64,000 bases of DNA from an uncultured Solirubrobacteraceae bacterium (GCA_964588985.1 CAZPQW010000001.1:224001-288000); one strand, 5' to 3'. Counted from the stretch's first letter, positions 1 to 64,000 are shown. The notes: a model not told the origin generated them from the sequence alone. Numbers and translations: made by a program.

Positions 1-361
1 ACAGCACGAGCGTCACCAGGGGCCCGGCGGCGGCGACCTTGAACTCCTCGCCGGCGGTCTCCGGCTCGCGACGCATGTGCGAGAGCCCGCCGAAGAACCA
101 CAGATCGATGCCCGCGATCGGGATGCCCAGGCGCCTCGCCATGAGCGCGTGTCCCAGCTCGTGCAGGATCAGCGAGGCGAAGTAGCCGAGCGCGCCAGCC
201 ACGGCCACCGCGTAGGCGGTGCTCTGCGATCCGCCCAACAGCCGGTGAAAGTATTCAGAGAGGTAGTAGATCAGCAGGAACAGCACCACGAACCAGCTGG
301 CGCTGACGCCGATGCGAATGCCGAAGACGCGGGCTAGCTGGAAGTTGGTGCGTTTGGGCAT
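1..361 (-). CDS. Site-2 protease family (M50) membrane metalloprotease, N-terminal part (runs off window)
   Basis: Minus-strand translation MPKRTNFQLARVFGIRIGVSASWFVVLFLL...LHELGHALMARR (HExxH)...AAAGP; TACCAT 7 nt upstream of ATG. Confidence 0.88.
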   Translation of the reverse strand, partial: MPKRTNFQLARVFGIRIGVSASWFVVLFLLIYYLSEYFHRLLGGSQSTAYAVAVAGALGYFASLILHELGHALMARRLGIPIAGIDLWFFGGLSHMRREPETAGEEFKVAAAGPLVTLVL

Positions 362-400
362 TGACTCAATGGTAGGCCGGCGGGTCTCTCGACCCGCCTA

Positions 401-2098
401 CTACTGCGGAAGGCCGCGGGCGATGATCGAGTCGAAGTCGACCCACGCGGGGAGCGTGCCGTACTCGAGGCCCGCATCCCGGGCGACGCGCGACGCGCAG
501 AACGCGTCGGCCACCGCGGCGGGGGCGTGGCGCACGAGCAGCGAGCCCTGCAGGCACACGGCCATCGATTCGACCACCCGTCGCGCGCGGGTCTCGAGCG
601 TGCTCGGGTCTGAGAACTGGTCCTTCAGCGACTGCACGCGCGCGTCCAGGCGCCCATCGGCGCCTTGGGCCAGCTCGACCTCCGCGAGGAACACCTCGAG
701 CGAACGCGGTGAGCGCGTGAGCGCGCGCAGCACGTCGAGGCTCATCACGTTTCCCGAGCCCTCCCAGATCGAAGCGAGCGGCGCCTCGCGGTAGAGACGG
801 GGCATCCCCGACTCCTCCACGTAGCCCACGCCGCCGAAGCACTCGAGCGCCTCGAACGCATGGTTCGGCGCGCGCTTGCACGTCCAGTACTTGCCGACCG
901 CGGTCGCGAGGCGCTTGAACAGCTGCGCGTCGCTCTCGTCCTCGCCGGCCTGCGCGTCGGCGTGCGCCTCGTCGTAGGCGCGCGCTAGACGCATCGCGAG
1001 CACGGTGCTCGCCTCGGACTCCACGCACAGGTCCGCGAGCACGTTGCGCATCAGCGGCTGGTCGATCAGCAGCTTGCCGAAAGCGCTGCGGTGCGCCGCG
1101 TGGTGGGTCGCGAGGACGACCGCCGAGCGCATCCCCGCGGCCGCGCCGATCGCGCAGTCCAGGCGCGTGTGGCCGACCATCTCGATGATCGTCGGCACGC
1201 CACGGCCAGGCTCGCCCACCATCCGCGCCCACGCGCCGTGCAGCTCGATCTCCGAGGAGGCGTTGGAGTGGTTGCCGAGCTTGTCCTTCAGGCGCTGGAT
1301 GTGAAACGCGTTGCGCGAGCCGTCCGGGAGGATGCGCGGCAGCAGGAAGCACGAGAGGCCGTCGTCGGTCTGCGCGAGCACGAGGAACAGGTCCGACATC
1401 GGCGCCGAGCAGAACCACTTGTGGCCGATCAACTCATACTCGCCCCCGGCTCCGCCACCGCCCAGCGGCTTGGCGAACGTGGTGTTGGCGCGCACGTCCG
1501 AGCCGCCCTGCTTCTCGGTCATCGCCATCCCCGCGATCGCCGACCCCTTCTCGCTCGCGGGGATCGAGCGTGGGTCATACGTGGCGGCTGTGATCAGCGG
1601 CTCCCACTCGGCGGCGAGCTCGGGTTGCGCGCGCAGCGCGGGGACCACGGCGAAGGTCATCGTTATGGGGCAGGCGAAGCCTGCCTCGGCCTGCATCGCT
1701 GTCATGTACATCGCGGCGCGCGCCGCGTGAGCGAATGGCTCGTCGCTCGTCCACGGCAGCGAATGCAGCTCGTGCTCCACACCGAGCTGCATCAGTTTGT
1801 GCCACGCGGGATGGAACTCGACCTCGTCGATGCGGTTGCCGTAACGGTCGTGGGTGCGCAGCACCGGCTTGTTCTCGTTCGCCAGGCGGCCCCACTGCTG
1901 CTGCGGCTCGCCGCCGACGATTCGCCCGAGCGCGGACGCGCGCTCGATCACCCACTCCGCGCCCTCCCGTGCGACAGCCTCCACGAGCGGCGTGTTGCTC
2001 GCGAACACGTCCACGCCTTCGAGCGGCGGGGGCTGGTTGAAGACCGTGTGCGTCTGCCACGGCGCTTCCCCGTGCGCGGGATGCGAGGCGGTGGCCAT
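401..2098 (-). CDS. aidB: AidB-like acyl-CoA dehydrogenase
   Basis: THTVFNQPPPL N-terminus, GMAMTEKQGGSDVRAN, HKWFCSAP, RLKDKLGNxSNASSE, SIWEGSGNV. Confidence 0.9.
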   Translation of the reverse strand: MATASHPAHGEAPWQTHTVFNQPPPLEGVDVFASNTPLVEAVAREGAEWVIERASALGRIVGGEPQQQWGRLANENKPVLRTHDRYGNRIDEVEFHPAWHKLMQLGVEHELHSLPWTSDEPFAHAARAAMYMTAMQAEAGFACPITMTFAVVPALRAQPELAAEWEPLITAATYDPRSIPASEKGSAIAGMAMTEKQGGSDVRANTTFAKPLGGGGAGGEYELIGHKWFCSAPMSDLFLVLAQTDDGLSCFLLPRILPDGSRNAFHIQRLKDKLGNHSNASSEIELHGAWARMVGEPGRGVPTIIEMVGHTRLDCAIGAAAGMRSAVVLATHHAAHRSAFGKLLIDQPLMRNVLADLCVESEASTVLAMRLARAYDEAHADAQAGEDESDAQLFKRLATAVGKYWTCKRAPNHAFEALECFGGVGYVEESGMPRLYREAPLASIWEGSGNVMSLDVLRALTRSPRSLEVFLAEVELAQGADGRLDARVQSLKDQFSDPSTLETRARRVVESMAVCLQGSLLVRHAPAAVADAFCASRVARDAGLEYGTLPAWVDFDSIIARGLPQ

Positions 2099-2190
2099 GC
2101 GTCTAAGTCAAGCAGATGGCGCCGAGGCCGTAGTCGCCTGGGCGATAGCATCGGCGGCCCGGACCGCCCCCACCCGAAGGACCGACACAC

Positions 2191-3404
2191 ATGGCCAAGA
2201 TCAAGGTTGAGAACCCCGTCGTCGAGCTCGACGGCGATGAGATGACGCGGATCATCTGGTCGTTCATCAAGGAGCAGCTGATCCTCCCCTACCTGGACGT
2301 GGACCTGAAGTACTACGACCTGGGCATCGAGAGCCGCGACGCCACCGAGGACCGCATCACCGTCGAAGCGGCCGATGCGATCAAGCTCTACGGCGTGGGC
2401 GTGAAGTGCGCGACGATCACCCCCGACGAGGCGCGCGTTGAGGAGTTCGGCCTGAAGGAGATGTATCGCTCTCCAAACGGCACGGTGCGAAACATCCTCG
2501 GAGGAGTGATCTTCCGCGAGCCGATCGTCATAGCCAACATTCCCCGACTCGTACCCGGCTGGACGAAGCCGATCGTGATCGGACGTCACGCCTTCGGCGA
2601 TCAGTACCGCGCCACCGATCTGGTGGTGCCGGGCGAGGGCAAGCTGACGCTCACCTACACCCCGGCCGACGGCTCCGAGCCGATCGAGCTGGACGTGTAC
2701 GACTTCCCGGGCGCGGGTGTCGCGATGGCGATGTACAACCTCGACGACTCGATCCGCGACTTCGCTCGCGCGTCGCTGCGCTACGGGCTGGACCGCACCT
2801 ATCCCGTTTACCTGTCGACGAAGAACACGATCATGAAGCGCTACGACGGCCGCTTCAAAGACATCTTCGAGGAGGTCTACGAGGCCGAGTTCAAGAGCGA
2901 CTTCGAGGTCGCCGGCATCACCTATGAACACCGCCTGATCGACGACATGGTCGCCGCGTGTCTGAAGTGGGAGGGCGGCTATGTGTGGGCGTGCAAGAAC
3001 TACGACGGCGATGTCCAGTCGGACACCGTCGCACAGGGCTTCGGCTCGCTCGGGCTGATGACGAGCGTGCTGATGACCGCCGATGGCAAGACGGTGGAGG
3101 CCGAGGCGGCGCACGGAACAGTCACGCGCCACTACCGCCAGCACCAGCAGGGAAAGCCAACTTCGACCAATCCGATCGCGTCGATCTTCGCGTGGACGCG
3201 TGGCCTAGCCGCGCGTGGGCGCATGGACGGCACACCGGATGTGATCGGCTTCGCGGAGACGCTCGAGCGCGTTTGCATCGAGACCGTCGAAGGCGGAAAG
3301 ATGACCAAGGATCTGGCGCTGCTCGTCGGCCCCGATCAACCGTGGCAGACGACGCAGGAGTTCCTCGCGTCGATCGCCGACAACCTCACCCAGGAGATGA
3401 AACT

Positions 3405-3408
<4 letters not shown>
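2191..3408 (+). CDS. icd: NADP-dependent isocitrate dehydrogenase
   Basis: [53 protein letters not shown]. Confidence 0.97.
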
Positions 3409-4388
<980 letters not shown>

Positions 4389-4460
4389 GGGCGGGCTCCA
4401 CGGTCGGGGAGGCTCAGCAAGCAGCCTCCGCAAAGCAGATTCAGGGCAGTTGCAATACAA

Positions 4461-4497
4461 GAAGAGGGGCGCGGTCATTACGACCACGCCCCTCTTT
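4461..4497 (-). terminator. Intrinsic terminator hairpin between convergent mdh and the histone-like gene
   Basis: GAAGAGGGGCGCGGTC-ATTAC-GACCACGCCCCTCTTTC; the single mismatch becomes a U-G wobble on the minus-strand RNA, followed by UCUUGU. Confidence 0.75.
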
Positions 4498-4626
4498 CGT
4501 TCAGCTGATCCGCAAGCTCCCTAAATCAGGAGGGAAGTCCGACGGATCGGAGACGCTGACAAGGACGCAGGATGCGTGGTGTGCTTTGCACACGAGCATC
4601 CGAGGACGCCGCCAGCGGCTTCGAGA

Positions 4627-5109
4627 CTAGGACTTCGGGTGCCAGCCACGGCCTTTCTTCTCCACCTTTGCTTCCTGCTCGAGTCCGGGCAGCACGCGGT
4701 AGAGGTAGTTCTGCTTGATCCCCATCTTGGCTGCAAGCTCGGGGATGCTGATGCCAGGCTGTCCCTGCACGAACGACAGCGCCTCGGCGGCACGCGTGCC
4801 GCTGCCTTTGCGCCGTCCGGCGCGACGGCCTGCTTTTTTCGCTGCTTTGGGGGCTTTCGGTGCTTTGGGGGCGGCTGCCGGTTTGGCAGTTGCACGATTG
4901 ACTGAGCCGCGCGGACGTCCGGGTCCACGGCGGCGAGGGGTAGCGGTGGGAGCGACCGCAACCGCGGTGCTCGAAGAAGCTGCTGGTCCGCCAACGCCTG
5001 CGAGAGCTGCCGCGGCGGCCTCCAGGCGGCTGTACTCGTCGACCAGGGGCTTCAGCTCTTTCAGCCGAGCAGCGATCTCCTGGCGCTTCTCATCAAGAAA
5101 GTCGGTCAC
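4627..5109 (-). CDS. Basic histone-like DNA-binding protein: N-terminal coiled coil, AT-hook (GPGRPRGS), PKA repeats, C-terminal winged HTH
   Basis: GTG start with GAGGA RBS; K/R/A/P-rich linker; ISIPELAAKMGIKQNYLYRVL HTH. Confidence 0.8.
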   Translation of the reverse strand: MTDFLDEKRQEIAARLKELKPLVDEYSRLEAAAAALAGVGGPAASSSTAVAVAPTATPRRRGPGRPRGSVNRATAKPAAAPKAPKAPKAAKKAGRRAGRRKGSGTRAAEALSFVQGQPGISIPELAAKMGIKQNYLYRVLPGLEQEAKVEKKGRGWHPKS

Positions 5110-5188
5110 GGTATGAATCCTCTTCACTAGATTTGATGCAACGGCGTCACATCTTTTGAGGCTTGACCTTACACCAATTCCCTGATGT

Positions 5189-5632
5189 TCACCGTTCGAG
5201 GCGGGCGCGCAGTCGATCCAGTGTGCGCCTGGCCTCACGCTCGGGCATGCCACCGACGAGCGCACGACTGACTATCGCACCCACCGGTCCAAGTGGAGGA
5301 CGGAATTCGTTGCGATAGTCAAAGCGCGTGCCATCGCCTGTTGCCTCGAGGGCGTATTCGCTGCGCGCATGCGACCTTGCGGGCCCCCGTCCCTCCCATA
5401 TCGCCAGCTCATTAGGACGGCACTCGACGAGCTTCCAGTGAACCTCGAGGCTGACGCCGCGCATGTGGATCTGCTGATCCATCGTGTACCCAACGCGCAG
5501 CGGTCCGCCGTCGGCGTGCACGAGCTTGCGGTGAATGGTGACCCACTCACCCAGGGACGCGGGGTCCATGACGAGCGCCCACACCTGCTCGGGTGGAGCT
5601 GCGATCTCGATCGAGGCTGTGACGAGGCTCAT
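5189..5632 (-). CDS. SRPBCC (START-like) family protein
   Basis: MSLVTASIEIAAPPEQVWALVMDPASLGEW, a typical SRPBCC N-terminus. Confidence 0.85.
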   Translation of the reverse strand: MSLVTASIEIAAPPEQVWALVMDPASLGEWVTIHRKLVHADGGPLRVGYTMDQQIHMRGVSLEVHWKLVECRPNELAIWEGRGPARSHARSEYALEATGDGTRFDYRNEFRPPLGPVGAIVSRALVGGMPEREARRTLDRLRARLER

Positions 5633-5705
5633 GTGGGCTACGGCCGCGCTTCGGCCGACGCAGAACGGTAGCGGGGTGTGCGGGACGTCGCATCGGCGTG
5701 ACTCA

Positions 5706-6689
5706 TCAGCGGGCGGCCAGCGGCTCGCGCTGCTCCCACTCGGCGAGCGCGTGTTCGACGGCTGAGTCAAACGAGTGCAATCGCACGCCGAGAAGCTCGT
5801 CGGCGTGATCTTCGGCCGGCAGCAGGTCGCATTGCAGGCCCTCCATCAGTGGCACCACCAGCTCCGGGTCCTCGCTCGCGATAGCCGCCGCGACTCGGGC
5901 TGCGACCGGTGTCAAATTCACCCTGAACCTCACCGCGGGGCGCCTTACGAGCATCAGATCGGCGATCCGGGTGAGCATTTCGCCGTAGGTGAGGGTGTCG
6001 GGTCCGCCGATGTCCAGAGAGCGTCTCGTCGGTTGCGCGGTGGCGGCCGAGACGAGCATCTCGATCACGTCGCGAGCGTCGATCGGCCTGGTGCGAAAGC
6101 GCTGCCACGCGGGTAGTGTGAGTACCGGAAGTCGCTCGACCAGATGCACCAGCAGGCGAAACGAGCGCGACCGCTCGCCGATCACAATCGAGGCGCGCAG
6201 GGCCAGTGAGTCGGCGATAGCCGCCGAGAGGATGTTCTCAACCTCCACGCGGCTCGCTAGATGCGCCGAGGTGAGCTCGCGCTGTGTGGTGGCTTCTGTG
6301 TGCTGCTCCTCGCTCCGCGGGACGAGGCCCCCGAGATACACGATGCGGCGCACGCCCGCGCGTGCCGCGGCGTCGGCGAACCTCTCCGCCGCGACGCGCT
6401 CGCGCTCGACGAACGGCGACGCGTCGGCAGGGGGGCGCTCCATCGAGTGGATCAGGTAATACGCGACCTCCACATCCGCCATCGCGCGATCGAGCCCCTC
6501 GCCGGTGAGAGCGTCGCCGGACAGGACCTCGACGCGCTCCGCGTCGACGTTCGGGGTGCTGAAGGCAAGTGCCTCGCGGATACGTCGCGGGTCGCGGCCG
6601 AACGCGCGCACGACGTGCCCGTCGGCGCAGAGACGGGGGGCGAGCAGCGAGCCCACGAAGCCGCTCGCGCCGGTTACCAGGACGCGCAT
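5706..6689 (-). CDS. NAD(P)-binding Rossmann epimerase/dehydratase, YbjT-like
   Basis: MRVLVTGASGFVG, AYYLIHSM, RIVYLGGL, HLASR; alternative ATG at 6698. Confidence 0.85.
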   Translation of the reverse strand: MRVLVTGASGFVGSLLAPRLCADGHVVRAFGRDPRRIREALAFSTPNVDAERVEVLSGDALTGEGLDRAMADVEVAYYLIHSMERPPADASPFVERERVAAERFADAAARAGVRRIVYLGGLVPRSEEQHTEATTQRELTSAHLASRVEVENILSAAIADSLALRASIVIGERSRSFRLLVHLVERLPVLTLPAWQRFRTRPIDARDVIEMLVSAATAQPTRRSLDIGGPDTLTYGEMLTRIADLMLVRRPAVRFRVNLTPVAARVAAAIASEDPELVVPLMEGLQCDLLPAEDHADELLGVRLHSFDSAVEHALAEWEQREPLAAR

Positions 6690-6911
6690 CCCCTCCATGA
6701 TGACGCGATCGCGTCAAACGCCCGGAAAGTGCGGCGGGACCGGGAGGATTGTCACAGCAAAGTGACTGGATCTCGCCTATTTCCGGGTAGCGATTGTTTT
6801 CTCTGCGATTTGCGGAGTGGGTCGCCCGAGTCCCTTGAGCGGTGCTCGCAATCCTGCTTTGATCGCTCCCGTCGAGTCCATCCCACTCTCTCAGTTCGGG
6901 GGCAGGTATAG

Positions 6912-7157
6912 GTGCCGAGTACAACGAGCAGGCGTGCTCCCAAGCGAGCCACGCCCAAAGTCAGCTGCGATCAATGCTTCTTCCGGGTCAATCTCCTGTG
7001 CGCCCTGGAGCTGGAGGAGCCGTGCGCGACGTTCCGTCCCAACGAGGCCCAGTTGCGTCCGCCGCCACAGCTGCGCTTCGTGTTCCGTCAAGAGCGCCGC
7101 ACGCGAGCCGCGTGGGCGTTTCCCTCCGCGCAGGAGCAGGCCGCACTGCACGCATAG
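6912..7157 (+). CDS. Small Cys-containing hypothetical protein (possible metal binding)
   Basis: CDQCFF...LCAL...PCATFRP four-Cys pattern; GC3-rich codons. Confidence 0.65.
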   Translation: MPSTTSRRAPKRATPKVSCDQCFFRVNLLCALELEEPCATFRPNEAQLRPPPQLRFVFRQERRTRAAWAFPSAQEQAALHA

Positions 7158-7231
7158 CGGTGTCGCGGGCGCGCTAGCTGGGTATATTGAGCTTTCGACC
7201 CGCAAAGCTTCCGGCAGAGGTGGTGGCAGAC

Positions 7232-7684
7232 ATGGCAGCAAAAGACAGGTTGGGCAAGGCTGGGGAAGCCGCCCAGAACAACCAGTACCTGCAGCGCCTG
7301 ATCGAGGACGAGGAGCTCCGCTCGAGCCTGTTCTCCGCGTATGACGCCGCGCGCAATGCTTACTCACGTGTGAGCAACGGCAAGCCCGCCGGCTGGGCCC
7401 TGCTCGACGACAGCAAGTTCCACGACGAGCTCAAGAGCGCGGCATCCGCGCTGCGCGACGCATCGGGCGCCCTGCGTGAGCCTCCCAAGCAGGCGCGTAA
7501 GCGCCGTGGCGGTCTGGGCCGCTCGCTGATCCTCTTCGCGGTCGGAGCGGTGCTCGCGCTGGCTGTGAGTGAGGATCTGCGCTCGAAGGTGCTCGATCTG
7601 CTGTTCGGAGCCGAGGAGGAGTTCGACTACAGCTCGACCACCGCCCCGGCGACGCCCGCGCCGGCAGCGGTAGTCGGTAGCTGA
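7232..7684 (+). CDS. Hypothetical protein with one C-proximal TM helix
   Basis: ATG after GAGGTGG; NQYLQRLIEDEELR; basic patch then hydrophobic helix. Confidence 0.75.
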   Translation: MAAKDRLGKAGEAAQNNQYLQRLIEDEELRSSLFSAYDAARNAYSRVSNGKPAGWALLDDSKFHDELKSAASALRDASGALREPPKQARKRRGGLGRSLILFAVGAVLALAVSEDLRSKVLDLLFGAEEEFDYSSTTAPATPAPAAVVGS

Positions 7685-7705
7685 ACTCGAGCCTAGGGGG
7701 CAGGG

Positions 7706-8362
7706 ATGAGCATCTTGGATGCCACTGCAGTGGAGGAGGCTGTCGCGCCTGAGAGTCAGACGCGTCCTGGCGCCGCTCGCTCGCTCTCGGGTGAGAAGGC
7801 GCAGCGGATCATCGATGCGATGCGTCGCAGCGTCGCGCGTCGTGGCACCGCGGGCTCGACCTTTGAGCACGTCTCGCGCGAGGCGGGTGTCTCGCGAGGG
7901 CTGCTGCACTACTACTTCGGCACCAAGGAGCAGTTGCTCGTGGAGGCGGTGCGGCGCGACTGCGAGCTGCGCCTGGAGCGACTCGAGCGCCAGCTGTCCA
8001 CCGCCAAGACGGCCGAGGACTTCATCGGGTTGATGGCCAAGAACCTGCAGGACACCGTCAGCGAGGACCCCGAGTTCGTGACGTTGGTGTTCGAGCTTTT
8101 CACCATGTCGCGTCGCAACGAGGACATCGCGGTGGAGTACGCGGGCTTGATGCGACGCACGCGCGAACAGGTGGCGGGGATGCTCGCGGCCGCTCAGAGC
8201 GAGGGGATCCTGCGGTTGCACGCCGAGCCGGAGGCCGTCGCGGAGATCCTGTTCTCGATCGGCGACGGGTTCGCGCTGCGAATGCTTAGCGAGCCCGATC
8301 GCGACTTCTCGACGACGATCCAGGCGGGCATCGTGTGCGCGGGCGCGCTGCTCACCGATTGA
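7706..8362 (+). CDS. TetR/AcrR family transcriptional regulator
   Basis: TFEHVSREAGVSRGLLHYYFGTKEQLL. Confidence 0.93.
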   Translation: MSILDATAVEEAVAPESQTRPGAARSLSGEKAQRIIDAMRRSVARRGTAGSTFEHVSREAGVSRGLLHYYFGTKEQLLVEAVRRDCELRLERLERQLSTAKTAEDFIGLMAKNLQDTVSEDPEFVTLVFELFTMSRRNEDIAVEYAGLMRRTREQVAGMLAAAQSEGILRLHAEPEAVAEILFSIGDGFALRMLSEPDRDFSTTIQAGIVCAGALLTD

Positions 8363-8383
8363 CGGCTCCTATAATCGGCCTCC

Positions 8384-8752
8384 ATGCCGATATACGAGTA
8401 CAGGCGCCCGGACGGCACCACCTTTGAAATACAGCAGTCCTTCAGCGAAGACGCGCTGACGGTCGACCCGGACACCGGGGTGCCGGTGGAGCGCGTTCTT
8501 CACGCGCCCGCGGTTCACTTCAAGGGCAAAGGCTTCTACAACACCGACTACGGCACCCGCAACCGCCAGCGCGAGACCGCCGCGGCGGCCGAGAAGTCCT
8601 CCTCCGAGAAGTCGACGTCGTCGGAGAAGTCCTCGAGCGAGAAGACATCCGACAGCTCCAGCTCCACCCCATCGTCGACCTCGTCGGAGAGCAAGAGCGA
8701 CAAGAGCCCCGCCAAGGCCAAGGAGTCGAAGCCCGTCGCGGCCAAGGGCTGA
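8384..8752 (+). CDS. FmdB-family zinc-ribbon-like protein (Cys-less variant) with Ser/Lys-rich tail
   Basis: MPIYEYR...FE...VHFKGKGFYNTDY signature; TATAAT 8 nt upstream. Confidence 0.85.
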   Translation: MPIYEYRRPDGTTFEIQQSFSEDALTVDPDTGVPVERVLHAPAVHFKGKGFYNTDYGTRNRQRETAAAAEKSSSEKSTSSEKSSSEKTSDSSSSTPSSTSSESKSDKSPAKAKESKPVAAKG

Positions 8753-8761
8753 GCTCGCAGC

Positions 8762-9913
8762 TCAGCCGCTCATGAAGCGCGCGACCGCCGCTCGGCGCGC
8801 GCTTTCTGAAACCGTCAAGCCATCTCCTCCGCCGGGCAGCGTCATCGCTCCGGTCGGTTTGAGCACGCGCGTCGGCGGTGTGCCCGAGATGGCAAGCGCT
8901 CCAAACAGCCCGAGCAGGGTGGAGCCGCTCATGTCCGAGATGATCGCCGGCGGCGCATTCCATGCGATCAGCGGCAGACGCAGGAAGCTCGAGGGCGAGA
9001 GCAGGCGGCTCTTCATACCGTTGAACAGCGCCTGCTGGTGTTCCTCGCGCTGGAGGTCGGTCTCGTTGGGTGCGCACAGGTTCTCCCGCGTGCGTGCCAG
9101 CGCGAGCGCCTGCTTGCCATTGATGTGGTGTGTGCCGGCTTTCAGTCGGAGCGTGTAGCCGCCGTTGCTGAAGCCGCCGTCGAGCTTCGACACCACACAG
9201 CCGCCCGTGTAGCTCACACCTCCCATCGCGTCGATCAGCTGCGGGAAGTTTTCGAAGTTCACTTCCACCAGGTGGTTGATCGGTATGCCCAGCCAGCGCT
9301 TGATCACCGAGATCGACTCGGCCGGCCCGCCGAAGGCGTGCGCGGCGTTGATCTTCTGCAGTCCGTGCCCCGGGATTTCCACGACGGTGTCGCGTGGGAT
9401 CGAAAGGCGAGCGGAGTGCCCGCCGCCCGTCCGGATCAGCATGATCGTGTCCGAGCGTCCCGGGCCCGACGTTTCCGCCCCTGGTTCCTTGCTGTTCTTC
9501 TGGCGCCGATCCGAGCCGAGCACGAGGATGTCGTTGACCGACGTCAGCGGATAGCCCGCCGGGTCGAGCACGCTCGCGACATCCCCCGGCGGAGAGGTGC
9601 GGTTGAACTGCGAGCTGAGCAGGAACAGCACGAGCGAGAACAGGATCCAGAGGAGGGCGAGGGAGAGGAGGCTGAGAGCGATGCGTTTGGGCGTGGTCCA
9701 CCGACGCCAGCCGACGCGGCCCAGCTTCGGACGGCGGCGCAGCCGGCCGATCCGCTTCGGTTCGCTGGCCGGGGAAGGCGCTCTCGGATGACCTCGCGGG
9801 GGTGCCTGCGGATCGCTCGTCGCGGCGCCCAGCTCGTCTTCCTCGCCGCCCAGCAGCCTCCGCCGTGCGCGGTAGCGGGTGTACTGCGGCGGCTCTTCGC
9901 GGTCGGGGGCCAT
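8762..9913 (-). CDS. LCP (LytR-CpsA-Psr) family cell-wall glycopolymer ligase
   Basis: ILVLGSD, RSDTIML, LSIPRDT, KINAAH, ALALARTR; N-terminal TM helix. Confidence 0.93.
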   Translation of the reverse strand: MAPDREEPPQYTRYRARRRLLGGEEDELGAATSDPQAPPRGHPRAPSPASEPKRIGRLRRRPKLGRVGWRRWTTPKRIALSLLSLALLWILFSLVLFLLSSQFNRTSPPGDVASVLDPAGYPLTSVNDILVLGSDRRQKNSKEPGAETSGPGRSDTIMLIRTGGGHSARLSIPRDTVVEIPGHGLQKINAAHAFGGPAESISVIKRWLGIPINHLVEVNFENFPQLIDAMGGVSYTGGCVVSKLDGGFSNGGYTLRLKAGTHHINGKQALALARTRENLCAPNETDLQREEHQQALFNGMKSRLLSPSSFLRLPLIAWNAPPAIISDMSGSTLLGLFGALAISGTPPTRVLKPTGAMTLPGGGDGLTVSESARRAAVARFMSG

Positions 9914-9920
9914 CGGAGGG

Positions 9921-9930
9921 ACCCTATATT
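9921..9930. promoter_or_regulatory. Overlapping divergent -10 elements (TATATT on +, TAGGGT on -) for leaderless rsmI and LCP
   Basis: ACCCTATATT; 6 nt to ATG 9937 and 7 nt to ATG 9913 (minus). Confidence 0.65.
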
Positions 9931-9936
9931 TGCGAG

Positions 9937-10782
9937 ATGAACGGCACCGAAACGCCGGTCGGACGGTTGGTCGTGTGCCCCACGCCGATCGGCAACCTCG
10001 AGGACGTGACGCTTCGCGTGCTCGCGACGCTCGCCGAGGCGGACATGGTCGCGTGCGAGGACACCCGCCACACGAAGGTGCTGCTCGACCGCCACTCCGT
10101 GCGCGCGCGGACGATCAGCGTGCACGAGCACAACGAAGGCGCGCGGGCGCAGGAGCTCGCGGCGCGCATCCGTGAGGGCGCGGTGGTGGCGCTGGTCTCG
10201 GACGCGGGCACCCCGCTGGTGTCCGATCCCGGCTTCGCGCTCGTGCGCGCCTGCCTGGCCGCGGGGCTTCCGGTCGAAGTGCTGCCGGGGCCGAGCGCCG
10301 CGATGACCGCGCTCGTCGCCTCGGGCCTGCCGGGCGAGAGCTGGCGCTTCGTCGGCTTCCTGCCGCGCGCCCGCGGCGAGCTAGGGGCGCTGCTCAGCAA
10401 CGCATCGGACACGCTCGTCGCGTTCGAGTCCCCACGTCGCCTCGCGGCCACGCTCGCGCTGCTCGCCGCCGGTGACCCGCAGCGCCCCGTCGCGGTGTGC
10501 AGGGAGCTGACCAAGCTGCACGAGGAAGTGCGCCGCGGTGGCGCCGCCGAGCTGGCGGAGCACTACCGCGAGCACCCGCCGCGTGGCGAGGTGGTGCTCG
10601 TCTGCGGCGCCGCGCCCGCTGGTCAGGCCGACCGTGGGCAGGCGCTGGAGGCGCTGCGCGAGCTGATCGACGCCGGCGCCAAGGCGCGGCCCGCGGCGGC
10701 TGCGGTGGCGAGGCTGACCGGGCTGGGGGCGAACGAGCTGTACCGGGAGCTGCTGAGCGGAGAGAAGGCGTCTACACGGTAG
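9937..10782 (+). CDS. rsmI: 16S rRNA C1402 2'-O-methyltransferase
   Basis: PTPIGNLEDVTLR, CEDTR, LVSDAGTPLVSDPG, FESPRR, RELTKLHEE. Confidence 0.95.
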   Translation: MNGTETPVGRLVVCPTPIGNLEDVTLRVLATLAEADMVACEDTRHTKVLLDRHSVRARTISVHEHNEGARAQELAARIREGAVVALVSDAGTPLVSDPGFALVRACLAAGLPVEVLPGPSAAMTALVASGLPGESWRFVGFLPRARGELGALLSNASDTLVAFESPRRLAATLALLAAGDPQRPVAVCRELTKLHEEVRRGGAAELAEHYREHPPRGEVVLVCGAAPAGQADRGQALEALRELIDAGAKARPAAAAVARLTGLGANELYRELLSGEKASTR

Positions 10783-10801
10783 GTGCTAAATCGTGTAGAG
10801 T
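10771..10801 (+). promoter_or_regulatory. Putative TA operator (inverted repeat) overlapping -10 TAGAGT
   Basis: TCTACACG-N13-CGTGTAGA; TAGAGT 7 nt before ATG 10809. Confidence 0.6.
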
Positions 10802-10808
10802 GCTGTCG

Positions 10809-11072
10809 ATGAATCAGGCGACCACACGGCTGAATGTGACTTTGGACTCCGAGCACGCGGCCAAGCTCTCCATGCTGGCGGAGCGCACGCACGTTCAGGA
10901 GGGAACCCTGGCCCGATCGCTACTGTCGAGCGCACTCGACGAGGCCGATCCCGATCCGCGTACAGTGACGGCGCTGCTCGAAGGCATTCCTGGAGCGGTC
11001 GAGAACGCCCAGCTCGGTCTGCAGCAGGCCAGGGAAGGCAAGACCGTCCCACTCGACGCGCTCTTGTCGTAG
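10809..11072 (+). CDS. Putative RHH/CopG-type antitoxin
   Basis: TRLNVTLD beta-strand followed by helices; C-terminal AREGKTVPLDAL typical of RelB/ParD-like antitoxins; upstream of RelE-like gene. Confidence 0.7.
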   Translation: MNQATTRLNVTLDSEHAAKLSMLAERTHVQEGTLARSLLSSALDEADPDPRTVTALLEGIPGAVENAQLGLQQAREGKTVPLDALLS

Positions 11073-11080
11073 CAGGGAGC

Positions 11081-11392
11081 GTGACGCGCGTAGAGCTGAG
11101 CCTTGCGGCGAGCGAACAGCTCGAGCGGTTGATCGTGACGCACAGCCTGCCCGCGAACACAAACCCGCGCGTTGGACGCTCGCTGCGTCTGCTGGAGCAG
11201 TTTCCGTCGATGGGGCGCCATCTCGGAGGTCAACTTGAGGGCTTCCGTTTCATTCTCGGCCCGTGGCGGTGGCTGCTGATCGTGTACGCGTATGAGGAAC
11301 CCGCGGACCGCGCGCTCGTGGTGGACTTCCAGGATGCCCGCTCGTCGACCGCTGTGACCTCGCTTGCAACCCGCCCTGGCAACCCCCGCTAG
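11081..11392 (+). CDS. RelE/ParE family toxin
   Basis: MTRVELSLAASEQLERL...LEQFPSMGR...LLIVYAY...VVDFQDAR. Confidence 0.75.
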   Translation: MTRVELSLAASEQLERLIVTHSLPANTNPRVGRSLRLLEQFPSMGRHLGGQLEGFRFILGPWRWLLIVYAYEEPADRALVVDFQDARSSTAVTSLATRPGNPR

Positions 11393-11407
11393 CGTGAGAG
11401 CCGGCCC

Positions 11408-12910
11408 ATGTCCTTCTACGTAACCACCCCCATCTACTACGTCAACGCCGCGCCCCACCTCGGGCACGCGTACACGACGATCGCGGCGGATGTGATGGCA
11501 CGCCACCACCGCCAGCGCGGCGAGGAGGTGTTCTTCCTCACCGGCACCGACGAGCACGGCGAGCCGGTGGCGGACGCGGCGCACGCGCTCGGCATCGAGC
11601 CGCAGGAGCTGGCCGACCGCAACGCGGAGCGCTTCAAGGCGCTCGCACCGCAGCTCACCGCCAGCAACGACTTCTTCATCCGCACCACCGACCCCCAGCA
11701 CGAAGCGAAGGTGCAGGAGGTGCTCTCGCGGGTGCGCGACAACGGCTTCGTGTACATGGGCACGTACGAGGGCTGGTACTGCCCGCGCTGCGCGGACTTC
11801 AAGGCCGACAACGAGGTCGAGGAGGGCAACCGCTGCCCGATCCACCACATCGAGCTGACGCGCGAGCAGGAGGACAACTACTTCTTCAAGCTGTCCGCCT
11901 TCCAGGAGCGCCTCGAAGCGCTGTACGCCGAGCGCGAGGACTTCGTCGCGCCGCGCACGCGCTACAACGAGGCGCTGTCGTTCATCCGCTCGGGCCTGCG
12001 CGACGTGCCGCTCACGCGCCACAAGCTGACCTGGGGCGTGCAGGTGCCGTGGGACCCCGAGCACGTGTTCTACGTGTGGTTCGACGCGCTGCTCAACTAC
12101 TACTCGGCGCTGTCTTACGCTAGGGAGGGCGAGGACATCACCGACCGGCTGTGGCCCGCCAGCTACCACCTGATCGGCAAGGACATCCTGCGCTTCCACG
12201 CCGTGTACTGGCCCGCGCTGTTGATGGCCGCTGACATCGAGCTGCCAGAGCACGTGTTCGTGCACGGCTTCCTGCTGATGGACGGCGAGAAGATGAGCAA
12301 GTCGCTCGGCAACGTGCTCGACCCGTTCGCCGTCATAGAGCGATACGGCCCGGACGCGTTGCGCTTCTACCTGCTGCGCGACGTGCCGTTCGGCCAGGAC
12401 GGGTCGGTGTCCACCGCCGCGTTCGAGCTGCGCTACGAGAGCGAGCTCGCGAACGAGCTCGGCAACCTCGCCAGCCGCACGATCGGGATGCTCGCGCGCT
12501 ACCGCGACGGCGCCGTGTCGGCGGGCGATCTCGACCCGATCCTCGTGGAGTCCTTCGCCGGCCTGCGCGAGCGGGTCGCCGCGCACGTCGACCGCGCGGA
12601 GCTGACGCTCGCCCTCGAGGAGATCTGGCAGCTGGTGAGGCGCATGAACCGCTACGTCGAGGAGCAGGCGCCGTGGGTGCTCGCCAAAGACGAGGCGCGC
12701 GCGGAGGAGCTCGACCGGGTGCTGCGCACGCTCGCCGAGGGGCTGCGGACGGTGACGGTGCTGCTGTGGCCGTACCTGCCCACGAGCGCCGAGCGGCTGC
12801 TCGACGCGCTGGGTGCGCCCGACCTCACGTTCGCGGCGGGCGATCTGGGGGCCGGACGGATCGAGCGCGTGCAGACGCTGGAATCGCTGTTCCCCAAGGA
12901 GCAGCGGTGA
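11408..12910 (+). CDS. metG: Methionyl-tRNA synthetase (short form)
   Basis: TTPIYYVN, HLGH, YVWFDAL, KMSKS. Confidence 0.97.
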   Translation: MSFYVTTPIYYVNAAPHLGHAYTTIAADVMARHHRQRGEEVFFLTGTDEHGEPVADAAHALGIEPQELADRNAERFKALAPQLTASNDFFIRTTDPQHEAKVQEVLSRVRDNGFVYMGTYEGWYCPRCADFKADNEVEEGNRCPIHHIELTREQEDNYFFKLSAFQERLEALYAEREDFVAPRTRYNEALSFIRSGLRDVPLTRHKLTWGVQVPWDPEHVFYVWFDALLNYYSALSYAREGEDITDRLWPASYHLIGKDILRFHAVYWPALLMAADIELPEHVFVHGFLLMDGEKMSKSLGNVLDPFAVIERYGPDALRFYLLRDVPFGQDGSVSTAAFELRYESELANELGNLASRTIGMLARYRDGAVSAGDLDPILVESFAGLRERVAAHVDRAELTLALEEIWQLVRRMNRYVEEQAPWVLAKDEARAEELDRVLRTLAEGLRTVTVLLWPYLPTSAERLLDALGAPDLTFAAGDLGAGRIERVQTLESLFPKEQR

Positions 12911-12929
12911 TCGCCGGCCCGTCCGCCCG

Positions 12930-13685
12930 ATGATCGACTCCCACACCCACCTGCACCTGTGCGAGCCGTCCAACGCGCAGCTGGTGGAGGCAGCCGTGGC
13001 CGCAGGGGTGACGCGGATGGTGACCGTGGGGATCGACGGCGCCTCCTGCCGCGCCGCGCTCGCCGCCGCGGAGGACTTCCCGCAGGTCTACGCCGCGATC
13101 GGCCGACACCCGAACGCCGCCAAGGGCTTCGACGACGCCGACCTCGCTGAGCTGCAGGCGCTCGCCGCGCACCCCCGCTGCGTCGCGATCGGCGAGACCG
13201 GCCTCGACTTCTACCGCGACACCGTGCCGCCGCGCGCCGACCAGGACCGTGCGTTCGCCGCGCAGATAGCGCTCGCGCGCGACACCGGCAAGCCGCTTGT
13301 GATCCACACCCGCGCGGCCGAGAGCGAAACGCTCGACCAGCTCGCCGTCGAAGCGGACGGCGTGAGCGTCGTGATGCACTGCTTCTCGATGCCCGAGCGG
13401 CTCGACGAGTGCGTCGCGCGCGGCTACGCGATCTCCTTCGCCGGCAACGTCACCTACAAGAACGCCGCCGACCTCGCCGTCGCCGCCGCGCGGGTCCCCG
13501 AGGAGTTCCTGCTGATGGAGACCGACGCTCCATACCTCACACCCCAGGTGGTGCGAAAGGAACGCAACCAGCCCGCGTTCGTCACGCACACGCTCCAGTT
13601 CGTCGCACAGCTGCGCGGCGTAGCGGTGGACGAGCTGGGCGCGACGGTCGAGCGCAACGCGGCCCGCGTGTTCGGTTGGGCATGA
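12930..13685 (+). CDS. tatD: TatD family hydrolase
   Basis: MIDSHTHL, IGETGLD, IHTR, ETDAPYL. Confidence 0.93.
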   Translation: MIDSHTHLHLCEPSNAQLVEAAVAAGVTRMVTVGIDGASCRAALAAAEDFPQVYAAIGRHPNAAKGFDDADLAELQALAAHPRCVAIGETGLDFYRDTVPPRADQDRAFAAQIALARDTGKPLVIHTRAAESETLDQLAVEADGVSVVMHCFSMPERLDECVARGYAISFAGNVTYKNAADLAVAAARVPEEFLLMETDAPYLTPQVVRKERNQPAFVTHTLQFVAQLRGVAVDELGATVERNAARVFGWA

Positions 13686-14536
13686 GTGTTGTGAGCGACG
13701 CGCCCGTGCAGCCGAGCCTGCGCCGGATGCGCCAGTTCGGCGTGCGCCCCGACCGCGACCTCGGACAGAACTTCCTCATCGACTCCAACATCCTCGGCGT
13801 GATCGAGCGCGCCGCGGAGCTCGACCCGGAGGATGTCGTGCTGGAGATCGGCGGCGGCCTCGGCGTGCTCTCCGAGCACCTCGCCGAGCGCGTCGCGCAC
13901 GTGCACGTGATCGAGATCGACGAGCGCCTTCGCGAGCCGCTGCAGGACGCCACCGGCGCGCACGCGAGCGTCACCGTGCACTGGGCCGACGCGATGACGT
14001 TCGATCTCAGCACGCTCGACCCGGCTCCCGACAAGGTAGTCGCGAACCTCCCCTACGGCATCGCCGCGGGCGTGCTGCTGCGCACCGTCGAGGAGCTACC
14101 CGGGGTTCGCCTGTGGGTGGGGATGACGCAACGCGAGGTCGGCGAGCGCCTCGCGGCCTCGCCGGGCAGCAGCGCCTATGGCACGCCGTCGGTGCTCGCG
14201 CAGCTCGTGTGCGAGGTGCGGGTGCTGCGCGCGGTGCCGCGCACGGTGTTCCATCCGGTGCCTAACGTGGACTCGGTGCTCGTGGGGATGTATCGGCGGC
14301 CGGAGGGGAGCAGCTCAAGGGCGCTACGCGCGCTCGTGAGCGGCGGCTTCGCTCACCGGCGAAAGACGCTCGTCGGGTCGCTCGCGCTGTCGCAGGGAGG
14401 CTCGGCGGCACTCCCGCCCCGCTCGCGAGAGCAGGTTCGCGAGGCGCTGCTGGCTCTCGGCCAGCCCGCGGACGTGCGCGCCGAGCGCCTCAGCCCGGAG
14501 GACTTTCGCGCGCTGGCGGGCCTGCTGGAGCTATGA
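13682..14536 (+). CDS. rsmA: 16S rRNA dimethyltransferase RsmA/KsgA
   Basis: LGQNFL, VLEIGGGLG, VANLPY, PVPNVDS. Confidence 0.95.
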   Translation: MSVVSDAPVQPSLRRMRQFGVRPDRDLGQNFLIDSNILGVIERAAELDPEDVVLEIGGGLGVLSEHLAERVAHVHVIEIDERLREPLQDATGAHASVTVHWADAMTFDLSTLDPAPDKVVANLPYGIAAGVLLRTVEELPGVRLWVGMTQREVGERLAASPGSSAYGTPSVLAQLVCEVRVLRAVPRTVFHPVPNVDSVLVGMYRRPEGSSSRALRALVSGGFAHRRKTLVGSLALSQGGSAALPPRSREQVREALLALGQPADVRAERLSPEDFRALAGLLEL

Positions 14537-15483
14537 GCGTCCACCGCGCGCTGGCGCCCGCGAAGGTCAACCTGGGGCTGTTCGTGGGCCCCAAGCGCGC
14601 GAGCGATGGCCGGCACGAGCTGGTCACGGTGATGCAGTCGGTCTCGCTCGCGGACGAGCTGACGCTCCAGGACGCCCCCGCGGGAGCGGAGCGCGACGAG
14701 GTTCTCTGCCCGGGCGTGCCCGGCCCGCCGGAGGAGAACCTCGCGGCCGCGGCGCTGCGCGCGTTTCGCGCGAGCACCCGCTGGGCGGCGCCCGCACAGC
14801 GGCTGACGATCAACAAGCGGATTCCCGTGGCGGCGGGGCTGGCGGGCGGCTCGGCGGACGCCGCCGCCGCGCTGCGTCTCGCCAGCCACGCGTCTGGTCT
14901 CGGAGACGAGCGACTGCTGCGCGAGCTGGGGGCGCAGCTGGGTGCGGATGTGCCCGCGCAAATCGCACCCGGGCGCTGGCTGGCGACCGGCGCGGGCGAG
15001 CGCCTGCTCGAGCTGGCCGCCCCGACGAGCGATCTCGGGGTGCTCGTTCTGCCCGCCGCCACTGGGCTGTCAACGGGGGCGGTGTACGGAGAGGCTGACC
15101 GCCTTGACGCTACCCGCACCGGCGCCGAACTCGAGGACCTGCGCCTGAGTGTGAGCACCGCGCTGCGGGACGGGGCGGCGCTCCCGGCAGCGGAGAACCT
15201 GCTCCACAACGACCTCGAGCGTGCCGCGGTGTCGCTGTGCCCGGAGATCGACGAGCGGCTCGAGCTGGCGCGGAGGGCGGGCGCTACGGTGGCGCTCGTG
15301 AGCGGGTCCGGTCCGACCGTGCTGGGGCTGTTCGCCGCCTCGGACGCGGGCGGGCGTGACGGCTTGGAGCTCGCCGAGCTGGCCGCTTCGAGCCTGCACG
15401 GGCCGGGGGTGGCGCCTATCTGTGCGACACCGGTAGACGCGACGTTCGGGCGTTGCGTCACAATCCCTGGCGGAGACACGTGA
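14533..15483 (+). CDS. ispE: 4-diphosphocytidyl-2-C-methyl-D-erythritol kinase
   Basis: APAKVNL, KRIPVAAGLAGGSADAA, GADVP, SGSGPT. Confidence 0.93.
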   Translation: MSVHRALAPAKVNLGLFVGPKRASDGRHELVTVMQSVSLADELTLQDAPAGAERDEVLCPGVPGPPEENLAAAALRAFRASTRWAAPAQRLTINKRIPVAAGLAGGSADAAAALRLASHASGLGDERLLRELGAQLGADVPAQIAPGRWLATGAGERLLELAAPTSDLGVLVLPAATGLSTGAVYGEADRLDATRTGAELEDLRLSVSTALRDGAALPAAENLLHNDLERAAVSLCPEIDERLELARRAGATVALVSGSGPTVLGLFAASDAGGRDGLELAELAASSLHGPGVAPICATPVDATFGRCVTIPGGDT

Positions 15484-15695
15484 TGAGCAGAGCGGCGATC
15501 AACGAGTTGGTGGCAGGCGGAGCGGGCGCGATCGGCCTGGGGCTGTACGCCGGCCTGATCCTGAGGCCGGCGTGGATCTCCTACACGCGCCTGTGGGAGC
15601 GGCTCGCCGCGACCGTGCTCACGCTTTACGTGCTGGCCGTGCTCGTCGGCGTAGGGGTGGCCGCGGCGCTCGCGGCCGTCTACTTCTGGGGCTAG
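15483..15695 (+). CDS. Small two-TM membrane protein
   Basis: ATG overlaps ispE TGA; two hydrophobic helices. Confidence 0.7.
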   Translation: MSRAAINELVAGGAGAIGLGLYAGLILRPAWISYTRLWERLAATVLTLYVLAVLVGVGVAAALAAVYFWG

Positions 15696-15698
15696 GGC

Positions 15699-16928
15699 GT
15701 GTCAGACCTCGCGGCGTTGGACGCGATCACGGAGGCAGTCGAGTCCGGTGCCGGGCTGCCTGAGGTGGTGCGGGCGGCCGCGCGAGCGCTGGACGCGAGC
15801 CTCGCGGTGACGGACGCGTGGGGCGCGACACTCGCGGTCGCCGCGCGGTCCCCCGCGGAGGAGCGGGCGCTGCTGTCGCAGGGCGAGGGCGTCACGAGCG
15901 CGCCTCTGCGGGTGGCCGACACGGTCGTCGGCACGCTGCACATGCGCGTCAAGGCCGACCGCTCAGAGGGCGACCAGCCGGCGCCGATGCACAGGCTGCT
16001 GCTGACGATGATCGCCTCGGAGGTCGAGCGCGTGCGGGCGCCCGAGCGGGTGTCGGAGACCGCCTCGGCGGACTTCCTGCGCGCGATTCTGCGCCGCGAG
16101 CTGACCGGACGCGAGGAGCTGCTCGCGCGTGCGAAGGACCTGTCGCTGGCGCTGGAGGAGGGGGCGAGCATGATCGTCGCGCGCGCCAACCCGCAGTCGC
16201 CCACCGACGAGGGCTGGCGCGGTCGCGTGCGCGCGGTCGCCGAGCGCGGCGCGCGGGCGGTCACCAATCGCTCGATCGCGGCGCTCTCCGAGCGCGAGGG
16301 CGTCCCCGGCGCGGAGGTGCTCGTGCTGGTGCCTGGCGGCGAGGAGGCCACGGCGGCGCGCGCGGCCGAGGCGGTGCTGCAGGAGATGGAAGCGGCGCTC
16401 GCCGGCTATACGTTCGCGCTCGGGCGCAGCCGCATCACCGAGGACCCCGCCGATCTGCCGCGCGCGGCCAGCGAGGCGCTGCTGGCGGCGAACGTCGCCC
16501 AGGGCTCGCGCGACGGCACCGCGCTCGCCTTCGAGCAGACCGGCGCCTACCGCCTGCTGCTGTCGGCGATGAGCGAGAACCCGAGCGAGCTGCAGCGCTT
16601 CTACGCCGAGACGGTCGAACCGCTGGTCGCCTACGACGAGCAGTACGAGACCGACCTGGTGCGCACGCTCGAGACGTTCCTCGAGGCCGACGGCAACGTC
16701 GCCGGGACCGCCCAGCGGCTGTTCACCCACCGCCACACCATCTATTACCGACTCGAGCGCGTGCGCGAGCTCTCCGGTCTCGACGTCAGCTCCAGCGACG
16801 GGCGCGAGAAGCTCAGCCTGGGTCTGAAGTCGATGCGCGTGCTCGGCATCAGCTCCGCCGGCGGGCCCGCGTCGGAGGCCGGCGCCGAAGGCGGGCGCGT
16901 GCCCCGCCGCTCCGGCAGACGGCCCTAG
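15699..16928 (+). CDS. PucR/CdaR family transcriptional regulator
   Basis: C-terminal LVRTLETFLEADGNVAGTAQRLFTHRHTIYYRLERVREL. Confidence 0.9.
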   Translation: MSDLAALDAITEAVESGAGLPEVVRAAARALDASLAVTDAWGATLAVAARSPAEERALLSQGEGVTSAPLRVADTVVGTLHMRVKADRSEGDQPAPMHRLLLTMIASEVERVRAPERVSETASADFLRAILRRELTGREELLARAKDLSLALEEGASMIVARANPQSPTDEGWRGRVRAVAERGARAVTNRSIAALSEREGVPGAEVLVLVPGGEEATAARAAEAVLQEMEAALAGYTFALGRSRITEDPADLPRAASEALLAANVAQGSRDGTALAFEQTGAYRLLLSAMSENPSELQRFYAETVEPLVAYDEQYETDLVRTLETFLEADGNVAGTAQRLFTHRHTIYYRLERVRELSGLDVSSSDGREKLSLGLKSMRVLGISSAGGPASEAGAEGGRVPRRSGRRP

Positions 16929-16937
16929 AAGCGCGTT

Positions 16938-17534
16938 CTAGAAACGGCGCACGCCGAACTCGAACGCGTACGTCGCGCCGCGGTGGCCCACCCGCAGCAC
17001 GCTCGGCACGGCCGGCGTGACGGCCACGCCCGCGTCGCGGTATTGACTGCTGAGGATGTTCGCGCGGTGCGGTGGCGAGGCCATCCACGCGGCCACGATG
17101 TGGGCTGGTGTCGCGAGGCTGCCGGTGCCCCACGCGATGTTTTGCCCCACCGCCACCGCTTCGGTGTGTGCCGGGTAGCTCGTCCCCCCGACGAGCGCCA
17201 GCGGTGTCTGCCCCGAGGGCCGGATGTCGGCGAAGTAGTCCCAGCGCACCATCGTCACGACCTGGCTCGAGGCCACCGAGCCGAGCGCGCCGTTGGCGTG
17301 TAGGGCATGCAGCCCGTGGGCGCGGCGTATCTGGTCCACCAGACACAGGATCGATTTGTCGATCGCGGCCGCGTTCCTGGACGTGGGGTGCAGATTGGCG
17401 TTGAGGCAGCCCGTCCGCCTGGCGGCTGCGGCGGAGCTGACGGGTGCGAGCACGCCGAAGCAGGCCAGCGCGCATGCTGCGAGCGCAACCAGCCGCCTGC
17501 TCCCCGATGTCTGCGTCACCGCTGACAAGTGCAA
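16938..17534 (-). CDS. Secreted CAP (SCP) domain protein
   Basis: Signal peptide; GQNIAWG, AWMASPPHRANIL; start uncertain (TTG 17534 or next in-frame GTG). Confidence 0.85.
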   Translation of the reverse strand: MHLSAVTQTSGSRRLVALAACALACFGVLAPVSSAAAARRTGCLNANLHPTSRNAAAIDKSILCLVDQIRRAHGLHALHANGALGSVASSQVVTMVRWDYFADIRPSGQTPLALVGGTSYPAHTEAVAVGQNIAWGTGSLATPAHIVAAWMASPPHRANILSSQYRDAGVAVTPAVPSVLRVGHRGATYAFEFGVRRF

Positions 17535-17552
17535 AGATGCTTGCAGGTCGAG

Positions 17553-17579
17553 GAGACGCTCGTGTTACGTCGAAGTTGC
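17553..17579 (-). promoter_or_regulatory. Putative ECF promoter GCAACTTC-N13-CGTCTC upstream of the CAP gene
   Basis: Same motif and spacing as upstream of the ECF sigma gene (34437-34463). Confidence 0.6.
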
Positions 17580-17663
17580 CGCGTCCGTGCCAAGGGTGCC
17601 GGTTGCCCGCTTGGCGACGCGTCCAAACACATACCGCGCCAGGATCTATCCTGTAGCTCCCCT

Positions 17664-17734
17664 TGGGGGGTCGTCCAACGGCAGGACATCAGGTTTTGGT
17701 CCTGAGAATCGGGGTTCGAGTCCCTGCCCCCCAG
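17664..17734 (+). tRNA. tRNA-Gln (anticodon TTG)
   Basis: Acceptor TGGGGGG/CCCCCCA, anticodon arm TCAGG-TTTTGGT-CCTGA, GGTTCGAGTCC T-arm; usual position upstream of glmU. Confidence 0.96.
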
Positions 17735-17799
17735 CTGCAGTCCCGGAAAGGCGTCCAGCGCGACCGGCCGTACGCCGCAACTGAACTAGCATCCCCCCG

Positions 17800-19164
17800 G
17801 TGAGCGCCCCCATCGTCTTGATCCTGGCGGCCGGCCGGGGTACGCGGATGCGCTCGAAGACGCCGAAGGTTCTGCACGAGATCTGCGGGCGGGCGATGGT
17901 GCTGTGGCCGGTGACGGCGGCGCTCGAGGCGGGTGCCGGCAGGGTCGTGGTGGTGGACTCGCCGGAGCGGGCGCTCGAGGGCATCCTCCCCGAGGGCGTT
18001 GATCTGGCCGTGCAGGAGCAATCCGACGGCACCGGTGGGGCGACCGCGGCGGGGATGGCGAGGCTGGGCGACGTGTCCGACCAGGACGGCCCGGTGGTGG
18101 TTCTCAGCGGGGACGTGCCGCTCGTGAGCGCCGAGGCGATCGCTGAGTTGATCGAGGCCCACAGGGGCGGCGGCGCGGCGGCGACGATGGCGAGCACGAT
18201 CCTCGACGATCCGACGGGCTACGGGCGGGTGGTGCGCGACTCCGACGGCGCGGTGGAACGGGTGGTGGAGACGAAGACGCAGGGCGACTCGACCCAGGCC
18301 GAGCGGGAGATCGGCGAGGTCAACACAGGCATCTTCGCGTTCTCCGCTCGCGCGCTGCGCCAGGCGCTCCCGCGGCTGACGGCCGACAACGCGCAGGGGG
18401 AGCTGTACCTGCCGCAGGTGCTCGACCTGTTGAGGGCCGACGGCGCGAGCGTGGCCGCGCACGTGGTGGAGGACGAGCGCCTCGTGCTGGGCGTGAACGA
18501 CCGTGTGGCGCTCGCTCGTGTCCGTGCGCTGGCGCAGGAGTCGATCCTCGAGCGGCACATGCTCGCGGGGGTGACGATCGTGGACCCCGCCTCGACGGTG
18601 ATCGACGTGGACGTGGAGATCGGCGCAGACACCGTGATCGAGCCGTTCACCACGATCAGGGGCGGGACGAGGATCGGCGGCGAGTGCACGATCCGCCACT
18701 CCTACCTGGTGGACTGCACGCTGGAGGACGGCGTGAGCGTCGGCCCGTTCGGCTACCTGCGCCCGGGGACGGTGCTGCGCAAGGGCTCGAAGGTGGGCAC
18801 GTTCGTGGAGGTCAAGAACTCCGACATCGGCCCCGGGGCGAAGGTGCCCCACCTGTCCTACCTCGGCGACGCGGATGTGGGCGAGGGCACGAACCTGGGG
18901 GCGGCGACGATCACCGCCAACTACGACGGTCGCGCCAAGCACCGCACGACGGTTGGTCGCGGCGTGCGCACGGGCGTCGACACGACGTTCGTGGCCCCGG
19001 TCACCCTCGGTGACGGCGCGGTCACGGGCGCCGGTTCGGTGATAGTCGAAGACGTGCCCGCGGGGGCGCTGGGGATCGCGCGCGAGCGCCAGCGGAACAT
19101 CGAGGGCTACGCCGAGCGCGGCGCGCCCGCGGCGGGCGACACGAGCGGATCCACGTCCGGATGA
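17800..19164 (+). CDS. glmU: Bifunctional UDP-GlcNAc pyrophosphorylase / glucosamine-1-P acetyltransferase
   Basis: LAAGRGTRMRSKTPKVLH, GELYL, HLSYLGDA, hexapeptide repeats. Confidence 0.97.
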   Translation: MSAPIVLILAAGRGTRMRSKTPKVLHEICGRAMVLWPVTAALEAGAGRVVVVDSPERALEGILPEGVDLAVQEQSDGTGGATAAGMARLGDVSDQDGPVVVLSGDVPLVSAEAIAELIEAHRGGGAAATMASTILDDPTGYGRVVRDSDGAVERVVETKTQGDSTQAEREIGEVNTGIFAFSARALRQALPRLTADNAQGELYLPQVLDLLRADGASVAAHVVEDERLVLGVNDRVALARVRALAQESILERHMLAGVTIVDPASTVIDVDVEIGADTVIEPFTTIRGGTRIGGECTIRHSYLVDCTLEDGVSVGPFGYLRPGTVLRKGSKVGTFVEVKNSDIGPGAKVPHLSYLGDADVGEGTNLGAATITANYDGRAKHRTTVGRGVRTGVDTTFVAPVTLGDGAVTGAGSVIVEDVPAGALGIARERQRNIEGYAERGAPAAGDTSGSTSG

Positions 19165-19201
19165 TCATTTCGCACACGGCCTGTTTACACTCCCTGGGGA
19201 G

Positions 19202-20224
19202 ATGAGCGCGATCGACACGCGCACCGAGTCGCGGGCAAGCCTGCCGATCGACTACAACAAGCGGCTGATGCTGTTCAGCGGGCGGGCCAACCCGCAGCTG
19301 GCGGTCGACATCGCGGACAAGCTCGAAGTCGACCTCGGGCCGGTGACGCTGAAGACGTTCTCCAACGGCGAGGTGTACTGCCGCTACGAGGAGTCGATCC
19401 GCGGCGCGGACGTGTTCATCGTGCAGTCCACGTGCGGCAACCCGCAGACGGGTGTGACGGCGAACGACTCGCTGATGGAGCTGCTGTTCATGATCGACGC
19501 CGCCGTCGGGGCCTCTGCGCACCGCGTGATCGCGGTCACGCCGTGGTTCGGCTACTCGCGCCAGGACAAGAAGTCCGCGCCGCGCGAGCCGATCTCCGCG
19601 CGGCTCGTGGCGCGCATGATCGAGGCGGCGGGCGCCGATCGCGTGCTCACCATGGACCTCCACGCGGGGCAGATCCAGGGCTTCTTCCAGAAGCCGGTGG
19701 ACCACATGACCTCGCTATTCATGCTGACGCAGTACTTCGCCGACCTCGGCCTGCCCGACCTGGTGGTTGTGGCGCCGGACGCCGGCAGGGTGAAGCTGAA
19801 CAAGAAATTCGCGTCCAAGATCGGCGCCGAGCTGGCGATCCTCGACAAGGAGCGCCCGGCCCAGCAGGTCGCGGAGATCGGCTACGTGATCGGTGACGTG
19901 CGTGGCAAGACGGCGGTGATCGTCGACGACATGATCGACACCGCCGGCACGCTCGCGGCGGCCGCAAAAACCGTCAAGGAAGAGGGCGCCGCGCGCGTCT
20001 ACGCCGCGGCCACCCACGCGGTGTTCTCCGGCAACGCGTTCGAGAACCTCCAGACCGCGGGCTTCGAGGAGATCGTCGTCACCGACACCATTCCCGTCGC
20101 CGCCAAGCGCCCGGACAACGTGCGCGTGCTGCCGTGCGCGGAGCTGTTGACCGACTCGATCCGGCGGATCTTCGTCGACGACTCCGTCAGCGAGGTCTTC
20201 GGCGGCGAGAACCAGCTGTTCTGA
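19202..20224 (+). CDS. prs: Ribose-phosphate pyrophosphokinase
   Basis: YSRQDKK, DLHAGQIQGFF, VDDMIDTAGT. Confidence 0.97.
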   Translation: MSAIDTRTESRASLPIDYNKRLMLFSGRANPQLAVDIADKLEVDLGPVTLKTFSNGEVYCRYEESIRGADVFIVQSTCGNPQTGVTANDSLMELLFMIDAAVGASAHRVIAVTPWFGYSRQDKKSAPREPISARLVARMIEAAGADRVLTMDLHAGQIQGFFQKPVDHMTSLFMLTQYFADLGLPDLVVVAPDAGRVKLNKKFASKIGAELAILDKERPAQQVAEIGYVIGDVRGKTAVIVDDMIDTAGTLAAAAKTVKEEGAARVYAAATHAVFSGNAFENLQTAGFEEIVVTDTIPVAAKRPDNVRVLPCAELLTDSIRRIFVDDSVSEVFGGENQLF

Positions 20225-20664
20225 AACGCGTCGTTCTGATCGCATCGGCCGTGCTGCTGTTCTTCGCGATCAGCGGCGTGCTGGCGCGGTTCCTGTCGAT
20301 GGAGAACGCCGAACGCGACGACGACGAGGCGTTGATCCAGGCGCAGGCGAAGGGAGACGCGAACGCGATGATCTCCCAGCTGAGCGGCTGCCGCGAGAAC
20401 CCCTCGTGTGTGGCGGAAGTGACGGCGCGGGTTCACAACACGCGCCTGGTGCGCCCGGGCAATGTGAAGATCCTCCAGCTGACCTCGCCGACCGCGTATT
20501 CGCTGACCGGATCGACCGGCAGGACGCGCCTCGCGTGGACGGTGATCGGCACCCTGCCGGTGGTGCAGTGCGTGCTCGTCCGCCGCACCGGCAACTTCCT
20601 CACGGGCATCCACGTTTCGCTGCTCTCCGTGAGCGCGCCCATACCGAACGAAGGCGATTGCTAG
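20221..20664 (+). CDS. Hypothetical membrane-anchored/secreted protein, probable CTG start
   Basis: CTGA overlap with prs stop; (M)KRVVLIASAVLLFFAISG signal/TM. Confidence 0.7.
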   Translation: MKRVVLIASAVLLFFAISGVLARFLSMENAERDDDEALIQAQAKGDANAMISQLSGCRENPSCVAEVTARVHNTRLVRPGNVKILQLTSPTAYSLTGSTGRTRLAWTVIGTLPVVQCVLVRRTGNFLTGIHVSLLSVSAPIPNEGDC

Positions 20665-20680
20665 AGTCTCATCTCCCGTC

Positions 20681-21340
20681 ATGGCCAGCACGACTACAAA
20701 GCTCAGTGTCAACAGCCGCTCCGCGGAGGGCTCGCGCAGCGCACGGCGCCTGCGTCGCAGCGGCCGGGTGCCCGGCGTGCTCTACGGCGGCGACGGCGAG
20801 CCGATCGGCTTCGACGCCGACGAGCGCGAGCTGCGCCACGCGCTCGCGGGCTCCGGCGCGGTCCTCGACCTGAGCATCGACGGCGGCAAAGCGACGCCGG
20901 TGGTGCTGAAGGAGTCCCAGCGCGACCCCGTGCGCGGCCAGACCACACACGTAGACCTCCTGCGCGTCAACCTGAACGAGAAGATCCACGCGGTCGTGCC
21001 GATCGAGCTGACCGGCGCGGATGACTCGCCGGGCGTCAAGCAGGGCGGCATCCTCGAGCAGATCACCCGCGAGCTGAACGCCGAAGCGCTGCCGACCGCG
21101 ATCCCCGAGTCGATCCCCCACGACGTGAGCGCGATGGAGATCGGCGAGACGATCCTGCTTTCGGCGCTGACGGTGCCCGAGGGCGTAACGCTGCTCGACG
21201 ACCTCGAGGAGACGGTCGTGGCGACGCTGCTGCCGCCGCGCCTGCAGAGCGACACCGCGGATGAGATCGAAGCCGAGACCGAGCTCGTCGGCGAGGCCAA
21301 GGGCGACGCCGACGCAGGGGACTCCTCTAGCGAGGAGTAG
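20681..21340 (+). CDS. rplY: 50S ribosomal protein bL25/Ctc
   Basis: RRLRRSGRVPGVLYG, HVDLLRV, GVKQGG. Confidence 0.95.
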   Translation: MASTTTKLSVNSRSAEGSRSARRLRRSGRVPGVLYGGDGEPIGFDADERELRHALAGSGAVLDLSIDGGKATPVVLKESQRDPVRGQTTHVDLLRVNLNEKIHAVVPIELTGADDSPGVKQGGILEQITRELNAEALPTAIPESIPHDVSAMEIGETILLSALTVPEGVTLLDDLEETVVATLLPPRLQSDTADEIEAETELVGEAKGDADAGDSSSEE

Positions 21341-21345
21341 AACCG

Positions 21346-21963
21346 CTGCGACGCCCCTTCGGTGGCGGTGGCGGAGCCGTCGACTGGCTGATCGTAGGGC
21401 TGGGCAACCCCGGTCGGGAGTACGCGGGAACGCGGCACAACGTCGGCTTCATGGTGGCGGAAGCCCTTGTGGAGCGATGGGGGCTCGGCAAGGGTAAGGA
21501 CCGCTTTCGCGGTCGCCTCGCGGAAGGTCGCGTGCAGAATGCCTCATCCCCGGGTACTGCCCCACGGGTGGCGGTCCTGTGCCCTCAGACGTTCATGAAC
21601 GACGCCGGACGCTCCGTGGGTCCGGCACGCGGCGCGTTCAAGCTGCCACTTGAGCGCGTGCTCGTGGTGCACGATGAGATCGACCTCCCGTTCGGCGACG
21701 TGCGCACCCGCCTCGGCGGCGGGCTGGCCGGCCACAACGGGCTGAAGTCGCTCAAGCGCGAGCTCGGCAGCCCGGACTTCATGCGCGTGCGGGTCGGCGT
21801 CGGCCGTCCCGACTCGACCGACCCGGAGATCGTCTCCGCATACGTGCTCGGCCGCTTCCGCGAGGATCGCGCCCAGGTGCGGGAGCTGGTGGACCGCGCG
21901 TGCGAGCACGTGGAGCGCGTGGTGCTGGGGCAGGACGACGAACAGCCGCAGGGGGCTGGCTAG
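21346..21963 (+). CDS. pth: Peptidyl-tRNA hydrolase, probable CTG start
   Basis: In-frame upstream of the listed ORF: DWLIVGLGNPGREYAGTRHNVGF; VHDEIDL, GHNGLKS. Confidence 0.93.
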   Translation: MRRPFGGGGGAVDWLIVGLGNPGREYAGTRHNVGFMVAEALVERWGLGKGKDRFRGRLAEGRVQNASSPGTAPRVAVLCPQTFMNDAGRSVGPARGAFKLPLERVLVVHDEIDLPFGDVRTRLGGGLAGHNGLKSLKRELGSPDFMRVRVGVGRPDSTDPEIVSAYVLGRFREDRAQVRELVDRACEHVERVVLGQDDEQPQGAG

Positions 21964-24900
21964 ATGGCGACGAGCACCGGCGCGCTGCGCTCGCTGTTGG
22001 GTCTCGTCCAGGACGACGAGTCGACGCTGAAGCTCGCGCGCGAGGGCGGCCACGCGTTCGTTTCGAGCGCCCTGCGCCCCTACACGATCGCCGCCCTCTC
22101 GGAGATCGACGAGCGGGCGCGTGCGCGCCCCACGCTGGTGGTGGTGGGCGACGACCGTGCGGCCCGCGACATGGCCGCGGACCTGCGCGCGTGGCTCGCG
22201 CCGCGACGCGTGCGCTACTACCCCTCCCGCGGCGTCGCGTACGAGTCGCACCTCGCGCCCCCCGCGCACCTCGTCGGCCTGCGGGTGGCGGCGCTCGACG
22301 CGCTGCTCGGCGCGAGCGATGGGGCGGGTGCGGGTCCGCACGACGGCCAGCCGGTGGTGGTGGTGAGCGCGGTGGCGCTGTCGGAGAAGGTCCCCGACCC
22401 GCAGCTGCGGCCGCACTCGTTCACGCTGCGCGTGGGCGAGCTGCTCGACCTGGAGGAGTGCGCGGCAGAGCTCGTCGGCGCGGGCTACGAGCGCGCCGAC
22501 CAGGTCGAGGAGCGCGGCCAGTTCGCTCTCCGCGGTGGCCTCTTGGACGTGTTCCCCGCGACGGAGGAGCGGGCGGTGCGCGTGGACATGTTCGACGTGG
22601 AGATCGAATCGCTGCGCTGGTTCTCCACGTTCACGCAGCGCTCGCTCGGCGAGGTCGAGGAGGTTGAGATCGCGCCCGCGGCGGAGCTCGCGATCGAGCA
22701 CCGCGAGCTCGCCGAGATCGCAGCCGCGACCGGCGCGTTCACGAAGAGCGAAGGGCAGGACTCCGAGCGCCCGGACATCGCGGAGCTACTGCCCGTGGAG
22801 CGCTTCGGCGCGCTGCTCGACCTCGTGGGCGAGGACGCGCAGCTGATCGTCGCCGCGGAGGAGGAGATCGCACCGGTGCTGAGCGACCATTGGAGCGACG
22901 TGTGCGCTGCGTTCGGCGACGAGGACGCGCACCACCTGTACGTGAGCCCCGAAAGCATCGAGGAGACGCTGTCGCAGCGCACGCGGATCTGGCTCTCGGC
23001 GCTCGCGAGCGGCCAGGAGATCGAGCTGCGCGCGCAGTCCGCGGACACCGCCGCTCGCTCGCTCGCGGAAGCGGAGCCGCAGCTCGAGAAGCTCGTGCGC
23101 TCCGGCTATCGCACGGTGGTGGCGTTCCCGCGCCGCGGCGAGGGCGAGCGCGCCGCGTACAACCTCGGCCGCATGAAAGCGACGTGGCTCGCCGAGGACA
23201 TCGACGCCGGTCACCAGGTCATAGAACCGTCTCTGCGCTTCACCACCGCGTCGCTGCGGGAGGGGTTCGTCGCGCCGCAGCTGAAGCTCGCGGTGTTCCC
23301 CGAGCACAGGCTGCTGCGCCGCCGCCGCGCTCAGCAGGACCCGGGCCCGGCGGGTGGCGGACTGGGGGGCGTGCGCAGGGGCGCTCTGCGCTCGTTCACC
23401 GAGCTGCGCACGGGCGACATCGTGGTGCACGAGGACCACGGCGTGGCGCGCTTCGCGGGCTTCGAGACGCGCACCGTCGCGAACGTCACCCGCGACTACC
23501 TTTACCTGGAATACCAGGGCGACGATCGCGTGTTCGTGCCCACCGACCAGCTGGCGAAGATCTCCCGCTATGTGGGCGCCGGCGGCGATCACCCGCCGCT
23601 GAGCAAACTCGGCGGCACGCGCTGGGACACGATGAAGGCGCGCGCGCGCCGCGCCGCGCAGGAGCTGGCGGGCGAGCTGTTGAGCCTGTACGCGGAGCGC
23701 AAACGCCGCAGCGGCCACGCGTTCGGGCCGGACTCCGACTGGCAGCGCGAGTTCGAGACCCGCTTCCCGTTCACCGAGACCGCCGACCAGCGCGACGCGA
23801 TCGAGCTGGTGAAGGCGGACATGGAAGCGCCGCGGCCGATGGACCGGCTGGTGTGCGGCGACGTGGGCTACGGCAAGACGGAGGTGGCGCTGCGCGCGGC
23901 GTTCAAGTCCGCGGAGGCGGGCAAGCAGGTGCTGATGCTCGTGCCCACCACGATCCTCGCCCAGCAGCACTACGGCACGTTCGCCGAGCGCCTCGCCGAC
24001 TACCCGTTCACGCTCGAGCACGTGTCGCGCTTTCGCACCGCCGCCGAGCAGAAAGAGGCGATCAAGGGGTTCGCGGACGGCCGCGTGGACATCCTCGTGG
24101 GCACCCACCGCGTGCTCTCCAAAGACGTCCGCGCGAAGGACCTCGGCCTGTTGATCGTGGACGAGGAGCAGCGTTTCGGGGTCAAGCAGAAGGAGCTGTT
24201 GCGCCAGATGAAGCTGAAGGTGGACGTGATCGCGATGTCCGCCACGCCGATCCCGCGCACGCTGCAGATGTCGCTCGCGGGGCTGCGCGACATCTCCGTG
24301 ATCGAGACCCCGCCGGAAGGCCGCCGGCCGGTGAAGACGTACGTGGGAGAGTACGAGGAGGAGCTGGTCAAGCGCGCGATCGAGCGCGAGCGCGAGCGCG
24401 ACGGGCAGGCGTTCTTCCTGCACAACCGCGTGGAGTCGATCGAGGAGACCGCCGAGCGCCTGCGCGCGCTCTGCCCAGGGGTGCGTTTCGCGGTCGCGCA
24501 CGGGCAGATGGGCGAGGGCGAGCTGGAGGCGGTGATGATGGACTACCTGCGCGGCGGCGCGGACGTGCTGGTGTGCACGTCGATCATCGAGTCCGGCATC
24601 GACATCCCGCAGGCGAACACGCTGATCGTGGAGCACGCGGACGCGTTCGGCCTCGCCCAGCTCTACCAGATCCGCGGGCGCGTGGGCCGCAGCCGCGAGC
24701 GTGCGTACGCGTACCTTCTGTATGACTCCGCGGCGGCGCTCACGCCCGAGGCCGCGCAGCGGCTGTCGGCGCTCTCGGATCACACCGAGCTGGGCGCGGG
24801 CTTCAAGATCGCGATGCGCGACCTGGAGATCCGCGGCGCGGGCAACCTGCTCGGCGACGAGCAGTCGGGGCACGTGGCGGCGCTCGGCTTCGAGCTGTAC

Positions 24901-25407
24901 ATGCAGATGCTCGACGAGGCGGTCAAAGCGGCCGAGCCGGAGATCGAGGGCGAGACGCTGCCCGAGCCGGTGCGACTCGACGTGAACGTCGACGCGTACG
25001 TACCCGCCGACTACGTCCCCTACGAGCAGGCCAAGATCGAGATCCACCGTCGCGTCGCCGGCGCGCTCGAGGTGGCCGACGTGGAACGCCTGCGCGAGGA
25101 GCTAGAGGACCGCTTCGGCGAGCTGCCCGAGCCGGTTCAGAACATGCTCGCGCTGCAGCGCGCGCGCATCAAGTTCGGCGAGGCGGGCGCGCGCACGGTG
25201 AGCTTCCACGGCGACCGGCTGACGGTCGTCCCGATCGAGCTCGACTCGACGCGTGCGAAGAGATTGCGCGAACAGCTGCCGGGCGCTTTGTATGAATCGA
25301 GCCGCTCACAGGTGTCGATGCGCGTTCCAAAGGACGGGACCGAGCGCTTCCCCAGTGTCGTGGCCGCGGCGGACGCGCTGCTGGCGATCGTGCGCGAGGC
25401 CGCGTGA
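21964..25407 (+). CDS. mfd: Transcription-repair coupling factor
   Basis: CarD/RID VVHEDHGV, CGDVGYGKTEVA, DEEQRFG, QIRGRVGRS, TRCF C-terminus. Confidence 0.97.
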   Translation: MATSTGALRSLLGLVQDDESTLKLAREGGHAFVSSALRPYTIAALSEIDERARARPTLVVVGDDRAARDMAADLRAWLAPRRVRYYPSRGVAYESHLAPPAHLVGLRVAALDALLGASDGAGAGPHDGQPVVVVSAVALSEKVPDPQLRPHSFTLRVGELLDLEECAAELVGAGYERADQVEERGQFALRGGLLDVFPATEERAVRVDMFDVEIESLRWFSTFTQRSLGEVEEVEIAPAAELAIEHRELAEIAAATGAFTKSEGQDSERPDIAELLPVERFGALLDLVGEDAQLIVAAEEEIAPVLSDHWSDVCAAFGDEDAHHLYVSPESIEETLSQRTRIWLSALASGQEIELRAQSADTAARSLAEAEPQLEKLVRSGYRTVVAFPRRGEGERAAYNLGRMKATWLAEDIDAGHQVIEPSLRFTTASLREGFVAPQLKLAVFPEHRLLRRRRAQQDPGPAGGGLGGVRRGALRSFTELRTGDIVVHEDHGVARFAGFETRTVANVTRDYLYLEYQGDDRVFVPTDQLAKISRYVGAGGDHPPLSKLGGTRWDTMKARARRAAQELAGELLSLYAERKRRSGHAFGPDSDWQREFETRFPFTETADQRDAIELVKADMEAPRPMDRLVCGDVGYGKTEVALRAAFKSAEAGKQVLMLVPTTILAQQHYGTFAERLADYPFTLEHVSRFRTAAEQKEAIKGFADGRVDILVGTHRVLSKDVRAKDLGLLIVDEEQRFGVKQKELLRQMKLKVDVIAMSATPIPRTLQMSLAGLRDISVIETPPEGRRPVKTYVGEYEEELVKRAIERERERDGQAFFLHNRVESIEETAERLRALCPGVRFAVAHGQMGEGELEAVMMDYLRGGADVLVCTSIIESGIDIPQANTLIVEHADAFGLAQLYQIRGRVGRSRERAYAYLLYDSAAALTPEAAQRLSALSDHTELGAGFKIAMRDLEIRGAGNLLGDEQSGHVAALGFELYMQMLDEAVKAAEPEIEGETLPEPVRLDVNVDAYVPADYVPYEQAKIEIHRRVAGALEVADVERLREELEDRFGELPEPVQNMLALQRARIKFGEAGARTVSFHGDRLTVVPIELDSTRAKRLREQLPGALYESSRSQVSMRVPKDGTERFPSVVAAADALLAIVREAA

Positions 25408-25466
25408 GCGGCACTTAGGAACTCGTTAAGCACGACTTCGCAGCTTTCCGCTAGAGTGCCCGCGTC

Positions 25467-26612
25467 GTGACCAAGTCCCTCCGTTTCCTCTCGGCGCTAG
25501 GCGCCGTTTTGTTTGCCCTCGTGGGTCTCTCCGCGTGCGGTGGCGGCATCCCCGGCGACGCCGTCGTGCAGGTCGGCGGCAAGTCGATCACCAAGACGAC
25601 GTTCAACCACTGGATGCAGGTGGCCTCGGCGTCGACGGCGGCGAGCGGCGGCAAGCCCGTCGTGCCGGAACCGCCAAGTTACTCGGCCTGCATCGCACAC
25701 CTCGCGGCGACCGCTCCGAAGCCGGCGAAGGGGCAGAAAGCTCCCACCACCGCACAGCTCAAGACTCAGTGCGAACAGCAGTACAAATCTTTGCAGCAGC
25801 AGGTGCTCGGTTTCCTGATTTCCTCCCAGTGGGTCATCGGCGAAGCTTCCTCGCTGGGAGTGAAGCTCACGGATGCCGAAGTCCGCAAGCAGTTCCTGAA
25901 AATCAAGAACCAGCAGTTCCCCAAGGCTGCCGAATTCGAAAAATTCCTGGCCACGTCAGGTCAGACCGTCTCGGATCTGCTGCTCCGCATCAAGGCCGTC
26001 TCGCTGCTGCCGCAGAAAATCGAGGCGAAGATCGTGAAGGACAAGGGCAAGGTCACCGAATCTCAGATCGCCCAGTACTACGAAAAGAACAAGTCGCGCT
26101 TCGGAACACCGGAAAAGCGCAGCGTTCAGATCATCCTCACGAAAACCGAAGCGGCGGCGAAGAGCGCGAAGAAGGAAGTCGAATCGGGTAAGAGCTTCGC
26201 GAGCGTGGCCAAAAAGGTATCGATCGATCCGACGAGCAAGGCGAAGGGCGGCCTGCTGCCGGAAGTGATCAAAGGCGAGGAGGAGAAAGCCCTCGACGCG
26301 GCTATCTTCTCCGCTTCGAAGAACGCCCTGAGCGGACCTATCAAGACCCCGTTCGGCTTCTACGTGTTCGAAGTGAAGGGCATCACCGCCGGCCAGCAGC
26401 AGCCGCTGTCGAAGGTGAAAGCCTCGATCAAGCAGCAGCTCACAGCCACCCAGCAGCAGACGGCGCTGACTAGTTTCGTGAAGGCGTTCAAGAAGAAGTG
26501 GACCGCCAAAACCGACTGCCGCGCTGGCTACGTCGTGACCGACTGCAAGCAGTACAAAGCCCCGAAGACGGCTAAAGGCGCGTCTTCGACGGGCACGACC
26601 GAAGCCGGCTAG
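25467..26612 (+). CDS. PrsA/SurA-like peptidyl-prolyl isomerase lipoprotein
   Basis: Lipobox LSAC; parvulin motifs SFASVAKKVSID, GPIKTPFGFYV. Confidence 0.85.
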   Translation: MTKSLRFLSALGAVLFALVGLSACGGGIPGDAVVQVGGKSITKTTFNHWMQVASASTAASGGKPVVPEPPSYSACIAHLAATAPKPAKGQKAPTTAQLKTQCEQQYKSLQQQVLGFLISSQWVIGEASSLGVKLTDAEVRKQFLKIKNQQFPKAAEFEKFLATSGQTVSDLLLRIKAVSLLPQKIEAKIVKDKGKVTESQIAQYYEKNKSRFGTPEKRSVQIILTKTEAAAKSAKKEVESGKSFASVAKKVSIDPTSKAKGGLLPEVIKGEEEKALDAAIFSASKNALSGPIKTPFGFYVFEVKGITAGQQQPLSKVKASIKQQLTATQQQTALTSFVKAFKKKWTAKTDCRAGYVVTDCKQYKAPKTAKGASSTGTTEAG

Positions 26613-26659
26613 AGCGTCGTCCGCTACGCCGGCGTCGACGAAGTGGAAGGATCCGCTGA

Positions 26660-27937
<1,278 letters not shown>

Positions 27938-27994
27938 CAATCACGCGGCACCCACCGGCAGGAGGTTCGCGCCGGTGCGCGAATCGATCAGTGG

Positions 27995-28360
27995 ATGCCA
28001 GCCGCCTCAGCAGCAGCCCCGCGCGGCAAGCGCGCCCCCCGCTCGCGCTCCAACGCCCCCCCGGCTGCTCGCGTCGGAGCGAGGATACGCTGGGACCGGC
28101 TCGGGAAGGCGGCGATGCTGTGCGTGTCGGTCGCGCTCGTGTACCTGTATCTCAGCGCCGGCATCCACATGCTCTCCACCTGGCGTCAGTCCCGTCACGA
28201 CAGCGCTGTGGTGGCGACGATGCGCCACGAACATGCGCTGCTTCTGCGCCAGCACGAACTCCTGAGCAAGCAGGCGACGCTCGAAGCGGAGGCGCGCCAG
28301 CTGGGGATGATGAAGAAAGGCGAGCAGCCATACATGGTCGGCTCGCTGCCCGACAACTGA
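27995..28360 (+). CDS. Septum formation initiator FtsB/DivIC family
   Basis: TM + coiled coil + EAEARQLGMMKKGEQPY; follows eno. Confidence 0.8.
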   Translation: MPAASAAAPRGKRAPRSRSNAPPAARVGARIRWDRLGKAAMLCVSVALVYLYLSAGIHMLSTWRQSRHDSAVVATMRHEHALLLRQHELLSKQATLEAEARQLGMMKKGEQPYMVGSLPDN

Positions 28361-28407
28361 GCGGGAACGCCGCCGCCGTGCGGGGCGCTGCTAGCCTCGC
28401 CGAGCGA

Positions 28408-28731
28408 GTGTCCTTCGAGAACGCGATCTACCAGTGGCAGCAGGGCGAGCGTCGCCTGCAGCGGGCTCCGTCGGAGCGTGTGCAGCTGCTGGAGCGGGTG
28501 ATCGACTCGATCGTGGCGGAATTGCGCAGGCGCCTCGGCGGTCGCTTCTCGGCGGCGGAGCTCGTCGAGCTGTACGGCGCGGGGACCGGCTGGTGCCTGC
28601 AGGTGGCGATGAAGCTCGCCCCGGCGGATCCGTGGGCGTGGGAGGCCGGCCTGGTGGCCGACGCGGCGTTTGGACGCTACCTGCGCGAGGCGAGCGACTA
28701 CGCAGGCGGGAGACTCGAGATCGGGACTTAG
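28408..28731 (+). CDS. Hypothetical protein
   Basis: GTG start, (M)SFENAIYQWQQGERRL...ELRRRLGGRFS...YLREASDYAGG. Confidence 0.7.
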   Translation: MSFENAIYQWQQGERRLQRAPSERVQLLERVIDSIVAELRRRLGGRFSAAELVELYGAGTGWCLQVAMKLAPADPWAWEAGLVADAAFGRYLREASDYAGGRLEIGT

Positions 28732-28750
28732 CGCCGCCCCAGTGGTGCTG

Positions 28751-29308
28751 CTAGTCGGTCGACTCGTCCTCGCCTGTGCGCCGGATCACGATGCGATCCT
28801 CTTCGACCGTGACCTCGACCGGCCGGTGACCGGCCCAGTGCTCGGCGTAGATCGGGTTGTCCTGGATGGCGGGGTCTAGCCACAGCCCGTAGCCCTCCTC
28901 GCCGTGGTCGAACGTGCCCTCGAGCGGCCCCGTGTTGGCGCCACCTGAGCGGCGACCACGCCCGCCACGACGGCTGCGACGACGGGGTTTGGCCTCTGCG
29001 GGCTCCTCGGCGTCCTCCCCGGCCTCCTCAGCCTCTGCGCGAGCGCGCTCAGCCTCGGCTTCTGCCGCTTCGAGCTCGGCCGCGATCAGCGCGTCGTCCT
29101 CGGCCCGGAGGTCGATCTCCTCGGGGTAGTCGTTCGTGCCCGCGCCCTCGGGCGACTCCTCGTCGCTGACGAGCTCGTTCTGGCGCTTGAACTGCTCGAT
29201 GTCACGGACCGTGACCTCGAGCTGGTGGGCGACCCAGGCGTCGGTGCGACCCTGGCGGACCCAGGCGCGAATTTGGTTGAGATGCGGGCGCAATGATTTA
29301 CGGGGCAT
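28751..29308 (-). CDS. Hypothetical protein (HTH-like N-terminus, acidic linker, AbrB-like C-terminus)
   Basis: RQGRTDAWVAHQLEV; C-terminal VEVTVEEDRIVIRR. Confidence 0.7.
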   Translation of the reverse strand: MPRKSLRPHLNQIRAWVRQGRTDAWVAHQLEVTVRDIEQFKRQNELVSDEESPEGAGTNDYPEEIDLRAEDDALIAAELEAAEAEAERARAEAEEAGEDAEEPAEAKPRRRSRRGGRGRRSGGANTGPLEGTFDHGEEGYGLWLDPAIQDNPIYAEHWAGHRPVEVTVEEDRIVIRRTGEDESTD

Positions 29309-29512
29309 GAACGGTCCGGGAGACTAGCGTAAAGCGCCCCGGCGGGGACGCGGTGGTTCCAGGGCATAGCGCTCGCGGGGGTTGAGGGTGCGTGCAAGTA
29401 CTTATTTAGGATCGATCGGTATCGCGTTCCCCCGGTCCTGTGACTATGCTTGGCACACCGGCGGTGGGGGCTAGCGCCGGGTCGCCAATCGGCAAGAGGA
29501 AAGGTGCACCCA

Positions 29513-29767
29513 ATGCTGGTTCTGACACGCAAGTCCAACCAGAGCATCATGATCGGGGATGAGATCGAGGTCTCGGTCCTGTCGGTCATGGGCGAGAAGG
29601 TGCGGATTGGCATTCAGGCGCCCCAGAAGGTTCCGGTGTTCCGTAAGGAGATCTACCTCGAGATACACCGTGAAACGGGCGCTGTGACGGTCAGCGAAGA
29701 CGGCCACGCGGGCGAGCACGCGGCGAAGGTGGACGAGTCGCTGCATCAGCTCGGCGACAGCGCCTGA
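29513..29767 (+). CDS. csrA: Carbon storage regulator CsrA
   Basis: MLVLTRKSNQSIMIGDEIEVSVL...VRIGIQAP...VFRKEIY. Confidence 0.95.
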   Translation: MLVLTRKSNQSIMIGDEIEVSVLSVMGEKVRIGIQAPQKVPVFRKEIYLEIHRETGAVTVSEDGHAGEHAAKVDESLHQLGDSA

Positions 29768-29818
29768 CGCGCCCACAGCGGCGCCTGACGCGCCGCGGCG
29801 ACACCCCGGCGGAGGCCT

Positions 29819-30067
29819 TCAGCCGAGCAGCAGGTAGAGGGTGCGAAACATCACCACGGTGACGATCACCGCGGTCATGATCAGCGTGAGGACGAGTAGT
29901 CCGAAACGTACAGAGCCACGCTTGTGCCGCTTGTCGACCTCGCGCTTGAGCGCGCGCTGCTCGGCGGTGCGCTTGAGCGATGCCCGCCGATGACGGTCGA
30001 GCGAGATCTCCTTGACGAACGCCTTCTCCCAGTCGGCAAGGCTCTGGCGCATTTTCATGGCGCTCAC
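29819..30067 (-). CDS. Small hypothetical membrane protein
   Basis: Basic helix followed by C-terminal TM helix. Confidence 0.65.
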   Translation of the reverse strand: MSAMKMRQSLADWEKAFVKEISLDRHRRASLKRTAEQRALKREVDKRHKRGSVRFGLLVLTLIMTAVIVTVVMFRTLYLLLG

Positions 30068-30079
30068 GCCGATTGACGT

Positions 30080-30994
30080 CTAGGACGCTTTGGCGCGCTC
30101 GTACACGGCGATGAAGCGGAGGAAGTTCTCCGCGATCTTGCGCGCGCCGGCGCTGCGCTCGATCTTGCCGTCGACGTATGCCTTGAGCGGGTCCCACCAG
30201 ATCGAGCGGCCGATGGCGAAGCCGACGAAGCCCTCGACGGGCGCGGCCTGGGTGAGCCAGTGGTCGACCTTCGCGTCGTCGGCGCCACGGCCGAGGACGA
30301 CGCACACGACGCCGTCGCGCCCGCCGGCGCGAGTCTGGGCGGCGAGCATCTCGCAGTCGGAGCGCTCGTCGACGCCCTCGATCTTCCAGATGTCGACCTC
30401 GATGCCGGCGTCCTGGATCTCGACGATCGCGCGACGCATCAGCTCGGGGCGCAGCTCCGCGTCGTAGCGGTCGCTGTCGCCGCCGACCGACGCCAGCTGG
30501 GCGTCCTCGGCGGGCACGAGCAGCTCGAACAGGAACTTGCGGTCGTGCCCGTGCAGCCAGTCGGAGAGCACCTTGAGCTTGCCGAGCTGGACGCGGTTCT
30601 CCTCGGCGTCTCCGTCGGGGTTGTAGCGGACGAGCACCTTTGTGAAGTCCGGGTCGAACTTCTCGATGTGCGCGCCAAACTCCTCGTCGTACTGGAAGTC
30701 GAACATGGGCTGACCGGAGCGCTCGGCCGGCATCGCGACCTTCAGGCCTCGCTCGCGCGCCTCGGCGGGGACGGTGGAGCCGAACTGCTCGTCCACAAGC
30801 ACGCCCGCTGAGGATGCGTCGGCGCCTCCGCCGATGGCCTGCAGCATGCCCTCGAAGATGAGGTGCTTGGCGTCGGCGATGATCGCGGTCTGCTCGGCGT
30901 CCGGCTCGCCCTCGATCCCGAAGAACTTCTTCTGGAAGGAGCCGCGGTGGTCAAACGCGAGGATGTACAGCTTGTGGTCGTATCCGAGGTTCAT
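30080..30994 (-). CDS. DUF2090 / IolC C-terminal-like class I aldolase-fold protein
   Basis: LYILAFDHR, FLFELLVP, DIWKIEG, GFAIGRSIW. Confidence 0.85.
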   Translation of the reverse strand: MNLGYDHKLYILAFDHRGSFQKKFFGIEGEPDAEQTAIIADAKHLIFEGMLQAIGGGADASSAGVLVDEQFGSTVPAEARERGLKVAMPAERSGQPMFDFQYDEEFGAHIEKFDPDFTKVLVRYNPDGDAEENRVQLGKLKVLSDWLHGHDRKFLFELLVPAEDAQLASVGGDSDRYDAELRPELMRRAIVEIQDAGIEVDIWKIEGVDERSDCEMLAAQTRAGGRDGVVCVVLGRGADDAKVDHWLTQAAPVEGFVGFAIGRSIWWDPLKAYVDGKIERSAGARKIAENFLRFIAVYERAKAS

Positions 30995-31057
30995 GGGGAT
31001 GAGTATTCCAGAGGGGCGCGGGGGGCGGGGTCGAGAGGTCCTTAGAATGGATCGACG

Positions 31058-31873
31058 ATGACCTCCGGTGCTGATCTGTTCGTGGTGTGCAAGCAGTGCG
31101 GATCAGAGGTGAGCCCGTACATCACCGAGTGCCCGTACTGCGGCAACCGCCTGCGCCGTCGCGCGCCGAAGCTGCCGCGCGTGAACGCGCCCACACGCCC
31201 GGCTGCAGGGCGCGGACGGCTGGGATCGTTGATCGGCGCATCGGCGCGAGGTGGAGCCGGTTCCCGCGCGCGTCCACGACGCTCGTCAGCCCCTCGCGGC
31301 CTGGGTCGATGGGCGGCCTCGCGCCCGTACGCGACGATCGCGCTGGTGGCGGCGGGCGCCGCGATGTGGATCGTGTTTCACGCCGAACCGAGCGTGTATC
31401 TGCACATGGCGATCATCGGGCCGATCAACGGGGACTGGTGGAGGCTGTTCACGAGTGAGTTCGCGTCTCTATCCGGGACGTACACGTTCGTGGCGTTGCT
31501 CACGCTCGCGATCTTCGGCTGGCTGACGGAGGCGCGACACGGGCCGGCGGTGGTGCTCGCGCTGTTCTTCGGCGCTGGCGCCGCGGGGGCGCTGGTGGCG
31601 GACGCCGTCTACACGATCCCGTTGGCGAACGGCGCTAACGCGGGGGCGCTGGCGCTGCTGGCGTGCTGGGCGGCTCCGGACCTGCGCGCGGCGCGCGAGG
31701 CCTCCTACTACGAGGGCGACCTGCTCGGCGCGGGGGCGATGGCGGCGCTGCTGATGGCGATGCCGTTCGCGCTGGCGTTCTCGGAAGCGAGCTGGCTGGC
31801 GGGCGTGGTGGGCGCGGCGATGGGCCTGCTGGTGGGGCTGGGGATCAGCCGGATGGGCGCCGCGGATGAGTAG
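31058..31873 (+). CDS. Zinc-ribbon plus rhomboid-like membrane protein (catalytic residues appear degenerate)
   Basis: CKQC...CPYC; GDWWRLFTS; GANAG in place of GxSG. Confidence 0.75.
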   Translation: MTSGADLFVVCKQCGSEVSPYITECPYCGNRLRRRAPKLPRVNAPTRPAAGRGRLGSLIGASARGGAGSRARPRRSSAPRGLGRWAASRPYATIALVAAGAAMWIVFHAEPSVYLHMAIIGPINGDWWRLFTSEFASLSGTYTFVALLTLAIFGWLTEARHGPAVVLALFFGAGAAGALVADAVYTIPLANGANAGALALLACWAAPDLRAAREASYYEGDLLGAGAMAALLMAMPFALAFSEASWLAGVVGAAMGLLVGLGISRMGAADE

Positions 31874-31894
31874 GAGACCTATGATGGTGGGCAG

Positions 31895-32176
31895 ATGTCG
31901 ATGACCCACGCGGTGGTGCTGATCGAGGCGGAGCGCGATGCGCTGTCGACGCTCGGGGGCGCGCTGGCGGAGATCGAGGGTGTGGCAGAGGCGTACTCGG
32001 TGACGGGCGAGTGGGACTTCGTGGCGATTGTGCGAGTGCCCCACCACGAGCAGCTGGCCGAGGTGGTCACGGGCCAGATCGGGGCGCTGTCGGGCGTGGC
32101 GCGCACCCAGACGATGGTTGCGTTCGCGGCGTATTCGCGCCACGACCTCGAGTCGATGTTCTCGATCGGCGAATGA
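31895..32176 (+). CDS. Lrp/AsnC ligand-binding domain protein
   Basis: IEGVAEAYSVTGEWDFVAIV. Confidence 0.88.
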   Translation: MSMTHAVVLIEAERDALSTLGGALAEIEGVAEAYSVTGEWDFVAIVRVPHHEQLAEVVTGQIGALSGVARTQTMVAFAAYSRHDLESMFSIGE

Positions 32177-32191
32177 CCCATCGCTAGCCAG

Positions 32192-32845
32192 ATGGCCGCG
32201 GTACCGATGAAGGCCGAGTACGGGCCGACGCTCGGTCGGCTGCTGGCGCCGCGCTGGCACGCCGCGCGAGGCGCGACCCGTGCGGTGGTGGTGGCGGGCG
32301 GCGTGGGGTTGCTCGCGGCGGTGGTGGCGCTGGCGCTGACGCTGGAGAACGCGCACTACTCCCACGGTGGGCCGGTGCCGTTCGGCTTCAGCTACCGCGG
32401 CCTCTACCGGGTGACGCCCGATCCGGGCGGCTTCGTGAAGGTGCAGAGCCACGACTCGGACGGCGCGGTGAAGTACTCCTTCGCGGTCGATCCGCTGCGC
32501 CTGCCGCGCTACTCGGGCGAGCTGCTGGGGGAGCTGCCGGTGTTCGCGAGCAGCTACATCGCGACGCTCGCGCGACGGGACAGGGACTTCGTCCTGCGCG
32601 GCGAGGGCAAGGCGCGGGTGAACGTGAACCTGACGGGCTACCAGGTGCTCTACACCGCGACGGTGGACGGCCGCGAGGTCTACGGGCGCGACGTGCTGCT
32701 CGTGCCGCCGCGCGGGGGCGCGCGCGAAGGCGTGGCGGTGGTGATGCTGACCTCGACGACCGCGACGAAACAGATCGCCTCCCCGCAGGAAGTGGCGACC
32801 ACGGGCGTGCTGCTGCGCCCGCTGAAGACGTTCGCGTTCGGTTAG
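32192..32845 (+). CDS. Hypothetical membrane-anchored protein
   Basis: N-terminal TM helix; GC3-rich ORF. Confidence 0.7.
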   Translation: MAAVPMKAEYGPTLGRLLAPRWHAARGATRAVVVAGGVGLLAAVVALALTLENAHYSHGGPVPFGFSYRGLYRVTPDPGGFVKVQSHDSDGAVKYSFAVDPLRLPRYSGELLGELPVFASSYIATLARRDRDFVLRGEGKARVNVNLTGYQVLYTATVDGREVYGRDVLLVPPRGGAREGVAVVMLTSTTATKQIASPQEVATTGVLLRPLKTFAFG

Positions 32846-34404
32846 CTGGAGGGAACGCCGGTGGCGGGGCGGCCGTCGCTCGGAGAGCGGGTGCCGCCGG
32901 TGCTTGCGCCGCCGCTCGAGGGCGGGGTGGGGTTGGGCACGGGCACCGGTTCGGCGCTGGGCAGCTGCGCGGGGGGCGTGGCGGGGGTGGTCGCTGTGGG
33001 CGGCGCTGGCGTTTCGGTGGTGCTCGTGGGTGGGGCGGGCGCTGGGGTGGTGGCGGTGGTGGGCAGCTGGGTGGTCTCGGTGGTGACCTCGGTGACCTGC
33101 ACGGGTGGCTGGCTTTCGGGTTTGGCGGTGGGCGCGGGTGTCGTCGTGGCCGGCGTGACGGTGGCGGGAGCGGGTGTGACGGGCTTGGCGGCCTGCTTGA
33201 GCGCGCGTGCGTGGAGGGCGCGGCGTCGGGCGAGGGCCGCGGCGGCGAGCCTCGCGTGCGCGGCCGCTCCGGCGGAGGCGGGCTGGGCGAGCTCGTGGAC
33301 GACGACGGGTGCGGCGGCGTAGCGCGTGGCGCTTGCGTAGGTGGCGCTCGCCGCCTGTGAGGGGTGGCGATGGGTGGCGGAGGAGTGGTCGGCGGCGGCG
33401 ACCCCGGCGGTGACGATCGCGGCTGCGGCGAGCCCGGCGACGGCCTTGGTGGCGAGCGCTCCGGCGCCCGCGGTGACGAGCCCACCGGCGAACCCGACCC
33501 CTCCGGTGGCGGCGGCGCCCGCGCCGACGGTGGCGGCGGCGCCAGCGGTGGCACCGGCGCCCCCCGCGACGTGCGCGCCTCCGGCGGAGGCGGTGGAGCC
33601 GAGCTTGGCGAGGATGACCTTCTTGAGGATCAGCAGCGGCCCGACGGGCAGGATGGCGGCGAGCGCGTGGTTGTTCTGCTTGAGGTGCTTCTTGAAGCCG
33701 AGGCAGCGTTCGCAGCCGCGCACGTGGCGGCGGGCGGGGGTGCTGAGCTTGGCGAGGCCCTCGGCTGCTTCGCCGAGCTCGAGGCGGACCTCGTCGCAGC
33801 TGAGCTTGCGCGCCTCGGCGGCCTCGGCGAGCGAGATGCGGGCGCGCACGAGCAGCGACTTGACGGACGGCACGGTGGTCTCCATGGCGTCGGCGATCTG
33901 TTCGTAGGACAGCGCGTCGATCTCGCGCAGCAGAAGTGCGGTGCGCTGCGTCTCGGGCAGCTCGTGGACGTCGGCGATGAGCTCGCGGAAGCTCTCGCGG
34001 CGCATGACCTTGTCGCCGGTGGAGAGACCGTTGTCGGCGAAGTGGATGTCCATCGAGTCGACGCCGACGGCGGAGGCGCGACGGAGGTGGTTGAGGGAGC
34101 GGTTGCGCGCGATGCGATAGAGCCACGGGCGCACGTTGATGTCGCGCTCGTCGGCGAGGACGGCGTTGAAGGCGGCGGCGAAGACCTCCTGGAGGACATC
34201 CTCAGCGTCCTCGCGCGAGCCGAGCATGTGCCGGCAGAAGGACAGAAGCCGCGACTGGTAGCGGGAGCAGAGCACCTCGAAGGCGGCGTGTTGGCCGCGG
34301 CGGGTGAGCGCGATGAGGCGCTCGTCGGACTGCAGGCGCAGCAGGGCAGAGGGGCCTCGAAGGCCCGGGATGCTGCTCGGATGTTCTAGGGCGGAAACCT
34401 CCAT
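32842..34404 (-). CDS. ECF sigma factor fused to a zinc-finger (ZAS-like) motif, TM segment and Pro/Thr-rich tail
   Basis: [18 protein letters not shown], region 4 [19 protein letters not shown]; [10 protein letters not shown]; ATG at 34404. Confidence 0.9.
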
Positions 34405-34436
34405 GCGTATCCCATCACTACCCCTGCTTGACCTTA

Positions 34437-34463
34437 GAGACACGGTAGCAGCGGAGAAGTTGC
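34437..34463 (-). promoter_or_regulatory. Putative autoregulated ECF promoter GCAACTTC-N13-TGTCTC
   Basis: AAC/GTC ECF-type elements; second copy upstream of the CAP gene. Confidence 0.6.
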
Positions 34464-34519
34464 GGTCTTTCCCCCGGATTCTCGCGTGGGAGCGCCCGAA
34501 TAGACTGGCCCGGCGCCCC

Positions 34520-34606
34520 GCCCGGGTGGCGGAATGGGAATACGCAATCGACTTAAAATCGGTGGCCTCGATTGAAGGCATGTGGGTTCGAATCCCACCC
34601 CGGGCA
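34520..34606 (+). tRNA. tRNA-Leu (anticodon TAA)
   Basis: GCCCGGG/CCCGGGC acceptor, ATCGA-CTTAAAA-TCGGT anticodon arm, long variable arm, GGTTCGAATCCC; TAGACT -10 at 34501. Confidence 0.95.
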
Positions 34607-34642
34607 TCTCTGTGGTCTGTGGAAATGGATAGAGTCGCGCGA

Positions 34643-36289
34643 ATGTCAACCGGTGCGCAGGAGATCGAGACCTACCACGGCGGAAGGCTGGTGGCGCGCC
34701 GTCTGAAGGCGCACGGCGTGAGCAAGCTGTTCACGCTGTCGGGCGGCCATCTGTTCTCGATTTACGACGGCTGCCGCGAGGAGGGGATCGACATCGTGGA
34801 CGTGCGCCACGAGTCGACGGCGGCGTTCGCGGCGGAGGGCTGGGCGAAGGTGACGCGCGAGCCGGGCGTGTGCGCGCTGACGGCCGGCCCGGGCGTGACG
34901 AACGGGATGAGCGCGATGGCCTCGGCGCAGGCGAACCACTCGCCGATCGTGGTGCTGGGCGGCCGCGCGCCGGCTATGCGCTGGGGGCAGGGCTCGCTGC
35001 AGGAGATCGACCACGTGCCGTTCGTGGCGCCGCTGTGCAAGTTCGCGACGACGCCGACGGCGACCGACGAGATCCCCGACCTGATGGACGACGCGTTCGC
35101 GGCGGCGGTTGCGCCGCACGGCGGAGCGGCGTTCCTGGACTTCCCGATGGACTACGTGTTCATGGACGCGCCCGAGCCGCCGGTGGGACGCGAGCCGGCG
35201 CCGGTCCCGCAGTCGGCGGCTGGGGACGCGATCGAACGCGCCGGGGCGCTGCTGGCGGGCGCGGAGCGTCCGGTGATCATGGCTGGGACGGACATGTACT
35301 GGGGCCGGGGCGAGCTGGAGCTGCTGGAGTTGGCGCAGACGCTGCGCATACCGGTGTTCCTGAACGGTCTGGCGCGGGGGTGCGTGCCGGCTGATCACGA
35401 GCTGTTCTTCTCGCGAGTGCGCTCGCAGGCGCTGAAGGGCGCTGACGTGGCGGTTGTGATCGGCGTGCCGATGGACTTCCGCCTCGGCTTCGGCGGCTCG
35501 TTCGGTGAGGACACTCAGATCGTGGTGGTGGACTCGACGGAGTCCGAGCGTCCGCACCCGCGGCCAGTGGCGGTGGAGTGCTACGGCGCGATCGGGCCGA
35601 CACTTGCCGGCATGCAGGCGGCGGCGGGCGCGAAGGCGCTGGCGAGCGAGAGTTGGATCTCGGAGCTGCGCGCGGCGGAGCTGGAGCGGCGCGAGGGGGA
35701 GCGCGCGGAGTGCGAGGACGGCCGCTCGCCGCTGCACCCGATGCGGCTGTATGCGGAGCTGGCGAAGGTGCTGGACCGCGACGCGATCGTGATCGGCGAC
35801 GGCGGCGACTTCGTGTCGTACGCGGGCCGCGTGATCGACAGCTACCAGCCTGGGTGCTGGCTGGACCCGGGGCCGTTCGGCTGCCTGGGCACGGGGCCTG
35901 GATACGCGCTGGCGGCGAAGCTCGCGCACCCGGAGCGTCAGGTGGTGATGATGGTGGGCGACGGCGCGTTCGGTTTCTCTGGCATGGAGTACGACACGCT
36001 GGCGCGCCACGGCGTGAACGTGGTGGGCGTGATGGGCAACAACGGCATCTGGGCGCTGGAGAAGCACCCGATGGAGTTCCTGTATGGGTATTCGGTGGCG
36101 GCGGACCTGCGCCCCGAAACCCGCTACGACCAGGTGGTGGAAGCGCTGGGCGGCTACGGCGAGCTGGTGAACCGTGCGGAGGAGGTGGGCCCGGCGATCG
36201 AGCGGGCGTTCTCCTCGGGCAAGCCTGCGCTGGTGAACGTGCTGACCGATCCCACGGTCGTCTACCCGCGCAAGTCGAACCTGGCGTAG
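34643..36289 (+). CDS. Thiamine-diphosphate-dependent enzyme (acetolactate synthase-like / 2-hydroxyacyl-CoA lyase-like)
   Basis: [18 protein letters not shown]...GNN TPP motif. Confidence 0.9.
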
Positions 36290-36342
36290 AAGGGTTTTGA
36301 CGGGGCCGCCTTCCGGCGGCTGCTCGGTTCGCGGTGTGGCGG

Positions 36343-37281
36343 TCAGGCGGCGGCTTGGCCCACACCGGCGAGGCGCAGGGCGCCGCCGTAGAGGATGTCG
36401 TGCTCTGAGACCTCGACCTGTTCGAGGTCGAACGCGCGCATCGCCTCGGAGAGCAGGATCATGCCGGCGACGATGGTGGGCGCGCGGTCGGGGTTGAGCC
36501 CGACGACGCTGCGGCGGTCGTTTTCGTCCATGTCGGCGAGGCGCGCGAGCAGCATTTCGACGGTGGCGAGCATGAGCGGGTAGCCGTGGACGCGCTCGGG
36601 GTCGTACGGGTCGAGCTCCTGGTCGATGGACGCGGCGGAGGTGGCGGTGCCGGCGACGGCGATGGCTCGCTTGACGGGTGCGCGCTCGTCGGCGGGCAGG
36701 CCGTCGAGGAACGTGGCGCGAACGTCCTGGGCGAGGTTCTGCAACTCCTCGGGGTCGGGCGGGTCGGAGTGGATGTGGCGCTCGCTCATGCGGACGACGC
36801 CGGCGTGGAGGGAGACGTGGAAGCCGGCGGTGCGCCCGACGCCGACGACGAACTCGGTGGAGCCCCCGCCGATGTCGATGACGACGGTGGGCTCGGTGGC
36901 GGCGGGACGGCCGGACATGGCGCCGAGGAACGTGAGCTGCGCCTCCTCCTCGCCGGAGAGCACGCGCGCGTCGAGGCCGTAGTCCTGGCGCACTAGCGCG
37001 GCGAACTCGGCGCCGTTGGACGCGTCGCGCACGGCGGAGGTGAGCACGGCGATGTTGGCTTCGCATCCGTGTTCGTCGATCTCGGTGCGGTAGCCCTCGA
37101 GCGTGGCGAACACGCGGTCGCACGCCTCGGGGGAGAGGGCTCCGGTGGCGTCGACGCCGTGGCCGAGGCGGGTGACATTGGAGTGGCGGACGAGCACCTC
37201 TACGGCGTTGCTGGCGGCGTCGACATCGGCGATGAGCAGTCGCGTGGAGTTGGTTCCGATGTCTACGACCGCGACGCGCAC
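36343..37281 (-). CDS. ppx: Ppx/GppA exopolyphosphatase
   Basis: VAVVDIGTNSTRLL, TSAVRDASN, DIGGGSTE. Confidence 0.92.
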   Translation of the reverse strand: MRVAVVDIGTNSTRLLIADVDAASNAVEVLVRHSNVTRLGHGVDATGALSPEACDRVFATLEGYRTEIDEHGCEANIAVLTSAVRDASNGAEFAALVRQDYGLDARVLSGEEEAQLTFLGAMSGRPAATEPTVVIDIGGGSTEFVVGVGRTAGFHVSLHAGVVRMSERHIHSDPPDPEELQNLAQDVRATFLDGLPADERAPVKRAIAVAGTATSAASIDQELDPYDPERVHGYPLMLATVEMLLARLADMDENDRRSVVGLNPDRAPTIVAGMILLSEAMRAFDLEQVEVSEHDILYGGALRLAGVGQAAA

Positions 37282-37329
37282 GGCGGGGATGGTAGAGGTG
37301 TGGGCATACAACGGCGAAAAGGGGCTGAG

Positions 37330-38049
37330 ATGAGCGAGCAGGGAGCGGGACGAGTGGCGCTGGTGACGGGCGCGAACAGGGGCATCGGCAGGGAGGTGGC
37401 GCGCCAGCTGGCGGGGCAGGGCTACGAGGTTCTGGTGAGCGCGCGCGACGGCGCGAAGGCGGAGGCGACGGCCGCGGAGCTGGCGGCGGAGACGGGCGCG
37501 ATCGTGAGGCCGGTGACGCTCGACGTGTCGGACCCGGAGAGCATCGCGGCGGCGGCGGAGAGTGTGAAGGCGGACCCCGGTCGGCTGGACGTGCTGGTGA
37601 ACAACGCGGGCATCGGCAGCGACTTCGGCGTGTCGGGCACGGCCCCGGACTTCGACGCGATCCAGCGCGCGCTGGACACGAACTTCTTCGGTGCGTATCG
37701 CGTGACGGTCGGCCTGCTGGAGCTGCTGCGCGCGAGCGCGCACCCGCGGATCGTGAACGTGTCGAGCGGGATGGGCGGGATCACGGAGATGGGCGGCTGG
37801 TCGCCGGGCTACCGCGTGTCGAAGGCGTCGCTGAACGCGATGACGCGGATCCTGTCGACGGAGCTGAAGGATGCTGGCTTCCTCGTCAACTCGGCGTGCC
37901 CGGGGTTCGTGGCCACCGACATGGGCGCCCCGATGGGAGCGAAGAAGTCGGTGGAGGACGGCGCTGCGGGCATCACGTGGCTGGCGACGCTGCCGGACGA
38001 CGGGCCCACGGGCGGGTTCTTCCGGGACGGGGAGGCAATCGCGTTCTGA
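37330..38049 (+). CDS. Short-chain dehydrogenase/reductase (carbonyl reductase-like)
   Basis: TGANRGIG, NNAG, YRVSK, CPGFVATDM. Confidence 0.92.
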   Translation: MSEQGAGRVALVTGANRGIGREVARQLAGQGYEVLVSARDGAKAEATAAELAAETGAIVRPVTLDVSDPESIAAAAESVKADPGRLDVLVNNAGIGSDFGVSGTAPDFDAIQRALDTNFFGAYRVTVGLLELLRASAHPRIVNVSSGMGGITEMGGWSPGYRVSKASLNAMTRILSTELKDAGFLVNSACPGFVATDMGAPMGAKKSVEDGAAGITWLATLPDDGPTGGFFRDGEAIAF

Positions 38050-38100
38050 ACGGAGGATGACGGCCGCATGTGCGGTTCTTTGCTAGAACATAAGAAGCGA

Positions 38101-38174
<74 letters not shown>

Positions 38175-38198
38175 TGAACGGTTGCGCTACCGACGCAG

Positions 38199-38468
38199 AT
38201 GGAAGCTCCGCGGTACCCGCGCTTCGGCTACCGCCTCCGTGACCCTCGTGGACACGCCTTGTACGCTGGCAAGCACGTGGCTGTTCGCTGGACTGATGAG
38301 TACGGCGACTTGACGGTCGTCGGGGGTATGCCTTGGGACGTCGAGGGCAATGAGGTGCTGATCATGACCCCCTCAAATCGGCCGGGCGCCTATACGACCA
38401 GGATCCCTGTTGACTCGATCATCAGTGTGGAGGTCATGGCATACGACGCCATCGTGCGTGAGGGCTGA
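38199..38468 (+). CDS. Small hypothetical protein in islet
   Basis: 89-aa ORF, beta-rich pattern, immediately after the tRNA. Confidence 0.55.
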   Translation: MEAPRYPRFGYRLRDPRGHALYAGKHVAVRWTDEYGDLTVVGGMPWDVEGNEVLIMTPSNRPGAYTTRIPVDSIISVEVMAYDAIVREG

Positions 38469-38770
38469 AGACCTTGCGATCACACACAACGTCTTGGCTC
38501 AGCAAGCGTGCTGAGTTGAGTGCCCACCCTCTTGGTGGTCGCTGGGCTTGAGTGAACACGCCAACTCCGCCGCGCGCCCCTGACTTCGACCTGCCACGCC
38601 GGGGACGGCGTAGAGGCATGTCGACCCAGCTAAGCACCCGAGACAAGCAGGCCCGCTGGGGCGGGGCTTGCGGTGTCTCGCGGATTTCAGAGTCAAACTC
38701 AGAGTCCGAAGTCCATAGAGGGCCGTCTACTGCTTCGGTCGACGCGCCGAAGGGCTCTACAATTGAGAGC

Positions 38771-38932
38771 ATGTCGACCCACCGCGCAAACGTCACCCAA
38801 GAGCAGCACCTTGAGCTCCCGGTCGAGGAACTCCTACGTCGTGCACGGCCGCTGCCTTCGCACGATGAAATGGTGATCGAAGATCTCACCGCGGAGGAGG
38901 GCGAAGCCTTCTTCCTAGCTGTGGAGTCGTGA
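38771..38932 (+). CDS. Putative antitoxin (53 aa, acidic C-terminus)
   Basis: TACAAT 7 nt upstream of ATG; stop overlaps the PIN gene GTG. Confidence 0.65.
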   Translation: MSTHRANVTQEQHLELPVEELLRRARPLPSHDEMVIEDLTAEEGEAFFLAVES

Positions 38933-39363
38933 GTCCGGGCGGGCTGCGCGGGCCGATCGTCATCGACACGGACGTCTTCAGCGCAGATCTCGTCCCGCGA
39001 TCACGCTTGACAGAGCTCTACGCTCCGATCGTCACCGGGCGGCCGGCATTCATCTCGTTTCAAACTGTCGCCGAGCTGCGCTACGGCGCGCTTCGTCGTG
39101 GCTGGGGCGATGCGCGGATGCTCAGGCTCGAAGCGAAGATCGCGAGGGCGGAGATCGTGCACACAGGGCCAGAGCTCGTCCTGATCTACGCCCGGCTCCG
39201 GGCCGACTGCGAGGCGCAGGGCCATGCTCTGGGCCAGCGCGAGCACAACGCCGATCGCTGGATAGCGGCGACCGCGATTCGCCTCGGGGTGCCGCTCGTC
39301 TCCAACGACGGGATCTTTCGAGATGCGCCTGGGCTGGAGCTCGAGACGCTCGCTCTTCCGTGA
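38929..39363 (+). CDS. PIN-domain (VapC-like) toxin
   Basis: IVIDTDVFS, TVAELRYG, ADRWIAATA, LVSND. Confidence 0.9.
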   Translation: MSPGGLRGPIVIDTDVFSADLVPRSRLTELYAPIVTGRPAFISFQTVAELRYGALRRGWGDARMLRLEAKIARAEIVHTGPELVLIYARLRADCEAQGHALGQREHNADRWIAATAIRLGVPLVSNDGIFRDAPGLELETLALP

Positions 39364-39537
39364 TGCCTGGATGCCAGCCATCTGAGAGGCGCGCGTGCGG
39401 TGCCCCTTCCGGGTCAAGGAAAAACCAAGGGAAGGCCCAGAAACAGCCGCAAACGAGAGCCGCCGATTCCGTCGAAAACCGCTATTTAGAGGGCAGAACG
39501 TGGTCCAGCCGCAAACAGCCGCAAGCGCCCGGACGGT

Positions 39538-39581
<44 letters not shown>

Positions 39582-39585
39582 CGAA

Positions 39586-39611
39586 GAAGCCCCGCGAAAG
39601 CGGGGTTTTTT
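39586..39611 (+). terminator. Intrinsic terminator after the displaced tRNA end
   Basis: GAAGCCCCGC-GAAA-GCGGGG-TTTTTT. Confidence 0.9.
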
Positions 39612-39861
39612 AGTTAGGTGTGCGGATCGCTCGAACGTGGCTTGGTAACGGGCGTTCGGCTAGGGAAAATGATGCTAATCAAACTAGCTCTTAGCATCAT
39701 TCTGCGGTCATTAGCGCTATCAGAAGCTTTATCAATCTCGCTCCACAGACGCCGGTCGTTGCGTGGGGAAGAGTGAAGCGATGCCGCCGACCGCGGAAGG
39801 CGAAGCCGCGGCATGGGCCTTGCCACTCCACAAGCGTCGCCGTGCGTTTAGGTCCCGCGTG

Positions 39862-39882
39862 TGTTATCGGATCTGATAACAT
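39862..39882 (+). promoter_or_regulatory. Palindromic operator overlapping -10 TAACAT of the leaderless NTase gene
   Basis: TGTTATC-GGATCT-GATAACA; TAACAT 6 nt before ATG 39889. Confidence 0.7.
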
Positions 39883-39888
39883 TAGAGT

Positions 39889-40554
39889 ATGCGGCCTGCG
39901 CTGAATGACGTCCTGGACAAGGCTGCGCGCCTGCAGGAATTGGTCCCTGGCGCAGCCTTGGTCGGGGGATCGGCCGCGGCGTTCTACGCTCACCATCGGG
40001 AGTCGCAAGATCACGACCATGTCGTCACGGATCTGGGAGAGCGTTTCGACTCGATCCTCGAGAACCTGGAGGCGCTCGGGGATTGGTCGACCGCCAGAGC
40101 CCAGCCTGGGAAGATCATCTTGGGCGAACTTGGCGGCATCGAGACGGGGGTCCGGCAACTGCTTCGCAGCCGGCCCTTGGAGACCGTTGAGATCGACGTG
40201 GACGGCAGGCATCTCGTCGTGCCAACCGCCGCGGAGATCCTGCGGATCAAGGCATGGCTCGCGCTGAGTCGCAACCAGACCCGCGACTACCTCGACATCG
40301 CAGCTCTCGCGGATAGCATCGGACTCGACGACGCGGCTGCCGTCTTGCGAGACATCGACGATTACTACGCCGACATCAACCGCCGTCCAGAGGCGGTATC
40401 CACACAGCTCGTGAGGCAGCTGGCAGACCCACGACCGCGAGATGCAGAGGTCACGACACAGCTTGCCAGCTACAAGGCGCTCGACATGCGCTGGCACGAG
40501 TGGTCAACGGTCAAGGCGGTCCTTTCAGAACTCGCGGAGGCGATGGTGCGGTGA
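39889..40554 (+). CDS. AbiEii/MenT-like nucleotidyltransferase toxin
   Basis: LVGGSAA...HRESQDHD (GG..R.S.D.D), IK...RNQTRDYLD motifs. Confidence 0.8.
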   Translation: MRPALNDVLDKAARLQELVPGAALVGGSAAAFYAHHRESQDHDHVVTDLGERFDSILENLEALGDWSTARAQPGKIILGELGGIETGVRQLLRSRPLETVEIDVDGRHLVVPTAAEILRIKAWLALSRNQTRDYLDIAALADSIGLDDAAAVLRDIDDYYADINRRPEAVSTQLVRQLADPRPRDAEVTTQLASYKALDMRWHEWSTVKAVLSELAEAMVR

Positions 40555-40994
40555 CGATGCAATTTCGCAACCTGGACTTCGATTCCGACGCCCCGCTGGA
40601 CCTGTGGCCGGCCGAGGCAATCGAGACAGTCATGGACCGTGGCTCACTATCGGACTGGCGTCGTCTCGCTGATGCGATCCGGCAAAACCCCTGGGGTCCC
40701 GCTGCGCGCACAGCTGAGGCCGTGGCTGCTTGGGGCGAGCACTATGGCGTCGATGCGCTGATGATCAATGTGATTCGTCACGCCCGTGAAGACATTGCCC
40801 AGCGAGGACGAGCCGAGTACGCCGCGCAAATCCGCTCGTGGCGCGCGCAGGCAGGGATGACGCTACGCCAGTTCGCGCTCGCGGCTGGCACTTCGGCTTC
40901 TCGGCTATCCGACTACGAGAACGCGAAGGTTGCCCCGACCACAGATGTGCTCGGCCGCCTCAACCATGTCGCTACGCATCTGCGTGACTCATAG
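40551..40994 (+). CDS. XRE-type HTH protein (putative antitoxin/repressor)
   Basis: GTGA overlap; RAQAGMTLRQFALAAGTSASRLSDYENAKVAP. Confidence 0.85.
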   Translation: MTMQFRNLDFDSDAPLDLWPAEAIETVMDRGSLSDWRRLADAIRQNPWGPAARTAEAVAAWGEHYGVDALMINVIRHAREDIAQRGRAEYAAQIRSWRAQAGMTLRQFALAAGTSASRLSDYENAKVAPTTDVLGRLNHVATHLRDS

Positions 40995-41076
40995 CCAAGC
41001 GAAGGGCTTGCCGGATCGTTCACTACGCATGACCCCACAAGCAATCGCTGCTCGTCCGTCGCTGCATTCTCCATCG

Positions 41077-41928
41077 CTATCCGGTCCAAGACGTGTCATC
41101 GAGCTGTGGCGTCTCGCCGAAGCTCTCGGCGTGCCGTACCATCCACGCAGCCACGTCGCGACACGGCGCCGCCCACAGCTCGCGGTCGTCCACCGCCGCT
41201 CGCACGTGGGCGAGAACGTCGCGCACGGCATCGAGCTCCAGCTCGATCATCCAAGTGTGTAACACCAGCGTCGCGTGTCCACCATCTGCGATCGCGTCAT
41301 CCACGCTCTGCAGCAAAGCCGCGCACACCGCGTCCGCGCCGCCCGCCTCGCTGTCGCCGGTGACATGCTCGCGCAGCGCCGCGAACGTGGGCAACACGTG
41401 AAACGCGTCCACCGCGGGCCACGCGAACGGCAGCACAACCACACCGTCGATGCCCGCCGCGCTGCCCGCCGGAGAGCAGTGGCGCAGCCCCCGGCTCTCG
41501 AGCAGCTCGAGCGTCCTAGGGGTGAGTCGTCCACCCGGTGGGCGAAACCCAACGACCTCGATGTCGATCTCGCGCAGCGCCGCGAGGCCCCGGTCGAGGT
41601 TCGCGGCCTCCGCGTCGGCGTCGAGCGTCGACCAGTCCTCGTGGCACCACGCGTGGTAGGCGACCTCGTGTCCCGCGTCGTCGATCTCGATCAGCGCGTC
41701 GGGGTAGGTCTCAGCGTTGACTCCCTCGATGAAGAACGTCGCGCTCAGCCGAGCAGCGGCCAGCGCGTCGATCACGATCGGCAGCGCGGTGGTGACGGAG
41801 TAGTGATCGCCACGCGGCTCGTCCGCGGCTCGCAGTCCCAGCTCGATCTCGGCGGCCTCGCCGAGGTTGTCGACCGTGATCGACACGGCCGCGCGGGCGC
41901 CTCCGGGCCAGACCGGGGCGCCACTCAT
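41077..41928 (-). CDS. Polysaccharide deacetylase family protein
   Basis: WPGGARAAVSITVD, ATFFIEG, GHEVAYHAWCHE, GFRPP. Confidence 0.88.
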   Translation of the reverse strand: MSGAPVWPGGARAAVSITVDNLGEAAEIELGLRAADEPRGDHYSVTTALPIVIDALAAARLSATFFIEGVNAETYPDALIEIDDAGHEVAYHAWCHEDWSTLDADAEAANLDRGLAALREIDIEVVGFRPPGGRLTPRTLELLESRGLRHCSPAGSAAGIDGVVVLPFAWPAVDAFHVLPTFAALREHVTGDSEAGGADAVCAALLQSVDDAIADGGHATLVLHTWMIELELDAVRDVLAHVRAAVDDRELWAAPCRDVAAWMVRHAESFGETPQLDDTSWTG

Positions 41929-42479
41929 CCCGTCGGCGCTTCCCGCTCTTCGCCATCGAGCAGCGCGGCGCTCCAGTGCTCCGGGTCGCGACGCGCCTGC
42001 TCCTTGGCCCACCTGAAGTGGTGGCGCGCGGACTCGAGCAGCAGCGGCGCCGTCGCGATCCCCGCGATCGTGTACTTCAGGTGCTCGCGGCGGGTCTCCA
42101 GCAGCACGCTCCCGACGCCCCCGAACAGCCACGCCCACAGCAGCGCGTTGTAGTACGGCATCTGCTCCGGCGTGAGGCCCTCGGCCTCGTCGAGCCACGG
42201 CAGCGCTCCCCAGCGCAGCGACCACGGCCAGTCGGCGAAGTGCACTCCCATCCCCGCGATCGCCACGCCCGCGTTGAACGCGAGCAGCGGACCGTCGCGG
42301 TCGTTGCCGACCAGCGCGCGCGTGAAGCCCACCGGGAGTGTCACGCTCCACAGCACGTTCGTCGCCCGGCGCCCGATCCATGGCTCGAGGAACACCCCCA
42401 CGCCCGCCTTGCGCTCGAAGCCGTTGTGCGCCGCCGCACCCAACGTCGCGAGCGCGTTGAGCGGCTTGAAGACCCTCAC
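41925..42479 (-). CDS. Hypothetical membrane protein
   Basis: TACGAT 7 nt before GTG; several TM segments with His residues. Confidence 0.7.
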   Translation of the reverse strand: MRVFKPLNALATLGAAAHNGFERKAGVGVFLEPWIGRRATNVLWSVTLPVGFTRALVGNDRDGPLLAFNAGVAIAGMGVHFADWPWSLRWGALPWLDEAEGLTPEQMPYYNALLWAWLFGGVGSVLLETRREHLKYTIAGIATAPLLLESARHHFRWAKEQARRDPEHWSAALLDGEEREAPTG

Positions 42480-42498
42480 ACCGTTGATCGTACGACGC

Positions 42499-44307
42499 TC
42501 AGCTCTCGAGCGCCTCCGACGTCTCCAGCCACGAGGTCTCGAGCGTTTCCCGCTCGCTCGCCACCTGCTCCAGCTCTCTCTGAAGTTGCGCCAGTTGCGC
42601 ATGGTCGGATGCGTTGGCCGCCATCTGCTCGTTCAACGTCGTCTCGCGCTCCGACAACTGCTCGATCGCTCGTTCAAGCCGCTTGAGCTCGCGCGCGGAG
42701 CGCTGGGCCTCCTTGCGCGCGGCACGGATCTGCGCGCCCGCGGGAACGCCGTCGGCTCGCGGCGCATCCGTGCTCGCCGCCGCCTCCTCGGCCCGTCGCT
42801 CCTCGACGTACTGCTCGATCCCGCCGGGCAGGTGGCGGATCCCGCCGTCGGCGGTGAGCGCATACACGTTGTCGCACACGCGCTCGGCGAAGTAGCGGTC
42901 GTGGCTCACCACCACGAGCGTGCCCGGCCAGCCGTCGAGCAGGTCCTCGAGCGCGGTTAGGGTGTCGATGTCGAGGTCGTTAGTGGGCTCGTCGAGCAGC
43001 AGCACGTTCGGCTCGCCCATCAGCAGGCGCATCAGCGCGAGGCGCCTGCGCTCGCCGCCGGACAGCTCGCTCACGATCGTGCGCGCCTTCTCGCCGCGGA
43101 AGCCGAAGCGGTCGCACAGCATCGCCGCGGTGATCTCCTGCCCGTCGCTGAGCGTCGCGTGGCCGCGGACCTCCTCGAGAGACTCGAGCACACGCAGGTG
43201 CTCGGGGATCTCCACCGTGTCCTGCGAGAGGTGTGCGACGCGGACGGTCGCGCCCCGCGTCACCCTGCCGGACGTCGGCTCCATCTCGCCCGCGAGCAGC
43301 TTTACGAGCGACGTCTTGCCCGACCCGTTCACGCCCACCACCGCCACACGATCACCGGGGCCGAGGCGCCACGTCAAGTCGTGCAGCACCTCGCGCGAGC
43401 CGAGCGTCAGCGACACGTCGACAGCGTCGAGCACCTTGTCGCCGAGGCGCGAGGTGGCGAAGCGCAGTAGCTCCGTCTGGTCGCGCGCCTGGGGCTCGTT
43501 CTCGATCAACGCGTTCGCCGCGTCGATGCGGAACTTCGGCTTGCTCGTGCGCGCCGGCGGTCCGCGCCGCAGCCACGCGAGCTCCTTGCGCAGCAGCTGC
43601 TGGCGGCGGCCCTCGCGCGCGCTCTCCTGGCGGTCGCGCTCGGCGCGCGCGAGCACGTATGCGGCGTAGCCGCCCTCGTACTGGTGCACCGCGCCGTCTG
43701 ACACCTCCCACGTGGACGTGCACACCGCGTCGAGGAACCAGCGGTCGTGGGTCACCACGAGCATCGAGCCGCGGCGGGCGGCGAGGTGCCGTGCGAGCCA
43801 ATCCACGCCTTCCACGTCGAGGTGGTTCGTCGGCTCGTCGAGCAGCAGCAGCTCGGGTGGGTCGAGCAGCAGGCGCGCCAAAGCGATGCGCCGACGCTCG
43901 CCGCCCGACAGTCCAGCGATCGGCGTGTCCATCCCGTGTGCGAACAGCGACAGCGCCATGCCGCCCATCAGGCCGTCGAGCACGTCACGAAACGCGCTGT
44001 CCGCGGCCCACTCGTGCTCCGCGCGTTCGCCCACGAGGACCTCGCGGATCGTGCGGAGCTCGTCCAGCTCGTCGCGCTGCCCCAGCAGCGCAACGCCCAC
44101 GTCGCCCGTCCGCGTGAGCGCTCCCGTGTCGGGCTCCTCCACGCCGGCGATCAGCCGCAGCAGCGTCGACTTGCCGCCGCCGTTCTGGCCCACCACACCG
44201 ATGCGCTCGCCGGCGGAGACCCCGAGCGTGACGTCGTGCAGCACCGAGCGGCTGCCGTAGCCCTTGGCCACGGACTTGAGGTTCACGAGGTTGCGCGGTG
44301 CGGGCAT
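42499..44307 (-). CDS. ABC-F family ATP-binding protein (Uup-like)
   Basis: Two Walker A/LSGGE/DEPTN sets, no TM, C-terminal coiled coil. Confidence 0.93.
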   Translation of the reverse strand: MPAPRNLVNLKSVAKGYGSRSVLHDVTLGVSAGERIGVVGQNGGGKSTLLRLIAGVEEPDTGALTRTGDVGVALLGQRDELDELRTIREVLVGERAEHEWAADSAFRDVLDGLMGGMALSLFAHGMDTPIAGLSGGERRRIALARLLLDPPELLLLDEPTNHLDVEGVDWLARHLAARRGSMLVVTHDRWFLDAVCTSTWEVSDGAVHQYEGGYAAYVLARAERDRQESAREGRRQQLLRKELAWLRRGPPARTSKPKFRIDAANALIENEPQARDQTELLRFATSRLGDKVLDAVDVSLTLGSREVLHDLTWRLGPGDRVAVVGVNGSGKTSLVKLLAGEMEPTSGRVTRGATVRVAHLSQDTVEIPEHLRVLESLEEVRGHATLSDGQEITAAMLCDRFGFRGEKARTIVSELSGGERRRLALMRLLMGEPNVLLLDEPTNDLDIDTLTALEDLLDGWPGTLVVVSHDRYFAERVCDNVYALTADGGIRHLPGGIEQYVEERRAEEAAASTDAPRADGVPAGAQIRAARKEAQRSARELKRLERAIEQLSERETTLNEQMAANASDHAQLAQLQRELEQVASERETLETSWLETSEALES

Positions 44308-44354
44308 CGGGTGCCCCATCCTCGCCGATCGACACTCGCACTACGATCCACGCG

Positions 44355-45449
44355 ATGAGAGGCCGGCGACACAGCCTTTGGGTTCGGACGCTCGGTCTCA
44401 CGGCCGCGCTGCTGGCGAGCGGAGCGGTCGCGACCTCCTCGGCGCCCGCCGCCGCGATCCCAGCCGCTACGTCGCCGTTCTCGGGCACCGCGCTGTGGAT
44501 CAAACAGGTGCCATCGCAGTCCACCCCGCAGGCGCTCGCGGCGCAGGCGACCCAGAGCGGCGCGCGCACGCTGTTCGTGAAGGCCGCCGATGGCTCCACG
44601 CCCGATCCTCAGTTCACCCCCGCGCTCGTAGCCGGGCTGCGGGCCGCCGGGGTGTCGGTGTGCGGCTGGACGTTCGCGTACGGGCAGAGCCCGCTCGGCG
44701 AGGCCGCCGCCGCGGTGGCGGCCGTACGGTCGGGAGCACAGTGCCTGGTGGTAGACGCCGAGGGTCAGTACGACAAGCTCTACGGCGCGGCGCAGCTGTT
44801 CGTGAGCAGCCTGCGCTCGCAGCTCGGGCCGCGCTTCCCGATCGGATTGGCGGGCCAGGCGGAGGTCCTGCAGCACCCCACGTTCCCCTACTCGGTGTTT
44901 CTCGGGCCGGGCGGCTTCGACTTCGACATGCCGCAGATCTACTGGCGGGAACTCGGTGTGAGCGTCGACGCCGCATACGCCGCGACGATCGGATCCAATG
45001 CCATCTACGGCCGCCCGATCGTCCCAGTCGGGCAGATCTTCGGCGCGCCGGCACCGACTGCACTGGCGCGCTTTCGCGCTCTTGCCCGCGCGTACGGCTC
45101 CCCCGGCGCGAGCTTTTTCGATCTCGACGCCGCGCTGCCGGAAGCGCTCGCGGCGCTCGCCGCCCCGGTGGTGAGGCTCGCGCGCCGACCTGTCGTCGCG
45201 CCGACGCTCCACGCGGGAGCGGACGGGGATGAGGTCGTGTGGGCCCAGGAGCTGCTCGACGCTGCCGGTGCGCATCTCCCTGTAGGTGGCTTCTTCGGCG
45301 CCCAGACCGCACGTGCGCTGGCTCGCTTTCAGGCGCGACACCGCCTGCGCCCCAACGGGGTGCTCGGCCCGGCGACGTGGAGGGCGCTGATGCGCCTGCG
45401 CCCCCGCGAGCCGTCGTGGGCCGGAGGGCCGCCCGACAGCGCCCGGTAG
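44355..45449 (+). CDS. Secreted glycoside-hydrolase-like protein with C-terminal peptidoglycan-binding domain
   Basis: Signal peptide; VVDAE, MPQIYW; GFFGAQTARALARFQARHRL...GPATW. Confidence 0.78.
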   Translation: MRGRRHSLWVRTLGLTAALLASGAVATSSAPAAAIPAATSPFSGTALWIKQVPSQSTPQALAAQATQSGARTLFVKAADGSTPDPQFTPALVAGLRAAGVSVCGWTFAYGQSPLGEAAAAVAAVRSGAQCLVVDAEGQYDKLYGAAQLFVSSLRSQLGPRFPIGLAGQAEVLQHPTFPYSVFLGPGGFDFDMPQIYWRELGVSVDAAYAATIGSNAIYGRPIVPVGQIFGAPAPTALARFRALARAYGSPGASFFDLDAALPEALAALAAPVVRLARRPVVAPTLHAGADGDEVVWAQELLDAAGAHLPVGGFFGAQTARALARFQARHRLRPNGVLGPATWRALMRLRPREPSWAGGPPDSAR

Positions 45450-45490
45450 CCCATAGGGCGCCCGTCCACCAGGTCGAATAATCTGCCCTC

Positions 45491-45952
45491 GTGGTCGTCG
45501 CGGTCGCGTTCTACGACGTCGTGCTCTGGGTGCACATCACCGCCGTGATCGCCGCGTTCGGAGCGCTGTTCGCCTACCCCGTTTTCCTCGCGGTCAACGC
45601 AAAGGCGCCGCTCGCCCAGCGGGCCAACTTCCACCGTCTGCAGATCGCGTTCAGCAAACGCGTCACCGGCCCGGTGATCGGCGTGGTGCTGCTCGCCGGG
45701 ATCTATCTCGCCAGCGACCACCATCTCTGGTCTCACACGTGGGTGGTGGTGCCGTTCGTCCTGCTGCTGGTGATCGCGGGCCTCGGGGCGACGGTGCTGC
45801 GCCAGGGCGAGAAGCAGCTGATCGCCTCATCCGAGGCGGAGGACGAGCCTGCCTATGCGGCCGCCCTCGCGACTGTCCAGACGTGGACGTTCGTGACGAT
45901 CGCGCTGATCGTGATCACGGTGTTCTTCATGGCCGCGAAGCCGTTCGGCTAG
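45491..45952 (+). CDS. DUF2269-like four-TM membrane protein
   Basis: LWVHITAV, C-terminal FMAAKPF. Confidence 0.75.
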   Translation: MVVAVAFYDVVLWVHITAVIAAFGALFAYPVFLAVNAKAPLAQRANFHRLQIAFSKRVTGPVIGVVLLAGIYLASDHHLWSHTWVVVPFVLLLVIAGLGATVLRQGEKQLIASSEAEDEPAYAAALATVQTWTFVTIALIVITVFFMAAKPFG

Positions 45953-45977
45953 GGAGCCGTCGCGCCCGCCGGGAGCG

Positions 45978-46985
45978 TCACACCCGCACGATCACCTTGC
46001 CGGTGTTGCCGCCGGTGAACAGCAGGTTGAGCGCGTCGGGCGCGTGCTCGAGGCCGTCCACGATGTGCTCCGCGGACTTGATCTTCCCGGCGGCGAGCCA
46101 GCCCGCCATCTCCGCCTGACCCGCGGGGAAGCGGTCGAAGTAGTCGAGGATGATGAAGCCCTCCATCCGCCCGCGGCGGATCAGCAGCGACAGGTAGTTC
46201 GCCGGACCGGTGGGGCGCCCGTCGTTGTTGTAGCCGGAGATCGCACCGCACAGCACCACCCGGCCGCGCATCGCGAGCTGCGCGAGGCACGCGTCGAGGA
46301 TCTCCCCGCCGACGTTGTCGAAGTACAGGTCGATCCCCTGCGGCGCCTCCTCGCGCAGGCGCTTGGCGACATCCTCTGACTTGTAGTCGATCGCCGCGTC
46401 GAAGCCGAGCTCGTCGACGATCCACGCGCACTTCTCCGAGCCGCCCGCGATCCCGATCACCTTCCCCGCGCCCTTGATCCGTGCGATCTGCCCGACGGTC
46501 GAGCCGGTCGCGCCGCCCGCGCCGGAAACCACCACCACGTCGCCCTCCTGCACGCGGCCAACGTCGAGCAGACCGAAGTAGGCGGTCATGCCGGTGATGC
46601 CGAGCACGCCGAGCGCCGCGGTGGGGGACACGCCCGCGGGCAGGCTCTGCATCGTCCGCGCTCCCTCGTCCGCGATCACGTAGTCCTGCCAGCCGGTCAT
46701 CCCGAACAGCAGCTCGCCGAGCTTGTATTGGGGCGTGTTGCTCTCGATCACCTCGGCGATCCCTCCGGCGCGCACCACTTCGTCGATCGCGATCGGAGGC
46801 AGGTAGCCGGGCGCGTCGTCCATCCACGTGCGGATCGTCGGGTCGATCGACAGGTAGCGCACGCGCGCGAGCGCCTCGCCAGGACCGGCGACGGGAATGT
46901 CGGTCTCCTCCATGCGGATCGTCCGCTCGTTCACCATCCCCGACGGGCGCTCGGCCAGGACCAGACGACGATTACGCTCGCTCAC
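45978..46985 (-). CDS. NADP-dependent oxidoreductase (CurA/PTGR-like MDR)
   Basis: YLSIDP, GMTAYFGL, YFDNVGG, GGNTGK. Confidence 0.93.
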   Translation of the reverse strand: MSERNRRLVLAERPSGMVNERTIRMEETDIPVAGPGEALARVRYLSIDPTIRTWMDDAPGYLPPIAIDEVVRAGGIAEVIESNTPQYKLGELLFGMTGWQDYVIADEGARTMQSLPAGVSPTAALGVLGITGMTAYFGLLDVGRVQEGDVVVVSGAGGATGSTVGQIARIKGAGKVIGIAGGSEKCAWIVDELGFDAAIDYKSEDVAKRLREEAPQGIDLYFDNVGGEILDACLAQLAMRGRVVLCGAISGYNNDGRPTGPANYLSLLIRRGRMEGFIILDYFDRFPAGQAEMAGWLAAGKIKSAEHIVDGLEHAPDALNLLFTGGNTGKVIVRV

Positions 46986-47398
46986 TCGGTGCTCCCCTCG
47001 TTGGTTGGTGTGGCATGGCGCTCGCGCTGGACTCTCGCGATCCATCCGCCCAGCGCGCTCAGAAGCATCCCCGCGATCGCGGTCACCACCGCGAGCAGCG
47101 GCGGGAAGCTGCCGAGCGAGACCAGTGCGTGCGTGCCGACGATCGCGTGCGCGACGAGGAGGCCGACGCCGTAGATGCCGCCGGCGACGAGTCCCCGGTC
47201 GGCGCCGCCCCAGCCGTCGAGGTGCTCGAAACCCGCTACGACGCTCGCGACGGCCACCACCGCGGCGTATCCCCAGTAGGCGCCGCTCGAGGCGCCCACG
47301 AGGACCCCCGCGACCGCGCCGGCGATCGCCGGGATGACGCCGCCGATGACGATCTGCGCGGGACGCTCACGGTCGCGAAACAGGACAGGCTGGTACAT
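46982..47398 (-). CDS. Hypothetical membrane protein
   Basis: GGAGGGG RBS; four hydrophobic segments; stop overlaps next GTG. Confidence 0.72.
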   Translation of the reverse strand: MYQPVLFRDRERPAQIVIGGVIPAIAGAVAGVLVGASSGAYWGYAAVVAVASVVAGFEHLDGWGGADRGLVAGGIYGVGLLVAHAIVGTHALVSLGSFPPLLAVVTAIAGMLLSALGGWIARVQRERHATPTNEGSTE

Positions 47399-47449
47399 CG
47401 GATCCCCTCCTCCAAGAGTGGTCTCCAACACTACCGGACGGGTTGACTC

Positions 47450-47881
47450 CTAATGGCGTGGCCGTGGCTTATTGGCAGGTGGGTTGCGGCGGAGGTCCTG
47501 CCAGAACTGGCGGGGCTTGCACGACGCGACCAGCGGCGCGCCCGCTGTGCGAATCGTTTCGGCGCCGGCGACGTACTCCATGCACGGGCTGGATTTCGAA
47601 GCTGGGCATTCCCCGCCGGGCGTCGAGGGCACATGGGGACGGACGGCGACCGCGACCGGGACGGTGCAGCCGCAGGCGCCGGTGGCGAACGAGCATTCGG
47701 GACGCGGCGTGGCCGACGGATGGGTCTTGCGTTCGATCAGCTCCAGCAGCGAGCGGGGGATGGCCGTCGCGCGAGCGTGGCCGGTCTGGGCGTGGCGGGC
47801 GGTGGCGTGCCCGCTGCTCACCGCGGCGAGCGCGCAAGCGATCGCGAAGCAACCGAGCAAGACAAGCACCATGCGCCTCAC
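47450..47881 (-). CDS. Secreted Cys/Pro-rich hypothetical protein
   Basis: TATCCT 6 nt before GTG; signal peptide VRRMVLVLLGCFAIACALAA; six Cys in the mature part. Confidence 0.5.
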   Translation of the reverse strand: MRRMVLVLLGCFAIACALAAVSSGHATARHAQTGHARATAIPRSLLELIERKTHPSATPRPECSFATGACGCTVPVAVAVRPHVPSTPGGECPASKSSPCMEYVAGAETIRTAGAPLVASCKPRQFWQDLRRNPPANKPRPRH

Positions 47882-47932
47882 CGGTCCAGGATAACCCGGT
47901 AGACGCGGTCGCGCACCACCTAGCATTGCCTC

Positions 47933-48949
47933 ATCTTCCGCCTCTCCGTCCTCGACCAGTCCCCGATCTCCCAGGGCTTCTCCGGCGCGCAGGCGCTGCG
48001 CAACACGCTCGAGTTGGCGCGCCTGACCGACCGCCTCGGCTACCACCGCTACTGGGTCGCCGAGCACCATGGCGGGCCGATGCTCGCGGGGCCGAGCCCG
48101 GAGGCGCTGATCGGGCCGATCGCGGCCGCGACGAAGCACATCAGGGTGGGCAGCGGGGGCGTGATGCTGCCGCACTACAGCCCGTTCAAGGTCGCCGAGA
48201 CGTTCAGCCTGCTCGCCGGTCTGTTCCCCGGGCGCATCGACCTCGGGCTGGGACGCGCCGCGGGTACCGACCCGCTGACCACGTACGCCCTGCAGCGCGA
48301 CAGGCGCCAGGCGACACCGGACGACTTTCCCCAACAGCTCGAGGAGCTGTTGGGCTATCTATATGACCGCCTCCCGAGTGACCACCCGTTCGCGCGGCTG
48401 GCGAAGATGCTCCCCGGTCTCCCGGAGCGTCCTGAGCCGTGGCTGTTGGGCTCCTCGCCGCAGAGCGCGCTGTGGGCCGCGGAGCTGGGACTGCCTTACG
48501 CGTTCGCGGACTTCATCAACCCGCGCGGAGCGGAGATCACGGCGCTCTACCGCGAGCGCTTCGCCGAACACGAACACGAGGGCCTGCACCCGCGTACGGC
48601 GGTGGCGGTGTGGACGATCTGCGCCGAGACCGACGAGGAGGCGCGGCGGCTGGCGGCGAGCGGGCGGATGACGTTCACGCTGCTGCGCCGCGGGCAGCTG
48701 ATCGCGGTGCCGCCGCCCGAGGAGGCGCTGCGGTTCCTCGAAGCCGACGACCGCTCCGCCGCGGGGCCGCGCTCGGAGCGACGCGCGGTCCTCGGTGCGC
48801 CGGCGACGGTGCGCGCGGAGCTCGAGGACGTGGTCGCCCGCTACGGCGCGGAGGAGGCGATCATCGTGTCGATCACCTACGACCACCTCGCGCGCATGCG
48901 CTCGTACGAGCTGCTCGCCGAGGCGTGCGGGTGCGAGTCGCGCCCATAG
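47933..48949 (+). CDS. LLM-class flavin-dependent oxidoreductase, apparent ATC start
   Basis: FRLSVLDQSP, YWVAEHH, RVGSGGVMLPHYSP, RIDLGLGRA; in-frame TAG at 47921. Confidence 0.88.
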   Translation: MFRLSVLDQSPISQGFSGAQALRNTLELARLTDRLGYHRYWVAEHHGGPMLAGPSPEALIGPIAAATKHIRVGSGGVMLPHYSPFKVAETFSLLAGLFPGRIDLGLGRAAGTDPLTTYALQRDRRQATPDDFPQQLEELLGYLYDRLPSDHPFARLAKMLPGLPERPEPWLLGSSPQSALWAAELGLPYAFADFINPRGAEITALYRERFAEHEHEGLHPRTAVAVWTICAETDEEARRLAASGRMTFTLLRRGQLIAVPPPEEALRFLEADDRSAAGPRSERRAVLGAPATVRAELEDVVARYGAEEAIIVSITYDHLARMRSYELLAEACGCESRP

Positions 48950-48956
48950 AGGGCTC

Positions 48957-49976
48957 ATGCACGCCGAGCGACTGACCGCGCAGATGCTCGCCGGGCCGCC
49001 GGCGAGCGACCCGGTGGAGGTGACACGCAGGCTGCTCGCGGTGCAGGGGCAGGACCCGCGTGGAGCGCGGCTCGCGATCCGCGCGCGGAGCACCGGCCTC
49101 TCAGCGGCGGACGTCGATCGCGCGCTCACGGAGGACCGCTCGCTGCTGATCACGTGGGTGAACCGCGGCACTCTGCATCTGCTCGCGAGCGAGGACTACC
49201 CGTGGCTGCACGAGCTCACCGCGCCGACGCTGTTCACCGCCGCCGCGAGGCGCCTCGCGCAGGAGGGTGTCACGCCGGACGCGGCCGATCGCGCGGTGGC
49301 GGCGGTCGAGAGCTCGCTGGCCGAGGAGGGGCCGCTGAGCAGGCTGCAGCTGCGCGAGCGGATCGACGCCGTGGGTGTGCGCACGGAGGGGCAGGCGCTG
49401 GTGCACTTGCTGCTGCTCGCGACGCTGCGCGGGCTGACGGTGCGCGGGCCGATTGTGGAGGGGCAGCACGCGTATGTGCTCGTGCGCGACTGGCTAGGGG
49501 AATCCGCGCCGGTCGATCGCGAGCGCGCACTCGCGGAGCTCGCCCGCAGGTATCTCGTGGGTCACGCGCCGGCCGACGAGCGCGACCTCGCGAAGTGGGC
49601 GGGCCTGCCACTGCGCGACGCGCGCGCAGGCCTCGCCGCGATCGCGTCGCAGCTGCATCAGCGCGAGGACGGGCTCGTCGAGCTCACGGGTAGCGGTGCG
49701 CCCGCACCGCTACCGCCACCGCGCCTGCTCGGGTCGTTCGAGCCGGTGCTGCTCGGATGGCGCTCGCGCGCGGCGTTGCTGGGCGCGCACGAGCAGCGGC
49801 TCGTCACGAACAACGGCATCTTCCGCCCGTTCGCGATGGTGAACGGGCGCGCGGTCGCCGTGTGGAAGCTGTCGGCTGGGAAGGTCACCCTCGAGCCCTT
49901 CGCGCGGATCGCGGCGAAGGACGAGGCGGCGCTGCAGGCGGACGCCGAGGATGTCGTCCGCTTCCTCTCCCGTTAG
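48957..49976 (+). CDS. AlkZ/YcaQ-like winged-helix DNA glycosylase (HTH_42)
   Basis: AVQGQD (QxQ/D motif), RGTLHLL, DLAKWAGL, NNGIFRP. Confidence 0.85.
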   Translation: MHAERLTAQMLAGPPASDPVEVTRRLLAVQGQDPRGARLAIRARSTGLSAADVDRALTEDRSLLITWVNRGTLHLLASEDYPWLHELTAPTLFTAAARRLAQEGVTPDAADRAVAAVESSLAEEGPLSRLQLRERIDAVGVRTEGQALVHLLLLATLRGLTVRGPIVEGQHAYVLVRDWLGESAPVDRERALAELARRYLVGHAPADERDLAKWAGLPLRDARAGLAAIASQLHQREDGLVELTGSGAPAPLPPPRLLGSFEPVLLGWRSRAALLGAHEQRLVTNNGIFRPFAMVNGRAVAVWKLSAGKVTLEPFARIAAKDEAALQADAEDVVRFLSR

Positions 49977-50521
49977 CCGGGGATCGCCACCCTCAGGATT
50001 GGGGCGCTCGTCGGGCTCGGGCTGCCACCGAGCGGCTCGGCGGTGACGAGCACGCTGCGCACGCCGCGCAGGCTGCCGGGGATCTGCACGTCGGCGCTAC
50101 CCGCTCTCGTGACCGTGAACAGCGCGTCGGTGGGTCGTGGCGGAGCGCCCGGTCGATCGAGCCAGAGCTCGTAGACCTCGCCGAACGGCGGCTCGGACAT
50201 CCGAGATATCTCCAGCTCCGTGCTGTGTCCGACACGTCGGAGCGAAACCACGGGGGCGCTTGCGCGCGCGCCGCTGTTCGGCGTTCCGGCGGGGTTTCCG
50301 CTTCTCAACGATCCGACCAGCGCAAGTGCACCGCTGAGCGCGAGCGCCGTGCAGACGAGGCCGCCCCCGGTCTGCATCGCACGCCGTCCGCGCACCGGCT
50401 TTCCCGGATCGCCATTGCCGCCGGCCGCCGCCAGTACGCGTCGACGAAGAGAGCCTGGTGCGATCACCCGCTGCGCGGGCACCTGAGCGGTGCTGCAAGA
50501 CGATCGTGTCGAGCGAAGCAT
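49973..50521 (-). CDS. RskA-like anti-sigma paralog lacking the N-terminal zinc-binding domain
   Basis: APGSLRRRVLAAA, TM helix, VYELWL...PTDALFTV...VTAEPLGGSPSPT; aligns with 54800..55519. Confidence 0.72.
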   Translation of the reverse strand: MLRSTRSSCSTAQVPAQRVIAPGSLRRRVLAAAGGNGDPGKPVRGRRAMQTGGGLVCTALALSGALALVGSLRSGNPAGTPNSGARASAPVVSLRRVGHSTELEISRMSEPPFGEVYELWLDRPGAPPRPTDALFTVTRAGSADVQIPGSLRGVRSVLVTAEPLGGSPSPTSAPILRVAIPG

Positions 50522-50530
50522 CGAGTTCCC

Positions 50531-50556
50531 TACGCACAGCGCCCCGCGGTGGATCA
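50531..50556 (-). promoter_or_regulatory. ECF promoter TGATCC-N16-CGTA (RskA paralog)
   Basis: One of four exact copies in the module. Confidence 0.8.
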
Positions 50557-50602
50557 CTCCCGCGCTCAATCGCCGGCGACGCGCGCAATTAACACTCTCG
50601 AT

Positions 50603-50628
50603 TGATCCGTATTCGCGCTGACGGCGTA
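50603..50628 (+). promoter_or_regulatory. ECF promoter TGATCC-N16-CGTA (ferritin-like operon)
   Basis: TGATCCgtattcgcgctgacggCGTA. Confidence 0.82.
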
Positions 50629-50697
50629 GTCACACCAAGCAAGGCTGACAGGGGGAGGTTTCCTCAGCCGACCTGCCAACCCCAACATGGGAGAGTC

Positions 50698-51390
50698 ATG
50701 ACTTACACGATCAACCTGGATGAGGTCGATGTTGACGGTGCGGTACGCGAGGCGGCGGACGACGTGTCGGGTGACACGCGACTGAGCTTCCTCAAGAAGG
50801 CCGGTGTCGCGGGCGGCGCGGCGATGAGCGGCGGCGCGACTCTGTCAGTGTTCGCGCCGAGCGCGTTCGCGGCAAGTCACGGTCGCCCGCCGGCGAAATT
50901 CGGTAAAGGTGACATCGGCATACTCAACTACGCGCTCACGCTCGAGTATCTCGAGGCGGCGTTCTACAACGGCGCAACCGCGGCGAACCTGCCGCTTAGC
51001 GCCCAGGCGAGCGCGTTCCTGAAGGTGGTCACCGCCGATGAGAACGCACACGTCGCGTTCCTCAAGAAGGCGCTCGGCAAAAAAGCCGTCGCGTCGCCGA
51101 AGTTCGACTTCAAAGGCTCCAACACCAACGCCGAAACGTTCATGAAGACCGCACAGGTCTTGGAGAACACGGGCGTGCACGCCTATTCGGGGCAGGCCCT
51201 CAACATCAAGTCGGCCACGTACGTCAAGGCAGCATTGTCGATCCTTACGATCGAGGCTCGCCACGCGAGCGTGATCGGGCTGCTGAACGACCCGACGGGC
51301 AAGGAAATCGCACCCGACGGCCCGTTCGACACACCGCTCACGGCGTCGAAGGTGCTCGCCGCGGTGAAGGCCACCGGCTTCGTCGTCTGA
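50698..51390 (+). CDS. Secreted ferritin-like (Ferritin_2 / Rds1-type) protein 1
   Basis: TRLSFLKK signal, AFA cleavage site; LNYALTLEYLE, ENAH, LEN, EARH. Confidence 0.9.
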   Translation: MTYTINLDEVDVDGAVREAADDVSGDTRLSFLKKAGVAGGAAMSGGATLSVFAPSAFAASHGRPPAKFGKGDIGILNYALTLEYLEAAFYNGATAANLPLSAQASAFLKVVTADENAHVAFLKKALGKKAVASPKFDFKGSNTNAETFMKTAQVLENTGVHAYSGQALNIKSATYVKAALSILTIEARHASVIGLLNDPTGKEIAPDGPFDTPLTASKVLAAVKATGFVV

Positions 51391-51434
51391 GTGCACGTGC
51401 GATTCCCGACAAACACGACGTGGAGGTAGTGAAG

Positions 51435-52124
51435 ATGTCAAGTGCAACCAGTGAGGACACGGCTCCGCAGCCGGCTGGGATCGTCGAGCGACTCGTGCGC
51501 GACGATCTCGACCGAAAGCGGTTCCTGAAGGTGGTCGGAAGCGCAGGCGCGGCGAGCTTCGGCGCGTTCGTGATGGCGGCGTGCGGCAGTTCCAGCAAGA
51601 CCGCCTCGACGGCAGCGGCGCCGACGACGACGTCGACCGCCACGACCGGCGGTGGCGGTGACATCGCGATCCTCAACTACGCGCTCACGCTCGAGTACCT
51701 CGAGACCGCGTTCTACGAGAAGGTGATCGCGGCGGAACTGTTCAGCGGCAAGGTCGGAGGTCTGCTCGAGGACTTCGGCCGTCAGGAGGCATCGCACGTG
51801 GTCGCGCTGAAAGCGGCTGTCAGCAAGCTCGGAGGCACGCCGGCCACGAAGCCGAACGCGAAGTTCCCGATCACGAGCGCCACACAGGTGGCCGAGCTCG
51901 CCTACACCGTCGAGAATCTCGGCGCGTCGGCGTATCTCGGGCAGGCGGCGAACATCCAGAGTCCCGAGGTCCTGGCCTCGGCGCTCGCGATCCACTCCGT
52001 CGAGGCGCGCCACGCGGCGACCCTCGGCACGCTGGTCAAGAAGTCGGTCTCTCCGGACGGGGCGTTCGCCAAGCCGGCTGACATGTCAACTGTGCTGGCG
52101 GCCGTCAAGCCGTTCCTGGCCTGA
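51435..52124 (+). CDS. Ferritin-like lipoprotein 2
   Basis: GGAGG RBS; DRKRFLK signal, MAAC lipobox, Thr/Ala linker; LNYALTLEYLE, EASH, VEN, EARH. Confidence 0.9.
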   Translation: MSSATSEDTAPQPAGIVERLVRDDLDRKRFLKVVGSAGAASFGAFVMAACGSSSKTASTAAAPTTTSTATTGGGGDIAILNYALTLEYLETAFYEKVIAAELFSGKVGGLLEDFGRQEASHVVALKAAVSKLGGTPATKPNAKFPITSATQVAELAYTVENLGASAYLGQAANIQSPEVLASALAIHSVEARHAATLGTLVKKSVSPDGAFAKPADMSTVLAAVKPFLA

Positions 52125-52152
52125 TCGCTGCTGGAAAAGGAGCACGAAAACG

Positions 52153-52809
52153 ATGTCCGACAAACAACTCACACATTCGAGCCGCGCTGCGCTCGCCAAT
52201 CCCGAGCTGGCCTCGCTGGAGGTGCACGGCATGACGCGCGGGAGCTTCATCCTGCGTGGCGCGCTCGCAGCGGGAGCGTTCTACGGAACCACGGCGGTGA
52301 CGCCGTTCGTCTCACAGGCGCTCGCCGAAACCGGTGGGGGTGACGTTGACATCCTCAACTTCGCGCTCACCCTCGAGTACCTCGAGGCCGACTTCTACAC
52401 GGTCAAGGGGAGGTCGCTGAAACTCAGCGGGCAGGCGAAGGCCTACGCGCAGCAGTTCGGCGAAGAGGAGGCAGAGCACGTCACGGCGCTGATCGCCGCG
52501 ATCAAACAGCTGGGCGGCACTGCGGTGAAGAAACCGCAGTTCGTGTTTCCGGCGAGCAGCGAGAGCTCGTTTCTGGCGCTCGCCTCGGTGCTGGAGAACA
52601 CCGGAGTGGGCGCCTACAACGGCGCTGCTCCCTCGCTTCAGAGCAAGCAGGTGCTTGCGGCTGCCGGCGGGATCGTGCAGATCGAGGCTCGTCACGCGGC
52701 GGCGATCGACCTGCTGATCGGCAAGAGCCCGACGCCGACCGAAGGGTTCGACACGCCGCTCACCAAGGCGCAGGTGCTCGCCAAGGCGGGGCCGCTGATC
52801 AAGGCCTAG
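52153..52809 (+). CDS. Secreted ferritin-like protein 3
   Basis: AAGGAG RBS; TRGSFIL signal, ALA site; LNFALTLEYLE, EAEH, LEN, EARH. Confidence 0.9.
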   Translation: MSDKQLTHSSRAALANPELASLEVHGMTRGSFILRGALAAGAFYGTTAVTPFVSQALAETGGGDVDILNFALTLEYLEADFYTVKGRSLKLSGQAKAYAQQFGEEEAEHVTALIAAIKQLGGTAVKKPQFVFPASSESSFLALASVLENTGVGAYNGAAPSLQSKQVLAAAGGIVQIEARHAAAIDLLIGKSPTPTEGFDTPLTKAQVLAKAGPLIKA

Positions 52810-52836
52810 CAAGTGAAGCAGTGGAGGGGTCGCGGG

Positions 52837-52862
52837 TGATCCGCCGGCGGCCCCTCCGCGTA
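52837..52862 (+). promoter_or_regulatory. ECF promoter TGATCC-N16-CGTA (tatAC), embedded in a hairpin
   Basis: TGATCCgccggcggcccctccgCGTA. Confidence 0.8.
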
Positions 52863-52900
52863 ATACCAACCAGAGTCAATCTCAGGAGGCAACACCAATC

Positions 52901-53119
52901 ATGGGTCTCGACAATCCAATCCACATCGCATTTCTGCTGATCCTGCTGCTGCTCGTGTTCGGCGCCAAGCGCCTGCCGGAGATGGGCAAATCGCTCGGCA
53001 CCGGAATGCGCGGCTTCAAGGACGCGCTCAGCGGTGAGAGCGAGCCGGCGCCGCAGATCGCACACGAGCCGCAGGCAGTCGCTGTGGCTCCTGTTCCCGC
53101 CGAGAAGATCGCCGCCTGA
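52901..53119 (+). CDS. tatA: Twin-arginine translocase TatA
   Basis: LLVFGAKRLPEMGKSLGTGMRGFK; AGGAGG RBS. Confidence 0.95.
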   Translation: MGLDNPIHIAFLLILLLLVFGAKRLPEMGKSLGTGMRGFKDALSGESEPAPQIAHEPQAVAVAPVPAEKIAA

Positions 53120-53121
53120 TC

Positions 53122-54093
53122 ATGGCGGTTGCCGTCGGCAGGATCGGGCACGAAGATCGGGTCAGCCTGGTCGACCATCTGCAGGAGCTGCGCGGCCGTC
53201 TGATCATCTCGCTGGTCGCGGTAGCGGTGACGTTCGCGCTGTGCATGTGGCAGAACCACGCGCTGTTGAACATCATCAACGAGCCGCTCTCGCACGAGAC
53301 GCAAAAGCAGGTGAAGGCGGGCAACGGGCCGCTCGGCGCGACGTACACCGTCCAACAGAACGCGCGTGCGCTCGCCACCGAGCTGCAGGTGGTGGTGGGC
53401 GTGCTGGGGCGGCCCGGCAGCGGCGCCTCGCCCGCGGCCCGCGCAGCACTGGCGCCGGTCGCACCGCAGCTGCAGCGCCAGATCGCGAGTCTCTCGGCTC
53501 CGCCGCAGGGCAACAAGCCGGTGACGCTCGGGATCGGCGAGCCGTTCACCACGACGATCGGCATCGCGCTGATCTTCGCGTTGATCCTCGCGCTCCCCGT
53601 GATCCTGTACGAGCTGTACGGATTCCTGCTGCCGGCTTTCAGTCCCGAGCAGCGCAGCGTGACGACGCCCCTGATGCTGGCGATCCCGTTCCTGTTCGTG
53701 GCGGGTGTGCTGTTCGGGTACTTCGTGGTGCTCCCGGCGGCGGTGCGCTTCTTTCAGAACTTCAACAGCGGCCAGTTCAACGTGCTGGTGCAGGCCAACC
53801 AGTACTACCACTTCGCCGCGGTGACACTGCTGGCGATGGGACTCGTCTTCCAGGTTCCCGTCGGCATTCTCGCGGCCACTCGCGCGGGAGTCGTGACGAC
53901 GCGCCAGCTGCGCCACAACCGCCGCTATGCGATCCTCGCGTGCGGCGCGGTGGCGGCGTTCCTCCCCGGCGATGCGGTCACACTCGTCCTCGAGACGGTT
54001 CCGCTGTACCTGCTGTTCGAGCTGAGCGTTCTGATCGCCAGGTTCATCGAGCACCGCGAAGCCCGCCGGACGGCCGCAGATGCACTCCGATGA
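53122..54093 (+). CDS. tatC: Twin-arginine translocase TatC (variant)
   Basis: SLVDHLQELRGRL, EPF, FLLPAFSPEQR, LFVAGVLFGYFVVLP, PGD, PLYLLFELS. Confidence 0.93.
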   Translation: MAVAVGRIGHEDRVSLVDHLQELRGRLIISLVAVAVTFALCMWQNHALLNIINEPLSHETQKQVKAGNGPLGATYTVQQNARALATELQVVVGVLGRPGSGASPAARAALAPVAPQLQRQIASLSAPPQGNKPVTLGIGEPFTTTIGIALIFALILALPVILYELYGFLLPAFSPEQRSVTTPLMLAIPFLFVAGVLFGYFVVLPAAVRFFQNFNSGQFNVLVQANQYYHFAAVTLLAMGLVFQVPVGILAATRAGVVTTRQLRHNRRYAILACGAVAAFLPGDAVTLVLETVPLYLLFELSVLIARFIEHREARRTAADALR

Positions 54094-54147
54094 CCGCGAC
54101 CGCCGGCTCCGCTGGCATCGGTGGGAGGATCCTCGCGCGTGGATGAG

Positions 54148-54173
54148 TGATCCAAACGCGGGTATCTGCCGTA
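54148..54173 (+). promoter_or_regulatory. ECF promoter TGATCC-N16-CGTA (sigma/anti-sigma autoregulation)
   Basis: TGATCCaaacgcgggtatctgcCGTA. Confidence 0.82.
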
Positions 54174-54185
54174 ACCATGACGAGC

Positions 54186-54803
54186 ATGTTCAATCCCTTG
54201 CGTCCAGCTGCTGGTGGAGGAGATTCGGTGGAGCGGCTGCGCGTGCTCGCGGACGAGGAGCTCATGCAGCTCGTTTACAGGAGCCGAGCGGACGCGTTCG
54301 AGGTCATCTATGACCGTCATGCCGACGCCGCCTTCTCGCTCGCCCTGCGCATCTGCGGCCAGCGTGCGCTTGCCGAGGATGTCGTGCAGGAGGCGTTCCT
54401 GTCGTTGTGGCGCAGCCAGGCGCACTACGACCGCGGCCGCGGGAGCGTGCGCACCTGGCTGCTCGGCATCGTGCACAACCGCGCGATCGACGCGTTGCGC
54501 AGACGCGCAGTGCGCGAGCGCGGGATCGTCGACGAAGAGGGACTTGAGGAGCGAGTCGCCTCGCCCGAGCGCACAGACCTGGAGTTCGCGCGCCGCGAGG
54601 AGGCGCGCCAGGTCCGCGACGCGCTCGAGCAACTGCCCGGGGAGCAGAGCCGGGTGATCGAGCTCGCTTACTTCGGCGGTCTCACACACGTCCAGATCGC
54701 GTCGATGCTCGACACGCCGGTGGGAACGATCAAGGGCCGCATGCGTCTCGGTCTTTCGAAGATGCGCATCACGCTCGGCGACCCGGCGGAGGCGGCGCGA
54801 TGA
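54186..54803 (+). CDS. SigK-like ECF sigma factor
   Basis: AEDVVQEAFL, WLLGIVHNRAID, ELAYFGGLTHVQIA..GTIKGRMRLGL; start uncertain (ATG 54177/54186 or GTG 54228 with GGAGGAG). Confidence 0.92.
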   Translation: MFNPLRPAAGGGDSVERLRVLADEELMQLVYRSRADAFEVIYDRHADAAFSLALRICGQRALAEDVVQEAFLSLWRSQAHYDRGRGSVRTWLLGIVHNRAIDALRRRAVRERGIVDEEGLEERVASPERTDLEFARREEARQVRDALEQLPGEQSRVIELAYFGGLTHVQIASMLDTPVGTIKGRMRLGLSKMRITLGDPAEAAR

Positions 54804-55519
54804 GCCCCGACGAGATCGACATCCACATGGACGGCTGCGGCGTGGACGCCGCGCCATACGTGCTCGGATCGCTCACCGACCAGGAGGTCGAGACGTTCAA
54901 GGCCCACCTCGCGACGTGCGCGGTCTGCCGCGAGGAAGTGGCCGCGCTGCAGACGATCGTGTCGACGCTGCCCGCCGCAGCCCCCCAGGTGCAGGCGCCC
55001 ACGGAGCTCAAGCAGAGGGTGCTCGCCACCGTGCGACAGGAGGTCAGCCTGCACGGGGGCCCGGCCACATCAGGCGGAGCAAGGACCGGACGCAAGCCGT
55101 CACGGTCGTGGCTCGGATGGCGCCCGGCGCTCGCCGGTGTCGGCGTGGCGGCGGTCGTCGCGGTGGTTCTCGCGATTGCGCTTGCTCCGGGAGGAGGCGG
55201 CGGCGCTACGCGCACGATTCAGGCCGAAGTGCTCGCCCCGCGCGCGAGCGCGACGTTGCGGGTGAGCGACGGTCACGCCGAACTGAACATCGCCCGCATG
55301 CCGCAGACGACGCCCGGCCGCGTGTATGAGGTGTGGATTCAGCGCAGCGGACCGCCGCAGCCCACGAACGCGCTGTTCACCGTCAGCCGCGCAGGCGACG
55401 CCACCGTCGGCGTGCCCGGAGCGATCGCCGGCGTGAAGGTGGTCATGGTCACCTCCGAGCCGCGAGGCGGCAGCGCCGTCCCTACGCGCTCGCCTGTGAT
55501 CGTCGCGCACGTCAGCTGA
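54800..55519 (+). CDS. RskA-like anti-sigma factor with ZAS motif
   Basis: APYVLGSL...HLATCAVC, TM helix, VYEVW, VTSEPRGGSAVPT. Confidence 0.9.
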   Translation: MSPDEIDIHMDGCGVDAAPYVLGSLTDQEVETFKAHLATCAVCREEVAALQTIVSTLPAAAPQVQAPTELKQRVLATVRQEVSLHGGPATSGGARTGRKPSRSWLGWRPALAGVGVAAVVAVVLAIALAPGGGGGATRTIQAEVLAPRASATLRVSDGHAELNIARMPQTTPGRVYEVWIQRSGPPQPTNALFTVSRAGDATVGVPGAIAGVKVVMVTSEPRGGSAVPTRSPVIVAHVS

Positions 55520-55730
55520 CAGCGGTCACGAGCAGCTCCTCATCGCCCACGCGCACCGTGTCGCCGCGAGCGAGCTGGCGCCCGCGTCTGTCCTCGCGCT
55601 CGCCGTTGACCCACACGGGCTCGGTCGCGAGCAGCGCCTTGGCCTCGCTGCCGCTGTCGATCAGTCCGGCGAGCTTGAGCAGCTGACCGAGCCGGATCTT
55701 CTCCTCCCTGATCGGGATCTCGCGAGCCAT
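55512..55730 (-). CDS. S4-domain RNA-binding protein (YaaA/YbcJ-like)
   Basis: IRLGQLLKLAGLIDSGSEAK, VNGEREDRRGRQL. Confidence 0.9.
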   Translation of the reverse strand: MAREIPIREEKIRLGQLLKLAGLIDSGSEAKALLATEPVWVNGEREDRRGRQLARGDTVRVGDEELLVTAVS

Positions 55731-55792
55731 CCGAGGAATCTAGCGCCCGGAAGAAGACGGCCGCTCGGAATGCGCTACTGTCGCGCTCAGCG

Positions 55793-56566
55793 ATGGGCGA
55801 GCGAAGCGAGTACACACCGGGAACGTTCTGCTGGACCGACCTGAGCGCCCCCGACCAGGCCGCCGCGAAGGCGTTCTACACCGCGCTGTTTGGCTGGAGC
55901 GCGGTCGACATGCCGGTCGGCGAGTCGGTCTACTCGATGATGCAGGTAGACGGCAAGACGGTCGCCGCGATCTCCCCGCAACCCCAGCAGCAGCGCGACG
56001 CGGGTATGCCCGCGATCTGGAACTCCTACATCTCGGTCGGTAGCGCCGACGCGGTCCTCGAGCGCGCGAAAGAGCTCGGCGGCTCGGCGCACACCCCCGC
56101 CTTCGACGTGTTGGACGCCGGTCGCATGGCGGTCATCCAGGACCCGCAGGGGGCGTACTTCCTGGTGTGGGAGCCGCGCGCGCGACCCGGCGCCGCGCTC
56201 GTGAACGCCCCCGGCGCGCTCGTGTGGAACGAGCTGCAGTCCCCCGACCTCGACGCCTCCGCGTCCTTCTACGGCGACCTCTTCGGCTGGGACGTCGCCC
56301 CGTTCGAAGGCATGGCGGATCGCTACCTGTCGATCAAAAACGCGAGTGCGAACAACGGCGGCATGCGCGAGCTCGCGCCCGGCACTCCGCCCAGCTGGCT
56401 CGTTTACTTCGGCGCCGAGGACATCGACGCGGCGCTCGCCAAGGTGCAGGAGCTCGGCGGCTCCAAGTTGGCCGGCCCGATCGACATCCAGATCGCGAAG
56501 ATCGCGGTCGTGCAGGATCCGCAGGGCGGCGTGTTCGCGCTCTACGCGGGCGCGCTCGAGCCCTAG
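55793..56566 (+). CDS. Two-domain VOC/glyoxalase family protein
   Basis: PGTFCWTDL, FYTALFGW, DPQG twice. Confidence 0.9.
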   Translation: MGERSEYTPGTFCWTDLSAPDQAAAKAFYTALFGWSAVDMPVGESVYSMMQVDGKTVAAISPQPQQQRDAGMPAIWNSYISVGSADAVLERAKELGGSAHTPAFDVLDAGRMAVIQDPQGAYFLVWEPRARPGAALVNAPGALVWNELQSPDLDASASFYGDLFGWDVAPFEGMADRYLSIKNASANNGGMRELAPGTPPSWLVYFGAEDIDAALAKVQELGGSKLAGPIDIQIAKIAVVQDPQGGVFALYAGALEP

Positions 56567-57930
56567 CTCCGAGCGCTCGGCCGCATCGCGCCGGCCGCCG
56601 GGTCGACGATCGGCGCGGGATAGTCGCGCGGAGAGCAGCGACGAGGCAGCAGCCACGGCTCGTGGACAGCGGCGCCCGCGATCGCCTCCAGCTCCGGCAC
56701 GTAGCGGCGCACGTAGTCGCCGCGAGGATCGAAGCGCTTGGCCTGGCGCAACGGGTTGAGCACGCGGTTGGGGCGCGTGTCGTTGCCAGTGCCCGCGACC
56801 CACTGCCAATTTCCGACGTTGTTCGCCACGTCGGCGTCCACGAGCAGCCGCGCGAAGTGCGCGGCGCCGATACGCCAGTCGAGGTAGAGGGTCTTCGTGA
56901 GGAATGACGCGACGATCATGCGCGCACGGTTGTGCATGAACCCCTCGCGCGCGAGCTGGCGCATGCCCGCGTCCACGATCGGATAGCCCGTAAGCCCGGC
57001 GCGCCATGCTTCGCTCGCGTGCGCGTCGATCCGCCATCGGTCTCCGCGCGGTCGGTAGTCGGCATGTGTCATGTCCGGACGGGCGGCGAGCACCTGGTGG
57101 TGGAAGTCGCGCCAGCAAAGCTGGCGGGCGAAGCCCTCCGTGGATGGCGCGTGCGCGTGAGCGCAGGACGACGCACGCTCGAGCACGGTGCGCGCCGACA
57201 GGCAGCCGAAGTGCAGGTACGTGCTCAGACGCGACGTGCTCGCGCCCGCGAGGTCGTCGTGGCCCTGCTCGTAGCCGGACAGCCCACCGCGCAGCCAGCT
57301 CGTGAGCTGCTTGCGCCCGGCGCTCTCGCCGCCCTTTGCCAGCACCGGAGAGGGCGGCTCGCGTGTCAGGTTCTCGAGTGCAGGAGGAGGCGGCGCATCC
57401 TGCAGGCTGTGCGGGACTGGGATGCGGTGCGGCGTGGACGCTTTCGGACGAAGCTGTGCTTCGCTCCACACGCGCCAGTACGGGGTAAAGACGCGATAGT
57501 GATCGCCGCCGCTCGGCACGAGCTCGCCCGCCGGCACGACCGTCACGCCAGGAAACGTGCGCAGCGCGACGCGTGCGTGCTCGCAGCCAGCCGCGAGGCG
57601 GGCATGCCTTCGTCGTGCGTACGGAGTGACGTCCTCGCTCACGCAGATCGCCGACAGGTCGAGCTCGCGCACGAGACGCAGGGCCTGCTCGACGACATCG
57701 CCGCGGCGCACGAGCAGACGCGCGCCGCGCACGGCCAGCGAGTCGTCCAGATCGCCCAGGCAGTCGAGCAGGAACGCGAGCCGGTTGGGCGAGCCGCACG
57801 GCCCGCGCAGCAGCTCGCGGTCGAGCACGAACGCGGGCACCACCACGTCGTACTCGCGCACCGCGGTCGCCAGCGCCGGCTGGTCGCGCACGCGCAGGTC
57901 GCGCGTGAACAGCACCAGGGCGCCGCTCAC
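56563..57930 (-). CDS. phr: Class I CPD DNA photolyase / cryptochrome family
   Basis: FTRDLRVRD, TSRLSTYLHFG, TGYPIVDAGMRQL, MHNRARM, NWQW, RFDPRGDYVRRYVPEL. Confidence 0.93.
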   Translation of the reverse strand: MSGALVLFTRDLRVRDQPALATAVREYDVVVPAFVLDRELLRGPCGSPNRLAFLLDCLGDLDDSLAVRGARLLVRRGDVVEQALRLVRELDLSAICVSEDVTPYARRRHARLAAGCEHARVALRTFPGVTVVPAGELVPSGGDHYRVFTPYWRVWSEAQLRPKASTPHRIPVPHSLQDAPPPPALENLTREPPSPVLAKGGESAGRKQLTSWLRGGLSGYEQGHDDLAGASTSRLSTYLHFGCLSARTVLERASSCAHAHAPSTEGFARQLCWRDFHHQVLAARPDMTHADYRPRGDRWRIDAHASEAWRAGLTGYPIVDAGMRQLAREGFMHNRARMIVASFLTKTLYLDWRIGAAHFARLLVDADVANNVGNWQWVAGTGNDTRPNRVLNPLRQAKRFDPRGDYVRRYVPELEAIAGAAVHEPWLLPRRCSPRDYPAPIVDPAAGAMRPSARS

Positions 57931-58817
57931 TCGGCGAGGGCTCTCCGGAGAGCCTCGTCGAAGGACATCGGCACGATCCCGAACGGCGCCGCGCCCGAGG
58001 GGTCGGTGACGATCGTCTCGGTGGTGAGGCCCTCGACGAGCGGGCGTGCGACGTTCACGTCCACAGGCGTGACCAGGCCGAGCCACAGCGCCGAGAGCCA
58101 AGGGGTGATGAACGGGACGGGCAGCTTGGGGCGCACGCGCACGCCCATCGCGATGGCCATCCGGTCGAGCATCTCGCCGTAGCCGAGCACGTCCGGGCCG
58201 CCGATCTGGACCTCGCGCCCGAGCGACTGCGGCACGTCCGGAGCGAGGCGGAGATACTCGATCACGTCGTCGATCGCGATCGGCTGGGTGGAGATCTTCA
58301 GCCAGCTGGGGGCGATCATCACGGGCAGCCGTTTCACGAGGTAGCGCAGCGTGCGGTAGGACTCGCTGCGCGCGCCGACGACCATCGCGGCCCTGAAATA
58401 GGTGAGCGGCGGTCCGTCGGCGGCGAGCGCGAGCGCGGTCCGGTGGCGGCTCTGCAGGTGCTTGGAGACGCTCTCGTCGCCGAGGCCGCCGAGGTAGACG
58501 ATCTGCTTCACGCCGTCGCGCTTCATCGCGCGCGCGAAGTTCGTCGCTCCCTTGAGCTCGCGCTCCTCGAAGCCCGCGCCGCCGGCCATCGCGTGCACGA
58601 GGAAGTACGCCACGTCGATCCCCTCGCCAAGGCCCTCCAGGCTCGCGGCGTCCATCACGTCGCCCCGGCGGATCTCGCAGCGCTCGTGTTCGAGACCGCG
58701 TGCGCGGTCCGGGTTGCGCACTAGACAGCGCACGTCCTTCCCCGCGTCGAGCAGCGCCTCGGTGAGGCGAGTGCCGATGAACCCCGTTGCTCCTGTGACG
58801 AGCGCCTTCTGAGCGAT
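57927..58817 (-). CDS. NAD(P)-binding YbjT-like epimerase, apparent ATC start
   Basis: In-frame KALVTGATGFIG upstream of the listed ORF; AYFLVHAM, IVYLGGL, HLQSR. Confidence 0.85.
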   Translation of the reverse strand: MAQKALVTGATGFIGTRLTEALLDAGKDVRCLVRNPDRARGLEHERCEIRRGDVMDAASLEGLGEGIDVAYFLVHAMAGGAGFEERELKGATNFARAMKRDGVKQIVYLGGLGDESVSKHLQSRHRTALALAADGPPLTYFRAAMVVGARSESYRTLRYLVKRLPVMIAPSWLKISTQPIAIDDVIEYLRLAPDVPQSLGREVQIGGPDVLGYGEMLDRMAIAMGVRVRPKLPVPFITPWLSALWLGLVTPVDVNVARPLVEGLTTETIVTDPSGAAPFGIVPMSFDEALRRALAE

Positions 58818-58826
58818 ACGAGGAGC

Positions 58827-59660
58827 TTAGACCCGCGGGACGCTGCCGGTGCCGTTGCGCCGGTCGGCCATGTCGGGGCCGGTGGTGGTCGTCATCGCCT
58901 TCGCCGCGCCGCCGCCCATCACACGGCGCACCAGCCCGGGCGCGAGCACGCGCAGCGCGGCCGCGAGCTCGTACGCGCGCGGCACGTAGCGCTCGGCCTT
59001 GCGCCCGATGCCCGCCTCGTAGATCGCCTCGGCGCCCTTCTCGGGCGTGGACACGGCCCAGCGTGTCCACGGCTTGGACGTGAGCTCCGACTGCGGGAAG
59101 CCCTCCGTGGAGATGAAGCCCGGCAGCACCAGGCCGACGTGCACACCGTTGGGGCGCTCCTCGGCCCACAGCGCGTCCGACCAGCCCGCGAGCGCGAACT
59201 TCGACGCGCTGTACGCGCCGGAGCCCGCCCGCGAGACGCGCCCGGCGGTGGAGGAAACGTTCACGATCGCGCTCGGCGCGCTCGAGCGCAGCAGCGGCAG
59301 GAGCGCCTCGGTGAGGCGTATCTGCGCGTCGAAGTTGATCGCCATCGTGCGTCGCACGTTCTCGTAGCCGCCGTCGGCGAACGTCGCGCGCCACGCCGCG
59401 CCGGCGTTGTTGACGAGCAGGTCGAGGCGCCCGTGGCGCTCCTGTACGTGCTCGCGGATGCGCTCGGGGGCGTCCTCGTCGAGCAGGTCCACCGCGACGA
59501 AGCTCACGCGCTCCTCGCCGAGCGACGCCGCCAGCGCGCGCAGGCGCTCCTCGCGGCGGGCGACCAGCACGAGCGCAGCGCCGGGCTCGCGTGCGAGCCG
59601 CTTCGCCGTGGCTTCGCCGATCCCGCTGGACGCGCCGGTGATGAGCATCACTGTTGGCAT
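58827..59660 (-). CDS. Short-chain dehydrogenase/reductase
   Basis: ITGASSGIG, NNAG, YSASK. Confidence 0.92.
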   Translation of the reverse strand: MPTVMLITGASSGIGEATAKRLAREPGAALVLVARREERLRALAASLGEERVSFVAVDLLDEDAPERIREHVQERHGRLDLLVNNAGAAWRATFADGGYENVRRTMAINFDAQIRLTEALLPLLRSSAPSAIVNVSSTAGRVSRAGSGAYSASKFALAGWSDALWAEERPNGVHVGLVLPGFISTEGFPQSELTSKPWTRWAVSTPEKGAEAIYEAGIGRKAERYVPRAYELAAALRVLAPGLVRRVMGGGAAKAMTTTTGPDMADRRNGTGSVPRV

Positions 59661-59691
59661 TCACCGATAGCCTCTCAGATCGGCGAACACG

Positions 59692-60450
59692 ATGAGCATG
59701 TCCAAGTCCAGCGGCGCCACCAACGCCGCATCTCCCCGCAAGCGCGAGGCGCTCGAGCTCTTCAGCGGCCTGCCGCGGAGATACGACGCGCTGTCGGCCG
59801 CGCTCAGCTTCTGGCAGGACCCGCGCTGGCGGCGCGCGTTGGTGGACGAGATCTCGCCGAAGCCAGGTCAGCGCGTGCTCGACGTCGCCACCGGCACGGG
59901 GATGGTCACGGCGGAGCTGCTGAGGCGCTGCGGCGAGTGCACGGTCGTGGGGATCGACCAGAGCGCGGAGATGCTCGGCGCCGCCCGCGCGCGTTTCGCG
60001 AACGACCCGCGCGTGGAGCTGGTCGAAGGCGAAGCCGAGGCGCTGCCGTTTCCCGACGAGAGCTTCGACGCGCTCACCGTCACCTACCTGCTGCGCTACG
60101 TCGAGGACCCGCGCGCGACCATCAGCGAGCTCGCTCGGGTGCTGCGCCCAGGCGCACGCATCGCCTCGCTGGAGTTCGGCGTGCCGCCGCTCGTTCCGGC
60201 GCGCTGGGCGTGGCGCTTCTACACCGCGGTGGGGCTGCCGGTTCTCGGACGGCTCGCGTCGCGCGAGTGGATGGAGGTGGGCCGCTTCCTCGGCCCGAGC
60301 ATCCGCGGCTTCTACGAGCGCCATCCGATCGAGCGGCTCGTGGCCTACTGGCAGGACGCGGGCCTCGAGGACGTGCGCGTACGCCGGATGAGCCTGGGCG
60401 GCGGCGTGGTGATGAGCGCGAGCAAGCGCGGCGATGCGCGCGGGGCCTGA
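59692..60450 (+). CDS. UbiE/MenG-like SAM-dependent methyltransferase
   Basis: YD..LSFWQDPRWRR, VLDVATGTG, LPFPDESFD, RVLRPG. Confidence 0.85.
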   Translation: MSMSKSSGATNAASPRKREALELFSGLPRRYDALSAALSFWQDPRWRRALVDEISPKPGQRVLDVATGTGMVTAELLRRCGECTVVGIDQSAEMLGAARARFANDPRVELVEGEAEALPFPDESFDALTVTYLLRYVEDPRATISELARVLRPGARIASLEFGVPPLVPARWAWRFYTAVGLPVLGRLASREWMEVGRFLGPSIRGFYERHPIERLVAYWQDAGLEDVRVRRMSLGGGVVMSASKRGDARGA

Positions 60451-61165
60451 GCGCCCGGCGTTCTACGCGCTCGGGCGGGGACGCGCGAGCGAGCTGCTCA
60501 CGCTGCTTCACCCGCCCTACACCGCCTGGCACCTCAGCTACTTCGCGCTCGGTGCGGCCGTCGCGCCGAAGCTGCACGTGGATCGCCTGCTTTGGGGTCT
60601 CGCCGCGTTCGCGCTCGCGGTGGGCGTGGCGGCGCACGCTCTGGACGAGCGCCACGACCGTCCGCTGCGAACCGGCTTCTCCGATCGCACGCTGGGTGTG
60701 CTGGCCGCGTTGAGCCTGCTCGGGGCGGTCGCGATCGGTGTGGGCGGCGTGATCGTGGTCTCTCCGTGGCTCGCGCCGCTCGTGCTCGTGGGCGGCGCGT
60801 TCCTGCCTGCCTACAACCTCGAGCTGGTCGGTGGCCGCTTCCACAGCGACCTGTGGTTCGCGGTCGGCTGGGGCGGCTTCCCGGCCTTCACCGGCTACTT
60901 CGTCAACGCGCAGGAGATCGCGCTGCCGGGGCTGCTGATCGCTGCCGGCTGCACCGCGATGAGCGTCGCCCAGCGGCGGCTGAGCTCTCCCGCGCGCGAG
61001 CTGCGCAGACGCACGCTCAGCGTCGAGGGGGTGCGTACGCTCAGCGACGGTGTCACCGAGCCGCTGTCCGTGGCTGGCCTGCTGGCTCCACTGGACGGCG
61101 CGCTCGCGGCGCTGTCGCTCGCGACCGTCGTCACCGCGTGCGCGTTGGTGGCGGCGCGTCTCTGA
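60434..61165 (+). CDS. Multi-TM protein, possibly UbiA-superfamily-like
   Basis: LHPPYT, HALDE acidic motif, AYNLE, several TM helices; overlaps the MTase. Confidence 0.6.
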   Translation: MRAGPERPAFYALGRGRASELLTLLHPPYTAWHLSYFALGAAVAPKLHVDRLLWGLAAFALAVGVAAHALDERHDRPLRTGFSDRTLGVLAALSLLGAVAIGVGGVIVVSPWLAPLVLVGGAFLPAYNLELVGGRFHSDLWFAVGWGGFPAFTGYFVNAQEIALPGLLIAAGCTAMSVAQRRLSSPARELRRRTLSVEGVRTLSDGVTEPLSVAGLLAPLDGALAALSLATVVTACALVAARL

Positions 61166-61179
61166 AGGCTGCTGTCCGC

Positions 61180-62253
61180 TCAGCCCGCGAGCAGGTGCGC
61201 GCCCGCGCCGGGGTGCACCTCGTGCGCTTCGTCTGGCCAAGCCACACCAGGCGCGAACAGCGCGAGGACACTCCCCCCGAAGCCTCCGCCGACCACCCGC
61301 GCCCCCGCTGCGCCCGCCTGCATCAGGCGCTCGACGGTTGCCTCGACCGCGGGGGTGGAGACCTCGTATAGGTCGCGCAGGCTCGCGTGGGAGGCGCTCA
61401 GGAGTCGTCCGACCGCAGGCAGGTCGTCAGCTTGCAGGGCCGTGACAGTCTCGCGCACGCGCTCGTTCTCCTCGATCACGTGGATCGCGCGGCGGTCGAG
61501 CGGGGGTGGTAGTCGCGCGGCCTGCTCGGTGGAGGCGTCGCGCAGCGATTCGACCCCCAGCATCACGCAGGCGCGGACGCACTCGGCCCTGCGCTCGTTG
61601 TAGCCGGAGCTGGCGTGAGCGTGTCGCTCGCCGGAGCTCAGCACGACCAGATGCCAGCCGTCGAGCGGGAGTGGCACGGGCTCGACGTCGAGCGTGCGGA
61701 AGTCGATCAGCAGCGCGCTGTCGGGTGCGCCGTGGAGGCAGGCCAGCTGGTCGAGCAGGCCGGTCTGAGCGCCCACCCAGTCGTTCTCCACGCGCGAGCA
61801 CAGCTGGGCTATCTCCAGCCGATTCAGACGCCCGATCCTGCCATCCGATTCGGCCGGTTCGCCATTCCCGCAGCCGAGCTCGGTCAGCGCGAGACAGAGC
61901 GCGACCTCAAGCGCCGCGGAAGACGAGAGCCCCGCGCCTCGTGGCACCTCGCCGCCGATCTCGAGCGTCGCGCCGCCGAGCGGGACTCCGGCACGTCCGA
62001 GCTCCGCCACGACACCTCTGAGATACGCGCGCCACCCCTGCGCGTGAGCAGCGGGCTCCTCGAGCGAGAGCTCGTCGCGCTCGTCCAGGTCGCGTGCGTG
62101 GGCGAGGATGCGGCGATCCTGACGGGCCTCTCCGCGGACGGCGATGCCGTCGGCGATCGCGAACGGCAACGCGAGGCCCTGGTTGTAGTCGGTGTGCTCG
62201 CCGATCAGGTTCACGCGCCCGGGGGCGAACGCGCTGCAGGTTCTAAGCGCCAC
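61180..62253 (-). CDS. galK: Galactokinase
   Basis: APGRVNLIGEHTDYN, GAGLSSSAA, GGGFGG. Confidence 0.95.
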   Translation of the reverse strand: MALRTCSAFAPGRVNLIGEHTDYNQGLALPFAIADGIAVRGEARQDRRILAHARDLDERDELSLEEPAAHAQGWRAYLRGVVAELGRAGVPLGGATLEIGGEVPRGAGLSSSAALEVALCLALTELGCGNGEPAESDGRIGRLNRLEIAQLCSRVENDWVGAQTGLLDQLACLHGAPDSALLIDFRTLDVEPVPLPLDGWHLVVLSSGERHAHASSGYNERRAECVRACVMLGVESLRDASTEQAARLPPPLDRRAIHVIEENERVRETVTALQADDLPAVGRLLSASHASLRDLYEVSTPAVEATVERLMQAGAAGARVVGGGFGGSVLALFAPGVAWPDEAHEVHPGAGAHLLAG

Positions 62254-63157
62254 TGGCGATCGCCTCGCGGAGCGTCGCGGCAGACTCCTCCGGAAGTACG
62301 TCGGAGATGAACGTGCCGGCGCCCTGCTCGGAGCCGGCGAGGTACTTGAGCTTCTCCGCGGTGCGCAGCGGCGGATAGAACTCCACATGCAGGTGGCCGC
62401 GTCCCGCGGGCGGCGCGGTGGGCGCCTGGTGGACGGCCATCACGTATGGGAACGGCCGATCGAACAGGGCGTCGTAGCCGAGTACGAGCTTCTGCAGACC
62501 CGCGGCGAGCGCGCGCAGATCCTCCCCGTCGCAGTCGGAGAGGCTCGGGCGATGCTCGCGCATGACGATGTGCGCTTCGTACGGCCAGCGTGCTGCGTGG
62601 GGGATGTACGCGACCACGCGCTCGCTCTCGAACAGCACCCTCCGCCCGTCGTGCAGCTCTCGCTCGAGCAGCGTGCAGGGTGCGCAACCGCCGAGACGAG
62701 CGTCCGCGGCGAGCTCGAGCGCGGGCGCCGGAGGCAGCAACGGGTAGCCGTAGATCTGCCCGTGCGGATGGTGAAGCGTCACGCCCACCTCCACGCCGCG
62801 GTTCTCGAAGATGAACACGTAGTCGATGTCCGCGCGCGCTCCGAGCTCTTCGTAGCGGTGACGCCACACCCACATCAGCGCCTCGGCGCGCTCCGGTGCG
62901 AGCGTTCCGAACGACTCGTCGTGCTCGGCGGTGTAGACGACCACCTCGGCGGCGCCGTGCGGCGCCTCGAACGCGGGGAAGCGGTTGTCGAACACAGCGA
63001 TCTCGAATGTCCCTCGCGGAATCTCCGTGGGCGGGTCACCGGGCTTGGTGGGGCACAGGGGACAGCGGTCGCGCGAGGGCAGGAAGGTGCGATCCTGGCG
63101 ATGGATCGCGTAGTCGACCTGCTCGCCGCGCAGCTCGTTGAAGCGCAGCTCGCTCAC
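62243..63157 (-). CDS. galT: Galactose-1-phosphate uridylyltransferase
   Basis: CPLCP, FENRG...HPHGQ, HLHVEFYPP; adjacent to galK. Confidence 0.93.
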   Translation of the reverse strand: MSELRFNELRGEQVDYAIHRQDRTFLPSRDRCPLCPTKPGDPPTEIPRGTFEIAVFDNRFPAFEAPHGAAEVVVYTAEHDESFGTLAPERAEALMWVWRHRYEELGARADIDYVFIFENRGVEVGVTLHHPHGQIYGYPLLPPAPALELAADARLGGCAPCTLLERELHDGRRVLFESERVVAYIPHAARWPYEAHIVMREHRPSLSDCDGEDLRALAAGLQKLVLGYDALFDRPFPYVMAVHQAPTAPPAGRGHLHVEFYPPLRTAEKLKYLAGSEQGAGTFISDVLPEESAATLREAIASGA

Positions 63158-63333
63158 GTGCGCGGCGGCCGGACAGAGGTGTAGAGAAGCAGCGCGCGGC
63201 CGTCGTCTTTGCTCAGCCGCTCGAGCTCGAGCGGCCCCAAACGCTCACCCGGCTGCGCGCTTTCGCCCGCCGTGTCGCGCTCGCTTTGTTCCCTTGGGCC
63301 GGCGGAGGGCGCGGCGGCGGGTTTCCCAGCCAT
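63154..63333 (-). CDS. Small hypothetical protein translationally coupled to galT
   Basis: TACCCT 6 nt before ATG; TGA overlaps galT GTG; GPLELERLSKDDGRALLLY. Confidence 0.6.
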   Translation of the reverse strand: MAGKPAAAPSAGPREQSERDTAGESAQPGERLGPLELERLSKDDGRALLLYTSVRPPRT

Positions 63334-63394
63334 CGTCCGAGGGTATACCCACACGCAGTGAGGGCTACGCGTGGATATGAACGCTCCGGACGGT

Positions 63395-63433
63395 CTGCGG
63401 GTTTTCCGCAGTCTGAACGCGGAGTTTCCGCAG
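63395..63433. promoter_or_regulatory. Tandem imperfect palindromes (putative operator pair)
   Basis: CTGCGGGTTTTCCGCAG and ACGCGGAGTTTCCGCAG, 22 bp apart. Confidence 0.55.
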
Positions 63434-63523
63434 AACTGACCATTGACTCCGGCCGCAACAGGGGAGAAGGTAGCAGTGACGCTGTGACGATTAGTCACGG
63501 CCACTCGAATAGAGGAGGCTCCG

Positions 63524-64000
63524 ATGTCTGAGATCGACCATCCGCAGGATGTGGGGGATAGCCTGCGGCAATCCGATGGGTCACGATTCGCCTGGCCCGA
63601 GATCGACCGGCGCTCGTTCCTGCGTCGAACCGCATTGACAGGTGTGGCCGCGGGCTCGGTGAGCACCATCCTCAGCGCATGTGGCTCGGGGGGCGCGAGT
63701 TCCACCAACGCCAGTGGCGGTGGCGGTGGCGGTGGTGCATCGGGCGTGTTCGGCTCGAGCAAGAAATACAAATTCGTGTTCGTCAACCACGTGACGACGA
63801 ACCCGTTCTTCACTCCCACGCAGTACGGGGCGGCGGACGCGTGCAAGCTGCTGGGATGTGAATACCAGTGGACGGGCTCGGAAAACAGCAACGTCAGCCA
63901 GATGGTCAACGCTCTCAACAGCGCCGTGACGAGTGGCGCCGACGGCATCGCGGTCGCGCTGATCGACCTGCACGCGTTCAACGCACCGGTCGAAGCGGCT
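63524..64000 (+). CDS. Sugar ABC transporter substrate-binding lipoprotein with canonical Tat signal (partial)
   Basis: GAGGAGG RBS; DRRSFLRR, LSAC lipobox, FVFVNHVTTNPFF, ADGIAVAL. Confidence 0.9.
   Translation, partial: MSEIDHPQDVGDSLRQSDGSRFAWPEIDRRSFLRRTALTGVAAGSVSTILSACGSGGASSTNASGGGGGGGASGVFGSSKKYKFVFVNHVTTNPFFTPTQYGAADACKLLGCEYQWTGSENSNVSQMVNALNSAVTSGADGIAVALIDLHAFNAPVEAA

Follow-up and report, generated by a model that had tools for sequence, protein, structure and literature searches.

How would three ferritin-like proteins be exported if the Tat translocase encoded beside them has a changed signal-binding site and their own signal peptides lack the second arginine? The question is raised by positions 49973-55519 of a 64 kb window (the whole stretch of DNA analysed) from a soil actinobacterium of the Solirubrobacterales. 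ORFs, Pfam and NCBIfam together identify three tandem PF13668 paralogs, tatA-tatC, an ECF sigma gene with an RskA-type anti-sigma gene, and a divergent gene with an RskA_C domain only, which confirms the gene set listed in an earlier note on this DNA. We give about an even chance to the reading that this is an autoregulated stress ECF regulon, whose own remodelled TatAC would export ferritin-like proteins with single-arginine signals, among them a predicted heterodimer of Fer2 and Fer3 with a lipid anchor. What is new here is the replacement of Glu103 (E. coli numbering) in Fer-linked TatC, paired with cargo signals without the second arginine.

Gene order, promoters and the sigma/anti-sigma pair

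On the plus strand, ORFs and Pfam identify fer1 (50698..51390, an exported PF13668 ferritin-like protein), fer2 (51435..52124, a PF13668 lipoprotein with the lipobox VMAAC) and fer3 (52153..52809, an exported PF13668 protein). Upstream of this operon is an exact match to the motif TGATCC-N16-CGTA (TGATCC-N16-CGTAGT, 50603..50628, plus strand). Exact matches also precede tatA-tatC (TGATCC-N16-CGTAAT, 52837..52862) and sigma-rskA (TGATCC-N16-CGTAAC, 54148..54173) on the plus strand and the RskA_C-only gene on the minus strand (TGATCC-N16-CGTAGG, 50531..50556). The window holds these four exact matches, each 5' of one transcription unit, and the whole 3.41 Mb genome holds eight on both strands, of which the four outside the window are apparently intragenic. 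Across 80 related loci (1.42 Mb) we found 76 exact matches, and 56 of them are directly 5' of Fer2 (25), TatA (16), sigma (9) or Fer1 (6). The earlier observation that every transcription unit carries the same promoter motif is thus borne out by four exact sites and by conservation in relatives. A distantly related family of the phylum likewise has the motif between its sigma gene and the PF13668 pair, and the link between sigma and the PF13668 pair, with the same motif, extends to other Actinomycetota families. The shared motif supports ECF control of every unit, and sigma-rskA would be autoregulated through its own promoter, with induction by the sigma factor.

Between fer3 and tatA is a strong GC hairpin (52821..52859, plus strand; -36.4 kcal/mol, z -4.6, without a U-tract), within which the tatA promoter has its -35 element; the hairpin may be a terminator or attenuator. 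The sigma ORF (54147..54803, plus strand) encodes a SigK-like ECF sigma factor with regions 2 and 4. A start at 54147 would place the sigma promoter inside the ORF, therefore the true start is probably the ATG at 54177 or 54186. The anti-sigma gene (54800..55519, plus strand) shares its first 4 nt with the sigma gene, stop codon included. Its position directly after sigma and its product, with a zf-HC2 domain (H-x3-C-x2-C; PF13490, 24.6 bits), a transmembrane segment and an RskA_C domain (PF10099, 42.5 bits), place it in the RskA family (NF052375, 109.4 bits, cut-off 100).

The sigma factor had previously been named SigK, an assignment that does not hold in the strict sense (ECF19). The SigK model NF007228 gives 135.6 bits, below its cut-off of 226, and the best NCBIfam model, PRK12519, gives 151 bits, also below its cut-off (222). 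The protein carries a single Cys, unlike SigK, for which a Cys pair is described (PMC7509140, PMC7826278), namely the redox pair Cys133/Cys183 in Mycobacterium tuberculosis. The SigK-RskA regulon of M. tuberculosis (mpt70/mpt83) is similar in having an ECF sigma followed by an RskA-family anti-sigma (zf-HC2 and RskA_C) and in being small, with a secreted protein and a lipoprotein paralog as targets; these targets have fasciclin domains there, whereas ferritin-like proteins and a Tat system take their place here. According to PMC7509140, Actinobacteria share conserved SigK-RskA binding sites.

The divergent gene (49973..50521 or 49973..50569, minus strand) encodes a membrane protein with an Arg-rich N-tail, one hydrophobic segment and an RskA_C domain (PF10099, 42.2 bits, residues 100-191). 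It had been taken for a second RskA, which is right for the RskA_C domain, the only match (again residues 100-191), and wrong for the anti-sigma domain: Pfam, NCBIfam and the sequence itself revealed no zf-HC2/anti-sigma domain and no H-x3-C-x2-C motif in the 49973..50569 protein, which aligns to positions 50-217 alone of the NCBIfam anti-sigma model. Candidate starts are the ATG at 50521, the mechanical TTG at 50569 and an alternative ATG at 50377. The ATG at 50521 is only 9 nt past the -10 element, therefore the mRNA may be leaderless. In the mechanism that we propose, an envelope or redox signal would free the SigK-like sigma from the RskA-family zinc-finger anti-sigma, and the freed sigma would fire the four TGATCC-N16-CGTA promoters, which would drive fer1-fer2-fer3, tatA-tatC, sigma-rskA and the RskA_C-only membrane protein.

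The ferritin-like proteins and their signal peptides

Fer1, Fer2 and Fer3 each match PF13668 (E 1e-38 to 1e-40, 130-138 bits). The E / ExxH / E / ExxH ligand set, reported earlier as intact, is invariant in 23/23 aligned paralogs and orthologs (E75, E106/H109, E148 and E178/H181 in Fer3 numbering). The predicted Fer3 model (mean pLDDT 82, above 90 in the four-helix bundle) has 8w9k, 8wai and 8kce as its best PDB fold matches, and RvY_06210 is nearest among solved proteins in both sequence (phmmer E 7e-14) and fold (Foldseek E 7e-8, 29% identity). Profile score, fold and ligands place the proteins in PF13668 and the FeMP type. In this family, the tardigrade RvFeMP-1, with a Zn/Mg site, and DRB0118 of Deinococcus radiodurans are weak metabolite phosphatases, and the activity is reported for RvFeMP-1, RvFeMP-2 and DRB0118 only, according to the account in PMC11616004. 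The description of Ferritin_2 proteins as having no established biochemistry is therefore outdated, and the label di-iron is an assumption; the closest solved and assayed relatives are RvFeMP-1 (Zn/Mg) and DRB0118. We propose that the Fer proteins would be ferritin-like proteins with a dinuclear metal site, of the same type as DRB0118 and RvFeMP, whose folding, and probably metal loading, would take place in the cytoplasm; their catalytic role would most likely be that of a stress-protective surface hydrolase or oxidoreductase.

Fer2 starts at the ATG at 51435, 8 nt downstream of GGAGG (the mechanical ORF begins at GTG 51420). A lipobox is present in every Fer2 with a readable N-terminus (71 of 80, then 7 of the remaining 9), so that the surface anchoring proposed for the proteins is upheld for this one paralog. 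Fer2 is encoded directly 5' of Fer3 in 80/80 loci. A model of the Fer2-Fer3 complex reaches a median ipSAE of 0.94 against 0.15 for the best control, with three runs sharing at least 98% of contacts and partner pLDDT of at least 93; the ipSAE mark was benchmarked on solved complexes, of which 58/80 reach it, and on mismatched pairs, of which 2/110 do. The score may partly echo the RvFeMP-1 helix-4 homodimer, a solved structure that the predictor could have learnt, and it does not tell hetero- from homodimers. Of the hetero-oligomer suggested for all three proteins, the Fer2-Fer3 pair is retained, as a predicted heterodimer from structure modelling. Fer2 and Fer3 would pair through helix 4, the lipid anchor of Fer2 would tether the dimer to the membrane, and Fer1 would act separately.

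DRB0118 and RvFeMP-1 ("Tar-fer related") belong to the same Pfam family and keep the E and E-x-x-H ligands, and the family is described as dimerising through helix 4, the interface of the Fer2-Fer3 model. The architecture of the Fer proteins matches clade 2, without an IgG-like domain. DRB0118 and RvFeMP-1 differ in that the present operon has three paralogs, one of them lipid-anchored. Here the full E/ExxH/E/ExxH set is present, and the ECF regulation and Tat export route of the locus are absent from the DRB0118/RvFeMP-1 account, as far as that account goes (PMC11616004).

Closer inspection of the signal peptides showed that Fer1 has a conserved N-terminal element followed by GDT-R-L-S-F-L-K-K, with a single Arg and cleavage between AFA and A. 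The Fer2 motif is D-R-K-R-F-L-K, with R-K where R-R is expected, and Fer3 has T-R-G-S-F-I-L-R, again with a single Arg and with cleavage between ALA and E. No Fer signal of the window has two consecutive arginines. The three paralog groups share one aligned Arg without exception; conserved along with this first Arg are the S/T-or-D cap and F-L-(K), and the n-regions are long and conserved. Among relatives, GDTR is followed by a non-basic residue in all 28 Fer1 orthologs found (30 loci probed), and the residue after the Arg of Fer3 is non-basic and non-Ile in 77 of 79 parsed sequences (S36, A19, E10, G6, Q4, H2). The c-region of Fer3 contains Arg or Lys in 38/79, and its mean h-region hydropathy is 1.1. 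In more distant lineages Fer2 has the canonical S-R-R, which marks the family as Tat cargo. These features are indicative of Tat-like signals without the second arginine. The lipoprotein assignment of Fer2 (VMAAC) stands, and the plain SPase I signals assigned to the other two are better described as Tat-like.

Could the Fer proteins instead be exported by Sec, with tatAC serving other cargo and the linkage reflecting shared regulation only? The missing twin arginine in all three window signals would fit this, as would the genomes with a TatA-sigma-RskA-TatC module without a PF13668 neighbour (G022) or a tatAC pair alone (G024). We nevertheless consider it very improbable, given the canonical S-R-R-x-F of Fer2 orthologs, the conservation of the rest of the consensus (S/T in front of the Arg and F-L-K behind it), and the long n-regions, low h-region hydropathy and frequently basic c-region; moreover, in the complete genome of Conexibacter sp. 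DBS9H8, an unlinked Fer2 retains the regulon promoter.

A second Tat system

Under the reading that we favour, the co-induced TatA-TatC would export the three Fer proteins. The window tatA (52901..53119, plus strand, 72 aa) matches PF02416 with 54.6 bits (cut-off 21) and TIGR01411 with 53.4 bits, just below the cut-off of 53.9; with it, the genome has three TatA-family genes. The window tatA ends 2 nt before tatC (53122..54093, plus strand), which matches PF00902 with 173.2 bits (cut-off 25.1, model positions 1-208) and TIGR00945 with 161 bits (cut-off 132.7). A check on whether this tatC is the sole copy and lacks conserved linkage identified a second tatC, and the linkage is kept in relatives. 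The housekeeping copy is on another contig (G000:C13:35247-36077, 191 bits), adjacent to polyprenyl synthase and cytochrome bc genes. Two TatCs are present in 13/41 related genomes, and the second is beside PF13668 genes in 10 of these 13. Among the 60 loci anchored on Fer3 that extend 4 kb or more in both directions, TatC is found within 5 kb of Fer3 in 24, TatA in 32 and sigma with RskA in 29, and the linkage is conserved across Solirubrobacterales. The housekeeping tatC elsewhere, the linkage to cargo and the shared motif, which points to co-regulation, mark the window pair as a putative dedicated Tat system, and the earlier proposal of a private Tat route gains from both the second tatC and the conserved tat-ferritin linkage. 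We infer that the Fer proteins would be exported through this private TatAC.

The PhoD/TatAd-TatCd system of Bacillus subtilis is reportedly a dedicated minimal TatAC that is co-transcribed and induced with its adjacent cargo in the Pho regulon. It resembles the present locus in pairing a second TatC with its own TatA, without TatB, and differs in that the ECF sigma/anti-sigma pair is encoded inside the cluster here and the cargo consists of PF13668 ferritin-like proteins. A TatC without Glu103 and cargo without the second arginine also set the present system apart; we know of no Glu103-type change in TatCd. According to PMC3827258, no TatC isoforms other than TatCd and TatCy have been characterised by experiment as differing in their substrates.

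A Glu103-less TatC might also join the housekeeping TatC in an asymmetric complex with fewer signal sites and so tune Tat under stress. A 2026 review holds that Tat needs functional asymmetry and considers a possible asymmetric complex of archaeal TatC1/TatC2 (PMC13186574), and within the family, private and housekeeping TatCs have the same loop insertion and cluster together. We regard such mixing as very improbable, because the private tatC always comes with its own tatA, is co-regulated with the cargo, and keeps the remaining binding-site residues intact.

Position 103 of TatC and the cargo signals

The window protein keeps the equivalents of H12, E15, P48, F94 and P97, and has Gln at E. 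coli Glu103 (in SPEQRS). The receptor residue set (H12, E15, F94, E103) is therefore complete except at position 103: homology makes the protein a TatC, but one whose receptor site is atypical. Position 103 is Glu in 44/44 housekeeping or other TatCs and in 0/42 TatCs of the Fer-linked paralog groups, which have Q30, H6, R4, V1 and M1 and keep H12, E15, P48, F94 and P97. In a cryo-EM structure the second arginine of the signal forms a salt bridge with E103, and both binding and transport are lost in E103A (PMC13323110). Across the domains of life, F94 and E103 hardly vary according to PMC5539426. The Fer-linked TatCs are thus like E. coli TatC in H12, E15, F94 and P97, where position 103 partners the second arginine, and unlike it in that E103A and E103K are inactivating there, whereas Gln, His or Arg is maintained at 103 across whole paralog clades here. 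Also unlike E. coli, these clades pair with signals without a second arginine. Both this absence in the cargo and the loss of Glu103 in the private TatC had escaped the earlier note.

Beside a Glu103-less TatC, Fer2 has R-K in 21/21 loci, and beside a Glu103 TatC it has R-R in 4/5, counts of non-independent loci in which the co-variation is phylogenetically structured. A Glu103-less TatC also adjoins single-Arg Fer1 in nine genomes (G002, G009, G011, G051, G052, G056, G057, G105 and G190). In a tree made without the trait columns, the Glu/non-Glu label changes four times, and the starred branches force at least two changes; Glu103 was lost on more than one occasion. The AU test rejected the placement of every Glu103-less TatC in one clade (delta lnL 194.8, p 2.4e-45), for a group that was named after the tree was seen and includes one long branch (L179). 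The translocase would thus be a second, two-component Tat with a remodelled signal-binding site (Gln for Glu103), and the cargo signals would correspondingly lack the second arginine (T-R-L in Fer1, T-R-G in Fer3, R-K in Fer2). Such a specificity match between Glu103-less TatC and single-arginine signals is suggested by these sequence comparisons.

The match is not strict. Single-Arg Fer1 and Fer3 also occur in genomes in which a Glu103 TatC alone was found (G039 and G026, 96-98% complete; G008, 94%), and this cargo without a second TatC speaks against strict dependence on a private translocase. In G008, G041, G042, G058, G059 and G060, R-K Fer2 is present although the only TatC is a Glu103 one, so not every genome with this cargo needs the private TatC. 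At one locus (L099) R-K Fer2 adjoins a Glu103 TatC, and Fer3 has a single Arg even next to Glu103 TatCs.

These cases fit an ordinary Tat paralog that adds capacity when Fer2 is abundant, with R-K and R-R both tolerated, the Glu103 change being drift compensated at position 102 and without meaning for specificity, Fer3 hitchhiking on Fer2, and Fer1 using Sec or the housekeeping Tat. The Fer2-Fer3 dimer model, which passes its controls, agrees with this, as do the private Glu103 TatCs that adjoin R-R Fer pairs, where duplication alone would be useful, and the finding that in E. coli the hydrophobicity of the signal peptide can suppress E103K (PMC5539426). We consider this explanation rather unlikely, though it deserves serious weight: Glu103 is replaced throughout the paralog groups and kept in all 44 other TatCs, its loss is recurrent and coincides with R-K Fer2 or single-Arg Fer1 while Glu103 paralogs lie beside R-R cargo, and drift does not explain why a residue described as near-invariant should change repeatedly, in one direction and lastingly. 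Compensation is in turn favoured by the Glu or Asp at position 102 in 24/42 Glu103-less TatCs. At least one acidic residue is present at positions 99-103 in 35/42, and the charge at the TatC signal site may have been displaced rather than lost.

Gene content and promoter motif of the cluster

Within the interval 49973-55519, we detected eight genes using ORFs, Pfam, and NCBIfam. A gene on the minus strand with an RskA_C match (49973..50521/50569; ORF, Pfam, and NCBIfam) precedes three genes on the plus strand that encode PF13668 ferritin-like proteins (ORF and Pfam): Fer1 (50698..51390), Fer2 (51435..52124, with the lipobox VMAAC), and Fer3 (52153..52809). These are followed on the same strand by tatA (52901..53119), tatC (53122..54093), an ECF sigma factor (ORF 54147..54803), and an RskA-family anti-sigma factor (54800..55519) with the zf-HC2 motif H-x3-C-x2-C and an RskA_C domain, all four recognized by ORF, Pfam, and NCBIfam. 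Fer1 and Fer3 have AxA cleavage sites, and all three PF13668 genes of the genome fall in the cluster. The E / ExxH / E / ExxH ligand set noted earlier in these proteins is invariant in 23/23 aligned paralogs and orthologs. Two labels of the earlier note did not hold. The minus-strand gene, described as a second RskA, matched only the C-terminal domain and lacks the zinc-finger anti-sigma domain in Pfam and NCBIfam. The sigma factor does not qualify as SigK sensu stricto: it scores under the NCBIfam cut-off and contains a single Cys in place of the Cys pair.

The earlier claim that every unit carries the same promoter motif was borne out: the 64 kb window contains four exact copies of TGATCC-N16-CGTA, all of them in the cluster and each preceding one transcription unit (at 50556-50531 on the minus strand and at 50603, 52837, and 54148 on the plus strand). 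Eight exact sites are present genome-wide (3.41 Mb, both strands); those at C1:205503, C12:43795, C15:79796, and C19:21220 (contig and position) appear inside long ORFs or not before a start and were not counted as regulon members. Exact copies of the motif number 76 in 80 related loci (1.42 Mb), and 56 of these copies are directly upstream of Fer2 (25), TatA (16), the sigma gene (9), or Fer1 (6). In a distant family of the same phylum, it lies near the sigma gene and a PF13668 pair, usually between them, in 9/10 sampled loci. This conservation of the motif, from which we infer induction, is strong indirect evidence for what would be an autoregulated ECF regulon. A scan of the cluster for sigma-70 promoters and terminators returned no promoter-like sites and a single terminator-like one, located in fer3, a yield lower than that expected from shuffling.

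The promoter site of the sigma gene overlaps its mechanical ORF start, and the real start is therefore probably ATG 54177 or 54186. The mRNAs of the sigma gene and of the RskA_C-only gene may be leaderless. For both, only a few nucleotides separate the -10 element from the first in-frame ATG (54147-54190 and 50519-50531, respectively), which suggests the same.

Between fer3 and tatA (52821-52859, plus strand), we observed a GC-rich hairpin of 17 bp (-36.4 kcal/mol, z -4.6, with 0/200 shuffles as stable) that includes the tatA promoter's -35 hexamer and lacks a U-tract. This element could act on the fer transcript as a terminator or attenuator, or, as DNA, could block access to the promoter. 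On either side of the cluster lie genes for an AlkZ-like DNA glycosylase (48795-49976, plus strand; PF06224, E 1e-51) and a small S4-domain protein of the YaaA/YbcJ type (55512-55730, minus strand; PF13275), both without the motif. In Conexibacter sp. DBS9H8, a lipoprotein gene divergent from Fer2 (locus L054:8632-9228, minus strand) is preceded by TGATCC-N16-CGTA, and inspection by eye showed a cupredoxin-like C-terminal Cys-x2-His-x2-Met pattern in its product. About a dozen further loci have minus-strand motif copies at the same place, and this suggests a further regulon member with a possible copper or redox link.

A second TatC and its linkage to ferritin-like genes

Consistent with the private secretion route proposed in the earlier note, the genome encodes two TatCs, and the other, housekeeping copy (contig C13) is located beside polyprenyl synthase and cytochrome bc genes. 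Three TatA-family genes (72-97 aa) are present in the genome, and no TatB is evident among them. In both TatC copies (53122-54093 and C13:35247-36077 of the source genome), the first extracytoplasmic loop is enlarged by an insertion of about 70 residues; the Pfam match covers 831 nt in the TatCs of this family, compared with 621 nt in other families of the order.

Among the source genome and 40 relatives, 13 genomes encode two full TatCs. In 10 of these 13, the second TatC adjoins PF13668 genes, as expected from the linkage that the earlier note had pointed to (G018 is counted via a contig-end join and G033 via a weak PF13668 hit), and in the remaining three (G016, G022, and G024) it does not. 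Two less complete genomes, G010 (63%) and G011 (57%), have the linked copy only. Two genomes of the genus, G022 (locus L019) and G024 (locus L020), keep a TatAC that lacks Glu103 (E. coli TatC numbering throughout) with no strong PF13668 gene nearby; the sole PF13668 hits in these genomes are weak and located elsewhere, and in G022 sigma-RskA lies between tatA and tatC. Either this TatAC has other cargo or the Fer genes were recently lost.

Fer2 is encoded immediately upstream of Fer3 in 80/80 Fer3-anchored loci. Within 5 kb of Fer3, for the 60 of these loci that have at least 4 kb on both sides, we found sigma and RskA in 29, TatA in 32, TatC in 24, Fer1 in 10, and none of these in 17. Gene order is variable, with sigma-rskA placed between tatA and tatC in L011, L013, L014, L019, and L034. 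Conexibacter sp. DBS9H8, a cultured relative with a complete genome, has a sigma-RskA-TatA-TatC module, its TatC with Gln103, about 960 kb from Fer2-Fer3, and the unlinked Fer2 still has the promoter motif. Outside the order, PF13668 was detected at E ≤1e-15 in 22/151 sampled Actinomycetota genomes (a tally that includes the three unpublished genomes G078, G108, and G179), usually as tandem pairs. In one such family, the pair adjoins a homologous ECF sigma factor (48-54% identity) in 10/10 genomes, with an RskA-type hit beside the sigma gene in 7/10. Overall, we judge the cluster to be a real, conserved ECF regulon that would extend the theme of substrate-dedicated Tat systems. The two nearest known systems are PhoD-TatAdCd of B. 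subtilis, a cargo-linked minimal TatAC, and the mycobacterial SigK-RskA regulon.

Position 103 of TatC and the signals of the cargo

The TatCs were aligned to E. coli TatC from the annotated K-12 record. All housekeeping TatCs retain the F94..P97..E103-R-R pattern; the window TatC reads F-L-L-P-A-F-S-P-E-Q-R-S, with Gln at position 103. In the enlarged set, Glu103 is present in 44/44 housekeeping or other TatCs and in 0/42 TatCs of the Fer-linked paralog groups, which have Gln (30), His (6), Arg (4), Val (1), or Met (1) at this position and retain H12, E15, P48, F94, and P97. Glu or Asp occurs at position 102 in 24 of the 42, and at least one acidic residue within positions 99-103 in 35; the charge may therefore be displaced, not lost. 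Of the nearest 150 cluster representatives at 50% identity, position 103 is Glu in 78 and a different residue in 50, the other 22 being fragments with gaps there, so TatCs without Glu103 are common in metagenomes; source records name them plainly TatC. A pseudogene was ruled out for the private tatC by its open frame, by its other intact key residues, and by a close-relative search in which the matches listed (top 120) were all in-clade clusters of at least 79% identity, again named plain TatC.

In the portion consulted of a 2026 cryo-EM study of TatBC with MdoD, the first signal Arg is water-bound to E15 and stacked under F94, and the second forms a salt bridge with E103; E103A is described there as inactive and binding-negative (PMC13323110). 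[quoted passage not shown]

One aligned Arg is invariant across the Fer1, Fer2, and Fer3 groups. Fer1 has the motif GDT-R-[L/A/S/G/M]-x-F/L in all 28 loci with a Fer1 ortholog (30 probed). In Fer3, the residue after the Arg is Ser (36), Ala (19), Glu (10), Gly (6), Gln (4), His (2), Ile (1), or Arg (1) in the 79 loci parsed of 80, the Ile and Arg cases being possible parsing errors; the h-region is weakly hydrophobic, and the c-region contains Arg or Lys in 38/79. The Fer2 motif is D/E-R-K-[R/K]-F-L-K near the window lineage and the canonical S-R-R-[R/K]-F in more distant lineages, which marks the family as Tat cargo. Judged from these motifs, the cargo signals of the cluster appear to be Tat-like, and they lack the second arginine. 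With position 103 changed, the receptor no longer has the partner of the very residue missing from the neighboring cargo.

The cluster also carries an unexpected co-variation of receptor and signal. Fer2 adjoining a TatC without Glu103 is R-K in 21/21 loci, and Fer2 adjoining a Glu103 TatC is R-R in 4/5 (L081, L088, L104, and L165; the exception, L099, is R-K). In genomes with R-R Fer2, the TatC without Glu103, where present, adjoins a single-arginine Fer1 (G051 and G052), an arrangement also found in G002, G009, G011, G056, G057, G105, and G190. That the single-arginine signals of Fer3 track the private TatC was ruled out, as Fer3 is single-arginine everywhere, including beside Glu103 TatCs. 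Several genomes run counter to the pattern: G008 (94% complete) encodes Fer1, R-K Fer2, and Fer3, yet only one TatC, with Glu103; G026 (98% complete) and G039 (96% complete) combine single-arginine Fer1 and Fer3 and R-R Fer2 with one TatC; and G041, G042, G058, G059, and G060 have R-K Fer2 with Glu103 TatCs only. It follows that the private TatAC is an optional extra of certain lineages and that these signals do not universally require it.

In a TatC tree computed with the trait's own columns removed, the TatCs without Glu103 fall at four places, each near the housekeeping TatCs of its own lineage, and the starred branches force at least two label changes. A single clade of such TatCs was rejected by the AU test (delta lnL 194.8, p 2.4e-45), for which the group was named after the tree was seen and includes the long-branch row L179. 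Paralogs exchanging sequence by gene conversion could give the same picture as independent duplication, but the difference at position 103 would in that case still have to be kept up by selection.

A broader reading, which we put forward tentatively and consider somewhat improbable as a whole, would be a "single-arginine" Tat pathway in Actinobacteria with at least two independent origins. A duplicated, Glu103-replaced TatC would selectively take the S/T-R-(small or hydrophobic)-x-F-L-K signals of PF13668 ferritin-like proteins, forming an ECF-switched channel orthogonal to housekeeping Tat. Both the twin-arginine rule and Glu103 of TatC are regarded as close to universal; if true, a maintained and repeatedly evolved TatC without Glu103, tied to single-arginine cargo, would be a natural experiment on how Tat reads its signals and a possible route to orthogonal export channels. 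In the literature searched, we found no description of this gene set, of natural TatC paralogs without Glu103 (including work on TatC2), or of PF13668 or ferritin-like proteins joined with either ECF19 or twin-arginine export. The main text of the ECF reclassification paper contains none of the terms "ferritin", "TatC", and "twin-arginine"; its supplementary tables of conserved neighbors may list PF13668.

Fold of the ferritin-like proteins

The nearest solved protein to the cargo by sequence is the tardigrade RvY_06210 (RvFeMP-1; E 7e-14), and a comparison of folds picks out the same protein as nearest (Foldseek E 7e-8, 29% identity, TM 0.65; model pLDDT >90 in the bundle). RvFeMP-1 dimerizes through helix 4, has a dinuclear Zn/Mg site, and is weakly active as a metabolite phosphatase, and the same activity is reported for its bacterial "desiccation-related" homolog DRB0118 of Deinococcus, according to the sections consulted of PMC11616004. 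The window Fer proteins resemble the DRB0118 type, without an IgG-like domain and with the full E/ExxH/E/ExxH set. The enigmatic "desiccation-related" PF13668 proteins gain, in bacteria, a defined context of regulation and proposed export, an ECF/RskA regulon conserved in several Actinomycetota families, that can guide work on their substrates and metals. A SigK-like ECF clade gains a target set of PF13668 proteins, plus Tat in some lineages.

A model of the Fer2-Fer3 heterodimer reached a median ipSAE of 0.94 vs 0.15 for the best control; in calibration, the ipSAE mark was reached by 58/80 solved complexes and 2/110 mismatched pairs. At least 98% of contacts are shared by the three runs, partner pLDDT is ≥93, and the predicted interface is formed via helix 4 (Fer2 184-196 and Fer3 172-184). 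The model passes the controls; it cannot tell a heterodimer from a homodimer. Because a like homodimer has been solved, resemblance to it may account for the pass.

The N-terminus of Fer1 (50698-50790) contains a strongly conserved I-N-L-x-E-[IV]-D-V-D-G-A-[IV]-R-E-A ahead of the Tat-like motif. This element is common to the orthologs of several families (L011-L042 and L147-L174) and could be a chaperone or proof-reading site.

Follow-up and report, generated by a model that had tools for sequence, protein, structure and literature searches.

A TatC paralogue with glutamine or histidine at the E103 position adjoins ferritin-like proteins with single-arginine Tat-type signals in Solirubrobacteraceae

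[quoted passage not shown] The exchange is clade-wide, with glutamine or histidine in the ferritin-linked copies and glutamate in the other related TatCs that were aligned. TatC2 co-occurs with Ferritin_2 genes, and one promoter-like motif precedes the ferritin genes, tatA2 and an ECF sigma factor gene. On balance, we consider it probable that TatA2 and TatC2 form an accessory Tat pair dedicated to Ferritin_2 clients, the receptor having been adapted, or relaxed, to signals that already carried a single arginine. A receptor without the glutamate that grips Arg2, set beside clients without Arg2, constitutes a natural test of how Tat signals are read.

Organization of the locus

The window is the whole stretch of DNA analysed, 64,000 nucleotides from an uncultured Solirubrobacteraceae bacterium, an actinobacterium from soil (GCA_964588985.1 CAZPQW010000001.1:224001-288000). 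The features considered here, counted from its first nucleotide, are as follows.

49973-50569, minus strand: divergent gene for an RskA_C (anti-sigma-K C-terminal) membrane protein (Pfam PF10099, E = 1.2e-10)
50531-50556, minus strand: ECF-type promoter-like motif (TGATCC-N16-CGTA) directed towards the RskA_C gene (motif scan)
50603-50628, plus strand: TGATCC-N16-CGTA motif, 70 nt ahead of the start of F1 (motif scan)
50698-51390, plus strand: F1, predicted exported Ferritin_2 protein (translation, Pfam)
51420-52124, plus strand: F2, Ferritin_2 protein, start uncertain between GTG 51420 and ATG 51435 (translation, Pfam)
52153-52809, plus strand: F3, predicted exported Ferritin_2 protein (translation, Pfam)
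52821-52860, plus strand: strong GC-rich hairpin between F3 and tatA2 (-36.3 kcal/mol, z = -5.6, its stability equalled by none of 200 shuffled sequences)
52837-52862, plus strand: TGATCC-N16-CGTA motif, 38 nt upstream of tatA2 (motif scan)
52901-53119, plus strand: TatA2, TatA/E-family subunit paired with TatC2 (PF02416, E = 6e-15)
53122-54093, plus strand: TatC2, paralogous TatC (PF00902, TIGR00945)
54147-54803, plus strand: SigK-resembling ECF sigma factor, probable start ATG 54177 (Sigma70_r2, r4_2 and ECF domains)
54148-54173, plus strand: TGATCC-N16-CGTA motif ending 3 nt before ATG 54177 of the sigma gene (motif scan)
54800-55519, plus strand: zf-HC2/RskA_C anti-sigma factor whose start overlaps the sigma stop codon (PF13490, PF10099)

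Judged from sequence context, the likely start of the RskA_C gene is ATG 50521, 9 nt past the CGTA of its own promoter-like motif. TatA2 is one of three TatA-family genes in the genome.

Ferritin-like proteins with single-arginine signals

All three ferritin-like proteins match Pfam Ferritin_2 (PF13668; E = 4e-39, 9e-38 and 2e-40 for F1, F2 and F3; 129.9-138.4 bits, cut-off 24.7), and their nearest solved chain is 8x1k_A, RvY_06210 (E = 7e-14). The family is described as having phosphatase activity and a dinuclear metal site (PMC11616004). F1-F3 share the PF13668 match with the desiccation-related proteins and FeMP metabolite phosphatases, such as tardigrade RvFeMP-1 and Deinococcus DRB0118, but these bacterial proteins are shorter and carry Tat-like signals, one of them with a lipobox, and such an activity is putative for them. 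All 25 F3 orthologues examined keep E75, E78, E106, H109, E148, E178 and H181, and we infer that these residues are the ligands of the dinuclear metal site.

The translations bear out what the preliminary description had read in the three signals: TRLSFLK, DRKRFLK and TRGSFIL retain the first arginine and the phenylalanine, and the second arginine is replaced, giving R-L, R-K and R-G in place of two consecutive arginines. The rest of the Tat motif is present as T/D-R-x-x-F-L/I-K/L, followed by a weakly hydrophobic h-region. In F1 (GDTRLSFLKK) this arrangement includes a long acidic n-region and ends in AFA-A; in F2 (DRKRFLKV) it leads to a lipobox-like MAAC, which probably makes F2 a lipoprotein; and in F3 (MTRGSFILRG) it ends in ALA-E. 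The canonical DRRSFL signal that the same description had noted in the sugar-binding protein at 63524 is likewise there, as DRRSFLR near 63600.

The single arginine is a property of the family in this class. Among distinct orthologous signals, the Arg-X position reads TRL in 16 and TRA in 2 of 18 for F1 and R-K in all 26 for F2, in which AACGSS is also conserved, while T28, R29 and F32 are invariant in the 25 F3 orthologues. Across 81 distinct Thermoleophilia Ferritin_2 signals, position 2 is K in 28, S in 20, L in 16, A in 14, E in 2, G in 1 and, as parsed, R in none, one signal region being ambiguous (an F1-like protein that reads GDRRADLL). Ferritin_2 signals of other Actinomycetota families have RR in 21 of 22 cases, or in 15 of 16 when the six from unpublished genomes are left out.

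TatC2 has glutamine at the E103 position

TatC2 is a single TatC domain of 323 amino acids (173.2 bits against PF00902, cut-off 25.1; 161 bits against TIGR00945, cut-off 132.7). Its loop, FLLPAFSPEQRSV, aligns without gaps (HMMER) to that of E. coli TatC (chain 9dzz_A), FIAPALYKHERRL, placing Gln177 (codon 53650-53652) on E103 and Glu176 on H102, which upholds the earlier assignment of glutamine to this position; the retention of the H12 and E15 equivalents in DHLQELR, also claimed earlier, holds as well. H19, E22, F168 and P171 of TatC2 correspond to H12, E15, F94 and P97 of E. coli and are invariant in 17 of 17 aligned sequences of the TatC2 clade. The second TatC of the genome, on another contig, is 61% identical to TatC2, ungapped over 310 residues, and retains glutamate at the E103 equivalent in its loop, FILPALKPNERRA.

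E103 of TatC is described as nearly invariant throughout (PMC5539426), a rule from which TatC2 departs with Gln177. In a cryo-EM structure of the E. coli TatBC-signal peptide complex (2026), as reported, Arg2 salt-bridges E103 and packs on Y100, Arg1 bonds E15 via a water molecule and stacks under F94, and the signal phenylalanine occupies a pocket of F94, L9, H12 and L13 (PMC13323110). E103, which the preliminary description had named with E15 among the conserved acidic residues implicated in twin-arginine recognition, is the exact residue that salt-bridges the second arginine.

The exchange defines a clade of ferritin-linked TatCs

Alignment of ferritin-linked and housekeeping copies divided 102 related TatCs at the E103 position without exception: all 51 sequences of the TatC2 clade have Q or H, and all 51 others have E. 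In the first alignment, Q or H stood in 21 of 21 TatC2-clade rows and E in the 41 rows of the other group, one row with a shorter loop, in which the position was not placeable, being set aside; further TatCs of 69-83% identity had Q (25) or H (5) in 30 of 30, and those of 63-67% identity had E in 10 of 10. The loss of glutamate is thus confined to the ferritin-linked paralogue, the housekeeping TatCs of the clade retaining it, contrary to the possibility raised in the preliminary description that they too have Q, and, with glutamate in the second TatC of the genome and a complete split, it is not due to chance. The Q/H TatCs form one clade (SH-aLRT 99) in a tree built with the E103 column removed, and the Q/H pattern goes back to one or two substitutions passed on by descent; the 51 sequences do not stand for as many independent changes. 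Residue sets are disjoint between the groups in only 2 of 323 columns, positions 75 and 177 (the E103 equivalent), the groups for this count being defined by column 177 itself and the tree being independent of it. Over the same genome pairs, TatC2 orthologues are on average 72% identical against 64% for housekeeping TatCs, and of 153 pairs 145 have the more similar TatC2, from which we conclude that TatC2 is not decaying.

At the neighbouring position 102, 38 of 51 TatC2 sequences but only 8 of 51 other TatCs have an acidic residue (16 of 21 against 8 of 41 rows in the first alignment; 22 of 30 against 0 of 10, counted by eye, in the added set), and in TatC2 this residue may partly replace E103, as the preliminary description had allowed. 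It would be a larger and, we think, unlikely step to explain the whole pattern by such a shift in register, with Glu or Asp102 doing the work of E103, the single-arginine (RX) signals being weak or atypical signals accepted by any TatC of the class, and TatC2 supplying stress-induced extra capacity, not specificity. Two further lineages fit this explanation, a TatC with PEHHRR encoded beside sufC and Gaiellales TatCs with DPDHDR, the latter the sole TatC found in 2 genomes: both lack glutamate at the aligned position, have a displaced acid and look like sole, housekeeping copies, so a missing Glu103 in this class need not imply changed specificity. RX ferritins found with a Glu-type TatC alone, described below, fit it too. 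It sits poorly with the 13 of 51 TatC2 sequences that have no acidic residue at either of positions 102 and 103 (PKQQK, PRHQR, PGQRR, PPQQK and PSQQR among them) and whose genes are nevertheless conserved; with the limitation of position 103 to Q or H without reversion to E, one nucleotide from Q; and with position 104, which is relaxed as well (of 21 TatC2 rows, 10 have R, 2 K and 9 Q, whereas 39 of the 41 others have R).

A natural TatC paralogue without E103 is also known from haloarchaea, the 14-TM TatCt, in which both F94 and E103 are absent in both halves and which is interpreted as binding-dead and in need of TatCo (PMC13673990). TatC2, by comparison, is of the 6-TM type, keeps the F94, H12 and E15 equivalents and has its own TatA; with F168 invariant in a single TatC domain, we rejected its assignment to the TatCt type. 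A related arrangement, in which TatC2 is a weakened receptor that works only together with the housekeeping TatC, the ferritin signals docking on housekeeping protomers, is decidedly unlikely. It would suit the obligate oligomerization of TatC described in PMC5102672, the inactive sites of TatCt, the 61% identity of the two paralogues and the reported E103A, E103G and E103K changes, which block or cripple E. coli Tat transport. It is at odds with the adjacent TatA2, with the greater conservation of TatC2 than of the housekeeping copy and with the invariance of the H12, E15, F94 and P97 equivalents, which TatCt does not share; two genomes in which TatC2 is the sole TatC seen also speak against it, with little weight at 63% and 57% completeness.

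Single-arginine signals without TatC2

Ferritin_2 genes are present in 59 of 59 TatC2-positive and 28 of 62 TatC2-negative genomes among 121 of the genus (27 of 27 and 9 of 24 at a completeness of at least 90%), and none of the 59 TatC2-positive genomes is without one. By gene order, the TatA2-TatC2 pair adjoins Ferritin_2 client genes in 20 related loci. The reverse dependence does not hold. Clusters of single-arginine ferritins with only a Glu-type TatC were found in four genomes of the same genus (G008, 94% complete; G071, 92%; G137, 93%; and G036) and in five of other genera or families (G345, G299, G419, G038 and G059), and one genome (G012) has a ferritin-tatA-sigma-antisigma cluster without TatC2.

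The preliminary description had proposed that receptor and signals co-evolved into a dedicated channel with altered specificity. That reading is only partly borne out: the nine genomes across the class in which a Glu-type TatC is the only one found do not support reciprocal co-evolution. It follows that Arg2 was probably lost first in the signals, which are evidently functional without TatC2; on this distribution of sequences, single-arginine ferritin signals are older than TatC2. The ferritin clusters without TatC2 likewise argue against a strict need of the clients for TatA2-TatC2.

The same genomes bear on the idea, raised in the preliminary description, of an orthogonal pathway with two insulated channels, in which TatC2 with Q or H103 prefers R-X and rejects RR while the housekeeping TatC rejects R-X. 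The two lost partners, the second arginine of the signals and E103 of TatC2, do match exactly; the absence of arginine from position 2 in all 81 signals as parsed hints at selection against RR; and TatC2 is always accompanied by Ferritin_2. RX ferritins occur, however, in at least nine genomes that have only a Glu-type TatC, and three of these are 92-94% complete. The insulation therefore fails at least on its housekeeping side, and with RX signals that predate TatC2 we regard the idea as quite improbable.

Peak h-region hydrophobicity is 1.68 for the RX signals and 1.66 for their RR relatives, so the signals have not become Sec-like. That the ferritin-like proteins are Sec substrates, R-x-x-F-L-K being a fossil and TatA2-TatC2 serving other clients, would agree with the missing twin arginine, the defining Tat feature, and with the tolerance of a single arginine by Sec described in PMC5539426, but is most improbable given those h-regions, the strong conservation of the remnant motif in every paralogue, the dinuclear metal site bound by the family (PMC11616004) with its invariant ligand-like Glu and His, the linkage and co-occurrence of TatC2 with ferritin genes, and a strict motif scan of the genome that gave no other single-arginine Tat-like signal with F-L-K.

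A candidate ECF regulon

The window contains four copies of TGATCC-N16-CGTA where 0.02 are expected, a number that none of 100 shuffled sequences attained, and the whole genome contains eight at the same spacing. The motif is common to the upstream regions of the ferritin operon and tatA2-tatC2, and it recurs in related loci: in 7 it precedes F1 by about 100 nt or F2 by 57-117 nt; in 12 an exact match lies 83-123 nt ahead of the tatA2 start; and in 7 it has the same position at the sigma gene. A scan of 50400-55700 found no sigma-70-type promoter. The four copies, at the ferritin operon, tatA2-tatC2, the ECF sigma gene and the divergent gene, suggest a single ECF regulon, which is newly proposed here, and the copy ending 3 nt before ATG 54177 suggests that the sigma gene is autoregulated and leaderless. 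The hairpin between F3 and tatA2 encloses the -35-like TGATCC of the tatA2 motif and may serve to terminate or attenuate transcription of the operon.

The sigma gene and its adjacent zf-HC2/RskA_C anti-sigma gene have the composition of a SigK/RskA-type pair. The anti-sigma factor scores 109 bits against NF052375 (cut-off 100). For the sigma factor the best NCBIfam subfamilies, PRK12519 and SigK PRK09646, both remain below their cut-offs (135.6 bits against 226 for PRK09646), and we therefore name it only SigK-like.

A model for the accessory Tat branch

We propose that this branch serves secreted Ferritin_2 proteins of the desiccation-related or FeMP type with a dinuclear metal site. An envelope or stress signal would release the SigK/RskA-kind sigma factor, which would then transcribe its own operon, F1-F2-F3, tatA2-tatC2 and the divergent RskA_C gene from TGATCC-N16-CGTA. 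The clients would be exported by Tat through signals made up of a helix-capping residue, Arg1, Phe, Leu, Lys or Arg and a weakly hydrophobic h-region, without Arg2. TatC2 would hold Arg1 and Phe through its E15, H12 and F94 equivalents, as in E. coli, and would present Gln or His in place of the carboxylate that bridges Arg2. Historically, the ferritin signals probably lost Arg2 in an ancestor with one Glu-type TatC; a TatC duplicate was probably recruited later to the ferritin and sigma cluster; and TatC2, serving single-arginine clients only, probably turned E103 into a neutral polar residue last, a state maintained by selection. A client preference of TatC2 is part of this model. The stronger version, in which TatC2 with Q or H103 and TatA2 form a receptor of altered specificity that picks Arg1 and Phe with a neutral position 2 and discriminates against RR, strikes us as rather unlikely. 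If it were true, ECF-inducing stress would open a separate lane for ferritin-like phosphatases, free of competition with housekeeping Tat, and the conserved avoidance of arginine at signal position 2 would be the matching half of the code.

Comparison with known Tat systems

In Bacillus subtilis, TatAdCd is encoded beside its client PhoD and co-regulated with it in the Pho regulon, the clients of TatAdCd and TatAyCy carry normal twin arginines, and neither TatCd nor TatCy is known to us to have lost E103. TatAdCd, like TatAyCy with EfeB and QcrA, is likewise a second minimal TatA-TatC pair, and the paralogues are described as differing in substrate compatibility (PMC13673990). With its adjoining clients, of a family present in every TatC2-positive genome, the present locus resembles the TatAdCd-PhoD module and differs from it in a receptor without E103, clients without Arg2 and a proposed ECF sigma regulator.

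The E103 mutants and suppressor genetics of E. coli concern the same residue pair as TatC2 and the ferritin signals. There, compensation allows the export of a single-arginine or KK signal, and both the RR motif and the site that binds it are called 'not a mechanistic requirement' (PMC5539426). Those mutants are laboratory products whose rescue depends on greater h-region hydrophobicity or on changes in TatB, whereas the TatC2 state is natural and clade-wide and its clients' h-regions are not more hydrophobic.

Natural one-arginine Tat signals resemble the ferritin signals in that one arginine of the pair is replaced. Hinsley et al. are said to have described in 2001 a natural Tat signal lacking one 'invariant' arginine, TtrB reportedly having K-R. 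Such signals are those of isolated substrates with a normal Tat system and a conservative lysine, whereas in the ferritin family, as a whole, non-basic L, S, A and G occupy position 2, and the altered receptor is encoded in linkage with it.

Organization of the ferritin–Tat locus

On sequence grounds, the locus is best read as an accessory TatAC under ECF control that is dedicated to Ferritin_2 clients with single-arginine signals—signals that keep the first arginine of the twin-arginine (RR) motif and replace the second (Arg2, position 2). The source genome (3.41 Mb in 48 contigs) has exactly three Ferritin_2 genes (F1, F2 and F3), all within this cluster, along with two genes for TatC and three for TatA-family proteins.

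Genes of the locus (window coordinates, strand, product)
49973–50569, −, short RskA_C-domain membrane protein, divergent, upstream of F1
50698–51390, +, F1, Ferritin_2 (PF13668; Pfam profile match)
51420–52124, +, F2, Ferritin_2 (PF13668; Pfam profile match)
52153–52809, +, F3, Ferritin_2 (PF13668; Pfam profile match)
52901–53119, +, TatA2, TatA-family protein
53122–54093, +, TatC2, TatC
54147–54803, +, ECF sigma factor
54800–55519, +, anti-sigma factor, zf-HC2/RskA_C

Among solved structures, the closest to F3 is the tardigrade metabolite phosphatase FeMP (8x1k_A, E 7e-14), a dinuclear-metal enzyme from a desiccation-related family (PMC11616004), and seven Glu/His positions do not vary among 25 F3 orthologues. 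A metal-loaded fold would offer a reason for the export of ferritin-like proteins through Tat. The 120 matches listed in the F3 homologue search comprised close relatives only; close homologues carry source labels of Solirubrobacteraceae MAG proteins, and the wider family is described here from a phylum-level genome search.

Signals of the ferritin-like proteins

The translated N-termini read GDTRLSFLKK (F1), DRKRFLKV (F2) and MTRGSFILRG (F3), bearing out the preliminary description, which had reported Arg2 replaced in all three with the first Arg and the Phe kept. The canonical RR signal of a sugar-binding protein that it placed near the window end was likewise recovered (about 63600), as DRRSFLR, in a strict genome-wide motif scan, used here for Tat-like signals as a looser scan was too unspecific. 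That scan gave about four convincing RR-x-F signals in all (DRRSFLR and DRRTFIK at the window end, DRRSFLL and TRRRFMT elsewhere) and found no single-Arg signal with F-L-K outside the ferritin proteins. A small cupredoxin-like ORF on contig C11 carries one more R-K signal, TRKRFML.

Across 81 distinct Ferritin_2 signal regions from loci of the genus, family, order and class, position 2 is K in 28, S in 20, L in 16, A in 14, E in 2, G in 1 and, as parsed, R in none; one of the 81, an F1-like protein of genome G430, is ambiguous, its true sequence being GDRRADLL. The replacement is specific to the paralogue: F1 has T-R-L (16/18) or T-R-A (2/18), F2 has R-K (26/26), F3 has R-S, R-A or R-G, and a fourth, more distant subfamily has LSRSQFLRN or TTRGQFLRN. 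Ferritin_2 proteins of other Actinomycetota families carry RR in 21 of 22 distinct signals (15 of 16 once the six from the unpublished genomes G192, G263, G369 and G162 are set aside), which points to a single-Arg state that is derived and lineage-specific. Over 13 residues, hydropathy peaks at 1.68 ± 0.23 in 93 single-Arg signals and at 1.66 ± 0.20 in 22 RR signals. By this measure, the single-Arg signals have not drifted toward Sec, and the same values led us to reject compensation through a more hydrophobic h-region of the E. coli suppressor type.

The n-regions are conserved to a degree unusual for signal peptides. About 28 residues ahead of the F1 arginine motif (INLxEVDVDGAVREAA...GD; window 50698–50790) are strongly conserved from family to class level, and acidic, conserved n-regions are also present in F2 (GIVERLVRDD) and F3 (PELAxxEVHG); these segments might make additional receptor or chaperone contacts that compensate for the missing arginine. 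Directly after the h-region, F2 and all of its orthologues have a lipobox-like AACGSS (window 51420–51600), making F2 probably a Tat-type lipoprotein. NCBIfam NF038009, 'TatB_1 twin-arginine translocation system-associated protein', is matched weakly by residues 23–78 of F2, with a score (18 bits) below its cut-off of 100.

The recognition loop of TatC2

Tat transport is commonly taken to be marked by two near-invariant features, E103 of TatC (E. coli numbering) and the twin arginines. In an ungapped HMMER alignment, the TatC2 loop (FLLPAFSPEQRSV) and that of E. coli TatC (FIAPALYKHERRL; chain 9dzz_A) place Gln177 (codon 53650–53652) at the E103 position and Glu176 at H102, with H12 and E15 preserved in the N-terminal HLQELR; the Glu-to-Gln replacement beside retained H12 and E15 is therefore as originally proposed. 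H19, E22, F168 and P171, equivalent to H12, E15, F94 and P97, are invariant in 17 members of the TatC2 clade. The genome's other TatC (contig C13; 61% identity to TatC2 over 310 ungapped residues) reads FILPALKPNERRA and keeps the Glu, so that the loss is confined to the ferritin-linked paralogue.

In a 2026 cryo-EM study of E. coli TatBC with substrate (PMC13323110), the first Arg forms a water-mediated hydrogen bond to E15 and is stacked under F94, Arg2 forms a salt bridge with E103 and packs against Y100, the signal Phe occupies a pocket of F94, L9, H12 and L13, and TatC E103A serves as a control without binding or transport. Transport is also crippled by E103G and E103K (PMC3712464), and F94 and E103 have been described as "almost completely invariant" (PMC5539426). 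Because the structure assigns Arg2 to E103, TatC2 lacks exactly the contact residue for the arginine missing from its clients' signals and keeps those for the residues that they retain. Modelled as a complex without controls, TatC2 (17-row alignment) and F3 signal residues 1–62 (25-row alignment) scored 0.00, which counts neither way.

Relative to E. coli TatC, both TatC paralogues have an insertion of about 70–100 residues in the first periplasmic loop (TatC2, window 53290–53500; L001). TatC2 residues ~58–125 are unaligned to the E. coli protein, and Tyr75, within the insertion, is shared by 21/21 TatC2 rows and varies among the remaining sequences.

A single clade with Gln or His in place of E103

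We sampled 63 TatC sequences from 37 genus genomes together with family, order and class relatives. The E103 column holds Q or H in 21 (Q 16, H 5) and E in 41, the TatC of G377 being unplaceable owing to a shorter loop. Among 40 TatCs added from other genus genomes, all 30 that are 69–83% identical to TatC2 carry Q (25) or H (5) and all ten with 63–67% identity have E, for totals of Q/H in 51/51 TatC2-clade sequences and E in 51/51 others; the housekeeping TatCs of the clade, which the preliminary description allowed might also carry Q, thus have Glu.

A tree built without the E103 column recovers the Q/H sequences as one clade (SH-aLRT 99), with the housekeeping TatCs of the genus as its sister; ferritin-linked TatCs from another genus (G189 and G286) fall inside the clade. 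The pattern accordingly comprises one E-to-Q and one or a few Q-to-H changes, retained since, and not 51 independent events. The two groups have disjoint residue sets at only 2 of 323 columns, position 75 (inside the large insertion of the periplasmic loop) and position 177, in a comparison whose groups were set by column 177 itself, of which the tree is independent. Among the same 18 genomes, mean identity is 72% for TatC2 versus 64% for housekeeping TatC, with TatC2 higher in 145 of 153 pairs; TatC2 is therefore not decaying.

Two TatC2-type copies occur in each of G131 (C2:612875 and C1:3029004) and G109 (C6:673046 and C2:913856), all with Q/H at the E103 position, and a Glu-type TatC is present as well where one is listed. 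In G004 (C4:556342–557294), G026 (C2:554089–555015) and G034 (C1:616301–616982), TatC2 is spread across two or three frames or contains a TGA; with assemblies of few contigs and 70–78% completeness, a frameshift introduced in assembly is no less likely than a genuine pseudogene.

Linkage to ferritin-like genes

Three gene orders are seen among related loci: F1-F2-F3-tatA2-tatC2-sigma-antisigma; tatA2-sigma-antisigma with a divergent F1, then tatC2; and tatA2-tatC2 with the sigma and anti-sigma genes on the opposite strand. TatA2, TatC2 and the sigma pair are together in every one. TatC2 presence in 121 genus genomes was assigned by identity, a rule validated on the 40 added TatCs, with one 64%-identity Q copy and three frameshifted copies added by hand. 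Ferritin_2 is found in 59/59 TatC2-positive versus 28/62 TatC2-negative genomes, and in 27/27 versus 9/24 of those at least 90% complete; no p-value is attached, as related genomes are non-independent. The association is asymmetric: no TatC2 occurs without a ferritin-like gene, yet ferritin-like genes without TatC2 exist. In G012, which has no TatC2, a distant Ferritin_2 gene (TTRGQFLRN) precedes a TatA2-like gene and the sigma/anti-sigma pair (L123; C7:39500–44000). An older core of the module may have consisted of ferritin, TatA and the ECF pair.

Order of the two losses

Single-Arg ferritin clusters occur with a sole TatC of Glu type, at the level of a Pfam search, in G008 (94% complete), G036, G071 (92%) and G137 (93%), and in other genera and families (G345, G299, G419 and G038); in G059, F2- and F3-like genes adjoin the sole Glu-type TatC. 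In such genomes, single-Arg signals presumably work with Glu-type TatC. The single-Arg state is class-wide and the TatC2 clade is nested inside the family's TatC diversity, which argues that the signals lost Arg2 first and that the receptor site of TatC2 would have been altered after its clients had already done so. These clusters argue against the earlier proposal that receptor and signals co-evolved into an orthogonal channel, Arg2 loss probably predating TatC2. The Q/H at position 103 may reflect altered specificity, mere tolerance of the missing Arg, or a subunit that depends on housekeeping TatC.

Also counting against the co-evolution proposal, position 102 is acidic in 16/21 TatC2 rows versus 8/41 others and, counted by eye in the added set, in 22/30 versus 0/10; in the opposite direction, 13 of 51 TatC2 sequences have an acid at neither 102 nor 103. 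As a further point against it, apparently sole or housekeeping TatCs of the class without Glu at the E103 column, with acids nearby, are also found in Gaiellales (DPDHDR) and in a lineage beside sufC on short metagenome contigs (PEHHRR). On the Gaiellales/Thermoleophilia contigs L172 and L173 (G440 and G441), the only TatC found reads PAFDPDHDR/K, with His at the E103 column and Asp on both sides. A search of representative TatCs gave Q/H in 26 of 130 rows informative at that column, for which the tree requires several changes; one set of sequences, carrying H, I, A or T there, probably just has a shorter loop, as in G377. Only two of these lineages could be placed in context, the Gaiellales/Thermoleophilia and the sufC-adjacent ones. 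Both look like sole or housekeeping TatCs and have no ferritin neighbours, and the search gave no independent case of a TatC without E103 beside single-Arg clients.

Relation to known Tat systems

The locus resembles B. subtilis TatAdCd–PhoD in being a second, client-linked TatAC, but differs in its natural, conserved and matched loss of one receptor–signal contact. In the papers searched, we found no description of a bacterial TatC paralogue that lacks E103 and is tied to clients with single-Arg signals, although supplementary lists could still include such TatCs; the term 'ferritin' is absent from the available portion of a 2026 review of Tat evolution (PMC13673990). Here nature has conserved a situation with neither side of the Arg2–E103 contact present and with the Arg1–E15 and Phe-pocket contacts still in place. 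It raises the questions of how far the Arg2–E103 contact strengthens binding, whether clients can be divided between receptor paralogues, and why single-Arg Tat signals, lethal to export in E. coli, are tolerated class-wide. RR-based predictors would overlook this substrate family, and a compact ECF-controlled TatAC and client module could serve secretion engineering.

A shared promoter-like motif

Our analysis newly identifies an ECF-type promoter-like motif, TGATCC-N16-CGTA, present four times within 3.7 kb (0.02 expected; four reached in 0/100 shuffles).

Sites of TGATCC-N16-CGTA (window coordinates, strand, position)
50556–50531, −, upstream of the divergent RskA_C gene
50603, +, upstream of F1
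52837, +, upstream of tatA2
54148, +, upstream of the sigma gene, 3 nt between motif end and ATG

We infer one ECF regulon for the four motif-bearing units, and the sigma-gene site, so close to its ATG, would produce a leaderless, autoregulated transcript. In related loci the exact motif recurs at matching relative positions: 12 have it ahead of tatA2, 7 ahead of F1 or F2, and 7 at the sigma start. Genome-wide there are eight matches with N16 spacing, and the remaining four suggest no further regulon members, appearing intragenic or without a downstream gene. A simple scan of 50400–55700 found no sigma-70-type promoter. Between F3 and tatA2, a GC-rich, very stable hairpin (52821–52860; −36.3 kcal/mol, z −5.6) encloses the −35-like TGATCC of the tatA2 motif, and may be a terminator lacking a U-tract or an attenuator that parts the ferritin operon from tatA2C2.
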